NCBI GenBank assembly: GCA_002269645.1
Contig: NIVC01000476.1
Location: 146,985-210,984, forward strand
DNA length: 64,000 nucleotides
From: Macrostomum lignano
Taxonomy: Eukaryota
Direction: 5' to 3'
How positions within the stretch are numbered: position 1 is the first letter of the stretch; every line of letters begins with the position of its first letter. Position numbers and translations under genes: made by a program. Under the pieces are notes generated by a model that saw only the letters and a list, made by a program, of their open reading frames with translations, was not told the origin of the DNA and searched no databases. Positions 1-64,000 of the stretch are shown here, in pieces.

Positions 1-99
1 CAAAGCTTTTTTTTCATTATTGTTGTTAGTGCCGTTGTTTATTAGTCACCATTGTTCTTGCTTTTCTATTTTGTTCCATTGTTGTGAGCAATTAATATG

Positions 100-680
100 C
101 ATGAGATACATCATCATGCCGTGAATAATTTGGTGAACACTGTTTATGAGTTGGTGAATGCCGTGAATGAGTTGAGGAATACCATTAATTAGTTAGTGAA
201 TGCTGTGAATGAGTTGGTATATACCATGACTGAGTTGGTGAATACCATGACTGAGTTGGTGAATCCCATGAATGTATTGGTGAATGCCATAAATTAGTTG
301 GTGAATGCCGTGAATGAGTTGGTGAATACTGTGAATAAATCGGTGAATACCATTAATTAGTTAGTGAATGTCGTGAATGAGTTGGTAAATGCCTGAATGA
401 GTTGGTGAATACCATGACTGAGTTGGTGAATATCATGAATGAGTTGGTGAATATCATGAATGAGTTGGTGAATACCATGAATGAGTTAGTGAATGCTGTG
501 AATGAATAGGTGAATACCGTGAATGAGCTAGTGAATACCGTGAATGAGTTCGTTAATACCATGAATGAGTTGGTGAATGCTGTGAATGAATAAGTGAATA
601 CCATGAATGAGCTGGTGAATACCGTGAATGAGTTGCTGAATGCTGTGAATGCAATGTATAAGTTTGTGAATGAGTTGTTG
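100..680. repeat. Degenerate ~21-bp minisatellite (gtgaatgagttggtgaatacc)
   Basis: Tandem units visible directly; explains ORFs 353..604 and 528..752. Confidence 0.9.
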
Positions 681-737
681 ACTAATGATTAGCCAATCAT
701 CTCTCACTCGATAGCTCATTAGCTTCATGTCTGTTAC

Positions 738-1004
738 CATTGATTTCTTCAAGCAACTGGCAGTCTGGAATCCAGTTGCCAGCTGCAGTTCTGTTAGACT
801 GCGCGCCCTGGCTCACAGCGCAGTGGAAATTAAAAATATAAAATAAACCTATTATGCATCATTTGCCGTTGGATTTACGCTACCCAGCGCATTGTGGAAC
901 AACTTTGTCGAAGCAGTCAGCATAATCCAAGATATTTATTATCATTTCTGCCTTGGCTCTGACATGCTTTAAACTGCACTTGTACAGGTGGCATGACCAT
1001 TTTC
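738..1004 (-). CDS. Two probable coding exons (1004-884, 807-738), possibly downstream exons of the orphan gene at 1684-4520
   Basis: AG/GT boundaries with matching phases (tgcag|GAAAATGG...GCTGG|gtagcg; gccag|GGCG...ATG|gtaac) give an open frame KWSCHLYKCSLKHVRAKAEMIINILDYADCFDKVVPQCAG/ARSLTELQLATGFQTASCLKKSM. Linkage to neighbouring exons is unresolved. Confidence 0.4.
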
Positions 1005-1683
1005 CTGCACAGGTATATAAAGGAACCACAGAGATCATAGCTCTCCATTAGCAGTAGTATGTTCCGTATATTTGCAACAGTTTTCAAGATACAAGTATGA
1101 TACTATACTAAAAAAATAGGCATAAATGTAGTTATAGGTGTATACATATATGGAGCTGATTGACAATTTTAATGATAAATTCATGCCAAAGCTTTAGTGT
1201 TTTATACTACTTATATTCGAAAGTAGTATATAAAGCAGAAGGCCATATTTTCGAAGAAGTTAAAAGCTAACAGAAATCCTTCTTCAAAGAGATTTCTCAT
1301 GCAATATAAATTTCGAAATTTGACAAAATAATGTAACCTGAATCTTATTTGTAAGAACTTTTTTATACACACGCGTAGTTAGTTGTTTAAAACAGTCGAT
1401 TTGTCGAAAATATCGGGTACAAAACCTATCGAAAAATTCTTGTAACCTTTTTATCTACCTACCTACCTATCTACATGCACCTACATATAACCTACATGCC
1501 TACTTATCTAAATACATTTTACCTATCTACCTACCTAGGCATCTACCTCCTATACTTTCCCACCAAATTAGAATTCAGTCAAATATAGCATTTGTATATT
1601 TGACCCTACAGCATGGCTGTGGGTATGTTTGAACATTTTTCCTAGCAGCTCCCTGTGGTTGCGTCATCCAATCCACCTCAGCG

Positions 1684-4520
1684 TCACTTTGCGCCCGCAT
1701 CAGCTCCAGAGAGCATCGCCTTCACCGCCTTGTCAATCTTGGCCACCAGTTTCTCCTGCTTGCCAGCTGGCGACTCCGTCTTGGCCCGCAAGAAGTGCAG
1801 CAGCAGCTCCACCAGGGTGTCGGCCTGCTGCTGCCGGCCCTTGACCCGCGCGCAGGCCAGCAGGCTGAGGGTGGCTGGAGGCAGCGGCCGCTTGCTGATC
1901 CCGGCGAAGGCGCAGTCGGGGTCAAAGTAGGTCAGGACGCGGCTCTTGTCCAGCAGCAGCTCCAGGGTCTCCTCCAGGCGGCCGCAGAAATTCGCCCGAA
2001 AATACGCGGTGCCGTCGTCGGATTCAAAGCGGCGCAGCGACTCGCGGACGGAGCCGCAGGCCAGGAAGCTGAGCTGCGAGTCCGGGCGAGCGATCTCACC
2101 TTTGTCCAGGCTGAGCTGCTGGCCCACCTGCAGCAGGAACTTCACGATGCGGACGAGACGGAGCTTCGGATGGTCGGGACCTTCGGCTCCGGACAGCAGG
2201 GCGGCCTGCTCCTCCCTTGAATGGGTGGTTTTTGGGGGACAAAATTGAGATACAGTCGGGGTTAAGTTGGGATAAACTCGGTCATGAGCTCACTCATGAG
2301 CTCACTCATGAACTCACTCATTCACTCACTCCCTCATTCACTCACTCCCCCATTCAATCACTCCCTCATTCACTTACTCACTCACTCACTCACTGACTCA
2401 ATCCACAAACGCACTCATGAACTCACTCATGAACTCACTCATAAACTCACTCATAAACGCACTCATGAACTCACTCATGAACTCACTCTTGAATTCACTC
2501 ATGAACTCACTCATGAACTCACTCATGAAATCACTCATGAACTCACTCATGAACTCACTCATGAACTCACTCATGAACTCACTCATGAACTCACTCATGA
2601 ACTCACTCATGAACTCACTCATAAACTCACTCATGAACTCACTCATAAACTCACTCATGAACTCAGTCATGAACTCAGTCATGAGCTCATACCACAACAA
2701 CATACCTAGCCAGGCACAGCATCCTTGGCTGGCTGAAGCCCAGCAGCAGGTGGCCAAACAATCCGCGGTCCCGGCTGGCCCGAGCAGTTGGCAGGGAGCT
2801 CCGAAGAGCAGCCGCAGGGTGGCCGGCCGCACGCTGCCCGAGCTGGTGTGGCACAGAACTGGCAGAGTCGCCCGCTTCGGCGACCAGACCATCGCAGAGT
2901 CTCCGGCCCCGGCGTTGCAGCTTATGCGGCGACTCGAGTCCGGGCGCACCGGCGACTCAGCCGAGTCTTGCAGCACCGCCGCGGCCGTGTTGGCAACGAT
3001 TCGCTCGACTCCGCACACCAGCGCCTGGTGCACGTTGGTCTCGAATGGCACCCAGCCGGAGGAGGCGGCCGGCCGCAGCACCGTCTGCGAGATGCCGGCC
3101 GTGCCGCAGACGCAGAGCTTGTTGACACGCAGCCAGGCGGGCATGGAGATCACGTAGTCCAGGGTGGGCTGCGCACAGCGAAGGGCCGTCTCCTGAGCCC
3201 AGCTGCCGATCAGGGTGGGGCTGGAGTCCTGCCAGAGAGAAAAAGCAGTGAATCACTTGCTCTGGCGCGATCGGCTCTGGATGACCGCGTCACTCTTAGC
3301 CCCTCCCTGCCCTAATTGATTGCACAGCCACCTCACTCCCCAGCTCCTCCCTGCCCCTCTTAATTTCACAGCCAGCCACCTCACTCCCCAGCTCCTCCCT
3401 GCCCCTCTTAATTTCACAGCCAGCCACCTCACTCCCCAGCTCCTCCCTGCCCCTCTTAATTGCACAACCAGCCGCCTCACTCCCCAGCTCCTCCCTGCCC
3501 CTCTTAATTTCACAGCCAGCCACCTCACTCCCCAGCTCCTCCCTGCCCCTCTTAATTGCACAACCAGCCGCCTCACTCCCCAGCTCCTCCCTTCCCCTCT
3601 TAATTGCACAACCAGCCGCCTCACTCCCCAGCTCCTCCCTTCCCCTCTTAATTGCACAGCCAGCCACCTCACTCCCCAGCTCCTCCCTGCCCCTCTTAAT
3701 TGCACGGCCAGCCACCTCACTCCCCAGCTCCTCCCTGCCCCTCTTAATTGCACAACCAGCCGCCTCACTCCCCAGCTCCTCCCTGCCCCTCTTAATTGCA
3801 CGGCCAGCCACCTCACTCCCCAGCTCCTCCCTGCCCCTCTTAATTGCACGGCCAGCCACCTCACTCCCCAGCTCCTCCCTGCCCCTCTTTACTACACAGC
3901 CATCTCACATCTCACTCATCACAGAGAACAGATAACAGACACAGTCGGCCAACCTTGAACAGCAAGGGCATCATCGGCGCCAGGTGATTGGCGCACAGTG
4001 TGTGCAGAAACTCGGTTGTCAAGTTGATCATCTCGTAGGCTTCGTCGCTGGCGTCGAACCCGAGCTCGCCCTCGCCTCCGGCCAAGTCATGCAGCCGCTG
4101 CACAATCGGCGTCATCGGGTTGAAGGCCATCGCCAGCAGGCGGCCCTGCTCACGACTGTTCAGAGTCGGGCCTTCGGCAGTCCCCGCCGCTGCCAGCTGC
4201 TGCTGGCCGGAGAGCAGCGGGCCGAGGTTCCAGTGCAGGCAGCCGTCATCTTCAGGCTGGCAGTTGGCGCAGAGCCGGCGCCCGACGCCCGGCTGGCTGA
4301 ACCGCAGCAGCGCCGCGTGGCTTCGTGCCGCCTGCCTGACCGCATCGCCTTGAATTGCCGCCTCCTCCGCCTCCTCCTCGGGAGCAGCCGCCGCTTCTCT
4401 CTCTTCGTTCGGGCCACCGTTGGACGCCTGCAGGCGCTGCTTGAACGAGCTGGCCTCCTCTTTGATCTTGCCGACCAGCTTCGACATCTTCGTCGGCTGC
4501 CGCTGTTGCTGCATTTTCAA
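1684..4520 (-). CDS. Spliced orphan protein gene; exons 4520-3954, 3228-2706, 2215-~1688; one apparent -1 frameshift near 2790
   Basis: High-GC3 coding blocks with canonical donors and acceptors (TTCAAG|gttggc; ttttctctctggcag|GAC; GCTAG|gtatg; cattcaag|GGAG). Exon 2 is 523 nt, but exon 3 needs phase 2; codon bias switches frame near 2790. No family recognised. Confidence 0.7.
2282..2690. repeat. 12-bp intronic minisatellite (actcatgaactc)
   Basis: Direct tandem repeats in the intron of the orphan gene. Confidence 0.95.
3322..3890. repeat. 39-bp intronic minisatellite
   Basis: About 14 copies of gccacctcactccccagctcctccctgcccctcttaattgcaca-like units. Confidence 0.95.
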
Positions 4521-4954
4521 TTCTGCCGTTCTGCGGTTTCCGTTTTCCTTCTCTCTCTCTTTCTTGGCCTGTTTTCATGCCGCACCCCTCACTGCTTTTA
4601 TATTTCTTCTTATCGAGCCAGCGGCCTGTTCTGCACGCGATCTTCTTCTCTTCCATTTCTGCCCCCCGCCCCCACCCCGGCTAAGTACACAAGAGAGCCT
4701 GAATTCAATCTAGTGCCTTCACTCGTCCGAAGGCGTGCGTGACCAAGCCTTAAAACCCTCTATGTAGCTGCTTTTTGGGGGGGGTGCAGCAGTGTTTCTG
4801 CTGTGTTCTCACTGCGGTGCCCTGCCATGCGCAGGGGGCGGGAATGAAGCATTGGTGCAGCAATGAATACCATCGGAAGATTCTATTCTGCTGTGAGATT
4901 TATAAATAGCTATTGTGACTACAAATTTATTAATTTGTACGAGTCCATGGCATC

Positions 4955-5580
4955 TCTACATGATCCATGGCATCTCTACATGAGCCATGGCATCTCTACA
5001 TGAGCCATGGCATCTCTACATGAGCCATGGCATCTCTACATGAGCCATGACATCTCAGCAACACCCCATTAAGCCATGACATCTCAGCAACACCCCATTA
5101 AGCCATGACATCTCTACATGAGCCATGACATCTCAGCAACACCCCATTGAGCCATGACATCTCTACATGAGCCATGACATCTCAGCAACACCCCATTGAG
5201 CAATGGCATCTCTACATGAGCCATGACATCTCAGCAACACCCCATTGAGCCATGGCATCTCTACATGAGCCATGACATCTCAGCAACACCCCATTGAGCC
5301 ATGACATCTCTACATGAGCCATGACATCTCAGCAACACCCCATTAAGCCATGACATCTCTACATGAGCCATGGCATCTCGGCAACACCCCATTGAGCCAT
5401 GACATCTCTACATGAGCCATGGCATCTCGGCAACACCCCATCGAGCCATGACATCTCTACATGAGCCATGGCATCTCTACATGAGCCATGGCATCTCTAC
5501 ATGAGCCATGGCATCTCTACATGAGCCATGGCATCTCAGCAACACCCCATTGAGCCATGACATCCCAGCAACTCCCCATG
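4955..5580. repeat. Composite 19-bp-based minisatellite (gagccatggcatctctacat and variant)
   Basis: Tandem units between the divergently oriented orphan and innexin genes. Confidence 0.9.
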
Positions 5581-5865
5581 CGCTAAAATGTTATTCAACC
5601 AAATACCAAAAAGTATCTTTTTCGAGTGCGTTTCCAGTTGATCGGCTACTTACTAAATAAGCCTCAGTATGTGCAAACCAACTGTGAACTGAAGCAGTCC
5701 AAGATTTTGTTACTTTGCCACAGGGTTTTTTCACCTCTTTCCTGTTGTTTGCACAACTCATAAGTTGCTACGTGACCACCGCACGGCGCTGAATAAGTTT
5801 TAGTCTCGGTGGCTCGAGTTTTCCTAGGCTGCTCAACAAACAAGACTTGGAAGCTTTGAAGAAAG

Positions 5866-8800
5866 ATGAAGGTGTTCGAATTTTTTGAGTATATTCGCAC
5901 ATTTGGCCTTCTATCGTCGGTCGGGCTGCTTGACTTCGACGATCGGGTCACCTTCCTGCTCAGCGCCATCGTGCTGCTGGTGTGCAGTCTGGTGATCGGC
6001 GCCAAGGAGTACTTCACCAAGTCCATATCCTGCATGCTGCTGCACAAGTTCATCACCCCATTCACCATGATGGACGCGCAGATGATCGAGAGCTACTGCT
6101 GGGTGACCGGAGTTTATCCGCTGCGCATGACCGAGCCGCTGCCGGATGTCAGCGACGAGTGGCTGCTCAAGCATCCAACCATTATTCGTGAGTTGACCGC
6201 CTGGGAGAGGAGGCTGGGGATTGAGTAGAGAAGAGAAGAGGAGAGGAGAAGAGAAGAGAGGAGAGGAGAGGAGAAGAGAGGAAATTAGAGAGGAGAGAAG
6301 ATGAGAGGAGAGGATAGGAGAGGAGAGGAGAGGAGAGGAGAGGAGAGGAGAGGAGAGGAGAGGAGAGGAGAGGAGAGGAGAGGAGAGGAGAGGAGAGGAG
6401 AGGAGAGGAGAGGAGAGGAGAGGAGAGGAGAGGAGATGAGATGAGAGGAGAGGAGAGGAGAGGAGAGGAGAGGAGAGGAGATGAGAGAAGAGCAGAGGAG
6501 AGGAGAGGAGAGGAGAGGAGAGGAGAGTGTTTGGGGACTGACGCGGAGTACTTGCGCTCGGTCGCCGACAGAGTCCTCGACGCGAAAGCAACTGGCTTGC
6601 GAACGCCAGCGCTGTCTTCTTGCATCAACACGGCACCCAGAGCGTGCGCAGAGCTGTCGCAGGCCACGATTATCTTGTCGTCGGGACAGAAGAATCGCAG
6701 GCACGTTGGAGACACTACCATTTTCTTAAGCCTCCAAAAGGCCTTCTGGCAGTCCGCTGTCCAGTTCCAAGGCTGGTCCTTGCGAAGTAGCTGCAGCAGC
6801 GGCTCGGCGATGTCGGATAGGTTGTGTAGGAAGTTCGAGCAAAACTTTACCATTCCGAGAAATGAGGCCACCGCCTCGGTGTTCCGAGGCTCCGGCACCG
6901 CTTCGATGGCTTCCACATTGGACTGCATCGGCTGAAGGCCTCTCGCCGAGACGATGTAGCCCAGAAACTGCATGGACTCTGCAGCCCACTGGCACTTGGC
7001 GGTGTTAAGCGTTCCGCCATGGGCGAGCAGCCGGTCCAGCACTGCCGTGAGCCGCCGCCGGTGCTCCGTCTCGTTGGCAGCATGCACCACGATATCATCA
7101 ATGTAGTGCAGCGTCCCCAAACAGCCGTGGAGAATCTTACTGAGCACCTTCTGAAAGGCTGCTGGAGCGCTGTTAAGGCCGTAGCAGACGCGCTTGTACC
7201 GGTACAGGCCTTTCTCCGTGATGAAGGCCGTTAGGTCCCGCCGGTCTTCCGCCAGTTCCAGTTGCAGGTACGACGAGTTCAAATCGAGCTTAGTGAACAC
7301 GGTCGAGCCCTTGAACTCCGTCGTCAGCTCCTCGAAAGTTGGCAGCAGCTGCTTATCCGGCACTATAGCCTTGTTTGGACACCTGAGGTCGTTGCAGATT
7401 CTGATTTTACCTTCGGGCTTCGGGACGATCACCAGGTTCGAAATCCACTCGGAAGCTTGGATCTCCTCGACGATGTCGTCTGCCAACAGCTGGTCGATCT
7501 CCGCCTGGACCTTGTCCTTAATGCTGAGTGGAATACGGCGGAGCGGCTGCGCTACCGGAGTCACGGCCGGGTTCAGCCTGGGCCGGTGCTCGAATCCTCG
7601 GATCCGCCCGAGCCCCTGCGCCAGAGGCTTGAAGCGCTCGGGAAGCCAGGTCGGCAGCTCTGCTGTTTTATCGACTGTGCGCACCAGGTCGCCGTCCCTG
7701 TCCACCACCTGGAAGTTGAGGTGCTGCATCAAGTCCGCGCCCATGATATCGGAGCCTTGTTGCACCACGGTGAAGCAGAAAAACGGCACCTGCTGGTCTC
7801 GGTAGTTGACGGAAAGCACTGCCTCGCCCACTACACTGATCGCCTCGCCGTTGTACGCGATTAGCTTCTTGGTCGACGACTGCAGTGGCACCCGGTTTCC
7901 GAGCTTTCTGAAGGTCTTTTCCGACAGGATGGACACCTTGGCTCCAGAGTCCACGAGCAGATTCAGCCAGGTGCCTTGCACCTTCAGCCGGCAGCGGATG
8001 TCGGCGCTGGCAGCACCGCGAACTGTGTACACGGCGTGGTCGCTATCGTCCACGACCTCGGCGACCTTGGCTCCCTGCGACCGGCAAACCCGGCCGAAAT
8101 GGTTCGCCCGACCGCAGATGTGGCACATCTTGCCTTCAGCTGGACAGCGAGTTCGGCTGGTGTGTCCGCCTCCGCACTTCGAGCAGCGCTCGCGATCCGC
8201 TGATCGCCTCTGACCTCCGTTTTTCCTGTCAGCTTGCAGTCGGACTCTCTTCACCTCTTCTCCCAGCTGGGCTCCGGAAGCAGCTGCGCCTCCCATCTCG
8301 ATCACGCCGGCCTCGGCGATGCTGGTCTCCCACTGCTGGCTCAGAGTCACGGCCTTCTGCAGGGTCAGACCGTCCTCAATCAGCAGGCGCTTTCGAATTC
8401 GCCTGTCGCTGACCTTCTCCACGATCTGGTCCCGAATCATTTCTTCCATCATGTCGCGGAACTCACATGAGCCAGCTAGAGCATACAGGGCCGCCACAAA
8501 GTCCGCAATCTTTTCACCGGGACGCTGACTGCGCTGCCGAAACTTGTGGCGCTCGGCCACCACGTTGACTTTGACCCCGAACTGCTCGTCCAGAATCGCG
8601 ATTGTCGCAGCGAATCCTGTCGGAGCCGGAGTCCTCGTTGCCGCCACAGCCGTGAAGACTCGCTGGCCTTCAGCGCCCAGGCAGTGCAGCAGCAGCGCAC
8701 GCCTCCTCGCCTCCGGCAGAGTGTCATAACCGGCCGCCAGCAGGTAATTGTCAAACAGAGACTTCCACTCTTTCCACGGCCTCGTCGGTCGGCCTGGCAG

Positions 8801-11800
8801 CGGCAGGAATTGATCTGGCGGCGATACGCTGATCCGCGGCGCTTCTGTTGAGGAATTGTCGCTTGCCATTTTAGTTTGCACTTTTGCAGTTTGGTGCTGT
8901 TGTAGCAACTTGTGTTGGCTTGGCGTGTGTTTTGCAGACACTTCACTCAGACTGACTCCAACCCCGGCTAATTGGGGTGGGTGTTGGTTTTAGCTTGCGA
9001 CGCCAATGTTGTATAATGAATAAGCCAGCCAGTCTGCAAGTTTGTAGGCGAAACTCTCAAGCTCTCAAACTCACCGCGCTCTCACTTATATATCATATAT
9101 TGAAATGCGATCGATAGCTAACAGATGTACAACGAACGTACACACAACTACACACACATTGAGTAGCAACACAACAGAGAGGAGAGGAGAGGAGAGGAGA
9201 GGAGAGGAGAGGAGAGGAGAGGAGAGGAGAGGAGAGGAGAGGAGAGGAGAGGAGAGGAGAGGAGAGGAGATGAGAGGAGAGGAGAGGAGAGGAGAGGAGA
9301 GGAGAGGAGAGGAGAGGAGAGGAGAGAGAGGAGAGGAGAGGAGAGGAGAGCAGATGAGAGGAGAGGAGAGGAGAGGAGAGGAGAGGAGAGGAGAGGAGAG
9401 GAGAGGAGAGCAAAGCAGAGGAGAGCAAAGCAGAGGAGAGCAAAGCAAAGGAGAGCAAAGCAGAGGAGAGCAAAGCAGAGGAGACCAGGGTTCATACCAG
9501 TCTGCACAGAGCGCACTGCTAGACTAGTGATATATGTAAAATCAGGTAAACTAACCCAATAAACAGCCGCCGCACTTCCGACTTCACCAACCGATCCCTC
9601 CGCAGGTTATTACCTGTGGGTGCCGCTGCTACTTGCGCTGCAGGCTCTGCTGTGCTACCTGCCGAAAGCGCTGTTTGATTTGATCTGCTTCAGCCGCTCA
9701 GCCTACTGCTTGAGCTTCATCGCTGTCTCCGCCCGGGAGGCGTCGCTGCTGTCGCCAGCCAGACGGGCGGAGAGAGTCGACGAGCTGGCGACTTGCCTGG
9801 CCGACCTGCTAGTGGCGTCGCGGGAGTACCGGCAAGGCCGGGCGGTCAAGTGGGCCACCGCGGTGCACCGCTGCCTTCCGTGGTGCCCCATCAGCAAGAG
9901 ATTCGGTAATTACACCTTTGTGATGTACCTGGTAACTAAACTGGCGGGCCTGGCTGTCTTGCTGTTGCAGCTGGAGCTGATGAGGCAGTTTCTCGGCTTC
10001 CAGTCTTTGTCGTATGGCGCCGAACTGATGCGAAATATCACTATGGGACTGGACTGGGAGATCACCATGGTGCTTCCCAGGTAAGCACTACTCTATGCCC
10101 AGTGTGTGCGTGTGCATGTGTGTTTGAGTGAGTGAGTTATTGAGTGAGTGAGTGAGTTATTGAGTGAGTGAGTGAGTGAGTGAGTGAGTGAGTGAGTGAG
10201 TGAGTGAGTGAGTGAGTGAGTGAGTGAGTGAGTGAGTGAGTGAGTGAGTGATTGAGTGAGTGAGTGAGTGAGTGAGTGAGTGAGTGAGTGAGTGAGTGAG
10301 TGAGTGAGTGAGTGAGTGAGTGAGTGAGTGAGTGAGTGAGTGGTTGAGTGAGTGAGTGAGTGGGTGAGTGAGTGAGTGAGTGAGTGAGTGAGTGATTGAG
10401 TGAGTGAGTGAGTGAGTGAGTGAGTGAGTGAGTGAGTGAGTGAGTGAGTGAGTGAGTGAGTGAGTGAGTGGTTGAGTGAGTGAGTGAGTGAGTGAGTGAG
10501 TGAGTGAGTGAGTGAGTGAGTGAGTGAGTGAGTGAGTGAGTGAGTGATTGAGTGAGTGAGTGAGTGAGTGAGTGAGTGAGTGAGTGAGTGAGTGAGTGAG
10601 TGAGTGAGTGAGTGAGTGAGTGTGTGTGTGTTTTAGTCTGTGCGCTAGTTGATGTGTGTCTTTGTGCAATGTCTGTTCGAGCTCATATCCCATTTTTACT
10701 GAAAAAATGACCTGCATATACCTGGTGTATTTTCTAATTAAAAAAAGACATTAATTCCAGGCTCGGCGCATGCCGCTTCTCTTTCCCCGACCGAACCAGC
10801 GTGATCAGCATCACTCCCTACTGCACCATCAGCTCCAACATTTTCACCGAGAAGGTGTACATCATCCTGTGGTTCTACTTTGTCCTGGCTGCCATTGTTA
10901 ACTCAGCCAGCATACTGCTCTGGCTTAGAAGATTTCTACTCACCCGAAGCAGGTGCCAGTGTCTCAGATCGCTGATCAGAGGCTGCGGATGCCCCAGAAC
11001 CGATCAAGACGAGGTTCGTTTATGAGTATTTAATTGACTGAGCTCATTATCGCCTGAAGTGTTCGCCGGGTTTTTATTGCCTCCTATCTAGATGTACAAT
11101 TGCACACTCGATGGCAATCACGTGACTCTGCTGGTAAACAATGTACAGTCTCTCTCGTCTTCCTTCAGTACACTATCGGATCACGTGATTTCTCAGCCTA
11201 TGCACATCTCCGCTTTGTGTTCAACTGTACAGGCTGGAACATCACGTGATTTAGTATTGAGTGCGGTCGCACGCTCTTAATGATCACGTGATTATACGTT
11301 TACTGAAGCCTCTCGTCACCCACTTAAAGAATTTAAAGTGTAGACTGTTATATACATACCATCTATATCTTATTAAGTATCACTGCAGTCTTACTACAGT
11401 TTCTAGAGTACAGGATACTTGAGTACATAATATTTAATTTGAGTACAGAAGATTTACATTGAGTACAGATGATTTACATTGAGTACAGAAGATTTACATT
11501 GAGTGCAGATGATTTACATTGAGTACAGATGATTTACATTGAGTACAGATGATTTACATTGAGTATAGATGATTCCCATTGAGTACAGATAATTCCCGTT
11601 GAGTACAGATAATTCCCATTGAGTACAGATGATTCCCATTGAGTACAGAAGATTTACATTGAGTATAGATGATTCCCATTTAGTACAGATGATTCCCATT
11701 GAGTACAGATGATTCCCATTGAGTACAGATGATTCCCATTGAGTACAAATGATTTACATTGAGTACAGAAGATTCCCATCGAGTACAGAAGATTCCCATT

Positions 11801-12363
11801 GAGTACAGAAGATTCCCATTGAGTACAGAAGATTCCCATTGAGTACAGAAGATTCCCATTGAGTACAGAAGATTCCCATTGAGTACAGAAGATTCCCATT
11901 GAGTACAGATGATTTACATTGAGTACAGAAGATTCCCATCGAGTACAGAAGATTCCCATTGAGTACAGAAGATTCCCATTGAGTACAGAAGATTCCCATT
12001 GAGTACAGAAGATTCCCATTAAGTACAGAAGATTTACATTGAGTACAGATGATTTACATTGAGTACAGAAGATTTACATTGAATGCAGAAGATTTAAGTT
12101 GAGTAGATTTCCACAGAGCCCCCAACCACGAATTGCAGACTTGGCTGGAGCGGTTCGAGTTTGAGTTCATCCGCATTGACGGGCTGTTTTTTCTGTGGAT
12201 GATCCGCCTGAACTGCGGCCACATTGTCACTGGCGAAATTGTGCGCAACATTTTCTGTGATTTTGTGCGCAAGATGGAGCGCAGCGGCGGCAGCGGTGGG
12301 GCGCGAGGAGCGGAAGCTTCACTTACTGACTCTACAGTTGCTACAGAGCAATATCACCTGTGA
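5866..12363 (+). CDS. Innexin (gap junction/pannexin family); exons 5866-6187, 9606-10080, 10761-11013, 12139-12363
   Basis: Spliced product has innexin hallmarks: DFDDR before TM1, SISC, ESYCWV, RYYLWVP (cf. YYQWV), MVLPR then C, YCTISSNIFTEKVYIILWFY, and FIRIDGLFFLWMIRLNCG. Splice phases match (c|gtgagt...cgcag|GT; ccAG|gtaagc...ccag|G; GAG|gttcgt...ttgcag|ACT). Confidence 0.92.
6226..6526. repeat. (GAGGA)n microsatellite, left flank of the retroelement
   Basis: Pure pentamer run in innexin intron 1. Confidence 0.97.
6541..9176 (-). mobile_element. 3'-truncated Ty3/gypsy LTR retrotransposon (possibly Mag-like) with fused gag-pol
   Basis: One ORF from ATG 8869: gag with CCHC knuckles (CSKCGGGHTSRTRC; CHICGRANHFGRVC), protease LVDSGA, RT (LDLNSSYLQ, YGL, YIDD), RNase H start (ACDSSAHALGAVL...FASRTLSATERKYS). 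It then breaks off with no integrase and no 3' LTR. PR-RT-RH order is seen. Confidence 0.93.
9007..9176 (-). repeat. 170-bp 5' LTR, followed by a primer-binding site
   Basis: Minus strand starts TGTTGT and ends ACAACA (inverted termini), contains TATATAAG, and is followed after 1 nt by TGGCGTCGC (PBS-like, 9005 downward). Confidence 0.8.
9177..9483. repeat. (GAGGA)n microsatellite, right flank of the retroelement
   Basis: Begins immediately after the LTR terminus, same orientation as the left flank. Confidence 0.95.
10125..10620. repeat. (GAGT)n microsatellite in innexin intron 2
   Basis: Seen directly. Confidence 0.97.
11437..12090. repeat. 20-bp minisatellite (gagtacagaagattcccatt) in innexin intron 3
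   Basis: Seen directly. Confidence 0.95.
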
Positions 12364-12576
12364 ACTCTGCTGCTGTCACAGCTCTTTTTGTGTCTCATTT
12401 TCTAACACGCTTGTCTCCAATATTCTATCATGAACTTTTACATTTTTGTACGATCGAAGCGCTACAAACCGAATGTCTCACTTTCCGGAATTAACTAATT
12501 CTAGCCAGTATGTGATTTTTCTAACTCTTGAAAGTTGAGAAATGATTTCTGAGTTGAATTCAGATGCCAGGCAACA

Positions 12577-13055
12577 GTGGCTTTAGCACCAGGGGCTTTA
12601 GCACCAGGGGCTTTAGCACCAGGGGCTTTAGCACCAAGTGGCTTTAGCACCAGGGGCTTTAGCACCAAGTGGCTTTAGCACCAGGGGCTTTAGCACCAAG
12701 TGGCTTTAGCACCAGGGGCTTTAGCACCAGGGGCTTTAGCACCAGGGGCTTTAGCACCAAGTGGCTTTAGCACCAGGGGCTTTAGCACCAAGGGGCTTTA
12801 GCACCAGGGGCTTTAGCACCAGGGGCTTTAGCACCAGGGGCTTTAGCACCAGGGGCTTTAGCACCAAGTGGCTTTAGCACCAAGTGGCTTTAGCACCAGG
12901 GGCTTTAGCACCAAGTGGCTTTAGCACCAGGGGCTTTAGCACCAGGGGCTTTAGCACCAGGGGCTTTAGCACCAGGGGCTTTAGCACCAGGGGCTTTAGC
13001 ACCAGGGGCTTAAGCACCAGGGGCTTTAGCACCAGGGGCTTTAGCACCAGGGGCG
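12577..13055. repeat. 14/15-bp minisatellite (ggctttagcaccagg)
   Basis: Seen directly. Confidence 0.95.
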
Positions 13056-13627
13056 CCAGCACATTACTAAAACTAATATCCGATTCAGTCAGTATTTTAT
13101 CAAGGACGATCAAAGTAGTGTATATATTAAGTAGTCCTTGTATTTATGTGAAATATTTTTATAATTCTATAAGACTGCCTTCTGATCCCAGGTGTCTGAC
13201 TGCATCTCTGCCCAAATATAGTTCTTGATTACACTACACTATTGACTTTCTATTGTATTATGTATGCCTATTGCAATGGCTCTGAATGCATTGTGAACAT
13301 GTGCACCAGTTTCCCAATGCACTCCTCGCATCTCCCTCATCTCCAGCCTGGCATGTCATTACCTGCTCCATCTCTTCCCTCCCGCTTTCCCAATTATTCT
13401 GTGTCAATCATGCGTCACAGGGTGTCTGCCATGCTGAGCGCAAAGGCAATTCTGTACACCAAAGAAAGCTACTCACTGCTCCAGGGCCGCCAGCCTTGAG
13501 TTAAATTTAGATCTGCTGTAGAGAAGTGCATTTTTAGTGGATTTTTTTCAACTAAAAGCAACTTAAAGTCTGCGGAGCCTGCTTGAAAATCTATGCTCAA
13601 TACACTGTCCATCTGCATCTATAAGTT

Positions 13628-14150
13628 CCCCTAATCATCCCTAATCAGTTCCCCTAATCAGTTCCTCTAATCAGTTCCCCTAATTACCCATAATCAGTTC
13701 CCTTAATCACCCCTAATCAGTTCCCCTAATCATCCCTAATCAGTTCCCCTAATCAGTTCCTCTAATCAGTTCCCCTAATCACCTCCTATTAGGGGGAATT
13801 TCCTCCTATGTGCAGTTCCCCTTATCAGTTCCCCTTATCAGTTCCCCTAATCATTTCCCTAATCAGTTCCCCTAATCATTTCCCTAATCAGTTCCTCTAA
13901 TCAGTTCCTCTTATCTGCAGTTCCCCTTATTAGTTTCCCTAATCAGTTCCCCTAATCAGTTCCCCTAATCAGTTCCCCTAACCAGTTCCCCTAATCAGTT
14001 CCCCTAATCAGTTCCCCTTATCAGTTCCCCTAATCAGTTCCCCTAATCAGTTCCCCTTATCAGTTCCCCTAATCAGTTCCCCTAATCAGTTCCCCTTATC
14101 AGTTTCCCTAATCAGTTCCCCTAATCAGTTCCCCTAATCGTTCCCCAAAT
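13628..14150. repeat. 13-bp minisatellite (cagttcccctaat)
   Basis: Seen directly. Confidence 0.92.
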
Positions 14151-14807
14151 CAGTCCCAATAACCTAGCTACAGCGGAAGCTATCAGAACTGCTCAACTGA
14201 GTTTTGCAACCGCCATTGAGCAGGTTAGGCTGGTGCAAGAACTGCCAGTCTGCCTCTCTGGCAGAAATGCCTGCATAAAACAGCCTCAGTTGTCCACCAG
14301 CGCAGCAGGGAGTCGGCAATCGCCACCCCCACTGCAGGCTGCAGTTGAACTCTACGAAATCTATTGCAATTCTCATGAAACAGCTCAGTAATAATAATTC
14401 AGTTTTCCAAGCCAAAAATCCCAATTTAATCCAATCATGGGCTTTGACAGAGAGCCACTCTCCATTTCCGTTGCTTGTCCCTCTCTGCTGCGTTCCCCTT
14501 TCTCTCTCTCTCTCTCTCCATTGTCTCCCCGCTCTCTCCGCCAGCGTCTCTTCCCAATGCTTTCTTGTTATAAATTCAGCAGCCATTTGTAACAGAAGCG
14601 TCGAGGCAACAACGGAAGGCAGAAGAGGCCCCGCAGCAATCTGAATCAAAACTGAAGTCAAAGCAGGAAAAACGAAGAACTCCAGGTGAGCCGGACAGCT
14701 GCAGGTAGATGTAGAGGTGCTGGACAGAAAATTAATGGCTTAAATCTAATAGACTCTCCAGATACAGTTGCATCAACAAAGACAAATCCTCTAGTACTAA
14801 CACAAAT

Positions 14808-15488
14808 CGACAGACACAATGAGTAAATCTACAGACACAATGAGTAACTCTACAGACACAGTGAGTAAATCTACAGTCACAGTGAGTAAATCTACAGACA
14901 CAGTGAGTAAATCTACAGGCACAATGAGCAAATCTACAGGCACAATGAGCAAATCTACAGGCACAATGAATAAATCTACAGGCACAATGAGCAAATCTAC
15001 AGGCACAATGAGTAAATCTGTAGACACAATGAGTAAATCTACAGGCACAATGAGCAAATCTACAGGCACAATGAGTAAATCTGCAGACACAATGAGTAAA
15101 TCTGCAGACACAATGAGTAAATCTACAGACACAGTGAGTAAATCTACAGACACAGTGAGTAAATCTACAGACACAATGAGTAAATCTACAGTCACAATGA
15201 GCAAATCTACAGTCACAATGAGCAAATCTACAGGCACAATGAGCAAATCTACAGGCACAATGAGTAAATCTACAGACACAATGAGTAAATCTACAGACAC
15301 AATGAGTAAATCTACAGACACAATGAGTAAATCTACAGACACAGTGAGTAAATCTACAGACACAGTGAGTAAATCTACAGGCACAGTGAGTAAATCTACA
15401 GGCACAGTGAGTAAATCTACAGACACAGTGAGTAAATCTACAGGCACAGTGAGTAAATCTACAGGCACAGTGAGTAAATCTACAGACA
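14808..15488. repeat. 21-bp minisatellite (gagtaaatctacagacacaat), probably in a 5' UTR intron of the GT32 gene
   Basis: Tandem units; upstream donor-like ctccag|gtgagc at ~14686. Confidence 0.92.
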
Positions 15489-15580
15489 CATCAAGCCGGT
15501 GCTCCACCAGAATCCGCCACGCCCTCCCCATCCCCCACCGCAGGCGCTCCTGCAGTGACCGCGCGCCCCCCGCCGCCGAC

Positions 15581-17164
15581 ATGCGCCTCTTCCGCTGCCT
15601 GCGCCGCGGCTCGGGCTGCTCTCCTCTGCCCTCAGTGCTGCTGCTGCTGCTGCTGTTGCTATTCGTGTACTCGGTCGGCCGGGGCTGGATCTACTTCACC
15701 TGGGAGGAGCCGGCCTGGCTGCAGCTCACCGGAGACCCCCAAATTGACGCGAGAATCCGCCAGCTGGCCGCAGCAAGCCGGCCTCGCCGACTGAATTTGA
15801 GCAGCCGATGCGACGGCCGGATACCGCTGCTGCTGCACCAGATCTACACCAGCGACAGCGTGCCAGAGCTGTACAGGCACTCCATCGCCTCCTGCATTCG
15901 TCGGCATCCGGACTTTGTCTACGTGCTCTGGACAGATCCTGAGGCGAGAAGATTTGTAGCGGCGAACTACCCGGCCTACCTGGCCATGTTCGACGGATAC
16001 AAGAACACCTTGCAGAGATCCGATGCCCTGCGCTACTTCATTCTGTACCACTTTGGAGGTGACGGCACTTAATTCTAGGGCTGACAGCTTCCTGTACCCA
16101 CAAGGGATTTCCTACAGGGGATTTCCCGCAATGGATTTCCCGCAAGGAGTTTCCCCAGGAGATTTCCCACAAGGAATTTCCCGCAAGGGGTTTCCCGCAA
16201 GGGGTTTCCCGCAAGGGGTTTCCCGCAAGGGGTTTCCCGCAAGGGGTTTCCCGCAAGGGGTTTCCCGCAAGGGGTTTCCCGCAAGGGGTTTCCCGCAAGG
16301 GGTTTCCCGCAAGGGGTTTCCCGCAAGGGGTTTCCCGCAAGGGGTTTCCCGCAAGGGGTTTCCCGCAAGGAGTTTCCCGCAAGGGGTTTCCCGCAAGGGG
16401 TTTCCCGCAAGGGGTTTCCCGCAAGGGGTTTCCCGCAAGGGGTTTCCCGCAAGGGGTTTCCCGCAAGGGGTTTCCCGCAAGGGGTTTCCCGCAAGGGGTT
16501 TCCCGCAAGGGGTTTCCCGCAAGGGGTTTCCCGCAAGGGGTTTCCCGCAAGGGGTTTCCCGCAAGGGGTTTCCCGCAAGGGGTTTCCCGCAAGGGGTTTC
16601 CCGCAAGGGGTTTCCCGCAAGGGGTTTCCCGCAAGGGGTTTCCCGCAAGGGGTTTCCCGCAAGGGGTTTCCCGCAAGGGGTTTCCCGCAAGGGGTTTCCC
16701 GCAAGGGGTTTCCCGCAAGGGGTTTCCCGCAAGGGGTTTCCCGCAAGGGGTTTCCCGCAAGGGGTTTCCAGAAGGGTTTTTTACCAATGGGATTTCCCGC
16801 ATGGTATTTCCCGCATGGTATTTCCCGCATGGTATTTCCCGCATGGTATTTCCCGCATGGTATTTCCCGTAAGGGGTTTCCCACAGGAATCTTGTTCCTC
16901 CAGGATCCTACAGTCAGGGTTTTTAGAGGGGCTGACCCCGCAGGGATTTTCCGCAGGATATTTCCCAATAGGGATTTATCAAAAATATATCCCACAGGGG
17001 ATTTCCATAGGGATTTCCCTCAGGTTATTGTTAGAGATGATTTCTACAGGGATTTTCCATAGAAGACTTTAACTTGGATCTTCCTATAGCAATTTATTTT
17101 GGCAAGAATTTCCTAAGAGTCCATTTTGCTGCGGCACCAATTATTCCTGGAAATCATAAACTCT

Positions 17165-17224
<60 letters not shown>

Positions 17225-19116
17225 GAATTGCCACCTTCAACTGTCGCACATAAACTCTACTTTAGCCGTAGTATTTGAATCAAGATTTCATTGCATTGGA
17301 CAACGGGATGGAATATCTCCAGCAACAAAAAATATTGCTGAAAGAGAAAAAGCCAGGAAAAATTTCCTGAAAGTCTGAAATTTCTCAGCTATTAATGTCC
17401 TGCAGCCCCCCAGCCCTGCCATCTCTGGGCCACTGCAGCTAAATGGGGGCCTGCTTCTCTCGACGCATGAAATATTGATGCGAAATATTTTTTCTCATCC
17501 GCAGCAGCATATGGAAGGGGAAAAATTGAGGTGGAAGAAATCCCAAACTATTGTTCCAGAGAGGCTGCTTGCTCCAAAACAATGGCATGCATAAAAACTG
17601 CTTGTTGTAGCGGCCATAAATCTAAGTATCAACATTCTATTATAATATTTGGAATGTACATCTCTTAGTGGGTAATGTTTGAATGTACATCTCTAGTGTG
17701 TAATTTTTGGAATGTACATCTCTAGTGAGCAGTGACTCACTCCCTAACAACACCGTCAACAGGAGTGTACATCGACATGGATGTACACTGCCTTCAACCG
17801 TTCGACACTCTGGTGGCAACAGAGGCCTGCTTCTTCGATCAGGAGCGCCCAGAGCAGACTCAAATCCTTCACGGCACTGAGTACTCGGTGATGAACTCGG
17901 TCATTGGCTGCGTCAAAAAGCACCCGTTTCTAGCAAAAGTGATTCAGAATTTACCACGAAAGAAGGACGGTAAGTAATGAAATAGCTTTTGAAGTGCTAG
18001 CTGAGATATACCTCAGTGGACTGAGAGACTGTCAAATGTTCACCTTGGCTTCTCGTTCACCAGTTGATGACATAATCAGTTCAACGGGTCCTCTCTACCT
18101 GACACAGCAGTACCAGCAGTACATTGCTGAGGTGCCAAAATTGGGGAGTCAGCGACTGCGACTACTGAGCCCGAGTGTGTTTTCACCTCTGCTGGACATG
18201 TCTGCACTTCTGAACTCCGTCTGCGGTAAGTGCTAAAGCCCATTAATTAACTACTACAGTAAAACAAAACAACAATAATCGTATGTAATCGCCGCGCTTT
18301 GCCCAGAGTCTAAAAATCGCGTACATTGACACCGCACAGTCAGAGATTGATCCACTTTGGCCAGAGTCTAAAAATAGCTCGCGTACATTGACACCGCACA
18401 GTCAGGGATTGATCCACTTTGGCCAGAGTCTAAAAATAGCTCGCGTACATTGACACCGCACAGTCAGAGATTGATCCACTTTGGCCAGAGTCTAAAAATA
18501 GCTCGCGTACATTGACACCGCACAGTCAGAGATTGATCCACTCTGCCCATAGTCTAAAAATAGCTCGGGTACATCAAGACTAACGCACATTACGGATCTA
18601 AAAATAGCACAGCAGATTGAAAGCTGATTTCTTAATGGTTTATTTGATAATGAAAAGAGGGCACTGTGTACATGTACTTCATAGAATTTTTTATTTGACT
18701 TTTATCTCGCCACTGTTTTTTCATCCAATAAAGAACGCCTGCTGAATCCGACAAAAAGACCGGCGGTATTCCACAGACTGTATCGCCTTCGACAGCACTA
18801 CCAGCCTCGGGAACTGAATGACAGGCCGTCAGGCTTTGAAGATCCCATATCTTTGAAGTTGACCGCCTGTAAAAAGTTCAGCCAGTCTGGCTACAGTCAG
18901 CAGGCGGACCGGTGGCTAACCATCGAGACCCTAGGAATTCACCGGTTCCTTCACCTGGGCTACCCGGCGGCAGCTAACCGGGACCGGCGCCGGCCATTGA
19001 AAAGATTCCAAGTTGGCGAACTGCTGCACGGCCGCCCAAATAATGGGGGCGCCGGACCGCTGGCGCCATCGGACCTGGAGGCCGCGCCGCTTGCTGCCAA
19101 AATGTGCTTCGCTTGA
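15581..19116 (+). CDS. Type II membrane GT32/DxD sugar-binding glycosyltransferase (SUR1/CSH1/Och1-like); exons 15581-16058, 17763-17969, 18064-18225, 18734-19116
   Basis: N-terminal hydrophobic anchor, then IPLLLHQIY (cf. IPKIIHQ), YVLWTD, QRSDALRYFILYHFGG/VYIDMDV, MNSVIG, SSTGPLYLT and GIHRFLH. All three introns are GT-AG, phase 1, and keep the frame. Confidence 0.9.
16125..16880. repeat. 15-bp minisatellite (gcaaggggtttcccc-like) in GT32 intron 1
   Basis: Seen directly; near-perfect core. Confidence 0.97.
17165..17224. repeat. (CAA)n microsatellite
   Basis: Seen directly. Confidence 0.95.
18300..18590. repeat. ~62-bp tandem repeat (4-5 copies) in GT32 intron 3
   Basis: Units begin near 18300, 18360, 18421, 18483 and 18545. 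Confidence 0.9.
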
Positions 19117-20570
19117 CTGGGCTGCGATGGGGGGTGCGTGACTGCTGGCTGCGATGGGGGTGGGTGACTGCTGGCTGCGATAGGGGGTGGGTGACTGCTG
19201 GCTGCGATAGGGGGTGGGTGACTGCTGGCTGCGATGGGGGTGGGTGACTGCTGGCTGCGATGGGGGGGTGGGTGACTGCTGGCTGCGATGGGGGTGCGTG
19301 ACTGCTGGCTGCGATGGGGGTGGGTGACTGCTGGCTGCGATGGGGGGGGGTGGGTGACTGCTGGCTGCGATGGGGGTGCGTGACTGCTGGCTGCGATGGG
19401 GGGTGCGTGACTGCTTGCTGCGATGGGGGTGGGTGACTGCTGGCTGCGATAGGGGGTGGGTGACTGCTGGCTGCGATGGGGGTGGGTGACTGCTGGCTGC
19501 GATGGGGGTGGGTGACTGCTGGCTGCGATGGGGGGTGGGTGACTGCTGGCTGCGATGGGGTGCGTGACTGCTGGCTGCGATGGGGGTGGGTGACTGCTGG
19601 CTGCGATGGGGGGGGGGGTGGGTGACTGCTGGCTGCGATGGGGGTGCGTGACTGCTGGCTGCGATGGGGGTGGGTGACTGCTGGCTGCGATAGGGGTGGG
19701 TGACTGCTGGCTGCGATGGGGGTGGGTGACTGCTGGCTGCGATGGGGGTGGGTGACTGCTGGCTGCGATGGGGGGGGGTGGGTGACTGCTGGCTGCGATG
19801 GGGGTGCGTGACTGCTGGCTGCGATGGGGTGGGTGACTGCTGGCTGCGATGGGGGGGGTGGGTGACTGCTGGCTGCGATGGGGGTGCGTGACTGCTGGCT
19901 GCGATGGGGGGTGCGTGACTGCTTGCTGCGATAGGGGGTGGGTGACTGCTGGCTGCGATAGGGGGTGGGTGACTGCTGGCTGCGATGGGGGTGGGTGACT
20001 GCTGGCTGCGATGGGGGTGGGTGACTGCTGGCTGCGATGGGGGGTGGGTGACTGCTGGCTGCGATGGGGGTGCGTGACTGCTGGCTGCGATGGGGGTGGG
20101 TGACTGCTGGCTGCGATGGGGGGGGTGGGTGACTGCTGGCTGCGATGGGGGTGCGTGACTGCTGGCTGCGATGGGGGGTGGGTGACTGCTGGCTGCGATA
20201 GGGGGTGGGTGACTGCTGGCTGCGATGGGGTGGGTGACTGCTGGCTGCGATGGGGGTGGGTGACTGCTGGCTGCGATAGGGGTGGGTGACTGCTGGCTGC
20301 GATAGGGGGTGGGTGACTGCTGGCTGCGATGGGGTGGGTGACTGCTGGCTGCGATGGGGTGGGTGACTGCTTGCTGCGATGGGGGTGGGTGACTGCTGGC
20401 TGCGATGGGGGTGGGGTGGGTAACTGCTGGCTGCGATGGGGGGTGGGTGACTGCTGGCTGCGATGGGGGGTGGGTGACTGCTGGCTGCGATGAGGGGTGC
20501 GTGACTGCTGGCTGCGATGGGGGGTGCGTGACTGCTGGCTGCGATGGGGGGTGGGTGACTGCTGGCTGCC
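19117..20570. repeat. G-rich ~23-26-bp minisatellite (gactgctggctgcgatgggggtgggt)
   Basis: Starts at the GT32 stop codon; variable-length G runs. Confidence 0.95.
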
Positions 20571-21923
20571 GCTAAGCAGGTCTGCCCCTACATGTATGGG
20601 AGAGGGTTAAGTGCCTGACTGTGGTGAAGGAATCGCCTGTTACTGATGTACATGATCTTAGAAGTGGTGCTTCGAATTTTAGTTTGCAAACTGATTGTAT
20701 GGACTTGTGTAGGGCTGATTCGAAACGTGCTTCTTTTTCACTCAGAACTCTGAATTAGTTTTAATGCTTTTTTATGTTTTTTAGTGCTGATAGAAGTTTA
20801 AAAGACACAAAAATGGCTCTGCTTTGCACATGTTTTATTAAAAAATTCAACAGGGTTGGTGTTCAAATGAAACTTTTATCTGCTAAGCTATGTCTACTAT
20901 ATTGCCTTAATAAATTTTTGAATTATTTTAATTTTCATTAATTTGTTTTACTTTCTCTGCAAAATAAAAATTAAATAATCTGCGAAGCGACACTCAATGG
21001 GTGAGCAGATTAATAATTGTTTTTAATTCCTTCAAGTGACTTATATATAGTCCTTTGTTACGTTTTCCGAATGTGTATTTCTTTACATATTTTACGCAGG
21101 ACAGACACGGGAACAGCAGCTGAATGAAATATAAGAGCACAAAAGTTGGTCCAGATTAAAACTTCGACTACAGAATTATAATACATTAGCATAATCTAAA
21201 AGTTAAGACTATTGATCAACTCTTTTCGGCGCTAACATTCCAGTACGAGCTAGTGTCAGCACATCACATTTTATGAGTCAGGCATTCTGTACACAAGAGA
21301 GAATAACAAGCAAGCAATAAATAATGGGCAGTAGGCTAACAGACTAAAATCACAGATACTAGAATAACTAGATGGGCCACTCAGCACATTTGCGTGTAAA
21401 CTACTTTCAGTTCAGTAGCTAGTTTAGCAGAAGCATTCTAATCTATTTTTAAAGCCAAGACTCATTTATTGGCTCTAACCCCCCCCCCCCTCCGGCTTAA
21501 ACCCTCCAACTGCGCCTTTCCACTCTACCCCCCCACCCCGCCGCCCCGCTCGAATTTTTATTGCCTTTCTCGGAATTCCAGCCTAAAGCTGCCATGTACA
21601 TTTCAGTGGACTGGCTAATGTACATTATTGCTGAACCAATTAGCAAGTTGTTTGTGCCTGCAAGCTTGGGCTTCTAAACTTTATCAGTCGTTATTTTTAT
21701 ATAACAGCTAATGTATTCTTCTTTGCTATTGAACTGAAAGTAGAAATCTGTTTTACAAAGTACATATACCTGAGTGGCCCATCTATTTTAGTATCTAGAA
21801 TCCATGCAAACAGACAATAATTAGGCTGCAAGCTTTCCACATTTAAAAGTTTCATTGGTCAACAATTTGCGTGTGCAGCTGCTACACGACATCAACGGAG
21901 CCCCATCGCTCATCTTCCCCTTT

Positions 21924-24074
<2,151 letters not shown>

Positions 24075-24229
24075 TGTTTTGGCTTTGGTTGTGGAAGATT
24101 CTGTCAGACAAAGATCGTAGGGGCCTCAGGTGAAGACTGCAAGATTAAATAGGAAACGAAAAACGAAAAAAACAGTCGCGTTGCCTTACTGGGAGAATTG
24201 GAAATCCCTGTTAGCCAGGGAACTTCCCT

Positions 24230-24236
24230 TTTTATA
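24230..24236 (-). promoter_or_regulatory. TATA box of TNF-like 1
   Basis: TATAAAA on the minus strand ~160 bp upstream of the ATG, followed by a probable short 5' UTR intron (~24190-24138). Confidence 0.6.
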
Positions 24237-24799
24237 CTGTTTGGCAGATGGGGCTTCTCTTTCTCTGCCCTCTCTCTCTCCCTCTCTCTCCCTACTCTCC
24301 AGTGTACTGCGCAGCTGCGCACAAGCACTCGGCAGTGTACACTGAGTCCTGTGCATAAAAAATGCATTTGCCACATTGTGCGTGCTTTTCTACAACACAA
24401 GGGACTGATAAACTAACAAGGATGTTGAGAAAATAGGACTGAAGCAGCCAGGTGATAAGCATTTGCCAGAGAGCGAACTTCTGAGTCATGTTTGCGAATT
24501 ACCACTCATCGAAAGCACACAACCTTATTGCAGTCATTGAAAGGTTGTTTTATCAGTGCTTTATTATCTTTTAAACTTGACTGGGGTGGTCACAAGGTGT
24601 TTTAAAACAAGGTTATGACTGGAATAAGTGCAGCGTTTGTCTGCGGTTTTTAGAATCCGGAATGACCTGCTATGACTAAATTTAACACAAATGCATACTA
24701 TTTTTGGAAATGCTTCAATTTGGCTACAGGAAGTTAAAGCAGCCAAATGCGACCTCCAGAGGCTGTCCTTAGATTACTGTTTCTACTGCATGTCATGTA

Positions 24800-27100
24800 T
24801 CTGTCCTAGTGTCTTAGTGTCTGTCCTAGTATCTTAGTGTCTTAGTGTCTGTCCTAGTGTCTTAGTGTCTGTCCTAGTGTCTTAGTGTCTGTCCTAGTGT
24901 CTTAGTGTCTGTCCTAGTATCTTAGTGTCTGTCCTAGTATCTTAGTGTCTTAGTGTCTGTCCTAGTGTCTTAGTGTCTGTCCTAGTGTCTTAGTGTCTTA
25001 GTGTCTGTCCTAGTGTCTTAGTGTCTGTCCTAGTGTCTTAGTGTCTGTCCTAGTGTCTTAGTGTCTGTCCTAGTGTCTTAGTGTCTGTCCTAGTGTCTTA
25101 GTGTCTGTCCTAGTATCTTAGTGTCTTAGTGTCTGTCCTAGTATCTTAGTGTCTTAGTGTCTGTCCTAGTGTCTTAGTGTCTGTCCTAGTGTCTTAGTGT
25201 CTGTCCTAGTGTCTTAGTGTCTTAGTGTCTGTCCTAGTGTCTTAGTGTCTTAGTGTCTGTCCTAGTGTCTTAGTGTCTTAGTGTCTGTCCTAGTATCTTA
25301 GTGTCTTAGTGTCTGTCCTAGTGTCTTAGTGTCTGTCCTAGTGTCTTAGTGTCTGTCCTAGTGTCTTAGTGTCTTAGTGTCTGTCCTAGTGTCTTAGTGT
25401 CTTAGTGTCTGTCCTAGTATCTTAGTGTCTTAGTGTCTGTCCTAGTGTCTTAGTGTCTTAGTGTCTGTCCTAGTGTCTTAGTGTCTTAGTGTCTGTCCTA
25501 GTATCTTAGTGTCTTAGTGTCTGTCCTAGTGTCTTAGTGTCTGTCCTAGTGTCTTAGTGTCTGTCCTAGTGTCTTAGTGTCTTAGTGTCTGTCCTAGTGT
25601 CTTAGTGTCTTAGTGTCTGTCCTAGTATCTTAGTGTCTTAGTGTCTGTCCTAGTGTCTTAGTGTCTGTCCTAGTGTCTTAGTGTCTGTCCTAGTGTCTTA
25701 GTGTCTGTCCTAGTGTCTTAGTGTCTTAGTGTCTGTCCTAGTGTCTTAGTGTCTTAGTGTCTGTCCTAGTATCTTAGTGTCTTAGTGTCTGTCCTAGTGT
25801 CTTAGTGTCTTAGTGTCTGTCCTAGTGTCTTAGTGTCTTAGTGTCTGTCCTAGTATCTTAGTGTCTTAGTGTCTGTCCTAGTGTCTTAGTGTCTGTCCTA
25901 GTGTCTTAGTGTCTGTCCTAGTGTCTTAGTGTCTTAGTGTCTGTCCTAGTGTCTTAGTGTCTTAGTGTCTGTCCTAGTATCTTAGTGTCTTAGTGTCTGT
26001 CCTAGTGTCTTAGTGTCTGTCCTAGTGTCTTAGTGTCTGTCCTAGTGTCTTAGTGTCTTAGTGTCTGTCCTAGTATCTTAGTGTCTTAGTGTCTGTCCTA
26101 GTGTCTTAGTGTCTGTCCTAGTGTCTTAGTGTCTGTCCTAGTATCTTAGTGTCTGTCCTAGTGTCTTAGTGTCTGTCCTAGTATCTTAGTGTCTTAGTGT
26201 CTTAGTGTCTGTCCTAGTATCTTAGTGTCTTAGTGTCTGTCCTAGTGTCTTAGTGTCTGTCCTAGTGTCTTAGTGTCTGTCCTAGTATCTTAGTGTCTGT
26301 CCTAGTATCTTAGTGTCTGTCCTAGTATCTTAGTGTCTTAGTGTCTGTCCTAGTGTCTTAGTGTCTGTCCTAGTGTCTTAGTGTCTGTCCTAGTATCTTA
26401 GTGTCTGTCCTAGTATCTTAGTGTCTTAGTGTCTGTCCTAGTGTCTTAGTGTCTGTCCTAGTGTCTTAGTGTCTGTCCTAGTGTCTTAGTGTCTGTCCTA
26501 GTGTCTTAGTGTCTGTCCTAGTATCTTAGTGTCTGTCCTAGTGTCTTAGTGTCTGTCCTAGTGTCTTAGTGTCTGTCCTAGTATCTTAGTGTCTTAGTGT
26601 CTGTCCTAGTGTCTTAGTGTCTGTCCTAGTGTCTTAGTGTCTGTCCTAGTGTCTTAGTGTCTGTCCTAGTGTCTTAGTGTCTGTCCTAGTATCTTAGTGT
26701 CTGTCCTAGTGTCTTAGTGTCTGTCCTAGTGTCTTAGTGTCTGTCCTAGTATCTTAGTGTCTTAGTGTCTGTCCTAGTGTCTTAGTGTCTGTCCTAGTGT
26801 CTTAGTGTCTGTCCTAGTGTCTTAGTGTCTGTCCTAGTATCTTAGTGTCTTAGTGTCTGTCCTAGTGTCTTAGTGTCTGTCCTAGTGTCTTAGTGTCTGT
26901 CCTAGTGTCTTAGTGTCTGTCCTAGTGTCTTAGTGTCTGTCCTAGTGTCTTAGTGTCTTAGTGTCTGTCCTAGTGTCTTAGTGTCTGTCCTAGTGTCTTA
27001 GTGTCTGTCCTAGTATCTTAGTGTCTTAGTGTCTGTCCTAGTATCTTAGTGTCTGTCCTAGTGTCTTAGTGTCTGTCCTAGTGTCTTAGTGTCTGTCCTA
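24800..27100. repeat. 2.3-kb composite satellite of 8-mer (gtgtctta) and 12-mer (gtgtctgtccta)
   Basis: Seen directly; degenerates into gtgtgtctta/gtgtgtctca sequence to ~27330. Confidence 0.97.
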
Positions 27101-27699
27101 GGGTCTTGATGTCTGTTCTAGTGTCTATCTTAGTATGTGTCTTCTTGTGTGTCTTAGTGTGTGTCCTAGTGTCTGTCTTAGTGTTCGTTTCAGTCTATTT
27201 ATTAGCGTCTATCTTAGTGTGTGTCTTAGTGTGCATCTTAGTATGTGTGTTAGTATGTGTCCTAGTGTATGTAGTGAGTGTCTTCGTGTGTGTCTCTGAG
27301 TGAATCTCAGTGTGTGTCTCAGTATCTGTCCTGGACCTTTCTCTCTACCCCCGTGCCCGCACTCCGCTTGTGCACCCCATTCGTGTCTCACTGACATTGT
27401 TAAACTGTATGACGCATAGTCCGCGTGTTTCGCTAGCACAAGTTTTCCTGGCCAAGAACTGGGCCGCCAATTTCCGAGGCATTCTGCTACTGTTTCCCTT
27501 CGCGTCGTTAAACCGCATCCGGAATATCAGAGAGTGCAGATTGCGTTCATGGCTGAATTCTCGGGCCGTTTTCCGGTTAAAATATGAAATTAATACGATT
27601 TGAACTTCTTGGTAAAGGCACTGGCGTAACCTGTAATTATATTTTACAACTTTTATAACAAGTTAGGTTCTTAGGGTAGCGCAACACCTTGTGAAGGGT

Positions 27700-28038
27700 C
27701 AGGGGAGGGTAGCGGCATCCAGTGAAGGATCAGGGGAGGGTAGCAGCATCCAGTGAAGGATCAGGGAAGGGTAGCGGCATCCAGTGAAGGATCAGGGGAG
27801 GGTAGCAGCATCCAGTGAAGGATCAGGGGAGGGTAGCGGCATCCAGTGAAGGATCAGGGAAGGGTAGCGGCATCCAGTGAAGGATCAGGGAAGGGTAGCG
27901 GCATCCAGTGAAGGATCAGGGAAGGGTAGCGGCATCCAGTGAAGGATCAGGGGAGGGTAGCGGCATCCAGTGAAGGATCAGGGAAGGGTAGCGGCATCCA
28001 GTGAAGGATCAGGGAAGGGTAGCGGCATCCAGTGAAGG
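27700..28038. repeat. 31-bp minisatellite (cagtgaaggatcaggggagggtagcggcatc)
   Basis: Period 31 (27720, 27751, 27782, 27813...). Confidence 0.95.
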
Positions 28039-28349
28039 TTTAGAGTGGCCTCCAAATTTTCTCCAAAAAATAGTTAAATTATTAAAGCTGTACAGCTGAG
28101 CTCAGTGTGTGGTCACTCAACATTCGAGGATGGTTACGCCATGCAGGAAGCAGAAATAACTTAATTTCTTAGTTCATCAACTAAGCCACCTCGTGGGTGG
28201 CGGGCGGACGCCCACCTAAACTAAACAACACGTGTGGTTTTTTTAATCTAAATCCGTTCTATTTTTAGAATTTTACACACATTCAATTCAGACCGCGATT
28301 CCAACTGTCTTGCAGACCAAGTGCATCACTGGGTTCGCAGCAATCTGTG

Positions 28350-28356
28350 TATAAAT
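28350..28356 (+). promoter_or_regulatory. TATA box of TNF-like 2
   Basis: TATAAAT 77 bp upstream of ATG 28427. Confidence 0.65.
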
Positions 28357-28426
28357 ACCTGCAAAAGTTTTTAGCATTGCTGCTTTAAACCTTCCACAAA
28401 GTTCAGCCGCCAGAGTCAGCATCATC

Positions 28427-29179
28427 ATGGCTTCCAATCAGCTGATTGAGACCGCATCGGGTGTCGAGCTCGGAGCAGATCCCACGGCAACCGGCCATCG
28501 AAGGCAACTTCCACCGGCACTGGCGACTGCCTCAGGTGTGCTGCTGCTGCTGCTGCTGCTGGCTGCTGGCTTCATCCTTGGACTGGCCTTCGCTGCTCAG
28601 AGGGGTGTCGAGAAGTCTGGTGCCGACAGTGGCCGCGGCGGCGGACGGCAGTTGCTGGCCGCTCAGCTGTCCACGGATTCGCAGCGCCCATCAGGTGTGC
28701 GATTTGCCGAGTTCGCCCTGGACACCGAGTCTTCCCCTGGCAACTGCGGCCCGAACTCACAGCAGCCCTGCTGGCAGGGCGGCAGCTACCTGACCTCGGG
28801 CGACTTGGGCCCGTTGCGCCAGCTCAGCGGCGACGGCTTCGCCCTGACGGAGGACCGGCGCAAAGTCCGCCTGTTGCAGGACGGCGTGTTCGCCATCGAC
28901 GCGCAGGTGCGGGTGAAGCTGGATGGCAGCCACCCGACGCTGAGGGGTCACCTGGAGGTCAACGGGTTGCCAAGCAAACTGTTCTGCGGGGAGCGAACCC
29001 CGGCCGCCCTGGCCACCAGCCAAGAGAAGTCTGCAAGGCGCACCGTCACCTGCCGGCTGAACGGGTTTGCAAAATTTCAAGCCGGAGACCAGCTGGCCGT
29101 GAGGCTGGAGCTGTTCAAAGTCCAGCCCGTGCTCAGCCAAACCGGCAGCAGCTTCATCAGGCTGGTGAAGCTGGGCTGA
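28427..29179 (+). CDS. TNF-superfamily-like ligand 2 (type II membrane, intronless, 250 aa)
   Basis: TM VLLLLLLLAAGFILGLAFAA; C-terminal jelly-roll motifs FAEFAL, VRLLQDGVFAIDAQVRV, LFC...VTCRLNGFAKFQAGDQLAVRL, SSFIRLVKLG-stop. Confidence 0.85.
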   Translation: MASNQLIETASGVELGADPTATGHRRQLPPALATASGVLLLLLLLAAGFILGLAFAAQRGVEKSGADSGRGGGRQLLAAQLSTDSQRPSGVRFAEFALDTESSPGNCGPNSQQPCWQGGSYLTSGDLGPLRQLSGDGFALTEDRRKVRLLQDGVFAIDAQVRVKLDGSHPTLRGHLEVNGLPSKLFCGERTPAALATSQEKSARRTVTCRLNGFAKFQAGDQLAVRLELFKVQPVLSQTGSSFIRLVKLG

Positions 29180-29484
29180 AGACACACATTAACCTAAGTT
29201 GATCAATTAGAATATTAAATACAAATTTGGGCAGCCTCAGGATTTTTTTAGCTATTTACTTGAACAAAATGTTAAATTTGCGCCAAATTTTGTTTAAATG
29301 CCAAGCTATTTTGTTGTGTGTAATTTTGTTGTAAAATTTAATTCATTGAAGCTTGTGTTATTGACAATTGAGATATTTGAATAAACGATTTCATTCATGC
29401 TATTGACAAACCTTGCTGGGATGCCTCAGTTACCAATTGACAGCGCTTGACAGTGAGTTGCTCATTCAGTCATGCATTATCGGA

Positions 29485-30019
29485 CAGGGGCATCGCCACC
29501 GGTACGGGGACAGGGGGGCATGTCCCCCCCCCAGCAAAAGATATGGGGGGGGCATAGTTTCTGCGGCGCTAAAATGAGTGCCTGCGGCGCCAAAATGAGT
29601 GAGTGCCTGCTGCGCTCAAATGAGTGTCTGCGGCGTCAAAATGAGTGTCTGCGGCGCCAAAATGAGTGGATGACTGCGGCGCCAAAATGAGTGCCTGAGG
29701 CACCAAAATGAGTGTTTGCGGCGCCAAAATGGGTGGATGACTGCGGCGCCAAAATGAGTGCCTGCGGCGCCAAAATGAGTGCCTACGGCGCTAGAATGAG
29801 TGCCTGCGGCGCCAAAATGAGTGGATGACTGCGGCGCCAAAATGAGTGTCTGCGGCGCTAAAATGAGTGTCTGAGGCGCCAAAATAGTACCTGAGGCGCT
29901 AAAATAAGTGACTGCGGCGCCAAAATGAGCGCTGACAACACCGATTCTGAAAGTAATGTACATGTACATGTAGAATTCTTGGCTTTGTCCCCCTTCCATA
30001 AAATCTATAGACGCCCCTG
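29485..30019. mobile_element. Non-autonomous TIR element (MITE-like) with an internal ~21-bp tandem array
   Basis: Left end CAGGGGCATC, right end GACGCCCCTG (reverse complement CAGGGGCGTC); internal gcggcgccaaaatgagtgcct repeats; no clean TSD. Confidence 0.65.
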
Positions 30020-30369
30020 GTCTCGTATCCGGTTCCTGTGTCTCTAAAATTGCTCCTTAAAAGTGCAACGCGCTAACAGACACTTGCTGCAAGCATCCCC
30101 CTTTGCTGCACTGCGCCAAGCGCTACTCTCACGTTAGTGAAATGACGAAAAAACTATACACTTTTCTCTTACCTTTCTATGCAACGATGAGTAATGTTCA
30201 GTCCGTGGGAAACCCGCGTGTCTCTAGTCAGGAGCTAAAAATAGCACTAGATCTACTCTGGAATAGAAATTTGGAAGTATCACACAAAGCAAAATTAAAA
30301 CTTCATAGTTTGCTTTTGTTGATTGCTTTTCTCGGGGTCTGTCAGCGACTCGGAGTCTCTTGGGTGCAC

Positions 30370-31838
30370 ACACTGAGACACACATTGAGACACACATTAA
30401 GACACACATTAAGACACACACTGAGACACACACTGAGGCACACATTAAGACACACACTGAGACACACACCGAGACACACTGAGACACACACTGAGACACA
30501 CACCGAGACACACTGAGACACACACTGAGACACACACTGAGACACACACTGAGACACACTGAGACACACACTGAGACACAAACTGAGACACACACTGAGG
30601 CACACATTAAGACACACATTAAGACACACACTGAGACACAAACTGAGACACACACTGAGGCACACATTAAGACTCACGTTAAGACACACACTGAGACACA
30701 CACTGAGACACACACCGAGACACACTGAGACACACACTGAGACACACACTGAGACACACTGAGACACACACTGAGACACAAACTGAGACACACATTAAGA
30801 CACACATTAAGACACACACTGAGACACACACTGAGACACACATTAAGACACACACTGAGGCACACATCAAGACACACATTAAGACACACACTGAGACACA
30901 CATTAAGACACACACTGAGGCACACATTAAGACACACATTAAGACACACACTGAGACACACATTAAGACACACACTGAGACACACATTAAGACACACATT
31001 AAGACACACACTGAGACACACATTAAGACACACATTAAGACACACACTGAGACACACACTGAGACACACATTAAGACACACATTAAGACACACACTGAGA
31101 CACACACTGAGACACACATTAAGACACACATTAAGACACACACTGAGACACACACTGAGGCACACATTAAGACACACATTAAGACACACATTAAGACACA
31201 CATTAAGACACACATTAAGACACACATTAAGACACACATTAAGACACACATTAAGACACACATTAAGACACACACTGAGACACACACTGAGACACACATT
31301 AAGACACACACTGAGGCACACATTAAGACACACATTAAGACACACACTGAGACACACATTAAGACACACACTGAGGCACACATTAAGACACACATTAAGA
31401 CACACACTGAGACACACATTAAGACACACACTGAGACACACATTAAGACACACATTAAGACACACACTGAGACACACATTAAGACACACATTAAGACACA
31501 CACTGAGACACACACTGAGACACACATTAAGACACACATTAAGACACACACTGAGACACACACTGAGACACACATTAAGACACACATTAAGACACACACT
31601 GAGACACACACTGAGGCACACATTAAGACACACATTAAGACACACATTAAGACACACATTAAGACACACATTAAGACACACATTAAGACACACATTAAGA
31701 CACACATTAAGACACACATTAAGACACACATTAAGACACGCATTAAGACACGCATTAAGACACACATTAAGACACGCATTAAGACACACATTAAGACACA
31801 AACTGAGACACACACTGAGACACAAATTGAGACACACA
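30370..31838. repeat. 12-bp minisatellite (ttaagacacaca/ctgagacacaca)
   Basis: Seen directly; internal blocks are themselves duplicated. Confidence 0.97.
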
Positions 31839-32004
31839 CAACAAGAGCCGAATTGGGCACCCCTGGAATAACCGCGAGCTGCCCCGAGCAGACCTAAAAT
31901 TAGAAGCGGTAGCTACCAAAATATGCCTGCCCTACTCGCCCAGCTGTGCGTCATAACAAGGAACAGTGTGTTTTTGGCCTGCCCGTGGGAACTTCTGGCT
32001 TGGC

Positions 32005-32011
32005 TATAAAT
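32005..32011 (+). promoter_or_regulatory. TATA box of TNF-like 3
   Basis: TATAAAT 68 bp upstream of ATG 32073. Confidence 0.65.
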
Positions 32012-32072
32012 ACGGGTAGTGGAGCAAGCCAGGTATTCATTCAATTGTTTCAATACGAGCAACAGGTGAATA

Positions 32073-32867
32073 ATGTATCAGCTGAGAACTCTGGCACCGC
32101 AACAGTCTGTGGACAATGAGGTCTACAGCAGCTCGGACGGTGCCGTGGACAAGTGCCTGGACAACCAGGTGTACACTGACCTGACTATTAACAATGGGCC
32201 CGAGCCGTCTGAGCAAGCGTCAGACAAGCCATGGTCCAGCCGAGTACAGAAGGGATGCAAGAAGCATTTTTGCCTTCTATTGAAGGTCATTCTGGCCGCT
32301 GGTTTTCCCATCCTAATTGTACTAACCGTCATTAACATGATGAAGATTCGCGAGCTGAGCCAGCAACCACTGAAAGTTCGACCAACAGCCCAGCTAGCCA
32401 AGTTCGTGCTTGACCTGAGCAAAACCGCCAGTTGCCATGGCAACGGGCCTGACAGCCGCAGGCAGCCCTGCTGGACTGGCAGACGGCTGATGACCTTCGG
32501 CAGTCTGGGGCCGCTCAGGCAGATCGGGGAGCCCACCGAGGACCTGGCGCTGACCAACAATGGCAAGGAGATTCTCGTTCGTCGAGACGGAGTTTACGCC
32601 GTGAACGCGCGGGCCCGGGTTCGATTCCGCACTGGCTACCTCCAGCTGTCTGGCGGCCTGGCTGTCAATGGCTCGCTGAGCAATGTCATCTGCGAGGACA
32701 AGAGCTGGTCTGTCCCAGCCAAGTCAGTTGTTCTCCTCTGCCAGGTGAACAGCTTCGTCAGACTGAAGGCCGGAGATCGGCTCTCCCTGCTGCTGCTGCT
32801 GCTCAGCGGCCAGGAGCTGCAGGTCACCGAGTCCAGCACCTTCATTAAAGTAGTTGCTATGGCTTGA
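32073..32867 (+). CDS. TNF-superfamily-like ligand 3 (type II membrane, intronless, 264 aa)
   Basis: TM LLLKVILAAGFPILIVLTVI; LAKFVLDL, ILVRRDGVYAVNA, VIC...LLCQVNSFVRLKAGDRLSL, STFIKVVAMA; paralogous to ligand 2 (QPCWTG/QPCWQG, LGPLRQ). Confidence 0.85.
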   Translation: MYQLRTLAPQQSVDNEVYSSSDGAVDKCLDNQVYTDLTINNGPEPSEQASDKPWSSRVQKGCKKHFCLLLKVILAAGFPILIVLTVINMMKIRELSQQPLKVRPTAQLAKFVLDLSKTASCHGNGPDSRRQPCWTGRRLMTFGSLGPLRQIGEPTEDLALTNNGKEILVRRDGVYAVNARARVRFRTGYLQLSGGLAVNGSLSNVICEDKSWSVPAKSVVLLCQVNSFVRLKAGDRLSLLLLLLSGQELQVTESSTFIKVVAMA

Positions 32868-33119
32868 CTGGGAAACCATTTGTTGATGGCTTCCATCCCA
32901 TCTATGATTCGGTTGCTAATAGATTATATAGCTCATCTGTTTTATACTTTCCGATTTCTAACCAATTTTATCAACCTTATTTTTTAACTGCATGTCTTTA
33001 ATAATTTTCATATAACGAAATACAAGTCGCGAATGCTGCTATTTTTTCAGCAATACAACCTGCTGGCTTAAGCTCATATTGTTCGCAATTGAAATTTGTA
33101 ACGGTAAATATGAAGAATG

Positions 33120-34145
33120 GGACAGGAGAGACAGGTGGATAGGAGATGAGAGACAGGTAGATAAGAGAGCAGAGAAAGGTAGATGGGAGAGCAGAGACAG
33201 GTAGATAAGAGAGCAGAGAAAGGTAGATGGGAGAGCAGAGACAGGTAGATGGGAGAGCAGAGACAGGTACATGGGAGAGGAAAGACAGGTAGATGGGACA
33301 GGAGGGACAGGTAGATGGGAGAGAAGAGACAGGTAGATGGGAGAGGAGAGACAGGTAGATGGGACAGGAGGGACAGGTAGATAGGAGAGGAGAGACAGGT
33401 AGATAGGAGAGGAGAGACAGGTAGATAGGAGATGAGAGACAGGTAGATAAGAGAGCAGAGAAAGGTAGATGGGAGAGCAGAGACAGGTAGATGGGAGAGC
33501 AGAGACAGGTAGATGGGATAGGAGAGACAGGTAGATGGGAGAGGAGAGACAGGTAGATAGGAGAGGAGAGACAGGTAGATGGGAGAGGAGAGACAGGTAG
33601 ATAGGAGAGCAGAGACAGGTAGATAAGAGAGCAGAGAAAGGTAGATGGGAGAGCAGAGACAGGTAGATAGGAGAGCAGAGACAGGTAGATGAGAGAGCAG
33701 AGACAGGTAGATGAGAGAGCAGAGACAGGTAGATGGGAGAGGAGAGACAGGTAGATGGGACAGGAGGGACAGGTAGATAGGAGAGGAGAGACAGGTAGAT
33801 AGGAGAGCAGAGACAGGTAGATAGGAGAGCAGAGACTAGATAAGAGAGCAGAGACAGGTAGATGAGAGAGCAGAGACAGGTAGATGAGAGAGCAGAGACA
33901 GGTAGATGAGAGAGCAGAGACAGGTAGATGAGAGAGCAGAGACAGGTAGATGAGAGAGCAGAGACAGGTAGATGAGAGAGCAGAGACAGGTAGATGGGAG
34001 AGGAGAGACAGGTAGATGGGACAGGAGGGACAGGTAGATAGGAGAGGAGAGACTAGATAAGAGAGCAGAGACAGGTAGATAGGAGAGCAGAGACAGGTAG
34101 ATGAGAGAGCAGAGACAGGTAGATGGGAGAGGAGAGACAGATAGA
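33120..34145. repeat. Purine-rich ~21-bp degenerate minisatellite (gagacaggtagatgggagagca)
   Basis: Seen directly. Confidence 0.93.
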
Positions 34146-34624
34146 TAGCAGACAGATTCAGAGATTCAGAGTTGAAGATCAAAGAAAACCCAATATGAAG
34201 GGCACCCGGCACAAGCACTGAAGATCGGGTCATTTGGCAGGTCCGCGTAATTCCTGCGTGATAAAATCTCTTTAGATAAGAAGTACTTGTCGCGGTTTGC
34301 CCGCGGAATTTTTTATTGCAGTCCAATATTGTAATGGCGATTACAGAATATACATGTAGAAGTTCTTTACCCTGACGACCTCGTTTTTAGATTCTAATCT
34401 TGTGCACACTGTCCTGGCGTACGGCAGATCGCACAACGAATTTAAACAGAATGATGTACGCTCGTCTATCTGGGGAGCGGAGTAAATATGAGCACATTTT
34501 TAGTGCGTTGTCTGAGATTTTCACCCACGTAAATTCATTCATGCCCAGCGAATACTTCTTCTATGAAAGGAAAGATGAAGCAAATAGTGAAGTTCTCTTT
34601 TATATTCTCAATATGGAGGAATAC

Positions 34625-35985
<1,361 letters not shown>

Positions 35986-36272
35986 TATATATAGATAAAT
36001 TGATTGACTGACGGCTTCAGCTAAACTAGTCAGGAAAACGCAACACTTTCAGGTCTGCAAGCCTATTTTAAGCAGTCAGACATTCACTGGATTATTATTT
36101 CAGTTAAAAATAATTTTAAAGAATAAAAAACAACTGCATTTTTATGTTTTTTCGGCTCAAGTTTTTTTAGCAAATCGCTTATTTAGAATTTTAGGCTAAG
36201 GCGAATTTCTGACTTGTTGCTAATTTTATAACCCAGGGCGAGGCTGGCGCAACCGGATGTGCGACGATGAAT

Positions 36273-36279
36273 TATAAAT
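36273..36279 (+). promoter_or_regulatory. TATA box of TNF-like 4
   Basis: TATAAAT 116 bp upstream of ATG 36389. Confidence 0.55.
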
Positions 36280-36388
36280 AACAGCCGCGAAATGGTTTCA
36301 ACTGTGACATGAATATCCGTTTTTTAGTATTCTCTACTACTAAAGAAAAATAGTTCAGCTAGAAAATTTGATTGATCAAACAGTCAAA

Positions 36389-37841
36389 ATGCCCAGCATT
36401 CTGCTCGACACAATCAGGAGCGTTCTGGTGATGACTGCGGTCCTCAGTCTGGTGGCTGCGGCTCCGGCTGCATCGAAAATGGTGACCAGCCTCTTTGCTT
36501 TCTTACATAGGAAATTTGGAATTCAGGCACTTTAAGCAACATTGTCACACATTGCCCCTGACTTATTTATCGTTAGGCCTGGGTTGGCCCCCTAGGGCGT
36601 TAATTGCACGAGCAGAGCCAAGCCGAGATTCCAATTCAGCCCCAAATTAATGTGACATCAAACCACTGGGCTGCGGCCCTCGGAGATTTGGGGGATGCCT
36701 TTGCTGTGTCAGATTTCAACAAATATAGTAAGAAAGTCATTTTATCCGCTTCTTCCGCAGGTTTCGCTCGAACTAAACTACGCCAGCCTGCCTTCGTGCT
36801 CGGAGACCCGAATGGAAGTCTTTGCGAGCCGAACTGCACTCAGAGAAACCACCCCTGCCCTTCATCATCGGCAGAGGTTAGCGACCAATTGACGTCTCTT
36901 TTGCCACTCTGATCCCTTATCAATTTTGGACCTGGGTAGTGGGCTAGTAGAAAGTGGGCTTTTTGGAATTGAGGTACATGCTTGCTACTAGGGGGTTGTA
37001 GCCTAGTGGTCAGAGCGTCGGTTTCACGACTTGAAGGTCGGGGGTTCGATTCCCGATCCCACTGGAACAATTTGTGTCATTGAGCAAGACACTTAACTCT
37101 GCATTGCTTCAGTTCACCCAGGTGTAAAATGGGTGCCAGCATTAGCTGGGGTAATTCAAGGTGTGTGTGGCGACCCCCCCCCCCAGTTCTTGGACTGAAC
37201 AGCCGTACGCAGCCTTCAGAAGCGCCGCGCAATAGCTGCGGTTGAGCTGTCGGTTGCACATCTAGTCCAATTGGGGCAGGTGTAATCAATAATTATTATT
37301 ATCAATATTATTATTACTATTATTAGTAAGCTGCAGCATGTCCTTCTCATTGTTTGAAAACTTTGAAAAATCCATTTAGCACAGACAAACTAACAGAATC
37401 AATGATTCTTCAATTGCAGAGACAGAATGGAATCCGAGCACTCGTATTGTCGTGGGCCCCTGGGCGCCGACGCCAACCTCTGTTAAGAAATGGCCAGGCG
37501 ACACATTCGAGCTGGCCGACAACAGCTCGGCGCTGAAGGTGCTGCAGTCCGGGCTCTATCACGTGACCGCCCAGCTGCTGGTGCGGCTGCCGGGCAAGTT
37601 CGCCGCCAGGACAATGGAATGCGCCCTGAGAGTCCAAGACAAGGTGGTCACCGCTGGCAGAGTGCTGAGCGCGGAGCACCCGCTCACCTGTCTGACGGTG
37701 GGCGTGCTGCGACTCACGGCAGGGGAGCAGATCCAGGTGGCCCTGCTCCGTCTGGACAGCGTCCAGTACAGCGACGACTTCCAGATCTACGTGTACCGCA
37801 AACGACTCAACTTCTTCCAGGTGACCCGAATCGGGCCTTGA
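36389..37841 (+). CDS. TNF-superfamily-like ligand 4 with a predicted signal peptide; exons 36389-36481, 36761-36876 (two apparent -1 frameshifts), 37420-37841
   Basis: Exon 1 MPSILLDTIRSVLVMTAVLSLVAAAPAASKM. Exon 2 across frames reads VSLELNYASLPSC...NGSLC...IIGR, homologous to exon 2 of ligand 5. Last exon VGPW...LKVLQSGLYHVTAQL...ECALRV...PLTC...GVLRLTAGEQIQV...NFFQVTRIG. Confidence 0.75.
36991..37325 (+). mobile_element. tRNA-derived SINE with a conserved central domain and (ATT)n tail, in intron 2 of TNF-like 4
   Basis: Pol III A box TAGCCTAGTGG and B box GGTTCGATTCC, followed by GTGTCATTGAGCAAGACACTTAAC...CACCCAGGTGTAAAATGGG (resembles Meta/CORE/V-type SINE cores) and an ATT-repeat tail. 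Confidence 0.75.
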
Positions 37842-38204
37842 CAAAAAAGCCGAATTAACTAATCACTCACGCCGGATGCCTTGTTGCAATTCTTAGAGAT
37901 TATCCAAGCATAATACGTTGCTAGAAATCCTCATGATGTTTCTACATGCAGAATACATATTTGTTTCAAATAGCCCGCAAATTTGTTTTATTTAAATTGG
38001 CCCCAAAAATATAACAAAACTTTATGTGAGATAACGATACAGAATATTTTACTACAGTCAAATCTCTCTGCTTCATGCATGCTACTCGAGGATTGCCCGA
38101 GAGCACCGACGAACGCACATTGCTGAGCGTACAAGAATTGCATTGGCAAGAGGGTTGCACAAGTTGGTTATTTTTATCATTCTTATTGCTGATCTTGCAC
38201 ACTC

Positions 38205-38720
38205 ACGCGTACAGAATTGAATGATTCCTGCACGGTCACGAGTGCGGGAATGACATCTGCACGAGTGCGCGCTAGCGCACGATTTCACGATGTCCTTCAC
38301 GCACGAGTGAACGTGAAGGAATCCCATTGTCGGATGATTCATCGTGCAGGAATGCACAAAACCGTGCAGGAATGCATTTCTGCGCCTAATGCTTTTTCAG
38401 TGAGATTTTACCATAGACATCCATTCCTGCACGCAAAAGAGTGCAAGAATGCCATTCTTGCATGGAAAATCAGCCGACGATGATTTTGTCTATGGCAAAA
38501 TCATCTTTAAGTCTAATGCATCATAGGTGCAGGATTGAAATGTATTTTCAGAAATTGAAAAGACAACAAAAAATAAAGTGAAGGATTGATTTTTTCTTGT
38601 TTGATTCTATGTGCAGAAATGCATTTAAGCGTGCGGAAATGCTTTTGTCTATGGTAAATCTTCATTTAAAATGTTAATGCTTACAGTGCAGGAATGCATT
38701 TTCATTCCTGCACGGTAATA
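38205..38720. mobile_element. Palindromic/foldback repetitive element, with a second partial copy at ~39360-39600
   Basis: accgtgcaggaatg (38361) vs cattcctgcacggt (~38703) and ttaccatagac vs gtctatggtaa are inverted; ~120 bp at 38370-38480 recurs almost identically at 39415-39530. Confidence 0.55.
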
Positions 38721-41218
38721 GACTGAATTGTATTTCAATAAGAACAAACAAGTGACAAAAAATGAGAAATATTGACAAAAAATGAGTAACAACATTAACG
38801 TATTAAAGCAATGGAACACTCAAACAGACATAGTTTCCTTTCCAAGAACAATAGCTCGTAGATCAATTTCAATCCTTATCTACTCGAAAACGAACTGCAC
38901 CACGTTGGAATCCCCATCAGCGATGATCCTCATCTTCTTTGTTGACGCCGACGTAGTCGGCTCACTTGTTCACAGCACTTCAGACTGGGCCGCACTCCGA
39001 ATGCCGACCGATGAAGTCTCAGAGCCAGTTCCGTCAAGAGCAATAGTCAATTGTCCACTCATGCCCGCCATTATAGTGTCTCTTCGTTTTCGTTCACTTC
39101 GATAGAAATTTTCACATAAACGTAAGAATAATTCTATCAGATACAATGTACAAGCTTTGCTACGTTGTGTACACACAGTGTAACGGTTTTCAGCTTACCT
39201 TGTGCCCCGTCACTTACACAGACACGTAGCGCAGGTCTATCAATGGACCAACCAAATTTTTGTCACTCAGAGTGGCCATGTTTGATTTCAATTTTCTAAA
39301 TAACAAACACTATTATCACTACGTAACTAACTCCAGCCATTCTTCTTCTTTTTTTATTCGGCGTGCAGGATTGAATGATTCCCGTGAAGGAATCCCATTG
39401 TCGAATGATTCATCGTGCAGGAATGCATTTCTGCGCCTAATGCTTTTTCAGTGAGATTTTACCATAGACATCCATTCCTGCACGCAAAAGAGTGCAAGAA
39501 TGCCATTCTTGCATGGAAAATCAGCCGACAATGCTTTCGTCTGTGGTAAAAATCCTCGTGAATTCTGTTGAAACAGTTTTTGTCTATGGTAAATGTTTTT
39601 TTTTCATGTGGGACCCCCCCCAGCAAGGGGACTGCGTCCCCTTACCCCGCTTCCCGCTGCACCTCCCTTCCACTCTAATTGATCCAACAAGAATATATTC
39701 CAGCACGAAAACGAGTGCGACTGTGGCAAAGGCACGAGTGTTAAGCCGATTCTGAGCGCATTAAACGCCAATCGAGTGATTAAATGAGGGGTTCAATAGC
39801 ATTGCAGTAGCATTGCATTCATGATATATATTTCTCGTGAATTAAGTGACTCTAGAAATACGCGATCACGAGATGCAGATGCAGAGTGGAGGCGGAGGAG
39901 ACCACCCATTCCGCTAGCCTCTGGTGACCAATAACGAAGTGATGTCGCTCAGGAGAACCCGGCGGCTCGCGGTCCTCCTCACCGGCGTTGGGGAAGAACT
40001 CAGCTCTCCCCTCGTCCCTGAGGTACCGGTGTTAGGCTTTGCAATCTCCGTGCGTTTGCAGTCTCCGGCCAGAGATTGCAAGATAAATGTGACTCTGCCT
40101 TGCGCTCTCCAGTCCCGGGCAACGCAGCTTGGGATATCCGGACCGGATACATTAAGATGCTTGAAAAATATCCAGGGGAGATCAGAAAGTACTTATACTA
40201 TCTGGGCGGATGACACAAGACACGGATATCCCGAAAGTATAGCACCGGAGAGGGCCATGCTGACTGCTCTAAGATCCCTGCGGTTGGGCTCTGCGCAGGA
40301 GGCGGGAGGGGCAGGGGATGGCAGCACGGGATTGCCTGCGGAGATGCTGGGAGTCAGCCCAGCGCTTGACGCGGGAGTTGATCACCAAGACGGGAGCGGA
40401 GCCCAGAACGGAGCCCAACGGGAAATGAGACTAAGAGTTTTCAAGCACTGATCTGTCTTTGCCTTCGGTTTCACTCTCTACAAAGTTTATGAAATTTTAA
40501 AATTTGTACGTCTGCTTGGTGACTGCGAAAGCATTAAGGCACTCTTCAAGCGAGCAAGACACTGAGTTGGAACTGTCAATAGATAATCAATAACGAAGTG
40601 TAATAAAAATGTAAAATCAAAGCGAGATTTACTGAAACCGAGCAATAAATAATAATTTTTCTCGAGGGTTTTGTACGTACTTTTGAGGGTCAATTTCGAA
40701 AACAGCTGGTGTTTTTAGTCCTGTCTCATTATTTAACAATCATTTCTATAAACTTCTTTCCGTTTCAAGTGCATTCGTGAAAATGGTCACCTGTTGCAGA
40801 ACTTCGTTGCAGAACTATGATACAAAAATGAGTATCGTAAATAGATCAATGATGTAATCTTTATGATACCTGAAGAGCCTCAAAACGGCAATGACTGGTG
40901 TGACGTAAAACTTCAATCGCGAATGACGTTCCCCATCACGCTAACGTTCCACTTTCAAAAGCGGTAATTTCAGCAAGTGTGCATCGGAAGACTTGCTCCA
41001 TTGTCTGTGCTGTACTCAACTCTCGCTCTCGCAGGGGAATTCCGTGGCAACCTTAGCACGAAAAAAATACTTTCGATGCTTACGTTTTTATTACCTCGTT
41101 GTAGAATTTTATAAGAAATTCGAGGCAAGCTGTAAATTTGCTCAGACATCTCAAGTCATCTTCTGATCTCTCGCCATCTTGCAAGAAACACAGCAAACAG
41201 CGCCACCAAAGCTGCAGA

Positions 41219-42117
41219 ATGTCTTCTCCAAGCGAGTCGTTGATTGCAGTCGAAGCTGGCAGCACTTCGGTGCCAACTGAGCCACCGACTGCAGCTCGCA
41301 GAGTCGCCAAGTCCCAGCAAAGTCTCTCGAAAATTGGCGTGATGGCGGCCTGCTTCATCTTCTGCTCGGTGGCTGCGGTTGCTGGCCTGACCAAACTGCA
41401 GCAGCCGCCACAGCCTGCGGACTGCTCTGGCTTGAGCTGTGAGCCTGCGGTTCCAATGGTGAGCAAAGAGCATAGTGGCATTCTTATTTTCAGGATGCCT
41501 CGCAGACTGTCCAACACTCAGCAACCCCCGGCTTTTCATTGCAGGTGTCGCTTCGAATCGCCTACGAGCGGCTGCCTCCATGTCTCCGGGGCGGCTTCAA
41601 TGGGAGCCTCTGCAACCAGAAAGGCATTGTCCATAGCAGAGGTAAGCAGCACTGCCACTCACTCAGATATGCGGTTGTTGGACTGACGGGCTCTGTTGTT
41701 CTTGCAGATGAAGACAACGACATCACCGTGGGCCCGTGGGCGCCCGTCAGTAGCGGCGATTCTTTTGCGAGGCGCGCCTTCGCTCTGATCGATGGGGACT
41801 TTGCCCTGGAGGTGCTGCTGGGAGGGCTGTACCACGTGACCTCTCAGCTGCTGGCTCAACTGCCGGCCGCCGACAACGCGCACAGGATTGTCGAGTGCGC
41901 GCTCAGAGTCAATGGCACCGCCGTGTCAGTGGTGAAATCACCGAGCACGGGCGCTCCTCTCACCTGCACCACAGTCGGTGTGTTCAGGCTGGAAGCCGGC
42001 GACAGGATCTGGGTGTCGCTGAGGTACGATGAGAGCGTCAATGGGCAGAACCGGCTTTCCATTGGTGCCAGACGGCCGGCAATGAACCATTTTCAGGTGA
42101 CCCGACTCGGCCGCTGA
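41219..42117 (+). CDS. TNF-superfamily-like ligand 5 (type II membrane); exons 41219-41458, 41545 (or 41494)-41641, 41708-42117
   Basis: TM IGVMAACFIFCSVAAVAGL; VSLRIAYERLPPC...NGSLC; ITVGPW...LEVLLGGLYHVTSQL...ECALRV...PLTC...GVFRLEAGDRIWV...NHFQVTRLGR. GT-AG introns in phase. Confidence 0.85.
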
Positions 42118-42854
42118 CCGCGTCTCGCCTTGCCAATTAGGCTACAGAACCTACCTCACCTTTCTGATCGCAAACTCGTCTTCTTAGAACAGAAAATTTT
42201 CATTTATTCTGGCATGCAAAGTTTTTGTCTGCTGCATTTCAGACGGAGTGTTCGGAGAATTCCAATATTCAGAGTTTCTGTTACAGAACTGCAATGCCTC
42301 ATGATATTCTGCTGTTGAAAATAAATTTGACTTTAAGTACACCTTAAATTGACTTGATTTTATTGAAGTTTCAACTGTTTTTAAAGGTGTTAAAAATAGT
42401 AGAAAGCTGACTAGCAACCAGCGCCCCCCCCCGTTGGCGAGCCAACAAAGAATGTAATACAAATTTTTGAATAAACTACATGTAGCTTCTGACCTCAGCC
42501 TTGACATCTAAGCAATTCCCCCCCCCCCAAGTCTTGACATCTCAGCAATTCTCCCTAAAACTACATGACGCTTCTTTCATATTTGCCGCGACGCTTTTTT
42601 ATGTTTAGGCTACTCTCCCGTGAGCCTTGACCTTTCAACAATTCCGCCCTGTAAGCCTTGAAATCTCAGCAAATTCCCCCTAACCCTAAAGCCTGGACAT
42701 TTCAGAAATTCTCCCCAAGTCTTGACATTGTAGCAATTCCCAAATGAATCTTCTATGTTCGACATGACGCTTCTTTTGTGTTTTATGTTTTCTTGACTCT
42801 TCTTTTTTGTGACCTGACGCTTCTTTTATTGAATTTATCAATAAAACAACTATT

Positions 42855-43600
42855 AATCACTCAGTTTATCAATATATCAACTATAGTAATCTCTCAGTTT
42901 ATCAATATATCAACTATAGTAATCTCTCAGTTTATCAATATATCAACTATAGTAATCTCTCAGTTTATCAATATATCAACTATAGTAATCTCTCAGTTTA
43001 TCAATATATCAACTATAGTAATCTCTCAGTTTATCAATATATCAACTATAGTAATCTCTCAGTTTATCAATATATCAACTATAGTAATCTCTCAGTTTAT
43101 CAATATATCAACTATAGTAATCTCTCAGTTTATCAATATATCAACTATAGTAATCTCTCAGTTTATCAATATATCAACTATAGTAATCTCTCAGTTTATC
43201 AATATATCAACTATAGTAATCTCTCAGTTTATCAATATATCAACTATAGTAATCACTCAGTTTATCAATATATCAACTATAGTAATCTCTCAGTTTATCA
43301 ATATATCAACTATAGTAATCTCTCAGTTTATCAATATATCAACTATAGTAATCTCTCAGTTTATCAATATATCAACTATAGTAATCTCTCAGTTTATCAA
43401 TATATCAACTATAGTAATCTCTCAGTTTATCAACATATCAACTATAGTAATCTCTCAGTTTATCATCATATCAACTATAGTAATCTCTCAGTTTATCAAC
43501 ATATCAACTATATTAATCTCTCAGTTTATCAATATATCAACTATAGTAATCTCTCAGTTTATCAATATATCAACTATAGTAATCTCTCAGTTTATCAATA
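42855..43600. repeat. 33-bp minisatellite (tcagtttatcaatatatcaactatagtaatctc), ~22 copies
   Basis: Seen directly; explains the VISQFINISTI ORF. Confidence 0.97.
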
Positions 43601-44443
43601 TACTCAGCAATATTGGAAAAGTCGTCATGCACTCTCTGCGCCAGTGAGCAATTTATCTTGGACTATTCTGAAATAAAAGATACGAGAAAAAACTGAGGGG
43701 TTGCTTTAATCCGTCCAACCCTCGCACACCGCTTCCCCCATTCCCACTTCATTCCTCAACTCAAGTCTGCCACAGCGTAGCTGAGTTGCGTCACTCGCAA
43801 ACACTGAGAGACTTTACCTGCACTCTCAAAAGTGGCCACCATCAATGGAATCTTCTGTGATGGCGACTTTTCGATGTTGCTGAGTATAGACCAGCCTATC
43901 AAGAGCATACAAAGTATCAAAGAATGATCTATGTAGACGATATTAAACACGAGCTATTAATAGACGATATACGATAGCAACATATCAATATATTATCAGC
44001 AACTATCCGATATTCGCGAGTTAATTTCTTTCTAAAGTAAACTATTTTCAAGTCCATCGATGCCAGAAACCTTCGCCTTCATTCCGTCAGATGTGGCGCA
44101 ATCATATTTCTAAAAGTGTTGAAAAGAACTAACAGGAAATTCGAAAACTGCCAACTGCTAAAGATAATAACGACTGTTTCTAAAAATAGAATCAGTGGCT
44201 GTCCGCAGGCTGCGCTGTGCAGAGTCTCGCCAACAGACAGCTGCTAAATTTACCCATCGGCGCACAATTGGACTCGCGAACTTGCCTCGAGCCTGGCTAT
44301 TCTTCTGCAGCCTGGCCCGGCACAGACTTCCCAGTTTAGCTCGAGCTGGATTCTATTTTTGTTGCAACAAGATTTGGCACACAATGGAACGTCCCCTCGG
44401 CATCCGTTGGCTGTTGAGGGAAGCAAAGCAGTTCGCCAAACTC

Positions 44444-44450
44444 TATAAAA
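44444..44450 (+). promoter_or_regulatory. TATA box of TNF-like 6
   Basis: TATAAAAG 110 bp upstream of ATG 44554. Confidence 0.65.
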
Positions 44451-44553
44451 GAGGCGACAGCTTCGACTAAAAAAAATTCAACCAAAAATTGCTTGCAAAG
44501 CAGAAGCATACTTGCAAAGACAGCGAAATAAACATCTTCTCTTCAAAGCAACA

Positions 44554-45450
44554 ATGTCCCACCAGGCTCAATCGCTTCTTCTGGAGGCTGGACACGCTGA
44601 GCGTCAGCAGCCGTCGGAGCCGTCCGCGGTGCCCGCCGCCGGTACAAAACCGGCCGCCGAGACGCGCCGTCATCCGCGGCTGCTGCTAGCGGCGGTCGCC
44701 GTGGCCGCCTGCGTCCTGGGCGCTCTGGCCATCGCTGGAGGAGCCACTCAAGCGGCCACAGCTGAAGCCAGCAGCGGTCATGACTCGGCCAATGTGAGTA
44801 TTTTTGTGAGTATTCTTTCTCTTCGAGAAGTCCTTGGCTGCAGAGGCTCCCCCGTCCGCTTTTTCAGTCAATTCTGCTCCGACTGACGCACAAGGGTCTG
44901 CCCCTGTGCTCATCAAACTACAGCGGAACTCTCTGCTGGGGAGCAGGGAAGATCACTAGCAGAGGTGAGCTTGCTGAATATTCGCAGTCAACCGAGTGCA
45001 AGCCCCAACGACATTTACCTTTCGCCTCCGATTCCAGAGGGCACCAACAATGTCTTGGTGGGACCATGGACCTCAGACGGTGGGCCTGCAGCACCCAATT
45101 TTGTCCTGCTAAATGACAGCTCGTTCGGGCTACGGATCCTGAGCCCCGGACTGTACCAGGCAGTGCTCCAGCTGACGGCTCAGAACCACAACGGCAGCTC
45201 TCCGGTCAATCTTGAGTGCCGAGTCAACCTCGACGGCAGAGTCGCCATTGCTGGCAGGGCGATGAACTCCGAGTCGCCGCTAACCTGCTTGGCTGTGGGC
45301 TTCCTGCGCCTGTCGCCAGGAGACCGCCGGGTCAGCGTGTCGCTGAATCGACAGAGGGGCCTGCACGGCCAGAACCAGTTCAGGATCAGGCTGGGGGCAA
45401 ATGGCCTCAACTACATGCAGTTGATGAAAGTAGGAAATAGACAAGTCTGA
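44554..45450 (+). CDS. TNF-superfamily-like ligand 6 (type II membrane); exons 44554-44793, 44868 (or 44844)-44964, 45038-45450
   Basis: TM LLLAAVAVAACVLGALAIAG; ILLRLTHKGLPLC...SGTLC...ITSR; VLVGPW...LRILSPGLYQAVLQL...ECRVNL...PLTC...GFLRLSPGDRRVSV...NYMQLMKVG. Same intron phases as ligand 5. Confidence 0.85.
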
Positions 45451-45952
45451 CTGATTGACATTGTGCTACTCTCTATAGCTGACTCAAAATATTTTTTATG
45501 AATTAGACAAGAAGCCGGCACTAGTTAGCATGCTTTGTTTTTGAAAGCTTATCAGGTATCTTTTGCTTGAAAATATTTTTACATTCACGTCCACGATATT
45601 TTCAGGTAAAGAACTATTCAAATTAAACAATTTTTAAGACCAAAAATAGAGAATCCTTGCCCTATTTTTATCCGGATTTTGTTCAATACGAATGTGATGT
45701 ACTAGTAAGACCAGTTTTAATAGCCTTCTAATTCGTTTTCGTTCAGCAATTACTCCCGCACTGCTGTACAAATCCAATACAATGAAACTGCACGAGCCAG
45801 CTAAACTGTAGGCGTTCATTTTGTTATAGAATACATTTTTCATAATGTCACCATAACTCCGGCAGTCTATCATTTCACTGCAACCAAACAATTGACTGAG
45901 TTTTTTTGCAAATACCCAGGGTACTTTAAAGTGTTTGCTGAGTCAATCAGCG

Positions 45953-46892
<940 letters not shown>

Positions 46893-47488
46893 CCCCATGA
46901 GGGCCAACCCCAAGGGCACAGGGGGTGTACATGTACATGCCTGACGCAACGTAACTTCTCGTTTGGTCCTTGGCCTGGCGATCAGAAAGTCAGGGCCACT
47001 GTACACCCAGCTGGGGTTTAGTTTTGGTTTCGATTCCATTTTTTAACTAATCCAAGTATCTAGCTTTCTCAGTGTTTCACTGTCTGAATCACTTTAACCA
47101 CTTGCTGACTCACTCACTGACTGTATCGTGTAGCACTCCCTCCCTCCCTCCCTCATATGCAGCCAGCAGCCGCATTAAAATTTTCTCAGTAGTTTAAAAG
47201 CGCATGTCTGCTATATTTTGCGCAATTAGTGTAAAAACATTCGATCAATGTCTCGAATTTAACTTCCATACAATACTACTAATAAACTGATCAGTCTTAG
47301 TAGTATCTATTGCAAAGAAAGTAGCAGAGTTGAATTCATTTTCTCAATGATAATTTGCGGTTTTTTATTTGTTTACTCAGTTGTCGGAATGCTTCCTACT
47401 CAGAGCCAAGTTATAATTAGTTGATATTCGCTGCACAGCTGCTGAAGTCCGTCATCCAGTTCAGTGAGTTCCGCAGGCGCGTGACGAT

Positions 47489-47815
47489 TCACTGCTCCAG
47501 CAGTTCGGCTCGGTGCCTTGGCGACGTCATGAGCAAGTCCGTGACGAACTGAGGGTCGAGCTCCACCGGCACCGGCTGCTCTGGCATCACCTGGCGGATG
47601 GGCGGCCGCTCCTGCATGCGGCGAAGGAACTCCAGCCACAGCTGCTCGAACTGGAGCTCGGAGAACAACTGGTCCTGCTTCTGCTGGTGCTGCTGCTCAG
47701 CGGGCTTGTGCACCTCGGTCTTGACCTTCCTGCTGCTACTAGGAGCAGCAAAGGCAGCTGCAGCCATGAGCAACAGCAGAGAGCAGATGAGAGCGATTCG
47801 CCTGTCTTTCGGCAT
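47489..47815 (-). CDS. Small secreted protein or peptide precursor (108 aa)
   Basis: Signal peptide MPKDRRIALICSLLLLMAAAAFAA; high GC3; a 5' UTR intron is likely (gtaggt ~47935, ctgcag ~47862); TATAAG near 48055-48060 on the minus strand. Confidence 0.7.
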   Translation of the reverse strand: MPKDRRIALICSLLLLMAAAAFAAPSSSRKVKTEVHKPAEQQHQQKQDQLFSELQFEQLWLEFLRRMQERPPIRQVMPEQPVPVELDPQFVTDLLMTSPRHRAELLEQ

Positions 47816-48409
47816 CTCTGAACTCGGGACTCGATCGGTTTTGTTCGAATCTTCTTCTAGCTGCAGCTGAAACTGACAACAGTAACAACTTTTGACTTTC
47901 CTGGACTTTTTTCTGCAAAATTCAAGTCACCTACCGGAAACAAGAATGGAACTTCGAACTGCTGCAATGAAGTCTGCGGCTTGACAGGGGAGCCGGTGAG
48001 GAGTTGTCAGGGAGAGAAGAGGGCCCTTTAAGACAGGGGAAGATGGCAGGCAGTCTTATAGCCGACTCAGCCGCGTAGGCGGGGCCGCTCCATCATTGGG
48101 CAGAGGGGCAGGAGGGAGCGAGCGTCGCTTTCTTGGAAACCTGCGCTCCGATTTTAATGAGGGAAAGCTGTGTTCTGCGGCTAGCGACAACCGCGATGGC
48201 AGCGAACACTTGCAACCTGCTGCAGGTGACTCTCGTTTCAAATCCTGGCGCATTCACTCGCATACTGGAGGTGCGCGTAGGCGTTTGACACCTGCGGTGC
48301 TTGAGATGCTGTTTGTAACTTTCAGCTTGAAGTGCCACTTCAGAAGCTGCGTGTTTGAGTCTTCGCCAGCTTCTTTTGCGGCTGTCTTATTGTTAGCACT
48401 AATGAGTGT

Positions 48410-48830
48410 GTCAGTGACTGACAAAGCCTGTGCGTGTGTCAGTGTCAGTGACTGTGCCAGTGACTGTCAGTGCCAGGTGCCAGTGACTGTGTCAGTGACT
48501 GTGCCAGTGACTGTGTCAGTGACTGTGTCAGTGACTGTGCCAGTGACTGTGCCAGTGACTGTGTCAGTGACTGTGCCAGTGACTGTGCCAGTGACTGTGT
48601 CAGTGCCAGGTGCCAGTGACAAGTGCCAGTGACTGTGTCAGTGCCAGGTGCCAGTGACAAGTGCAAGTGACTGTGTCAGTGCCTGGGTCAGGGATTGTGC
48701 CAGTGTCAGGTGTCAGTGACTGTCAGTGGCTGTATCAGTGAATGTGTCAGTGACTGTCAGTGGCTGTATCAGTGAATGTGTCAGTGGCTGTATCAGTGAA
48801 TGTGTCAGTGATTGCCAGTGACTGTCAGTG
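48410..48830. repeat. 12-bp degenerate minisatellite (cagtgactgtgt/gc)
   Basis: Seen directly. Confidence 0.9.
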
Positions 48831-49394
48831 CCTGAGTCTGTCAACGTTACTTTCTTTCAGCCTGAGCACTCCCGGGAGCCAGCAAAGAATTGGGTGAGCA
48901 CACGGCATATGCAGAGCTTCAATATTAATTTCGGAGCCAGGCAATTGATGAAGCATTTGCTGAAGCTGCAGCGCCCTAACTCCGCCACTCATCTGGGCGG
49001 CTCCGCACTCCAGCCCGTGTGAACTCAAGCCTCATCAGCATCCTCTGAATTGATGATGCATAAAAAAGCAATGCAGAACTCAGAAACTATGCGTTTTGCT
49101 TTCTCTTCTGCTCTTCCCCAGCAATGCAGTTTTGGGGATTTCTGCTTCCAAGGAATGATTTCTTTTTTAGGAATGCAAACTCTTTCAGGAATCACTTGCA
49201 TTGCTGCTTTTGTAAAGTGAAAAGAATGTCGCCATGTACCTTTACTATTTTTATCTGTGTACAAGACATTTACCGGTCTAGTCTTTATGCAACTCTTAAT
49301 CCAATTAATTATTCTAAGGCTTAGCTAAAAAAAAGCAAAGCTACATTGTTGAGTTGGGTGACTTTCCAAGACTTGCTTGCTAGACTAGTTTTTG

Positions 49395-49815
49395 GCTAGA
49401 TTAGCAATCCATTCCATTCTCATCATTCATGATGTTGGCTTGATTAGCAATTCATTCTATTCCTTCATCAGTGATGTTGGCTAGATTAGCAATCCATTCT
49501 ATTCCTTCATCAGCGATGTTGGCTAGATTAGCAATCCATTCTATTCCTTCATCAGCGATGTTGGCTAGATTAGCAATCCATTCTATTCCTTCATCAGTGA
49601 TGTTGGCTAGATTAGCAATCCATTCTATTCCTTCATCAGTGACGTGGGCTAGATTAGCAATCCATTCTATTCCTTCATCAGTGATGTTGGCTAGATTAGC
49701 AATCCATTCTATTCCTTCATCAGCGATGTTGGCTAGATTAGCAATCCATTCTATTCCTTCATCAGTGATGTTGGCTAGATTAGCAATCCATTCTATGCCT
49801 TCATCAGTGATGTTG
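49395..49815. repeat. 42-bp minisatellite, copy 1
   Basis: ggctagattagcaatccattctattccttcatcagtgatgtt units; minus strand translates as NLANITDEGIEWIA. Confidence 0.95.
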
Positions 49816-50248
49816 CTATCTAGGATTGAGAACTCTAAACTAGACGTCAACAAGCCGCTGAAACACGCCAATTGCTATTTACCTAAGAATTGTATTGAAC
49901 ACTCGAAATTTGCCAAGACACAATTAATTTCAGCACCTTAGTCCCCTGCACATGGAAAACTCGATTTGGAATTGGGCTCCGCTTGTACCTGGATTTAATC
50001 GATCCTCCTCCCTTGTCTTTCGGCTTGAATTTCTCCTCGGGCGAGTCAGCTGTCTTAATTATTATTTGGTAATTTCGCTTCTTTCTTAGAGAAGGTTTTG
50101 CGTCGATAATAGGCTGGATTAAGGCTCATTCTCAACTGGTTCTGGCATGTGCCACATCCTCCCACGGCTAAACGCTGATAGTTGATTCAGTTGGATCAAT
50201 TTTGTCTCAAGTCGGCTACGTTTGGTATGTAATTCATTTTTTATAGTT

Positions 50249-50751
<503 letters not shown>

Positions 50752-51495
50752 CAGACTATTCACTGCCATCATCCAGCTACGAAAGATCTGCCTGAGGCCA
50801 CCTTCAGCCAACGCACTTGTTTCTGGGCTCTACGCTCGTACTGGCAAAAAATCTGCATGCCTAACAGTCAGCTTGTGACACTTCACCTCGCCCTCTGGGT
50901 GGCTGTTACAACCATTGTGAGGTCTCACCCTGGCCCCTCAACCGCCCGTCTGTCTCAGAGCAGCTCAGCACCAACCCCTTACGCCGACCATCAGTTCAAC
51001 AGGTGGCGCAGCAGCTATTCTCTCTCGCATTCTATTCATCATTTCTGTGTTTCTCTTTTTCTGACCCAACCCCACGGCTCTGCAGCGCCATAATCGCTTG
51101 GCCCGGTTATTTTTTTGTCGGAGGCTGCAGCCCCTGCTTGCCCCCCCCCCCTACATCTGCTCCAATAGGTGCTGAGTCTGTTGCCAGCAGCGCCTCTGGG
51201 AGGCCCCCGCCCGGCAGCTCTCAGTCAGCCGCCCCGCAACTGTCTCAACTCTGTCTCCATGCAGCCAAACTGTCTTGTCTCTCTCCTCTCTCTCTGCCTC
51301 TAAATACTCCATTGAATTTTCCCCGCATTGTTCAGACCGCCTGCCCGCCAAGCAGCCAGTTATTAAAGTGCTCAAGAGCTTGAGTAAGAGACTTAGAGGG
51401 CCTGCCCCCAGATACGGAGCCAGCAGGTGACAGAAAAACAAAAAACCAACCAGCTAGTTGAGAAACGAATTAAGGATTAATTCGACTCCGTTGTC

Positions 51496-52126
51496 ATGGC
51501 GACTGCAACGCGACAGCGCGTCATCACCTACGACGAGTTGGCCAAGCTGCCGACGAAGAACTTCGAAAAGTACCTCATCGTGTCGCCAATGAACCAGGAC
51601 AGCCCCGAGGAGGTGTGGACTCCGGTGCCCAGCTTCATTGGCTCCGTGGTTTCCAAGCTGCGAGAGAAGTTCGACCAGGAAATCAAGGAGGGCGACACGT
51701 TCGTCGAGGCGCCAGGCGAGGTCGACGACGCCAGGATCCAGCGGGCGGCCGACGAGGTGTACGCCGCTCAGCAGGGCCCAGCGGTGGCTCGGATTCTGGA
51801 CGAGCTGTCCGCCCAGGAGCTGATGGAGCTGATGAGGGAGTACCTGAGGAGGATGGAGGAGCCGCTGTTCAGCATGTCGGACCGGTTGGCGGAGCTGCTG
51901 CAGTCGGGCGAGTACGCGCAGCTGATGATGCACCGCTCCGTGCAGCTGGAGCGCCTCATCGATGACGTGCAGCGCTTTGTGTCTGTTGAGGCCCAGGACT
52001 TTGACGAGGTCATCCGCCGGCTGGGGCGGCTGTACCACGATGACGAAGGAGGCGACGGCGCGAAGGGCCGGGCGGAGGAGGTCCAGGCCAAGAACAGACT
52101 GCGAGCGCAGGTGAGGAGTGAGCTGG

Positions 52127-52212
<86 letters not shown>

Positions 52213-52227
52213 GACAGACAGACAGAG

Positions 52228-52266
<39 letters not shown>

Positions 52267-52313
52267 GAGACAGACAGACACACACACACACACAGACAGA
52301 CAGACAGACACTA

Positions 52314-52375
<62 letters not shown>

Positions 52376-54337
52376 CGAAGCGATTACGTTGTGTAATACT
52401 CAAAACGAATCCAACAAAGACAGGAATTCTCTAACTGGATTTGATTATCAATTATTTGGTTTCATAACTCATAGATTTACAGCCGCGGATTGGCGCAGGT
52501 TGAAGTAAAAACAGATAAATTTTTGGCTTAGCAACAGACAGGGGGATTTTGCATGCAGGCTGCGATCCCATCAGCTCGCATTTCTTACTGTATTTTCTCC
52601 CCACGTGCACCTGAGAATTAGTGAGCTGCCGCTGGGAGCAGGACTCGTTCAGCCATGGTTGCTAGGCTCTCTGAGTGGGCGATCGCTAAGGTGACGAATA
52701 TCTTCCCTGCAGCAAGCGGAGAAGAGAGGCCGAGAAGAGCTCTGGGTTGGGCACAGATCCTCTAGGCGATGCTCCATCAGTCTCAGTGAAGCAATAGATT
52801 CCCCTGAAACAATGGCTCAGGGAGACAATAAGCATTTCTAATGGGAGCGTACAGGCCCCCTGCTGAGACCCGCCCCCGGGTTATCCCTGCGGGGAGTCTG
52901 AGAGTGCACTCCCCCGCCTAATCCTCATCGATTTCCTACGTGTATTCTGCGCATACTCCCTTCTGGTCTGCAGAGAGTTTCAAAGAGATGCCTGCCTACT
53001 CGCAATACTGATGGCCGCAGTTCATCTGAATGTCGGGCATGCTGCTAGAATTAGTAAATAATGTACATGCACTTTAACATATCAACCTATCCATTGCATG
53101 GAAGCTTTGAGTCTCTAGCAGTCCAAACATTCTTCAGAAGTCCATGCATATCGAGCAGAATTAGAGCAGAAAAGTAGATCTCGTAGATCCAGTGATTAGC
53201 AAGGCTCAGAATCCATATTTTAAGCTTTGCATAAAAATTTTCTTTAGATTAAGAGAGCTACAAATCTGATGTTGCTGGAGCAGCTGAGTAAATCGAACCA
53301 TGCCAGAGATCTTGTTTCTTTGCTCACTGGGCAGGAAATTCCCCAGGAGAATCTTATGGCTCCCTTAGGTGAAGATTCTGCTTATCATCATATAACATAG
53401 CCACTCGAGATATGATTTATTAAGATGAGGAAGCGCTCATTTGTAGTATAGTTTTAATAATTCAACAGGAGGCACCAAATTAAACTTTTATAATTAATAA
53501 TTTCATAGCTAGATTGGCAGCTACGAGTATTTATGCCCAGTTTTGTCTGTGCTAAACTTCCGGATCGTGTACAGAGCCAGAAAAAATACGTATACAATCT
53601 TTGCTCATTAACTTTTACACGTTGTCAAGGTGATACTGATGTACGCTCGTACATTAAGCCGCACAACCCAATCTCTGCGTGTCATTCTCTCAAGGTCACG
53701 CGGATGTACATTGAGCCGCATAACCCAATCTCTGCGTGGCATTCTCTCAAGGTCACACTGATGCGCACTAAACCGCATAACCCTATCTCTGCGTGGCATT
53801 CTTTCAAGGTCACACTGGTGTACATTAAGCCGCACCTCCCATATCTGTATGGCTTCTTCAAGGTCAGGCAAACAAATACGCTCTGAAAGCACCCGCTGTA
53901 TTAACTTGCCACTCCGCCAACGCATGCTGCAGGTTCGCAAGGAACTTATGGGGATGCAGCCAGCCAGAAGCAACACGCTCCGCTTCGTGATGCGCAACAT
54001 TACCTACAGCATCAATTACTACATCTACAAGCGGGTGTGGCGGCTCCGCCTCAAGTCCGGCATCAGCCACAAGGAGGCCAAGGGCGTCATCCAACCGGAG
54101 GTCGAGCGCAACGCGCTGCGCCGGTTCGCCGCCCAGCTCGGCCCGCTGATCATCGGCCTGCCGGCGGGTCTCCGGGCCCGCATGAGTCCCGAGGCGCAGG
54201 AGAAGTTCAAAGTGAAAACCTTCCACGACCTGCTGACCTTTGTCAACGCCAGGTGCTGGTTCACGTTTCAGAAGAAAGAAAAGATGCTCGAGCCGGAGCT
54301 GCGATGCCACAAAGGCTGCGCCTGCGGTTTCGGCTGA
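51496..54337 (+). CDS. Divergent RhoGAP-fold protein (~339 aa); exons 51496-52110, 53933-54337
   Basis: Phase-0 GT-AG intron (CAG|gtgagg...ctgcag|GTT). Motifs [40 protein letters not shown] and [10 protein letters not shown] match the helical pattern of RhoGAP domains. Confidence 0.6.
52127..52374. repeat. (GACA)n microsatellite in intron
   Basis: Seen directly. Confidence 0.97.
53640..53835. repeat. ~57-60-bp tandem repeat, about 3.5 copies
   Basis: tacattaagccgcacaacccaatctctgcgtgtcattctctcaaggtcac units. Confidence 0.85.
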
Positions 54338-54619
54338 GGCTTCGAATATAGCTTAACACGTTCGTGTATAGCGCTGGACTGGTATACCGAAATTCCTGTG
54401 GCTAACAGTCACGGGCAACTTGAACGGGGCACGTCGCTTCTTGAAAAGTTTTGGAGCATCCCATTTCAAAATTTGCGTCTCTGTACTTCTAATGATCCTT
54501 GATTTCTAGAATGCTTTCGATCCACTATTCCTATCTACTTGTGCGAATTCGATTTGATGACCTCGGCTAAACTCCCTGCAGCCGCACTGCCAGCGGCCTC
54601 TTAACCATTTTGCACACCG

Positions 54620-55445
54620 CCACCACAATCCACACCCACCACAATCCACAGCCAGCCCATATTCTACACCCACCGCAATCCACAGCCAGCCCATATTGTA
54701 CAACCACCACAATCCAAAGCCAGCCCATATTCTACAACCACCGCAATCCACAGCCAGCCCATATTCTACACCCACCGCAATCCACAGCCAGCCCATATTC
54801 TACACCCACCGCAATCCACAGCCAGCCCATATTCTACAACCACCACAATCCACAGCCAGCCCATATTCCACAACCACCACAATCCACAGCCAGCCCATAT
54901 TCCACAACCACCACAATCCACAGCCAGCCCATATTCTGCAACAACCACAATCCACAGCCAGCCCATATTCCACAACCACCACAATCCACAGCCAGCCCAT
55001 ATTCCACAACCATCACAATCCACAGCCAGCCCATATTCTGCAACAACCACAATCCACAGCCAGCCCATATTCCACACCCACCACAATCCACAGCCAGCCC
55101 ATTCCACACCCACCACAATCCACAGCCAGCCCATTCCACACCCACCGCAATCCACAGCCAGCCCATTCCACACCCACCACAATCCACAGCCAGCCCATTC
55201 CACACCCACCGCAATGCACAGCCAGCCCATTCCACACCCACCGCAATGCACAGCCAGCCCATTCCACACCCACCACAATCCACAGCCAGCCCATTCCACA
55301 CCCACCGCAATGCACAGCCAGCCCATTCCACACCCACCACAATCCACAGCCAGCCCATTCCACACCCACCGCAATGCACAGCCAGCCCATTCCACACCCA
55401 CCACAATCAGCCAGCCCATTCCACACCCACCGCAATGCACAATCC
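54620..55445. repeat. Composite CA-rich minisatellite (caatccacagccagcccat...)
   Basis: Seen directly. Confidence 0.93.
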
Positions 55446-56389
55446 CAAAGTAACTGCATGCGACCCAACTCTAAAATCAGTAGCTTATAAAACACTAAAA
55501 TTTCCATGCGCACAGTTATGATTCCAACAATGTGTTTCCGTATTTCCTAAGACGAACCCTTTCAGACAGACAGATTATTCTGTATTGTTTTGATTTTGAT
55601 TTTGATTTTTTACTGTCTAATACTAGTCACAGACTACATGAGCTGTTCGCGTGTCCACATGAGAATAAAAGATTAACAAACTATAAATTGAGTGCATTGT
55701 GTTTCTTTCAACACGACTTGCGATTAAAGTGAAACACAGATTTCGCTAAAAAAACCCACTCTTTCTTGTTCCCAGTAATTATTTTGCAGTTTTGAAAAAG
55801 AGACAACTTCATCATAGGCACTATATTCAGACACAAATGTTATTAGCATAAAACAGATAAACAAATCGATTTGGTAAAAAACGTACATACGTCAGCAGTT
55901 TCAAGCATTGTGCTGCAGTCTGCAGATATAGGAAATGCAAAATCATGGGACAAAAGCACAGCTATGTACAAGTAAATTGGTTGGAAGGGAAATGTAATAG
56001 ACAAAATGTATTTGATAATTATTCCGAGTCAATTAACTAAAGATTCTTAGAAAGAAAAAATACTATATACAATTCGCAGTTTAACTAAAACAAGAGTCGC
56101 ATACGACCTAAGCACGTACATGGCAAACGGCACTACTTGCAAGAGTCAACCAAGTCGAAACCCTAGTTGCCATGGTGCTTAAGCAAAAGGAAGCAATTGA
56201 GCGGACTATTAATAAGCACTTAGGCCAAATATTGCAGTTTGAAATCCTTAATCTGATAAGTATGTGAAAAAAAAATCGAATAAAAGAAAATGAAAATTTA
56301 AAACGTAATTTATTTAACACTAGACTGGTCATAATTCTAAAAAGTTTTTGTAAACTAGAATTCATGGTTTCAGCTTATGTTACGAGGAA

Positions 56390-56872
56390 TAGATTAGCAA
56401 TCTATTCTATTCCTTTATGAGTGACGTTGGTTAGATTAGCAATCCATTATATTCCTTCATCAGTGATGTTGGCTAGATTAGCAATCCATTCTATTACCTC
56501 ATCAGTGATGTTGGCTAGATTAGCAATCCATTCAAATTCTTCATCAGTAATGTTGGCTAGATTAGCAATCCATTCTATTCCTTCATCAGTGATGTTGGCT
56601 AGATTAGCAATCCATTCTATTCCTTTATGACTGACGTTGGCTAGATTAGCAATCCATTCTATTCCTTTATGAGTGACGTTGGCTAGATTAGCAATCCATT
56701 CTATTCCTTCATCAGTGATGTTGGCTAGATTAGCAATCCATTCGAATTCTTCATCAGTGACGTTGGCTAGATTAGCAATCCATTCTATTCCTTCATCAGT
56801 GATGTTGGCTAGATTAGCAATCCATTCTATTCCTTCAACAGTGATGTTGGCTAGATTAGCAATCCATTCTAT
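56390..56872. repeat. 42-bp minisatellite, copy 2 (same unit and orientation as 49395-49815)
   Basis: Seen directly. Confidence 0.95.
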
Positions 56873-57807
56873 TTACTTAAGTTCACTCAATTATTAAAAA
56901 GAGCATATGCATGATCTGTAAAGATCAAACTCGTACAACCGGCTTTCACCAAACACAGAGAATGGAACAAAAGTTATCCTTACCTATAAAGTGCATTAAC
57001 AAAGAGCAAAGCCAGTAAAAGTAAACTGACAGACGGGGTTGGAGGCGGCGCTGTGCGCTCTCAAGCATGCAGGTTTTTAGCATTCAAGCAAATCAAAATT
57101 CGATAATTAGAGCACAAAGAAAATAATTATAATTTTTTAAACTAAATTGAAAATGCGGTCAAGCCTCGAACTCAAACAAAAAGCACAAAAGTAGTCGAGC
57201 GGCAGAATTAGCGCAAAGCTCTGAACAAAAAACGGTACAAATAATAAATTTTGAAACCCAGGTAAATTCGGCACAAGACACAAAGTAGAACGGGACGGTT
57301 GTGTTGAAATTCTTGGAAAATGAAAGAAATGAAAGAATGCAGAAGAGCTTCAAAACGCAATGAGCTCCAAGCAATAACCAACCGTCCCGTCCATTGATTT
57401 GCGGTGCCTACCTGAATTTACTGAGGCAAATAAAACACACTAATCAACTGGATTTAAAAAAAATAATACAACTTCGTTACAAACAAAACAATTTGAGAAC
57501 AGTTGCGAGTTGGCCGAAAAGCAAAACCTGGCAAAAAAATTTACTGTTTTCTGTTGGTTATGGAAGCAATTTAAAAGCTGCCGATATCTCTGTGAGTGAC
57601 GAATAGTCTTAGTCACGCTTTGGATCAGCTTCAGGTTCGATAGACAGACGAGGACAGATGGGGTAATCGAGACGTTAAGGCATAGTAAATTGTTGCGTTG
57701 TTAGAGCGCATTCCCTCTGATATATCACCAATAGATGGAAGGGACAAGACAGTCTATGGCCTTAGCTGGCTCATTTGTGCCAGTACTTGCACCAAATAAC
57801 TGATAAA

Positions 57808-58000
57808 GGGCCGTATGCAGAAAGCTCTGTCTAGGGTAGTCCGGTCTTGAAAAGCTAGTCTGGACTTGGATTTGGTATGCAGAAACACAAAGTTAGACCG
57901 GTCTACTATAGCAGAACTAGGGTAGCTGGACCATAGACTATAGACTTAACTACCCAAGTCCGGACTAGCTAGTCTGGACTAAGCTTTCTGCATACGGCCC
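57808..58000. mobile_element. 193-bp MITE
   Basis: 19-bp perfect TIR GGGCCGTATGCAGAAAGCT...AGCTTTCTGCATACGGCCC, with internal tagtccgg/ccggacta symmetry; no clear TSD. Confidence 0.75.
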
Positions 58001-58367
58001 ATTGCTTCCCTGCAGCCACAGCCACTCGGGCCATAGACAATAAAGCCAGTCTCGCAATTCCAAGCTGCTTTCTACCACAGACGACAAGTGAAGGCTCTGC
58101 TCTCTGGTTGAAAAAGACAATCAAGTAGGAAATTTCCAAGCAAGCATTCTTGATTCTCAATGGAATTATCCGCTTGATTGAGCATCTCCTGTTGTCTGAT
58201 CTTCGCTGTATTGTTGGCTCGTAAGTGACGTTATTTAACGTTATTTTCAACGGCAATAATTATTGAACTGAATGCAAAGTATGCTGTGTCGGTTTAGTTT
58301 TTCTAAGACAGCAGTTTCATGTCCCCTTCATCTATTTGGCAATATATCACAGAAGTTCCTCGCTTTA

Positions 58368-61300
58368 TTAAAAGGAATTCTTTACAAAAGATAGAAACTC
58401 TGGCTTAGTAAGCAGAGTCCAATAAGCCTTGGGAGTTTCTGGGGCAGCGGCGGGGGCGGCGTCGGAGGCTTCGCCGTTCGCGCTGGCCTCGGCGGCTGAA
58501 GAGTCCGACGGTTGATCAGCTTGTTGGCTTGTCCGGCGCCGCTTGGCCAGAAAGAAGTTGAATTTATTGAAAACATCGGCCGCAACAGCCGTCTCCTCGG
58601 CGTCCCACAGGCGGAGCGACTCCTCCATTGTGAGACGTCGCTTTAGAGAGGGCGGCGCGGCGGCAGGATAGGCGAAGTCGGGCTGGTAATCGGCGATAGG
58701 CTCCGCAGGACAGTCAGGTTTTTTCTGCTCTTTGCGCGCTCTATGGCGACGCTCACGGCTTCGGCTGCGCTTGCGATTGCTGCTTCGGCTGCGACTATTG
58801 CTGCGTCTTCTATCACTGGTGCTGCTTTTGCGACGGCTTCTGCTGTCGCTGCTTTTTCTATGGCCGCTGCTGATTTTACGATTACTGCTGCTACTGCTAT
58901 TGCTGCTGCTGCTACTGATCCGACGACTACGACTGCTTCTTCTATAGTGGCTGTCGTTTCTGCGATAGTTGCTGCCTCGGTCGCTGCTGCGATACCTGTC
59001 CTGACTGCGGCTCGGCCTGCGCGATTCAAACAGGTTGAATTGTACTAAAATTCACTGCCTCTATGATGCATGCAAATGCGAAATACAAAATGCGATTACA
59101 GACTTACCTGTCGCTAGCAGCAGCCCTACTGCCGCTATTATGGCTGCTGATACCAGGAATGACTGCAGGCACCGGTTTCCCAGATTTATTCTGAGCGGCA
59201 GGTACTGGTGAACCGGATTTCGATGTGACAGGCACCGGTGTTTCTGTAGATGCTGCGATCAGCGAGTCTGAAACCTGTGGATCTGGAACAGGTGCAGCTG
59301 ATACCTGTGGATCTGGCACAGGTCCAGCTGATACCTGTGGATCTGGAACAGGTGCAGCTGATACCTGTGGATCTAGAACAGGTACAGCCGATACCTGTGG
59401 ATCTAGAACAGGTACAGCTGATTCCTGTGGATCTAGCACAGGTACAGCCGATACAGCCGATACCTGTGGATCTGGTGGCACAGGTGTGGCAGAATCCCGT
59501 AGCAATGACACAGGCGTGGCAAACACCGATGAAGCAGACTCAGGTGCGGCGGACACCAGTGGAGTAGACACAGGTGGAGCAGACACAGGTGCGGCAGACC
59601 CCTGTGGAGCAGACACAGGTGCGGCAGACCCCTGTGGAGCAGACACAGGTGCGGCAGACCCCCGTGGAGCAGACACAGGTGCGGCAGAAACGGGTTTAGC
59701 GCCCGACCTGGCCGCCGCCAAGCGCACCCTGGGATCCCGACTCTCCAGCTGCTTGGCCTGCTCCTGGGCGGCCTTAGCGGCGGCCTCAATACGCTGCTTG
59801 CCGATAGCCTCGGCCGCCTGTTTCATCCGGTCGGCCAGGCCGCTGAAACAGTCCTGCAGATTGTAGCATCGAACGGTTGAACGGCAGACTGGCGCCCACT
59901 GCGCGCCCGGGTCGGTCGAGCCTTGGCAGAGCAACTGGCGCCGGGGAATGGGCAGCCAGATCAGCACGTGAATCAGATTCTTCGTGCGGCCCAGCATGCG
60001 GGTAGCGCTGTCTAGTTGAAGCCGCTTAGATAGCGCCGACTGCGACGGCACCAAATAGCAGAGCGCGCCGGCGCCGTCAGCCGATTCGGTCATGGGCGCC
60101 AGCAGCAGGCAGTCCTTGGTGATCAGCATCTCGCAGAGTGTCCGGGCCCGGGCGGCGTTAGACGGGTCGAACAGTCCGGCCAGGTAGCTGACGTAGCCGG
60201 CGCTGGAGTCGGCCAGGCGGCAGACGGGCTTCTCCTCGGTCAGGGAGACGCCACAGTTGGCCAGGCGGGCCTCCAGATCGGCCGAGTCGACAACGCGGCA
60301 GGGGGTGGCCGACGGCAGCGAGCCGAGCTGCAGAAATGGCAGCACGGAGGGCGTTTTCTCAAGCGAGACCAGGCCGAGCTTCAGGCTGGGTCCCGCTGGC
60401 AGCAGGGGCAGCAGGACTTCGCCAACAAGGTAGGCGCCGTCGTTGAATTTCTTCACCCAATCTTGCCGATCGGGGCACACGGGCCGCGGCCGTCGTTGAC
60501 TTCGGCTACGAATCGGGCTCGACTCAGTGGAAGATTCGGCGGAGGAGGACACGGCTTCAGCTGATGCTGCAGAGCACTTTGCATTTTCCTGCTGCTTCTG
60601 CTCAGGTTTAGGCGCATGCTCCAGCGTCTCAGCTTCATCCTTCTGATCCTGCTGCATTTGTTGTTGAACCTGCTGCGCCTGCGTCTCCTGTTGTTGTTGC
60701 TTTGGCTGCTTGCGGTCGAGTGTCGGCTGGGTCTTCCGCTTGAAGCACTGGTCCCTGATCTGGTGCACGGGATTTGGGATAAACTATTCGATGTCTCAGA
60801 ATATGCTTTGTATGCGAAGGTTGCCTATTCTAATCAGTAATCTACTAGTAATCTATCCGTAAATCTATTAAAAGCGATGCAAAAAATTAACTTATTAAAG
60901 ATACCTAGTTCTCAATAAATGACAGATGCTCAAGATGCAAATTAATAAACACAAATATCGTAAGCAGAGAAAAGTTTCCTACAGGGCGTGCGCTGAGCTC
61001 GAACTCAAGCATCACAGCTTCACTGTTGATGACGAATGGCCTAGATTCAAGAGGCAAGTCTGCGTTTGCTGGTGAGCAAATTAGGGAGCAGGAAATGTCC
61101 CATAAACGCGACACTGGAAAGGTCTCAACAGGGAGACTCTATTAGTGGACAGCTTCAGAGCCTGGTTCAAATTCCAGGCCAAAATGCTTACCAAGCCATC
61201 GAACTTGAATTGAACAGCAGCCACAGGCAGCACGTGCCTGGGATGGTCCATCAATTCCAGGTCGGGTCCGTACTCAAATAGGAACACCTGGCTGCTATGA

Positions 61301-62442
61301 AATCCGGCTTCAATTATGCTTGCAGCTTTTCTATTAATCAATTCATCGTCTGTAAGCGTCTGACGAACGCTCTCGTGACAGTCGTACATTGGCTGTGGCT
61401 CCACAACGCTGTCGCCCTCGGTCCAGTAGCAGACGCGGCCGCGAACGTAGCGACAGATGACCAGCCAGCCAGTCTTTGGCAGGCCGAACTTCGGTGAGAT
61501 CCGATCGACGTACCGGCCCAGGGAGACGCCGGTAGAGCCGATGGCCAGAGTAGAGTCTGGCAGGTTGCCGCGGCGGATGCCGTTCTCAGCAATGCCGCGC
61601 AATCGATCCATTACGTCCGGCACGGGCGCCAGGTAGACGAAACCGTACCGCTCATCCAGCTTGACGGAGCCAGCCAGGGCGGCCAGATTGCTGGCGTTTT
61701 CTTCGGCAATGGCGGCCTGGATCTCCGCCTTCTTGGTGGCGAACTGTGACAACAGAATTACTCAATTTGGTTATTTTTGTGCACTAGAATTCGATATAGT
61801 ACTACTAGTAGCAGCAACCAGCTAAGCGCATTTCTATAAACTGCTTATTTTTACCTTATCACCGAGGCTCTTGTTGCCGATAGCAAATACTTTTGACGGG
61901 GAAAATTTGCTTCTTAATTCCTTATTTAAGAAGCCGCGCGATATGATGCAGTTAATGTCGTGCTTGTACTCGTTGGAATTTAGGTCAACGCTGCGCAGAA
62001 ATTCTGCAAATAGAAAGAAGAAAGGTAAGTAGTCTACAGCCTGAAAAAGCTATTTACTAAGGCTAAATTGGTTATTAGCTTAGTCACCCTTGGAGCTATG
62101 CGCCACTTTGGGCACCCGGATCTGTTTCAAAGCCTCTGTGCCAACGTAGCGCTCGTTAACAACATTTGGATGAAACCTGCCGGCCGAACCCGAAGCCATG
62201 GAATCGGCTGTCTGATTGAGGCCTCCAGACGCAGCGGCGGTGGTGACCTTTTTCTTCTTCTTTTTAATTGGAGAAGCCGAGCCAATATTATTATTGTTGC
62301 TGCAGTTGGCAATGTTATTATTGTCTTTTGGCCCGGAGCTTCTCTCCGACAGCGATAATGAAGGCGTTTGACAGTGCCTCAACGCCTGGAATTGCGAGTT
62401 TGAACAGCGAGGTTTAAACGGCGGCATTAAGGGTGAATTCAT
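58368..62442 (-). CDS. TASOR/TEX15-family protein: DUF3715 pseudo-PARP domain, SPOC-like domain and RS-rich C-terminus; exons 62442-62088, 62003-61855, 61743-61192, (linker unresolved), ~60783-59108, 59016-58368
   Basis: DUF3715 motifs seen: GVSLGRYVD, VEPQPMYDCHES, SQVFLFEYG...PRHVLPVAAVQF. These recall human TASOR motifs as remembered (GVYLSRYAD, LDPTPKHECHVS, YFYEYG...PRHVCPYAVVSF). Phase-consistent upstream exons (IRVPK, ISRGFL...NKSLGDKFATKKAEI); SPOC-like segment LCEMLITKDCLLL...LCYLVP...IHVLIWLP. Confidence 0.8.
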
Positions 62443-64000
62443 TACTCCAATAACCTACACAGATTATCTTGCATCCTGAAATATATTATAACCTAGAAAA
62501 AGATTAGAAAAAATTCGCGAGCAAGACAAAACGAAATAATCAATAAATCAATAATTTATGTTGTCTGACAAACACTAAAACACTTACACCGAATAGAACA
62601 ATACAGCAAGCAAAGATTAAGCAAAGATGACTTAAACTAAAAAAAAATTTTTAAGCTAATCACAAGCTTAGGGATAACTTTTCCTTTTTACATTGCATTG
62701 AGTAAGCCACCTGAGTAAAGAATGATTCACAGTAAGAATCAATCCATAAAAAGTAGTAGACTTGTTGATTTATCAATAAGAATGTCAAGAAGCTGCATTG
62801 CAGTCAGTCTCACACTCTCGTATTATCAAATTCAAATGCTCTTAAACTCAAGAGCATCCGGATACGCGATAGAAAGTGGAGGTAGCGCGCGGTTTAAGGC
62901 AAAAACAGAGTTGAATTAAATATTTTCACAATAGCAGTAGTACGGATAAGACGAACAACAATTGACTTGTTCTTTCTTCAGGATGTCCCATGTGCACTTA
63001 AAGCGCGTTTTCCAGTCGTATAGTTGCGGCTTCAATTGAAATAGTGGCCCGTTCGAATAGACAAAATTGCAAGCAGTCAGAATTGATACAAGCAAAATTT
63101 AATTCGGATTTAGTCAAATTAGATTTTGCAGTTCAAAGTTATGAAGCTAAATATAAAGTATAGCAACGAATAACAAACTCGCAGAAAATAGTGAACTCTT
63201 ACGTGCTATTACCGACACCAAATTGGAAAACAGCCGCTAATGTTCAAATGATTCGGGTCTCTAGGTGAATCAGAATGCGGGTTGTTTAACTATGGGGGAG
63301 AATGAGGGGTTTCGGTACAGGGGGGGGGGGGGAAGGACCCCAAAGCACGAATCAACTATATGGAGGTGAGTGGTATACGAGCAAGCAATGCACATTTGTC
63401 ATGATCCTTCAACCAACCATAATTCGACAAGCATGTAGTGTCCTGTCTAGACTCCATTGTTAGGACAGACTATGCCAAAATCGCTTCTTTTAACTTCTAC
63501 CAGACCAGAATTTTATATACAAAAAAGCCCGGTGGGGAAAGAACGGAAATAGTGATGACTCAATCTTTCTCTGGACAGATGCGTATAGGGTATAAAATAA
63601 GCCCGAACGCAGACCCTACGGTCCCTTGGCACTGATAAGGGTGGATAACCCACGGTTCCAAGGATATAGACTACCTCGAGGATTGAGGGTAAAGAAGGTC
63701 CTGTGGGCCTGCCCCAATTTTATCTTCTTAAATTCCTAGCTGTTCCTTTTCTATTCACGTCAAGTTAAAAACAGACATCAAAGGGGAAATCCTACAAAAC
63801 ATAGATAGGCTTAGGCCATAGACAACGCTCAAATTACTGAAACTCGACGAGAAACAAGCAAACCTGACATTAGACACAAAAGCATTTTGCAGTGCACGCG
63901 CTGCAGCCGAATACTGCGCACTTTATGGCTTTGAAAGTGCACGCATGATGAGCGTATCTTATCAATAAGCTTACTGACAGAACTGTGTGCAGAAACTGAC

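Follow-up and report, generated by a model that had tools for sequence, protein, structure and literature searches.

Knowledge of TASOR and the HUSH complex comes almost wholly from mammalian cells. In human TASOR the HUSH modules are DomI, which contacts MPP8, residues 1014-1095, which contact Periphilin, and DomII/PIN. Vertebrate TASOR (FAM208A), the scaffold of the complex, begins with a DUF3715 domain with a degenerate NAD site, which is followed by a SPOC-like domain and then by long disordered regions. Residue Y305 of human TASOR, in an extended beta8-beta9 loop, is required for HUSH-dependent H3K9me3, and Y217 is the single NAD-contact tyrosine still present in the human protein (PMC7532188).

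TASOR-like proteins with the arrangement DUF3715-SPOC-DomI have been known throughout Metazoa since Schöpp 2023, and a DUF3715 domain followed by a SPOC domain is the N-terminal architecture that defines them (PMC10578480). DUF3715 domains that have been apart since early metazoan evolution can substitute for that of TASOR in transposon silencing (PMC10578480). TEX15, a vertebrate piRNA-pathway factor, has the DUF3715 pseudo-PARP fold in common with these proteins but differs in carrying TEX15 domains, in lacking a SPOC-like domain and in being reportedly restricted to vertebrates (PMC10578480). In fission yeast, the Chp1 protein of RITS places a SPOC domain within an RNA-directed heterochromatin scaffold and has been compared with TASOR by Douse et al. 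(PMC7532188); it has a chromodomain and DomII/PIN but no pseudo-PARP domain. Since MPP8 and MORC2 are said to be without orthologues in Drosophila and Caenorhabditis (PMC9635835), a HUSH complex beyond the vertebrates is not a given.

The gene presented here is a new, divergent and compact example of the already known TASOR-like proteins. Because such proteins have been reported across Metazoa, it adds a new example and not a new class.

The locus and its gene model

The window, i.e. the whole stretch of DNA analysed, comprises 64,000 nucleotides of the Macrostomum lignano contig NIVC01000476.1. An earlier note, made from the letters alone, had placed a TASOR/TEX15-like gene at 58368-62442 in a repeat-rich invertebrate genome. 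This interval coincides exactly with the coding sequence, from ATG to TAA on the minus strand, and the organism is the flatworm M. lignano. The novelty implied by the same note, which described TASOR and TEX15 as studied mainly in vertebrates, is weakened by the 2023 description of the metazoan proteins and by the label "DUF3715 domain-containing protein", which is already present in UniProt. The elements of the gene are as follows (a slash marks the splice junction):

62442..58368, minus strand: coding sequence, ATG at 62442, stop codon TAA at 58370-58368
62088..62442, minus strand: coding exon 1 (ORF/splice model), donor G/GTGACT
61855..62003, minus strand: coding exon 2, N-terminal part of the pseudo-PARP domain, acceptor TTTGCAG/, donor AAG/GTAAAA
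61192..61743, minus strand: coding exon 3, core of the pseudo-PARP (DUF3715) domain, with the Pfam PF12509 and 6TL1 matches
59108..60783, minus strand: coding exon 4, open frame of 554-559 codons
58368..59016, minus strand: coding exon 5, linked to the exon 4 frame by a 91-nt canonical intron (AG/GTAAGT...GCGCAG/G)
58364..58369, minus strand: hexamer AATAAA of the polyadenylation type, sharing bases with the stop codon (TTT TAA TAA AGC), read from the sequence

In the ORF and splice model the frame is open across all five exons for 1,126 codons, giving a product of ~1,120 aa, compared with ~1,670 aa for TASOR and 2,600-3,900 aa for many of the invertebrate TASOR-like proteins. Introns 1-4 measure 84, 111, 408 or 432, and 91 nt, respectively, and all four have GT-AG boundaries. 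Exon 1 encodes a Ser/Asn-rich N-terminus, identical to that of the UniProt model P0001, followed by an NLS-like KKKKKK run (62265-62248) and by the beginning of the N-motif IRVPK...LRSVDLNSNEYKHDI, which is conserved in the family. The junctions of exon 2 agree with the UniProt models P0001 and P0002, and the frame of exon 5 runs to the same C-terminus as in these two models. Exon 4 encodes, in this order, a Gln-rich linker, the probable SPOC-like domain, a short Ala/Gln/Lys-rich helix and decapeptide repeats. An alternative, inner acceptor at 60759 is in frame, shortens the product by 8 aa and is the one chosen in the database models P0001 and P0003; the two acceptor sequences are ...AATAG/ and ...CACCAG/. 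The hexamer at the stop codon may function as the polyadenylation signal.

The same locus is present in an independent assembly with 99.5% identity. The older assembly carries 1-nt indels at the locus, which is why the database entries are broken or truncated, the models there being shortened or frameshifted. The database gene models, A0A1I8H9D3 among them, leave out the decapeptide-repeat and Arg/Ser-rich parts, and the long isoform is predicted from the genome sequence. A paralogue with 91-93% identity keeps the same domains; the divergent paralogue P0007 has no locus on record, and the window contains no second copy of the gene. The gain at this level is modest, and consists of a corrected full-length gene model and an account, in the indels, of the truncated database entries.

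The pseudo-PARP domain and its relatives

61192..62130, minus strand: full family-aligned pseudo-PARP domain, aa ~105-352, spanning exons 1-3 and interrupted by introns 1 and 2

The spliced DUF3715 domain proposed in the earlier note is borne out. Pfam PF12509 matches the isolated region over aa 215-341 with 34.0 bits (E=3.6e-8), above the gathering cut-off of 28.5 bits; the isolated region is needed for this match, as a Pfam scan of the full-length product returned nothing relevant and missed DUF3715. A PDB sequence search matches aa 214-349 to the crystal structure of the human TASOR pseudo-PARP domain (6TL1, E=3.1e-8). When the domain is aligned with thirteen relatives, columns of G, D, P, H and Q are invariant. 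The profile of the family matches the whole of 6TL1 (E=3.7e-80) and, more weakly, the FPA SPOC domain (E=0.03); its sole PARP-type match in the PDB is the inactive ZAP/PARP13 (E=0.7). No active PARP is matched in this family-profile search, and no Pfam PARP family is matched at E<=10.

The position of the PARP catalytic histidine is occupied by V204 (L184 in human TASOR) and is hydrophobic across the family. The last NAD-contact tyrosine, which human TASOR keeps as Y217, is lost in the flatworm protein, where S242 (codon 61524-61522) stands at this position. Y326 (codon 61272-61270) aligns with Y305 of human TASOR, in a column that is Y or F in 14/14 family members; the mapped residue F316 has its codon at 61302-61300. 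Judged from these alignments, the DUF3715 domain is a non-catalytic PARP fold with a degenerate NAD+ site.

An exhaustive homologue search yields 67 relatives, nearly all of them through DUF3715. They include fish TASOR, a hagfish 'TASOR pseudo-PARP' protein, and proteins of Saccoglossus, Branchiostoma, an annelid, molluscs and echinoderms, as well as the 'TASOR pseudo-PARP domain-containing proteins' of the flatworms Schistosoma, Fasciola and Calicophoron. In a neighbour-joining tree the protein groups with the other flatworm sequences, on long branches. Outside the flatworms, the strongest matches (E=1e-16 to 1e-13) are the invertebrate TASOR-like proteins of Schöpp et al. 2023, for example from Saccoglossus, Branchiostoma, Dimorphilus and Mytilus, which have the N-terminal motif F-x-IPK...S-x-EY in common with it and the same domain order, the SPOC-like domain being probable here. 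The trematode proteins (Schistosoma mekongi, Fasciola hepatica and Calicophoron daubneyi), of the same phylum and, in the neighbour-joining tree, the sister lineage of the Macrostomum group, also have a SPOC-like segment that is set off from DUF3715 by a long insert; their pseudo-PARP domains are, however, only ~25-30% identical and their C-terminal halves differ.

The SPOC-like region and the C-terminal half

59926..60483, minus strand: probable SPOC-like domain, aa ~453-638, from hhalign profile-profile comparison
59263..59700, minus strand: in-frame tandem repeats of 30 nt (10 aa) in two arrays (TRF period 30 at 59268-59454 and 59534-59688)
exon 5, to near 58731, minus strand: Arg/Ser-rich tail, aa 911-1006 (S 34%, R 29%)
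58640-58371, minus strand: species-restricted C-terminal region RRLTMEESLRLWDAEE...KNSF

The flatworm protein differs from TASOR in the ~100-aa Gln-rich linker that separates the two domains, and in a SPOC-like region that is too divergent for Pfam: neither a Pfam model nor a PDB sequence matches aa ~453-638. Sequence search found no relatives of this region outside M. lignano, and two additional word-indexed searches for homologues, run with alignments, yielded M. lignano proteins only. HMM iteration readily recruits the SPOC-like domain of the invertebrate TASOR-like proteins, whereas the M. lignano region needs profile-profile comparison, for which the domain that follows DUF3715 in ~45 animal relatives served as reference. 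Aligned by hhalign with three SPOC-like profiles of relatives, aa 453-638 score 26.6-29.9 (P=6e-4 to 4e-3, HH probability 8-28%). None of 60 shuffled sequences reaches the true score (maximum 21.2), and the control scores are 12-13.5 for reversed sequences and 8.9-16.5 for unrelated real domains. A MAFFT alignment gives the same register as hhalign, and the best-conserved core reads YVSYL...LCEML...CLLLAP...LCYLVPS...LSKRLQL...IHVLIWLP (60195-59944). The trematode SPOC-like profile, used alone as a bridge, has no significant match to the region (score 16.6, while shuffled sequences reach 19.6).

AlphaFold gives a pLDDT of 34 for the single sequence of aa 88-700 and of 38 for a four-sequence alignment of the SPOC-like region; the top Foldseek match is the RBM15 SPOC domain and is not significant. 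Because both structure models are unusable, the call is only probable. What had been read from the letters as a SPOC-like domain after DUF3715 thus keeps the profile-profile scores in its favour, which lie above the controls, and lacks a Pfam or PDB sequence match; a divergent SPOC-like beta-barrel, previously unannotated, probably follows DUF3715 and the Gln-rich linker.

Only ~60 ordered residues come after the SPOC-like core. The repeat units are PVSAPQGSAA (about five copies) and PVPDPQVSAA (about six), and the composition of the repeat region (P 20%, A 18%, S 17%, V 16%) predicts a disordered spacer. The Arg/Ser-rich tail starts with three R-Y-R-type tyrosines, and RS-rich stretches also occur in the family members P0059 and P0027. 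Neither the decapeptide repeats nor such a tail has been described for TASOR.

The downstream modules of TASOR, i.e. DomI, the Periphilin-binding segment and DomII/PIN, are not detectable. The vertebrate DomI profile scores 11.1, within the shuffle range, a comparison in which the invertebrate TASOR-like positive controls fail too. The C-terminal 223 aa match no PDB chain at E<=10, and a Periphilin-binding segment was not found in this search, short coiled coils being hard to detect. No Pfam or PDB match to DomII/PIN was obtained, and the chain beyond aa ~700 consists of the repeats, the Arg/Ser-rich tail and the species-restricted C-terminus. A match to PIAS2 (E=0.33), from the Pfam and PDB searches of the SPOC-like region and the C-terminal 223 aa, was judged to be noise.

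Proposed function and alternatives

We propose, with a probability of roughly 0.6, that the gene encodes the representative of the TASOR-type pseudo-PARP family in M. lignano, acting as a nuclear, non-enzymatic scaffold in transposon repression; a HUSH-like function is plausible. The KKKKKK run and the Arg/Ser-rich tail suggest that the protein is nuclear, where it would take part in co-transcriptional, RNA-linked repression of transposons. The pseudo-PARP/SPOC-like head may serve as the effector or assembly module, while the disordered tail of decapeptide repeats and Arg/Ser-rich region may bind nascent RNA or RNA-processing factors. As the partner-binding modules are undetectable, we use the name 'TASOR-like' and do not call the protein a HUSH subunit. 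The searched literature holds no functional or expression data on the gene or its flatworm homologues, and the names FAM208A, TASOR and DUF3715 have 0 occurrences in the M. lignano expression supplements.

A true family member could instead have been repurposed, as a nuclear SR-related or RNA-processing scaffold or another chromatin scaffold, unconnected with transposon silencing or with any HUSH-like complex. A tail rich in Arg and Ser is a usual feature of SR-related proteins of splicing or RNA processing, and the undetected DomI, DomII/PIN and Periphilin-binding segment, the very divergent SPOC-like region and the long tree branches are all in keeping with such a change. However, the pseudo-PARP domain retains, as Y326, the aromatic residue on which silencing by human TASOR depends, the order DUF3715 then SPOC-like is maintained, and long-separated DUF3715 domains are interchangeable in silencing (PMC10578480). 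We regard repurposing as a real but distinctly less favoured possibility.

A variant of the silencing role in which the flatworm protein combines the HUSH logic in a compact single chain appears improbable. Here the head would share one polypeptide with a disordered Arg/Ser(/Tyr)-rich tail that does the job of Periphilin, supplying the engagement of nascent RNA and the self-association for which vertebrates use that protein. The idea that the Arg/Ser-rich tail and C-terminus represent a fused Periphilin is without sequence support, and survives only as this low-probability reading.

It is likewise improbable that the protein is a TEX15-like factor specific to the piRNA pathway, working downstream of a nuclear PIWI protein in neoblasts and germline. 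PIWI proteins and piRNAs do silence transposons in M. lignano (PMC4604429), and the DUF3715 domain is common to TEX15 (PMC10578480). Yet no TEX15 domain is found by Pfam at E<=10, TEX15 has been reported as confined to vertebrates (PMC10578480), and a SPOC-like domain after DUF3715 is the TASOR-type arrangement; moreover, the family persists in parasitic flatworms, which are stated to have lost the Piwi pathway (PMC8191739). Of the double label TASOR/TEX15-like, the TASOR part stands on DUF3715, the 6TL1 match and the probable SPOC-like domain, the TEX15 part is unsupported, and the piRNA-linked role that was offered with it is left without specific support.

A decayed or mis-assembled, non-functional copy is very unlikely. 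Recent duplication and abundant repeats do mark the genome, and the database models of the locus are truncated or frameshifted; but these defects trace to the 1-nt indels of the older assembly, the window has 1,126 codons open through all exons with canonical splice sites, and a paralogue 91-93% identical has the same domains. A catalytically active ADP-ribosyltransferase is scarcely credible: homology to 6TL1 does indicate a PARP fold, but the catalytic histidine is replaced by valine and the tyrosine of the Tyr217 position by serine, and the PDB profile search returns TASOR and, weakly, inactive ZAP. The earlier note had named an absent DUF3715 domain or a grouping with active PARPs as evidence against its reading; the PF12509 match and the family-profile match to TASOR, with no active PARP, point the other way.

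If the single-chain arrangement were true, the family kept in the PIWI-less parasitic flatworms would be their main RNA-directed route of transposon silencing. Transgenesis is described as feasible in M. lignano, a laboratory flatworm (PMC5173321), and the PIWI-dependent transposon silencing of this species is linked to stem-cell maintenance (PMC4604429). The short TASOR-like gene of this animal offers a tractable route to the role of the pseudo-PARP/SPOC-like core in a protein without the recognisable partner-binding modules of vertebrates.

Gene structure and genomic setting

The interval 58368–62442, singled out in an earlier note, coincides exactly with a single protein-coding gene of the minus strand, which runs from an ATG at 62442 to a TAA at 58370–58368. 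The spliced frame of 1,126 codons is intact throughout in the window; the four introns (84, 111, 408 and 91 nt) are all GT-AG, and the stop codon is overlapped by an AATAAA hexamer. An alternative in-frame acceptor at 60759, taken by database models, would remove eight residues.

Exons of the ORF/splice model
62442-62088 (-), exon 1, starting with ATG 62442
62003-61855 (-), exon 2
61743-61192 (-), exon 3
60783-59108 (-), exon 4
59016-58368 (-), exon 5, with stop TAA 58370-58368

The nearest database proteins are those of M. lignano itself, a free-living flatworm: A0A1I8H9D3 (99% identity, named "DUF3715 domain-containing protein"), the paralogue A0A1I8H023 (91–93%) and the NCBI model BOX15_Mlig000723g14. 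The database models agree with the window gene in exons 1–3 and are truncated, frameshifted or oddly spliced further 3'. The same locus in the older public assembly (GCA_002269645.1, NIVC01004496.1) is 99.5% identical to the window, with four 1-nt indels (61539, 59214, 58865 and 58771) and one 3-nt indel (59999–59997) inside the gene, and many more in the flanking DNA. The 1-nt indels fall in coding sequence and account for the truncated or frameshifted models, such as the model of this locus that begins MYDCHES (P0003). A run of about 13 G at ~63310–63330 differs in length by 2 nt between the two sequences, probably reflecting homopolymer sequencing uncertainty.

Several other features were observed in the surrounding DNA. 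A 919-aa ORF at 6182–8941 (-) has a gag-like/PNMA region together with reverse transcriptase, RNase H and retroviral-type aspartyl protease domains. These mark it as the pol region of an LTR retrotransposon, in agreement with a repeat-rich setting. The gene's stop codon is followed, 365 bp further downstream, by a MITE-like element of ~200 bp (57805–58003); its 35-nt terminal inverted repeats are 83% complementary, with a perfect inner 19 nt, and within the window this 19-mer occurs at the two arms only. Also downstream is an intergenic tandem array (56390–56873; 11.5 copies of a 42-nt unit, 92% matching). A 417-aa ORF at 14819–16072 (+) probably represents an exon of a neighbouring gene; its C-terminal end matches PF04488, the glycosyltransferase DXD sugar-binding region, at E=1.4e-10.

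The pseudo-PARP domain and its relatives

A Pfam scan of the full-length protein gave no match, probably owing to compositional bias over most of its length. Residues 88–371 alone match PF12509 with E=3.6e-8 and a score of 34.0 bits (gathering cut-off 28.5 bits), which bears out the DUF3715 domain proposed earlier; a PDB sequence search matched the human TASOR pseudo-PARP structure 6TL1 at E=3.1e-8. Exhaustive phmmer searching of 1.84 billion representatives found 67 relatives at E<=1e-3, nearly all matching the DUF3715 domain only. They include Polypterus TASOR and a hagfish "TASOR pseudo-PARP domain-containing protein"; proteins of Saccoglossus, Branchiostoma, the annelid Dimorphilus, Mytilus, Lottia, Solemya, echinoderms and a nemertean; and "TASOR pseudo-PARP domain-containing proteins" of the parasitic flatworms Schistosoma mekongi, Fasciola hepatica and Calicophoron daubneyi. 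A family profile of the window protein and 13 relatives matched 6TL1 over its whole length (E=3.7e-80). Its sole PARP-type match was the catalytically inactive ZAP/PARP13 (E=0.7), so the grouping with active PARPs that, by the earlier note, would refute its reading is not seen.

Key residues were mapped by alignment to human TASOR in the numbering of the 6TL1 construct (residues 110–332, 261–269 deleted; PMC7532188). V204 occupies the position of human L184, that of the PARP catalytic His; S242 that of Y217, the only NAD-contact residue retained by human TASOR; F316 that of Y295, which plugs the nicotinamide cleft; and Y326 that of Y305, an aromatic residue on which silencing by human TASOR depends, in a column holding Y or F in 14/14 aligned family members.

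In a neighbour-joining tree of pseudo-PARP domains, which has long branches and no bootstrap, the window protein and its paralogue cluster with three unnamed short sequences. The trematode proteins form its sister group, and the vertebrate TASOR and TASOR2-type clades stand separately, a position that is consistent with vertical descent within flatworms. DUF3715 is of early origin, and TASOR-like proteins, defined by DUF3715-SPOC-DomI, are found across Metazoa, invertebrates included (Schöpp et al. 2023, PMC10578480). Given this distribution, an invertebrate gene of this type is not new, and an automatic DUF3715 label is attached to the protein in UniProt; the literature searched held no paper connecting TASOR, FAM208A or DUF3715 with flatworms. 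The TEX15-like label finds no support: the window protein has no TEX15 domain and TEX15 is vertebrate-specific (Schöpp et al. 2023, PMC10578480). The same study reports that TEX15 DUF3715 domains can replace that of TASOR in silencing. The earlier note's observation holds, and its reading does so in part: the window gene is a divergent, compact, TASOR-like gene, not a TEX15-like one.

The trematode proteins (P0014 of S. mekongi, P0023 of C. daubneyi, P0047/P0086 of F. hepatica) are TASOR-type pseudo-PARP proteins of 1,460–1,710 aa with a SPOC-like segment, kept despite the loss of the Piwi pathway in parasitic flatworms stated in PMC8191739. No functional work on them was found in the literature searched.

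The probable SPOC-like region

The SPOC-like domain suggested to follow DUF3715 has support from profile-profile comparison but none from Pfam. Residues ~453–638 (domain 2) gave no Pfam or PDB sequence match, and their sole relative in the exhaustive search was A0A1I8I998 (P0007), an M. lignano fragment of 258 aa with 38% identity. The fragment is not encoded in the window; it hints at a second TASOR-like gene lineage in M. lignano, far more divergent than this one.

In a local jackhmmer search, ~45 DUF3715 relatives showed a SPOC-like domain immediately C-terminal to the pseudo-PARP; Pfam SPOC is above cut-off in the Dimorphilus protein and weak in Saccoglossus, and the family profile reached E=0.03 against the FPA SPOC structure 5KXF. 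In hhalign comparisons with three SPOC-like profiles of relatives, the M. lignano domain-2 alignment scored above all controls.

hhalign scores
Domain 2 against three SPOC-like profiles: 26.6-29.9 (P=6e-4 to 4e-3; HH probability 8-28%)
60 column-shuffled controls: maxima 17.7-21.2
Reversed-sequence controls: 12-13.5
Domain 2 against pseudo-PARP or DomI profiles: 12.6-12.9
Unrelated real domains against SPOC-like profiles: 8.9-16.5

All three alignments share the core YVSYL...LCEML...CLLLAP...LCYLVPS...LSKRLQL...IHVLIWLP, and MAFFT independently gave the identical register. Two structure predictions (pLDDT 34 and 38) were too poor for use. Foldseek with the pLDDT-38 model returned no significant match; the RBM15 SPOC domain ranked first, and most of the hits after it were Ku70/80. 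The Ku barrel is a known structural relative of SPOC, and this order may be read only as a hint toward a SPOC-like fold. We consider it likely, at about three in four, that the region is a SPOC-like domain.

C-terminal region and function

After the SPOC-like core, ~60 ordered residues did not match a vertebrate DomI profile, a comparison of low power in which invertebrate TASOR-like controls failed too; Pfam and PDB searches found no DomII/PIN-like or Periphilin-binding segment in the window protein. A short Ala/Gln/Lys-rich helix is followed by two in-frame arrays with a 30-nt repeat unit, which encode PVSAPQGSAA and PVPDPQVSAA. Beyond them lie an Arg/Ser-rich tail of ~100 residues (S 34%, R 29%) and a C-terminal segment found in M. 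lignano copies only. The Periphilin N-terminus, which HUSH requires, is disordered and Ser/Arg/Tyr-rich (PMC7544229); the tail resembles it in composition only, with no evidence of homology in the sequence.

As partner-binding modules were not detectable in the window protein, membership of a HUSH-type complex is not claimed. From its homology and the conserved Y305-equivalent residue, we infer that the protein would most likely serve as a nuclear, non-catalytic scaffold for RNA-linked transposon repression.
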